Positions 1 to 10,241 of a stretch of 10,241 nucleotides of DNA are shown here, piece by piece (positions within the stretch are counted from its first letter, which is position 1; each line of letters starts with the position of its first letter). The notes beneath the pieces were generated by a model. It was not told the DNA's origin. It was given only the letters and a program-made list of their open reading frames with translations, and did not search any database. Position numbers and translations under genes: made by a program. The DNA is taken from positions 1 to 10,241 of the forward strand of contig JBGSIV010000072.1 of the NCBI GenBank assembly GCA_041742355.1. Direction: 5' to 3'. Origin of the DNA: Candidatus Zixiibacteriota bacterium (GTDB taxonomy: Bacteria > Zixibacteria > MSB-5A5 > GN15 > FEB-12).

Positions 1-2103
1 GCCGTCCTCGCCGTCATCGCCGGAGGCGACAGCAATACAGTCTCGGGCATCGGCGGCGTTATCGGCGGCGGTCGGCGCAACTTTGTGGCCGGAGATTACT
101 CCGCCATCCTCGGCGGTCAGGACGATTCGGTCTTCGCCACCGCCGATCTCTCGTACCTCTTCGGCATCAACTCGAAACTGACCGAAGACTCAACCTTCAT
201 GGTCCACATGCCGCACATCCGCTTTGGCAGCGAAGCCACCGGCTATGAATTTCCTCCGGCCGATGGTTCTCCTGGCGACGCTTTGGTCACCGACGGGGCT
301 GGAACCGTCTCCTGGCAAGCAGTCGGCGGCGGGTCCAGCGGATGGACCGACGACGGCACCGTTCTGCGCCTCGATACCTCCACTGACTCCGTCGGAATCG
401 GCACCGCCACGCCGACCAGGAAACTGGAGGTGGCCGGGAGCATGAAAGTCACTGACACCGTCTTCACCAACCACGTTTCCAGTAACAGCCCGCTGGCTTT
501 GCACGCGCCGGCCGGATCAGTGCGCGTCTATCTCGATGACGCCACCGGCAATGTCGGTGTCGGTACCTCGACTCCCGCCCAGAAACTCGATGTCTCCGGG
601 ACTGTCCAGATGAGCGGTCTGAAACTCACGACCGGTGCAACCAACGGATACGTTCTGACCACCGACGCCACCGGTGTTGGCACCTGGCAGGCGGCCGGAG
701 GTGGCTCCACCGGCTGGACCGATGGCGGCACCAAGGTGACGTTAAACACCTCCACCGATTCCGTCGGCATCGGTACCGCTACGCCCACCGCGAAACTGGA
801 CGTGTCCGGAGATACAAAGATCACGGGCAAAGCAACCATCGGCACTGGCCATACGAATACCGGCGCGAACGCCTTTGTGGCAGGATCAAATAACTCCGTC
901 ACCGGCAGCAATGCAACCGTTGCGGGGGGCAATGCAAATTCCGCAGGAGGTGACTACGGTTTCGTCGGCGGTGGGCTCGAGAACACGCAAGTAGGTTTAT
1001 ACAGCGCCATCGCTGGTGGAAGGGACAATTACGCAGTCGCCTCCGGATTTGTGGGTGGCGGACAACGAGACAGCGTAAAAGGGGCGTCCAGTTCCATCGT
1101 CGGTGGTACTGACAACAAGATCACCGCTAGCCTCTCCTTCATCGGCGGCGGTACCGACAATTTGGCCTCCGCAGCCTGGACCACTGTTGGCGGCGGCAGA
1201 AACGACACCGCTTCTGGAGATCACGCTACTGTTGGAGGAGGTAAAGACAATCACGCCTCGGGACCCACCTCGGTCATCTCCGGCGGAGTGTGGAACAAAG
1301 CGAGCGGCCCTGAGTCCTATGTTGGTGGGGGTAATTCAAACACTGCAAGCGGCCAGCGGTCCGCAATAGCCGGTGGTAGCGGCAATACTGCGGGCGGGTT
1401 CGCAGCCGCGATTGGGGGCGGGTGGTTTTGCACAGCCTCGGGTGATTATTCCACGGTAGCTGGCGGTTCGGGAACGCAGGCAACGGGTCTGTACTCGGTT
1501 GTAAGCGGAGGCCTTAGCAACAAGGCAACTGCCGATTATTCCATTGCGGCAGGTGGTGTGGGCAACGAAACGAGTGGCAGAGGATCATTCGTGGCTGGAA
1601 GGAGTTCCAGGGCTCGACACGCTGGATGTTTCGTATTTGCCGATTCACTTAGCACTTCGGATTCTTTGGTAACCTCAGGCGTGAACCAGTTTCTCGTCCG
1701 CTCTTCTGGCGGCGCGAGATTCTACTCGAATGCGGCCAAAACCACCGGCGTTACCCTTGCCGCCGGCGGCGGCTCATGGGCCTCCGTCTCCGACCGAAAC
1801 GTCAAAGAGAACATCGAGTCCGTCGACGGATCCGAGATCCTCGATAAACTCGCCGAAATCCCCATCTCCGAATGGAACTACATCTCGCAAGACGACAGCA
1901 TCCGCCATATCGGCCCAATGGCCCAGGACTTCTACGAAGCCTTCGGTATCGGCGAAGATGATCGCCACATTACCGCGATCGACGCCGACGGTGTGGCTCT
2001 CGCGGCAATCAAAGCCCTGCATGCAGAGAACAAAGACCTCAAAAAACAACTGGCGGAAATGAAGAAGCTGCTGGAAAAACTTTCCCGCCAAATCGAGAAA
2101 TAA
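1..2103 (+). CDS. 5'-truncated trimeric fibre/adhesin-like protein: Gly-rich 15-aa beta-helical repeats, VGIGT-x-x-P repeats and a C-terminal peptidase S74 intramolecular chaperone with coiled coil
   Basis: The frame is open from base 1 (AVLAVIAGGDSN...), so GTG 85 is not the true start. About 17-18 repeats of the type GDHATVGGGKDNHAS lie at ~862-1640. Three VG[IV]GTxTPxxKL[DE]V[AS]G motifs. The S74 signature is SDRNVKENI (Ser at 1789-1791)...IGPMAQDF...DADGVALAAIKAL, followed by a heptad coiled coil and TAA. Confidence 0.88.
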   Translation, partial: AVLAVIAGGDSNTVSGIGGVIGGGRRNFVAGDYSAILGGQDDSVFATADLSYLFGINSKLTEDSTFMVHMPHIRFGSEATGYEFPPADGSPGDALVTDGAGTVSWQAVGGGSSGWTDDGTVLRLDTSTDSVGIGTATPTRKLEVAGSMKVTDTVFTNHVSSNSPLALHAPAGSVRVYLDDATGNVGVGTSTPAQKLDVSGTVQMSGLKLTTGATNGYVLTTDATGVGTWQAAGGGSTGWTDGGTKVTLNTSTDSVGIGTATPTAKLDVSGDTKITGKATIGTGHTNTGANAFVAGSNNSVTGSNATVAGGNANSAGGDYGFVGGGLENTQVGLYSAIAGGRDNYAVASGFVGGGQRDSVKGASSSIVGGTDNKITASLSFIGGGTDNLASAAWTTVGGGRNDTASGDHATVGGGKDNHASGPTSVISGGVWNKASGPESYVGGGNSNTASGQRSAIAGGSGNTAGGFAAAIGGGWFCTASGDYSTVAGGSGTQATGLYSVVSGGLSNKATADYSIAAGGVGNETSGRGSFVAGRSSRARHAGCFVFADSLSTSDSLVTSGVNQFLVRSSGGARFYSNAAKTTGVTLAAGGGSWASVSDRNVKENIESVDGSEILDKLAEIPISEWNYISQDDSIRHIGPMAQDFYEAFGIGEDDRHITAIDADGVALAAIKALHAENKDLKKQLAEMKKLLEKLSRQIEK

Positions 2104-2132
2104 CCCCATGCCTGTTCTGCGCTTCGCGAAAA

Positions 2133-2159
2133 GCCCCGGCTCCCCGCCGGGGTTTTTTT
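2133..2159 (+). terminator. Rho-independent terminator of the fibre gene
   Basis: Stem GCCCCGGC (2133-2140) / GCCGGGGT (2146-2153), loop TCCCC, followed by a T run to 2159; 30 nt after the stop codon. Confidence 0.9.
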
Positions 2160-2244
2160 ATTCCGGCGGAGATTCCTACTCCGCGCAATCGGACGACGCC
2201 TCGAGCACAATCGCTGGGTAACGATACCGCGCAATCCCCCCACC

Positions 2245-2271
2245 AAAAAAAACGGAGCCCGCCGGGCTCCG
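2245..2271 (-). terminator. Rho-independent terminator of the minus-strand lipoprotein gene
   Basis: Perfect stem CGGAGCCC (2253-2260) / GGGCTCCG (2264-2271). The A8 run at 2245-2252 is a U-tract on the minus strand. It lies ~27 nt beyond the TAG at 2299-2301. Confidence 0.9.
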
Positions 2272-2298
2272 CTATTCACAGACAGACAATCACATCGG

Positions 2299-2988
2299 CT
2301 ACTGCACATCGAAACTGCTGACGATATTCTCTTCCACAATCGACCGGGCCGACGCCAGTTGCTCGTTGTCCGGATTTACCAGCCCGCCGGTACCGTCCTG
2401 GAACCACAGAGTGTAGTCGAAGTGGAACGTCACCGTCGCGGACCCCTTGTCTGCGATCGTCAGCGGCGCAAAGTCATGTACCTGCTCTTCATCGAGCTCC
2501 GTCGTGAAAAGAAATGTCTGCGTCGTGTCGCCGTTGAGATAGCCTTCCACGCGAAGACTGTAGTTCTGCAGTTCAGGATTGGCGTTCCACGCCGCGGAGT
2601 CGGCCGGCTCCAGCTTCTCCATGCGGATGAGCGATGACGAGTATTCGCCGGGGTTGATCACCGCGATATCCACGATCTGCCTGCTTCCGGTGAGATCGAG
2701 TTCCACAATTTTTGGTTCATGCTCGGCGGAGATGAACACGATGGTATCGTTCACTCCGCGAGCTTCGACCCGCCCGATGACCACTCGCGCGCTCTGTATA
2801 TTGATCCGGGAAATGTCGCCGACCGAGTCCGCGACCACTTCGCCGTTGCCGCCGATCGGTCCGGCCATGAAGGCGGCCGCCATGATGGTCTGGTCCGGCG
2901 ACGTCGAGTCAGAGCAGCCTGTTGCTGCCAGTGCGACTGCGACAGCCGCCATGGGCAGCCAGCCCTTGCGATAGTTCTCTGCTTTCAT
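2299..2988 (-). CDS. Putative lipoprotein, beta-sandwich (DUF4382-like), 229 aa
   Basis: ATG at 2988 is preceded by purine-rich GGAAAGGG. MKAENYRKGWLPMAAVAVALAATG-C is a basic/hydrophobic signal with a lipobox. Motifs VELDLTG, INPGEY, SLRVEGYLNG, DYTLWFQDGTGGLVNP and IVEENIVSSF resemble DUF4382-like lipoproteins (family assignment tentative). Confidence 0.8.
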   Translation of the reverse strand: MKAENYRKGWLPMAAVAVALAATGCSDSTSPDQTIMAAAFMAGPIGGNGEVVADSVGDISRINIQSARVVIGRVEARGVNDTIVFISAEHEPKIVELDLTGSRQIVDIAVINPGEYSSSLIRMEKLEPADSAAWNANPELQNYSLRVEGYLNGDTTQTFLFTTELDEEQVHDFAPLTIADKGSATVTFHFDYTLWFQDGTGGLVNPDNEQLASARSIVEENIVSSFDVQ

Positions 2989-3039
2989 GCAATAGACCCT
3001 TTCCACAAAGAAGTGCTGACTCTCCGACCGTGGTGCATG

Positions 3040-3072
3040 GTGGGACCGGGCGGTGGAACAGCAACCGCCCGG
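3040..3072 (+). repeat. GC-rich palindrome, possible REP-like element (GTGG foot)
   Basis: GTGG (3040-3043), GA, then CCGGGCGGT (3046-3054), a 9-nt loop and ACCGCCCGG (3064-3072): a perfect 9-bp stem with no U-tract. Confidence 0.45.
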
Positions 3073-3430
3073 CGCTCAGGGAGTGCCTCGACGATGGGAT
3101 CGAGAGTCGAGATCATGGATTCATGTAGTCAATGAAAAGGTTCGGCACCCGGACCGGGTAACCTTAGCGCAAACACTGGACTGACCAGCTGAATTTCTGC
3201 GCAGAAGCGAAAGATTTCCATGCTATCGGCTAACCGGTTCATATACATCAACTTGCATTGATTCGGCTACAGCAAAGAACCGGCCTGAAGAAAATATGTA
3301 AGCACTTACGAAACATGGCCCGATCAGTCTCCGTATCGAACAGTGCGACGTCGCGCGTTACCATCAGCCCAGTACGGGGCTGTGCCCACTGCAGATGAAC
3401 GTCCTGTATTGCACAACCATGGAGGCCGGT

Positions 3431-4954
3431 ATGCCGACGCTTCTCACATCGATAACCACCCGTGGCCGCCTCGCTCGACCACACCCGATCAGCGTGCCCG
3501 CGGTCCTGATACTCACATTCTGCTCAGTCTTGGCACTGTCCGAACTCCCTCAGGCGGCCCATATGCTCACCCCCATCACCCTTCAGAACGCCCCGAACGC
3601 CACGCACCTTGAGACGCTCACCGACCACACCGACCGCGTCTGGACGGTCGCTTTCAGCCCCGATGGCCGCCTCCTCGCCTCCTGCGCCCAGGATGGCCAC
3701 GTCTTTGTCCGCCCGGTCGATTCCCTCAGCGACGCCCGAACCCTCGGTGACTACGCGAACTGGGTCATCGGCCTGGCGTTCAGCCCCGATGGCGCGACAT
3801 TGGTCAACGGACGAACCGAGGGGTTTGGCGGTTCTCTCGGCGATATCGACATCTGGAATGTCGACGGCGATTCTCTCGAACGAACGCTGACCGGACACGG
3901 CAGCGGTATCTGGAGCCTCGATTACCAGGAAAGCACCGGCCTGTTGGCCTCGGGCAGTTTCGACGCCACCGTGCGCATCTGGAACCCCACGACCGGCGCC
4001 CTGATCCATGAATTGACCGGTCACCGCTCCGCCGTGCTGTCCGTCGACTTCAACCCGCATCAGGATCTGCTGGCGTCGTCCGGCACCGATTTCAGCGTCC
4101 GGTTGTGGAATACCATTACCGGAGATTCGGTCCGCGTGCTGAGCGGCCACACCAATAACGTCGGCTATGTAAAATTCAGCCCCGATGGCACCACCATCGC
4201 ATCCTCCGCCGACGATAACACTGTCCGCCTCTGGAATGTCGCCGACGGCTCCCTCGTCTGGTCCAGGTCCTGCGGCCAGGGTTGGGTCAACTGCGTGAAT
4301 TTCAACCCCGACGGCACCCTCATGGTCACGTGCGGACACAACGGCTCCGTCGTCCTGCGCGATGCCGCCACGGGCGCCGAACTGAAGCGCCTCTCCGGTC
4401 ACACCGCCCCGGTTCTCCGTGCGGCGTTCAGTCCCGATGGCACCCTGCTGGCGACCGCCTCCTGGGACAACACCGTCCGCCTCTGGGGCGTCGAGATGGA
4501 CGCCGACGGCGACGCTGTCCCTGATGCCTCCGACAACTGCCCCGGCACGTCCAACCCCGACCAGAGCGACGCCGACCTCGACGGCGTCGGCGACCTCTGC
4601 GACAACTGCACCGATTCCGACAACGACGGCTACGGTGATCCCGGCTATCCGGCTTCCACCTGTGCGACCGACAACTGCCCGTATGCCGCAAACCCCGATC
4701 AGGCCGACGCCAACTCCGACGGCGTCGGGGACATCTGCTGCTGCGTCGTCCGCGGCGACTTCAACCACGACAGCGGGGTCAAAGTCAGCGACCTCACCGC
4801 TATCGTCAGCTACCTCTTCAAATCGGGCCTTCCGACCGGCTGCCCGGGCGAGGGGGATGTCAACAACGACAGCAGCATCAAAGTCAGCGACCTGACCTAC
4901 CTGGTGACGTTTCTGTTCAAGTCCGGCCCGCCGCCCCCGGCCTGCAACGCATGA
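3431..4954 (+). CDS. Secreted WD40 beta-propeller protein (7 blades) with thrombospondin type-3 Ca-binding repeats and a C-terminal dockerin-I-like domain, 507 aa
   Basis: GGAGG at 3421-3425 precedes ATG 3431 (preferred over 3395). Hydrophobic signal ends in ...ELPQAA. Seven GH...FSPDG...D.TVRLW repeats at ~3620-4490. DxDxDxxPDxxDNCPxxxNPDQxDxDxDGVGDxC repeats at 4499-4735. Duplicated GD[FV]NxDSx[VI]KVSDLTxxVxxLFKSG dockerin with Cys residues at 4736-4951. Confidence 0.92.
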   Translation: MPTLLTSITTRGRLARPHPISVPAVLILTFCSVLALSELPQAAHMLTPITLQNAPNATHLETLTDHTDRVWTVAFSPDGRLLASCAQDGHVFVRPVDSLSDARTLGDYANWVIGLAFSPDGATLVNGRTEGFGGSLGDIDIWNVDGDSLERTLTGHGSGIWSLDYQESTGLLASGSFDATVRIWNPTTGALIHELTGHRSAVLSVDFNPHQDLLASSGTDFSVRLWNTITGDSVRVLSGHTNNVGYVKFSPDGTTIASSADDNTVRLWNVADGSLVWSRSCGQGWVNCVNFNPDGTLMVTCGHNGSVVLRDAATGAELKRLSGHTAPVLRAAFSPDGTLLATASWDNTVRLWGVEMDADGDAVPDASDNCPGTSNPDQSDADLDGVGDLCDNCTDSDNDGYGDPGYPASTCATDNCPYAANPDQADANSDGVGDICCCVVRGDFNHDSGVKVSDLTAIVSYLFKSGLPTGCPGEGDVNNDSSIKVSDLTYLVTFLFKSGPPPPACNA

Positions 4955-4969
4955 AGCAATCGCCGGTCG

Positions 4970-5059
4970 GGTTCCGAGGAGCCATGGTTCGGGAAACAAC
5001 GGCCCGGGCGACCATAACCCGGGAGATGATTGCCCGGGGAACCGTGGTCCGATGAACCT
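4970..5059. repeat. Degenerate tandem array, 6 x 15 bp
   Basis: Units: ggttccgaggagcca / tggttcgggaaacaa / cggcccgggcgacca / taacccgggagatga / ttgcccggggaaccg / tggtccgatgaacct. Consensus is ~TGGYCCGGGRAACCA, with invariant CG at unit positions 6-7. Confidence 0.75.
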
Positions 5060-5085
5060 GACGGCGCGTTCCCTCCCTTTGGTGA

Positions 5086-5115
5086 GTGGGGCACGACCGT
5101 TCTTCGGTCGTGCCC
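5086..5115 (+). repeat. REP-like element (GTGG foot plus perfect hairpin)
   Basis: GTGG at 5086-5089; 11-bp stem GGGCACGACCG (5089-5099) / CGGTCGTGCCC (5105-5115); loop TTCTT; no U-tract; intergenic. Confidence 0.65.
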
Positions 5116-5206
5116 GTACTAATGCGGGCGAAAATGGCAGACTCCCCACAACTCGGCGATGCCAGGTTCGTACTCAAGGGAAATGAACCATTCCAACGGA
5201 GAGATC

Positions 5207-6205
5207 ATGAAGACAACTGGAGCGATCTTGCTTGCCGCGCTGCTCCTCCCATTGGGGGCATGTTGCGAAGATGTCGGGGACCGCGAACCCGTCATCAAAC
5301 CATCCTTCGATGACTCCGCGGCGCGATACGTCCTGCAGAATCCTGCCCGCGCCCTCCAGATCGAGAGAGATTCCATTTGGAGTACTTTCGAAGCCTACAG
5401 AATCACGCTCGTCTGGCACGAGGGATCATCCGTCCCGGTAACCTGGGATATTTGGGAAAGGGGACTCAACCGGTTCCTCCAGGACACCTCCCTGATCACA
5501 AAGTCACTCGCTCTCGCCGATAGCCTCGGCGCCAAAGCCCATAGAGAACATTCAGCTATCGTACATCACCTAACATCCTACCTCGGCGAAAACGTCCCCC
5601 TTGATGCCTCCGTGCATTTCACCGCTTTCACCATCCCCTACGCGTTCTGTGTGGAACGCAACAAGATCGGGATCGACATTACCGGCGATGAATGGCACTT
5701 CGATACCGATTGCATCCTGAATACGGTCATTCACGAAATCTTTCACGTCGGTTTTCGGGCAACCACACCTGACGTGAGAGTTCTCGAAGACGATCCCACC
5801 GATGCAGCGTCCGCGGTGCGCTGCTGCTATGCCATTCTGCAGAACGAAGGCATGGCGACGTATGTCGGCTACACCGCCCTCAATCTCTATCCTTCAGAGT
5901 ACCGCCACGACGATTACCTGCTGCTCGAGGACAGCGCCCGTGTGGCCGACGCGCTAAGTCAGGTGAATGGACTGATTGCCGATGCCGACACCGTCGCTCT
6001 CGATACCCTGCTCCAGAGAATCTGGTATATCGGCGTGAATAAGCGGGCCTTCTACGTCGCCGGGGCCCATATGGCCAGAGTAATTGAAGCGGCCCGCGGG
6101 ACCACACGTTTGGCCGCACTCGTGCGCGAGGGGAGTCTGCCGTTCACCCGCGAATACAACGCCCTCGTGCCCGAGAACCGCAGGATTGTTCTCTCACCCC
6201 GATAA
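5207..6205 (+). CDS. Lipoprotein, putative zinc-dependent gluzincin-type metallopeptidase (DUF5700-like), 332 aa
   Basis: GGAGAG precedes ATG 5207. MKTTGAILLAALLLPLGA-C contains a lipobox. HEIFH (HExxH) at 5732-5746; third-ligand motif LQNEGMATY (Glu at 5846-5848); late FYVAGAHMARVIE helix typical of this group. Confidence 0.85.
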   Translation: MKTTGAILLAALLLPLGACCEDVGDREPVIKPSFDDSAARYVLQNPARALQIERDSIWSTFEAYRITLVWHEGSSVPVTWDIWERGLNRFLQDTSLITKSLALADSLGAKAHREHSAIVHHLTSYLGENVPLDASVHFTAFTIPYAFCVERNKIGIDITGDEWHFDTDCILNTVIHEIFHVGFRATTPDVRVLEDDPTDAASAVRCCYAILQNEGMATYVGYTALNLYPSEYRHDDYLLLEDSARVADALSQVNGLIADADTVALDTLLQRIWYIGVNKRAFYVAGAHMARVIEAARGTTRLAALVREGSLPFTREYNALVPENRRIVLSPR

Positions 6206-6234
6206 TAACGAGGCATCTTAAATGGGAGGGTCCT

Positions 6235-6243
6235 TGCTATATT
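6235..6243 (+). promoter_or_regulatory. Candidate extended -10 promoter (TGcTATATT)
   Basis: Matches TGnTAnnnT, followed by GGAG (6253-6256) and ATG (6263). No good -35 element. Confidence 0.3.
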
Positions 6244-6450
6244 GGTTCATGCGGAGTTAACCATGAGAACCCCGGACAGCGAACTTTGCCGGAAGGTGTC
6301 CGACGCCTCTCTCTGTAACGTCATGCGCCTTGCTCTGACAGCTGTTTCGTTCAACGACTGTCACCACAACCAAGGCTGTGACAAATCTCGGCGAACCCTC
6401 ATCGCTGTTATTGAGAGGAGCGGAGCAGCGATGCAATGTCTCTTCTTCTT

Positions 6451-6477
6451 GTAGGTCAGGACCTTTATGGTCCTGAC
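6451..6477 (+). repeat. REP-like element (GTAG foot plus perfect hairpin)
   Basis: GTAG (6451-6454) is immediately followed by GTCAGGACC (6455-6463), TTTAT and GGTCCTGAC (6469-6477), which is canonical REP geometry. Confidence 0.7.
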
Positions 6478-6823
6478 ATCTTCTCGTCCCGCAAGTCAAC
6501 CACAGCTATGTTATAGATCAGGGTTTCACGGAGCATGTGTCCGAGAAGCAGAAGTTTTCTAGCGCGGAGGGGCGAAAGGTCCACTCTTTTTGCGTCAGAA
6601 GGGACTGTCTCTCCACGAGTCTCCAGGGGCATTGCATCAGCATTCTCGGGAGTATCCCAACTTGAGGAAATCATTTTGTCGAAGTGGAAAAAGGGAACTG
6701 GTATCGGAATATAGCTCAATTTCGCTGTAACTGGGAGGGGGCGTCGATCCGCTGCAAATAAGCTGACAGCACGTTCCGGAGTATGTGCTATCCGAGGCTC
6801 GATCAATATCGATAACAAAGTCC

Positions 6824-6852
6824 TTGACTGGGAGCACAACAGTTGTTATTGA
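6824..6852 (+). promoter_or_regulatory. Candidate sigma70-type promoter for the 2TM/NTPase operon, with a palindrome in the spacer
   Basis: TTGACT (6824-6829), 17 bp, then TATTGA (6847-6852), with TG at 6844-6845. The spacer contains ACAAC-A-GTTGT (6836-6846). Confidence 0.35.
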
Positions 6853-7117
6853 TAAGTGGTGTGTATTTCTGGGCATCGGAGGGTCTATGAGCGCATGCGC
6901 CCACATTAGAGTTGTATAGACAGTCGGGTCAAATGCTCCATTGGATCGGGAGTGGCGACCCACTGCGCCCTACGACGTCCTATTGCTATTCGCCACGCTG
7001 GGGAACAGATTTGCTCTTCAGTCGGCCGGAACCATGGACTTTCTTGTGCCGAGACTTGCTGAGAAGCCTTTGGTCCTGAGATGTGACCTATCGCTGGCTT
7101 CGAACAGAGGACGAGCC

Positions 7118-7699
7118 ATGTCGAAGATAGGAATATTCATGAGTAGTTACCTTGGCCCGAAGTGGGTATTGAGTATGATAATCATCCTCTTGATCACTTT
7201 CTCCCCGAGTATCTTCCTGTGCTTGCTTGGAATCGTGAAGATTGACTGGGCGGACTTAGCGGAGCAATGGACCGTGCTGTGTGGAAATGCCTTCTTTCTT
7301 TATATAGCAGTGAGCATCCTCGCCCGCCGACACGAGAAGGAGGCTAGAATTCTCAGGCGGCTGAGGGTAATCGACTTCAGTCTCTTACCTCCTCTTAAGC
7401 GGACTGAGCAACTTCTCGGTGAGAAGAGCAGTGACCTTCATGCGGCCTTTGAGGAGTGGCGTAAGTTCAAGGAAGCCATGGTTTTCCACGAAAGAAACGA
7501 AGGGGACGCCGAGTTCTTTGCTCGTGAGATAGTGTCCCCCACGCGAAGTAGTCTGGCTGAGATTGACCAAAATCTAGCGGCAATCTGCGCCGTGGGAATC
7601 ATTACTACTCACGATAAACTCACGACCATGAGGCGCGGAATGGTGGCGCTGCGGAGTGCCATCGAGAACGGACGAGAGCGGGCTAGAAGCTACGAATAG
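7118..7699 (+). CDS. Hypothetical membrane protein: two N-terminal TM helices and a charged helical/coiled-coil domain, 193 aa
   Basis: AGAGGA precedes ATG 7118 (more plausible than TTG 6941). TM1 is WVLSMIIILLITFSPSIFLCLLGIV and TM2 is WTVLCGNAFFLYIAVSILA, followed by the basic RRHEKEARILRRLR and amphipathic helices. Confidence 0.75.
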   Translation: MSKIGIFMSSYLGPKWVLSMIIILLITFSPSIFLCLLGIVKIDWADLAEQWTVLCGNAFFLYIAVSILARRHEKEARILRRLRVIDFSLLPPLKRTEQLLGEKSSDLHAAFEEWRKFKEAMVFHERNEGDAEFFAREIVSPTRSSLAEIDQNLAAICAVGIITTHDKLTTMRRGMVALRSAIENGRERARSYE

Positions 7700-7744
7700 C
7701 CGTACAGTCAGCTCTTTAAGCAACGGTGATTGAGGGAGGTGATT

Positions 7745-10072
7745 ATGCGTACAGAACGGACGGGAATCAGGAATTATGTGCATCACAACGCCAAGTACAA
7801 CAGATGCGTTGGAGCACTAGTCAATGACATTTTCCAAAACGAGACGCGGGATCCCTGCCCGTACTTTCAGACCTCTCTCTTGCAGGGTGACGCCGAACCT
7901 GTACCGGCCCCGGCGCCAAACGAGATGATCCCAGTGGCTTCGAAAGACTACGGCCCCACTGAGCATGAGGTGCTCACCAAGCTCGCCTATGGCTCCTTCA
8001 CAAATGTCGTATTGTCGGGCGAGATTGGCTGCGGAAAGACCGAATTGCGGCGATACGTTTTATCTGAACTGGCTTCGCAGGACCTTCACTCCGACTGCAA
8101 ATACTGCCAGATCCGCCCTGATGTACGGCCTCTTGTCATTAACTTCTTGAAAGGATATGATACACAGGACCTCAACGAGGTACTCAAACATCTCTGGGCC
8201 GAAATGTATGATCAGTTATTGCGTGTCCTTTCAGCGGCCTTCGTGGCGAAGGACTTGATTGGCCCGTTTGCCGAAGAAGTGCATCACGGAAAGCTAGCTC
8301 GGCAGCTGACCCGGTTTTGGGAGTTTGTCAATAAGGAAAAGGCAAGGCCCGAGTTTGACGAGAAGCATCCGACTCAGAAGGACAGGAACGAGGCGCTTTT
8401 TGCGTGGATCAATCAGAATCACTCGCGCACCCGCGACGGAGTGGTGTTGTTAGCTTGGGTGGGTCGCTTCGTTCGCGCGCATCTTCCGTGCAAGATGTCT
8501 TGTTTCGTCTCGGCTTTCGACAACTTGGACTATCTACGTACGTCTAATCAGATTCAACTGGTGATAGCGATTGCAAGCATCCAGGAGATCGCGCGGTTTC
8601 GCACTCTCTACGCGGTACGACCAGAACTCGAAGGGAGATTCGATGAGATGGCTGGAGCATCCTTCGTGTTTGACCGAGTCAGGCATTTGGGTACTGATCC
8701 TTCAGTAGTCTGCCAAGCGAGAATGCAAGATTTCTTGGAGTCGAGATGGCCTGATCCACCGCAAGTGAGTTTACATCTCAAGCACACGGTCAGGCCTGGA
8801 ACCACGGTCCTAGAGATTAAGCCATCGGACCACCTCATCGACATATTGCCGGGCGAACGTATTGAGATCCGCGATTCTGAGAGTCTTCAATCCGTTGTAG
8901 TGGAATCAGTCGACGCGGCTGCATCAAGACTCAAGCTCGCGGAGCCGCTGAGATATGACTTCGGGCCTACCGCAACCGTCGTTAGTCGTGGCAGGCACTA
9001 TCGGTCCCTAGTTCATGAAAAATGTATGGCGCACGCGACTGAACTTCGCAGTCACATCGATGTGGTTACTCGCTCGCTGTGCGCCCCCAACGATTTTGTT
9101 TCTCAAACGTTCAAGAACATGTCCTGTCGCAGCATACGACGGTCGCTGAAGTTGGCACAGCGACTATTCGTTAATCATGCCGTAGATTACCTAGTTGGCC
9201 CAGCCAAAATCGCTCATCTCCGTTCGGCACTCATGATTGGCGAGAGTGATACTGGGAACATGGAAGTGAGTGATGATTTGGCGGCAAATCTGTTCGTGGG
9301 ACTTCCGAGCGAGCGCTTCTCGCTTTTGAGCGTCCGGATTCTGCAGTTACTTCTGCACTTTCGTAACACTCAGTCGGCCTGTCCGCTGACTGGTCTGAAG
9401 TGGGATTTGCTCGCCATCAACAGCGGATGGAGTGATGAAGACGTTAGAAACGCCTTGAACTATCTCATGCGTCCCTATGTTCAACTCCTGTATATCCGCG
9501 GGAGGGATAGATACGAGGACGAGAGGGACTATTCCTTGCATTTGGGTGATCATGTTTTTTTGACCGAACTGGGCGAATGGTATTTGACGCGGATGCTGTT
9601 CGACATTCGTTACTTACAGGAGGCGCTCCTCCCCGTCCAATGGAGGACTGAGGACGCAATTCCTACACAAGTGGATTGGTCATTGCAACATGAGAGATTC
9701 CGCCTGTTGGTGAAGCAGCTTCACGTGGTGGTGAGGGAAGACGTAGAAGAGTTCCGAGTATTCCGGGATAACGTTGGACTCGATACGCTACACCGTTACG
9801 GTGCTCACCTTGTCTCCAGCGTTTTCGTGGGGCAGGCTGCGAAAGCGATGCTCAACTCGTTCCCTGACAGAAAGGAGATTGGGACACGCGAGCTGTATCG
9901 AGATTGGGCAAGCTTAGTCAATGTGTGTAATGAGAACGAACGGAATGAGCGGAGAATCTCGAACCCAAAGCTAACAGAACTATTTGATTTGCTCAATGAA
10001 CCGCAGGCCATCCAGGCCGTTCAGTTGGACTCGCCAACTGCACCGAGGGTTGACCAACCGACGCCTGAATGA
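7745..10072 (+). CDS. Large P-loop NTPase (AAA+/STAND- or ORC/CDC6-like) with an inserted beta-domain and a winged-helix-like C-terminal region, 775 aa
   Basis: Perfect SD GGAGGTGAT (7735-7743) precedes ATG 7745. Walker A GEIGCGKT at 8018-8041; Walker B FVSAFDNLD at 8504-8530; sensor-like LYAVRPE; lid/sensor-II-like MSCRSIRRSL; wHTH-like SDEDVRNALNYL...VFLTELGEWYL. Confidence 0.85.
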   Translation: MRTERTGIRNYVHHNAKYNRCVGALVNDIFQNETRDPCPYFQTSLLQGDAEPVPAPAPNEMIPVASKDYGPTEHEVLTKLAYGSFTNVVLSGEIGCGKTELRRYVLSELASQDLHSDCKYCQIRPDVRPLVINFLKGYDTQDLNEVLKHLWAEMYDQLLRVLSAAFVAKDLIGPFAEEVHHGKLARQLTRFWEFVNKEKARPEFDEKHPTQKDRNEALFAWINQNHSRTRDGVVLLAWVGRFVRAHLPCKMSCFVSAFDNLDYLRTSNQIQLVIAIASIQEIARFRTLYAVRPELEGRFDEMAGASFVFDRVRHLGTDPSVVCQARMQDFLESRWPDPPQVSLHLKHTVRPGTTVLEIKPSDHLIDILPGERIEIRDSESLQSVVVESVDAAASRLKLAEPLRYDFGPTATVVSRGRHYRSLVHEKCMAHATELRSHIDVVTRSLCAPNDFVSQTFKNMSCRSIRRSLKLAQRLFVNHAVDYLVGPAKIAHLRSALMIGESDTGNMEVSDDLAANLFVGLPSERFSLLSVRILQLLLHFRNTQSACPLTGLKWDLLAINSGWSDEDVRNALNYLMRPYVQLLYIRGRDRYEDERDYSLHLGDHVFLTELGEWYLTRMLFDIRYLQEALLPVQWRTEDAIPTQVDWSLQHERFRLLVKQLHVVVREDVEEFRVFRDNVGLDTLHRYGAHLVSSVFVGQAAKAMLNSFPDRKEIGTRELYRDWASLVNVCNENERNERRISNPKLTELFDLLNEPQAIQAVQLDSPTAPRVDQPTPE

Positions 10073-10128
10073 GTAACAGTGAGGGTCCGCGGCTGCGCGT
10101 CGGCATTCCAACAAAACGAACCCAAATC

Positions 10129-10166
10129 AAAAGCCGGGCCCCGACCCACAGGTCGAAACCCGGCTT
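10129..10166 (-). terminator. Rho-independent terminator of the minus-strand pruA-like gene
   Basis: Minus-strand RNA AAGCCGGG-UUU-CGACC-UGUG-GGUCG-GGG-CCCGGCUU-UU forms a continuous 16-bp stem only on the minus strand (three U.G pairs), followed by a U-rich tail. Confidence 0.85.
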
Positions 10167-10192
10167 CATGTTCAATCTCACAAACCGGCCAC

Positions 10193-10241
10193 CTACTCCT
10201 TCAGGAACGGGTACCGGTAATCGGTCGGCGGCACCATCGTC
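10193..10241 (-). CDS. pruA: 3' end of probable L-glutamate gamma-semialdehyde (1-pyrroline-5-carboxylate) dehydrogenase, partial
   Basis: The minus strand reads ...TMVPPTDYRYPFLKE-TAG, matching the characteristic PruA C-terminus (...KET[FL]VPPTDYRYPF). Codon usage is host-like and a terminator follows. Only 15 codons are visible. Confidence 0.7.
   Translation of the reverse strand, partial: TMVPPTDYRYPFLKE

Follow-up and report, generated by a model that had tools for sequence, protein, structure and literature searches.

The window analysed here, a stretch of 10,241 nucleotides that makes up the whole of contig G000:C72, contains towards one end a cassette of two co-oriented genes, which encode a small membrane protein with two predicted transmembrane helices (2TM) and a large AAA+ NTPase. 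This pair is a real conserved cassette that has been gained and lost as a unit. A defence role of some kind, against phage or other invading DNA, appears probable. The more specific reading that we favour, with somewhat better than even confidence, is a mobile two-gene conflict cassette, most likely of the abortive-infection type, in which the NTPase would be the sensor switch and the 2TM protein a membrane effector acting in trans. The features of the locus are as follows (positions in the window).

6200..10241, no strand: low-GC block (~52%) with the cassette, reaching the contig end (GC scan)
7118..7699, + strand: P0002, 193 aa; N-terminal pair of transmembrane helices, then a soluble tail of ~120 aa (ORF, hydropathy, L039 homologue)
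7178..7234, + strand: predicted transmembrane helix 1, P0002 residues 21-39 (Kyte-Doolittle mean 2.6)
7268..7324, + strand: predicted transmembrane helix 2, P0002 residues 51-69 (hydropathy)
7745..10072, + strand: P0001, 775-aa NTPase with an Orc/Cdc6-STAND-like AAA+ fold and without a fused effector (ORF, homologues, AF2 model)
8018..8041, + strand: Walker A GEIGCGKT, P0001 residues 92-99 (G95, G97 and K98 in 123/123 aligned)
8519..8620, + strand: family signature, Walker B D259-N260-x-D262, Q269 and R292 (each in 123/123 aligned)
8750..8989, + strand: 80-aa insert, residues 336-415, at the junction of alpha/beta core and helical lid (alignment)
9326..9589, + strand: winged-helix-like domain, approximately residues 528-615, boundaries approximate (model secondary structure)
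9680..9997, + strand: C-terminal helical bundle, approximately residues 646-751 (model secondary structure)

The original prediction of two co-oriented genes 45 bp apart was correct, and both open reading frames are present, the stop of P0002 lying at 7699 and the ATG of P0001 at 7745. A GGAGG motif is located 5' of this ATG; a TTG at 7730 is also in frame, but the homologues nevertheless align from the ATG methionine. The block had been described as compositionally foreign, and its GC content of 52.1%, against 60.4% for the genome, is matched by as low a value in 0.8% of 1303 3-kb windows. Promoter and terminator scans returned scores at chance level. The contig ends 169 bp past the NTPase stop, and a third gene may follow at this locus.

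Hydropathy segments at residues 21-39 and 51-69 of P0002 agree with the two membrane helices proposed for the small protein. A homologue of P0002 was found 5' of the L039 NTPase (BLASTP E 1e-13, 24% identity over 143 aa), which is the closest relative of P0001 for which DNA was obtained, and the LARRH motif that follows helix 2 has the counterpart LARKH in this homologue. Word-based protein searches gave no relatives of either protein; the exhaustive search alone succeeded.

That exhaustive search covered 1.84 billion representative sequences; 186 proteins passed E<=1e-3, and the listing gives 150 of them. The family alignment was built from P0001 and the 122 listed matches of at least 600 aa (123 sequences in total), 28 shorter ones being excluded. 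Among the matches listed, G95, G97, K98, D259, N260, D262, Q269 and R292 are found in 123/123 sequences, and the Walker A pattern GxxxxGK[ST] in 121/123. The segments outside the core are short: in the same listed matches, a median of 103 aa precede Walker A (more than 130 in 4/121), 108-190 aa lie C-terminal of W633, and a strongly hydrophobic internal segment occurs in one of the 123. These segment lengths and the hydropathy define a family without a fused effector, long repeat sensor or internal membrane anchor. The ten closest matches listed are singletons at 90% identity with uninformative names, and the ESM Atlas holds unnamed clusters of 630-850 aa at 0.91. No family member was found in scans of viral contigs or in plasmid searches with P0010 and P0108, and genome sampling with a 121-sequence alignment (401, 272 and 401 genomes) produced no further core member, the first sampling of 401 genomes yielding two proteins of a sister family. 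Within the host phylum, full-length core members were detected in two of 285 genomes, together with two distant relatives, and 92 other genomes match at E 6e-8 or weaker in the P-loop region only. The family is rare and comes from uncultured lineages.

The claim of intact Walker motifs stands for Walker A (GEIGCGKT) and needs correction for Walker B, which reads hhhhDNLD and lacks the canonical Glu, although the signature DNxD-x6-Q is invariant in the family; the Asn in place of this Glu suggests slow hydrolysis. The AF2 model of P0001 (pLDDT 84.8, pTM 0.81) aligns with AAA+/lid/winged-helix proteins, in agreement with the predicted lid and wHTH-like C-terminus, and the alignments to TnsC, Avs3 and archaeal ATPases take in the winged-helix-like domain. 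The closest matches of the model are PmcTnsC 9g0f (Z 11.9, rmsd 5.9, 286 aligned) and 8s0e_G from the human OCCM complex (Z 11.9, rmsd 4.5, 227 aligned), followed by NRC2 (10.9), RdrA (10.7), Avs5 (10.0) and Avs3 (9.9), with Avs4 and BrxC also among the fold neighbours. Since Cdc6, ORC, NLR and TnsC chains all score Z 10-12 and the best scores for TnsC, Orc/Cdc6 and NLRs are near-tied (within about 1 Z), the modelled fold is best described as Orc/Cdc6-STAND-like, with a P-loop core, a helical domain and a winged helix. The C-terminal helical bundle of the model may serve in sensing or in binding a partner. Foldseek returned no match to this model at E<=1e-3, a sequence search of the PDB gave no match, and a profile search matched P-loops only. 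Likewise, the NACHT, nSTAND3, nSTAND5 and ORC-CDC6-like models all scored below cut-off, and no TPR family match was found in P0001 or the scanned members. That the NTPase carries no recognisable effector, as first proposed, is supported by the beginning of Walker A at residue 92 and by the lack of matches to effector families.

DNA was obtained for ten distinct loci, namely the window, L039, L040-L046 and the more distant L007 (L043 and L006 are one locus and were counted once). A co-oriented gene of 193-238 aa with two N-terminal membrane helices lies directly 5' of the NTPase in six of the ten (the window, L039, L040, L041, L043 and L045), and it overlaps the NTPase start in four loci. A crude rule for 2TM genes accepts 5/6 of these partners and 3/1314 (0.2%) of the close gene pairs of G000 that served as background. 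The NTPases of L040 and L041 are 77% identical and occupy the same chromosomal site, so the six pairs represent five sites, which are unrelated chromosomal positions; DNA continues downstream at four of the intact pairs, and the neighbour there differs in each. In L046 (genome G287) the NTPase begins at a contig end, and a partner homologue (E 2e-5), 28% identical to the L041 partner, lies at the end of another contig; no overlap between the two contig ends was found, profile comparison gave nothing significant for the missing half, and this locus was counted apart (1/10). The expectation that the NTPase is preceded by a 2TM gene therefore holds for six of ten loci and fails for L042, L044 and L007. 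Neither L042 nor L044, which are sisters in the tree (support 0.91), has an upstream partner, and the partner profile found none elsewhere in either genome. At L044, a gene for a single-helix membrane protein is located 45 bp 3' of the NTPase. In L007, the partner is absent and a short TPR-end domain is present. This locus also has a weak HEPN-like gene 5' of the NTPase and a convergent HerA gene.

A tree of 44 sequences with an uncertain root separates the pairs into two distant clades, one with the window and L039 and one with the other four. The partners of the two clades show no significant alignment (HHalign probability 0.6%, E 0.098) and no cross-hit. They are alike in length and layout, and either fast divergence or separate recruitment could account for the lack of alignment.

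Comparison of matching sites in related genomes revealed joint absence or decay of the two genes, which, together with the six pairs, bears out the proposal that they form a conserved unit. In G216, which is congeneric with G215, the flanking yifB-like and cupin genes are kept (89% and 83% identical), and the space between them holds other genes with no trace of either cassette gene. Eight relatives of G285 that carry the upstream nrdG-like gene were also compared. The pair is intact in one of them, G961 (the L041 locus); in G962, NTPase pieces 322-369 and 596-684 remain and the partner was not found; the other six have neither cassette gene within the region fetched. Translations of the fetched flanks of intact pairs showed no integrase or transposase.

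The suggestion that such pairs are enriched in defence islands gains no support from the intact pairs. Housekeeping genes surround the five of them that have long flanks, and no defence neighbours were found there. The PADLOC scan took in 38 neighbours selected at the window, L040, L041, L043 and L045, with L041 and L045 covered in part; its six matches were generic (radical SAM, NUDIX, ABC, HNH, FtsK and WD40, as judged from the translations), and one further neighbour, scanned separately, had no PADLOC match. Defence neighbours were found only where the pair is not intact, i.e., at L044 (AbiEii and type III Res), at L046 (AlbA_2, YhcG and type III Res) and at the G287 partner homologue, which lies 3' of type II MTase and REase genes. 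No target or pathway gene recurs near the cassette pairs.

A sister family (L064-L066), recovered in the genome searches together with the core family, consists of proteins of 803-826 aa whose alignment with it runs from Walker A as far as the C-terminal helices (HHalign 98.7%, E 2.8e-16, 443 columns) and match the core-family HMM at E 1e-20 to 8e-26. These proteins retain the DNxD-x6-Q signature and the Arg as well as the core, lid and winged helix. Some 290 residues precede their P-loop and include an invariant D...EAK motif; this part is a putative PD-(D/E)xK or restriction-type nuclease domain; Pfam HSDR_N matches one of the three proteins at E 0.044, below cut-off, and the GenBank labels in the family include 'Predicted type IV restriction endonuclease'. 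No 2TM gene was seen 5' of the sister genes at the three loci inspected. One sister protein matches 27 plasmid records, with restriction-type names on 2/25 of those listed, and a copy of the family occurs on a Shewanella plasmid; the phage collection contained no sister protein. As for genomic context, L066 follows a C5 methyltransferase gene, one copy adjoins a methyltransferase and a restriction endonuclease, two copies lie amid insertion sequences, and another copy is located 3' of terminase and capsid-packaging fragments of a phage remnant. The position of the last copy recalls the P2 hotspot, which in the available part of its description adjoins the portal gene (PMC9122126), the kinship of the remnant to P2 being only presumed. 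The occurrence of a putative nuclease on the same chassis suggests that, in the cassette, the membrane protein takes the place of such a fused effector, and it is mainly because of this sister family that the NTPase chassis is read as a conflict device with exchangeable output.

The pair had been described as matching no named system, and indeed no PADLOC, Pfam, NCBIfam or PHROG model above cut-off names either P0001 or P0002. No published account of the pair was found among the titles and abstract openings screened. The cassette NTPase shares with Avs/AVAST and NLR-like STAND proteins the AAA+ core, helical lid, winged helix, helical C-terminus and patchy distribution, and Avs3, Avs4 and Avs5 chains reach Z 8.9-10.0 to the P0001 model. 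Avs proteins differ in having a fused N-terminal effector, in place of which the cassette has a separate 2TM gene, and a long TPR/WD40 sensor, where the cassette NTPase has the 108-190 aa after W633; the Avs model of PADLOC does not match the cassette NTPases. By analogy, we infer, the cassette might work like Avs or an NLR. In the STAND survey of Lee et al., the available part of which reports 589 STAND clades (PMC12803255), the NTPase family may be present unnamed; four sister-family accessions are absent from seven supplementary files of the journal version (PMC13581612). Orc/Cdc6- and TnsC-type ATPases give the highest Z to P0001. The Orc/Cdc6 ATPases of conflict neighbourhoods have been proposed to localise on DNA, and their partners named in the available part of that study are REase, HerA/FtsK, triple wHTH and KAP, with 2TM not among them (PMC10853773); neither a transposase nor these listed partners stand beside the intact pairs.

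Other known systems resemble the cassette in part. RdrA of RADAR is the best Foldseek row for P0001 (E 3.7e-3), but no RdrB was found among the neighbours scanned and no RdrA model matches the cassette NTPases. RADAR systems have accessory membrane proteins. KAP NTPases of the PifA, TmnA and QatA type often contain transmembrane segments inside the NTPase, unlike the listed family members, all but one of which lack a strongly hydrophobic segment; the KAP_NTPase model gives no match to P0001, a score of 29.5 (cut-off 20) to the P-loop stretch only of P0066, and scores below cut-off to P0104 and L045. The iSTAND ternary systems, according to the accessible text of their description, place MoxR and vWA genes alongside a STAND that lacks catalytic activity (PMC7159879), whereas the Walker residues of the cassette NTPase are invariant and no MoxR-vWA pair occurs in its flanks. 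The mad8 model of MADS, a system of eight genes, weakly matches 11/36 members (best E 3.2e-6) and matches HerA and FtsK far better, and the other mad genes were not found as a cluster at the loci. P0002 resembles the SLATT/2TM effectors of CBASS, Pycsar and retrons in combining two helices with a soluble tail and in lying next to a putative sensor; no Pfam, PADLOC or NCBIfam model, whether SLATT or another effector, scored above cut-off against any partner scanned, and no cyclase or reverse transcriptase was seen near the pairs.

In the conflict cassette that we favour, the NTPase would be a nucleotide-gated switch: its winged helix and C-terminal helices would detect a protein or DNA of the invader, and the NTPase would then form oligomers. 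The conserved N-terminal ~100 aa, which occupy the place of the nuclease in the sister family, would engage the soluble tail of the 2TM protein, and the clustered 2TM protein would then damage the inner membrane, so that the infected cell is arrested. The upstream 2TM gene at six of ten loci, joint loss, patchy spread, low GC, the nuclease-fused sister family, the defence neighbours at L044, L046 and the G287 partner, and the NLR, Avs, RdrA and BrxC fold neighbours speak for such a cassette; the lack of defence neighbours at the five intact pairs with long flanks, the non-aligning partners, the partnerless loci, the short C-terminus of the NTPase and the near-tied fold matches count against it. 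To our knowledge, the bacterial STAND receptors tested have the effector in the same chain. An effector-less NTPase coupled to a free-standing membrane protein would be a simple system in which to study how a sensor signals in trans to its executor. The sister family, which has a nuclease fused to this chassis, provides a matched comparison, and the cassette, at only 3 kb, is directly testable. As the family is rare and comes from uncultured lineages, the practical reach is modest unless a new mechanism emerges.

Some of this evidence also bears on other explanations. The roles might be reversed, with the 2TM protein as a sensor of envelope damage or DNA entry, or as an anchor, and the NTPase as the acting part, which would either bind incoming DNA, in a ring or filament like those of Orc/Cdc6 or TnsC, or drain NTP. 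This would still be defence, and it fits the DNA-binding nature of the top structural matches TnsC and Cdc6, a C-terminus that is short for a protein sensor, and the localisation on DNA proposed in the available part of the study of conflict Orc/Cdc6 ATPases (PMC10853773). We nevertheless consider it unlikely, because the sister chassis bears its own nuclease and so looks like a controller, not a weapon, and the NTPase is the sole catalytic domain present. A horizontally spread selfish or accessory module outside defence (for addiction, signalling or membrane-bound regulation) has a low probability as well: the housekeeping surroundings of the intact pairs and their flanks without integrase or transposase speak for it, but the sister family, the defence neighbours at L044, L046 and G287 and the absence of a conserved target or pathway gene nearby speak against it.

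It is very improbable that the pairing is incidental and that the NTPase acts alone or with unrelated partners. Such an explanation could draw on the three of ten loci without an upstream partner, the further locus (G287) that is split over contigs, and the missing alignment between the partners of the two clades; it is opposed by the homologous partner (24% identity) retained next to the L039 NTPase, the gene overlap in four loci, the joint loss and the 0.2% background.

Absent from the earlier description of the NTPase is an 80-aa insert, which on alignment appears unique to the window copy. The span from R326 to H437 comprises 112 residues in P0001 vs. 32 for the nearest relative; among the matches listed, 121 of the 122 others have 24-36. 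No homologue of the insert was found in the ESM Atlas, its own genome, phages, longer proteins or family libraries, and five weak matches in 285 genomes were judged to be due to chance. A single-sequence model was supported by one of five runs (pLDDT 69, the others about 41), and its comparison with known folds gave nothing clear (viral best E 0.045; best Z 5.5). A likeness to the beta-barrel inserts of phage structural proteins was considered and is unsupported by sequence or fold searches. The insert may be neutral or a newly integrated domain, and we infer that it was acquired recently in a tolerant loop and that the core mechanism is independent of it. In plant NLRs, integrated domains act as bait. 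By analogy, the cassette could be a split NLR-like receptor with a sensing NTPase, a separate membrane executor and a recently gained 80-aa domain that baits a phage protein, although this seems distinctly improbable. The reading frame of the insert is open, its GC content is 54.6% vs. 52.1% for the rest, and it is spanned without differences by contigs from two samples of one study, one of which is possibly the source of the window. In P0073, the same span measures 136 residues, corresponding to an insert of ~104 aa at the same site with a dissimilar sequence.

The sister family of the NTPase, in which the same chassis carries an N-terminal nuclease-like domain, is unnamed and was represented at three loci:

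L064: 6721-9174, nuclease-NTPase fusion
L065: 1717-4197, nuclease-NTPase fusion
L066: 5896-8337, nuclease-NTPase fusion

Members of this fusion family are also present on plasmids of cultured Proteobacteria, and comparison of the three proteins with PADLOC yielded nothing better than E 2e-4. As a single gene, the fusion is itself a candidate defence system, and its family is more readily tested than the two-gene cassette.

L044 and L007 are among the loci that contain an NTPase relative with no two-helix membrane gene upstream. At L044, the partner-less NTPase is followed, 45 bp 3' of it, by another membrane gene:

L044: 10047-10694, single-helix membrane protein, 215 aa

Family searches with this protein matched nothing, and it is possibly a replacement effector. 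The other locus (L007:539-6604), from a congener of the host, holds a distant family member, which has a TPR-end domain at its C-terminus and is accompanied by a convergent HerA gene and, upstream, by a Cthe_2314-like HEPN gene (weak match).

Within the NTPase family, a C-x(2-5)-C motif no more than 50 aa past Walker A was found in 69 of 121 members, and additional cysteines are frequent. The cassette NTPase (P0001) has a CxxC at residues 118-121 (window 8096-8107), C-terminal of Walker A. This motif might represent a metal site that was lost in part of the family. Another member, P0073, carries an insert of ~104 aa at the same core-lid junction as the insert of P0001, with no evident similarity between the two.

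Other genes of the window include:

1-2103: partial gene, Gly-rich repeats; Peptidase_S74 chaperone domain at the C-terminus (E 4e-12)
3395-4954: WD40 propeller protein (domain search), Cys/Asp-rich repeats
5159-6205: putative zinc peptidase with a DUF5700 match (E 4.5e-12)

The product of the partial gene resembles trimeric fibre proteins, and a terminator-like hairpin lies downstream, near 2130-2160. The tail of the WD40 protein is presumably dockerin-like. With the DUF5700 gene as query, no counterpart was found in three congeneric genomes.

Upstream of the partner gene (P0002), a low-GC stretch of ~900 bp (6206-7117) contains short frames only and no convincing gene; the sole frame scanned there (6465-6839, minus strand) had no Pfam match. 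The stretch is possibly a decayed gene. A REP-like palindromic repeat of ~36 bp (6444-6479), which occurs in dozens of copies genome-wide, is located close to the left boundary of the low-GC block.
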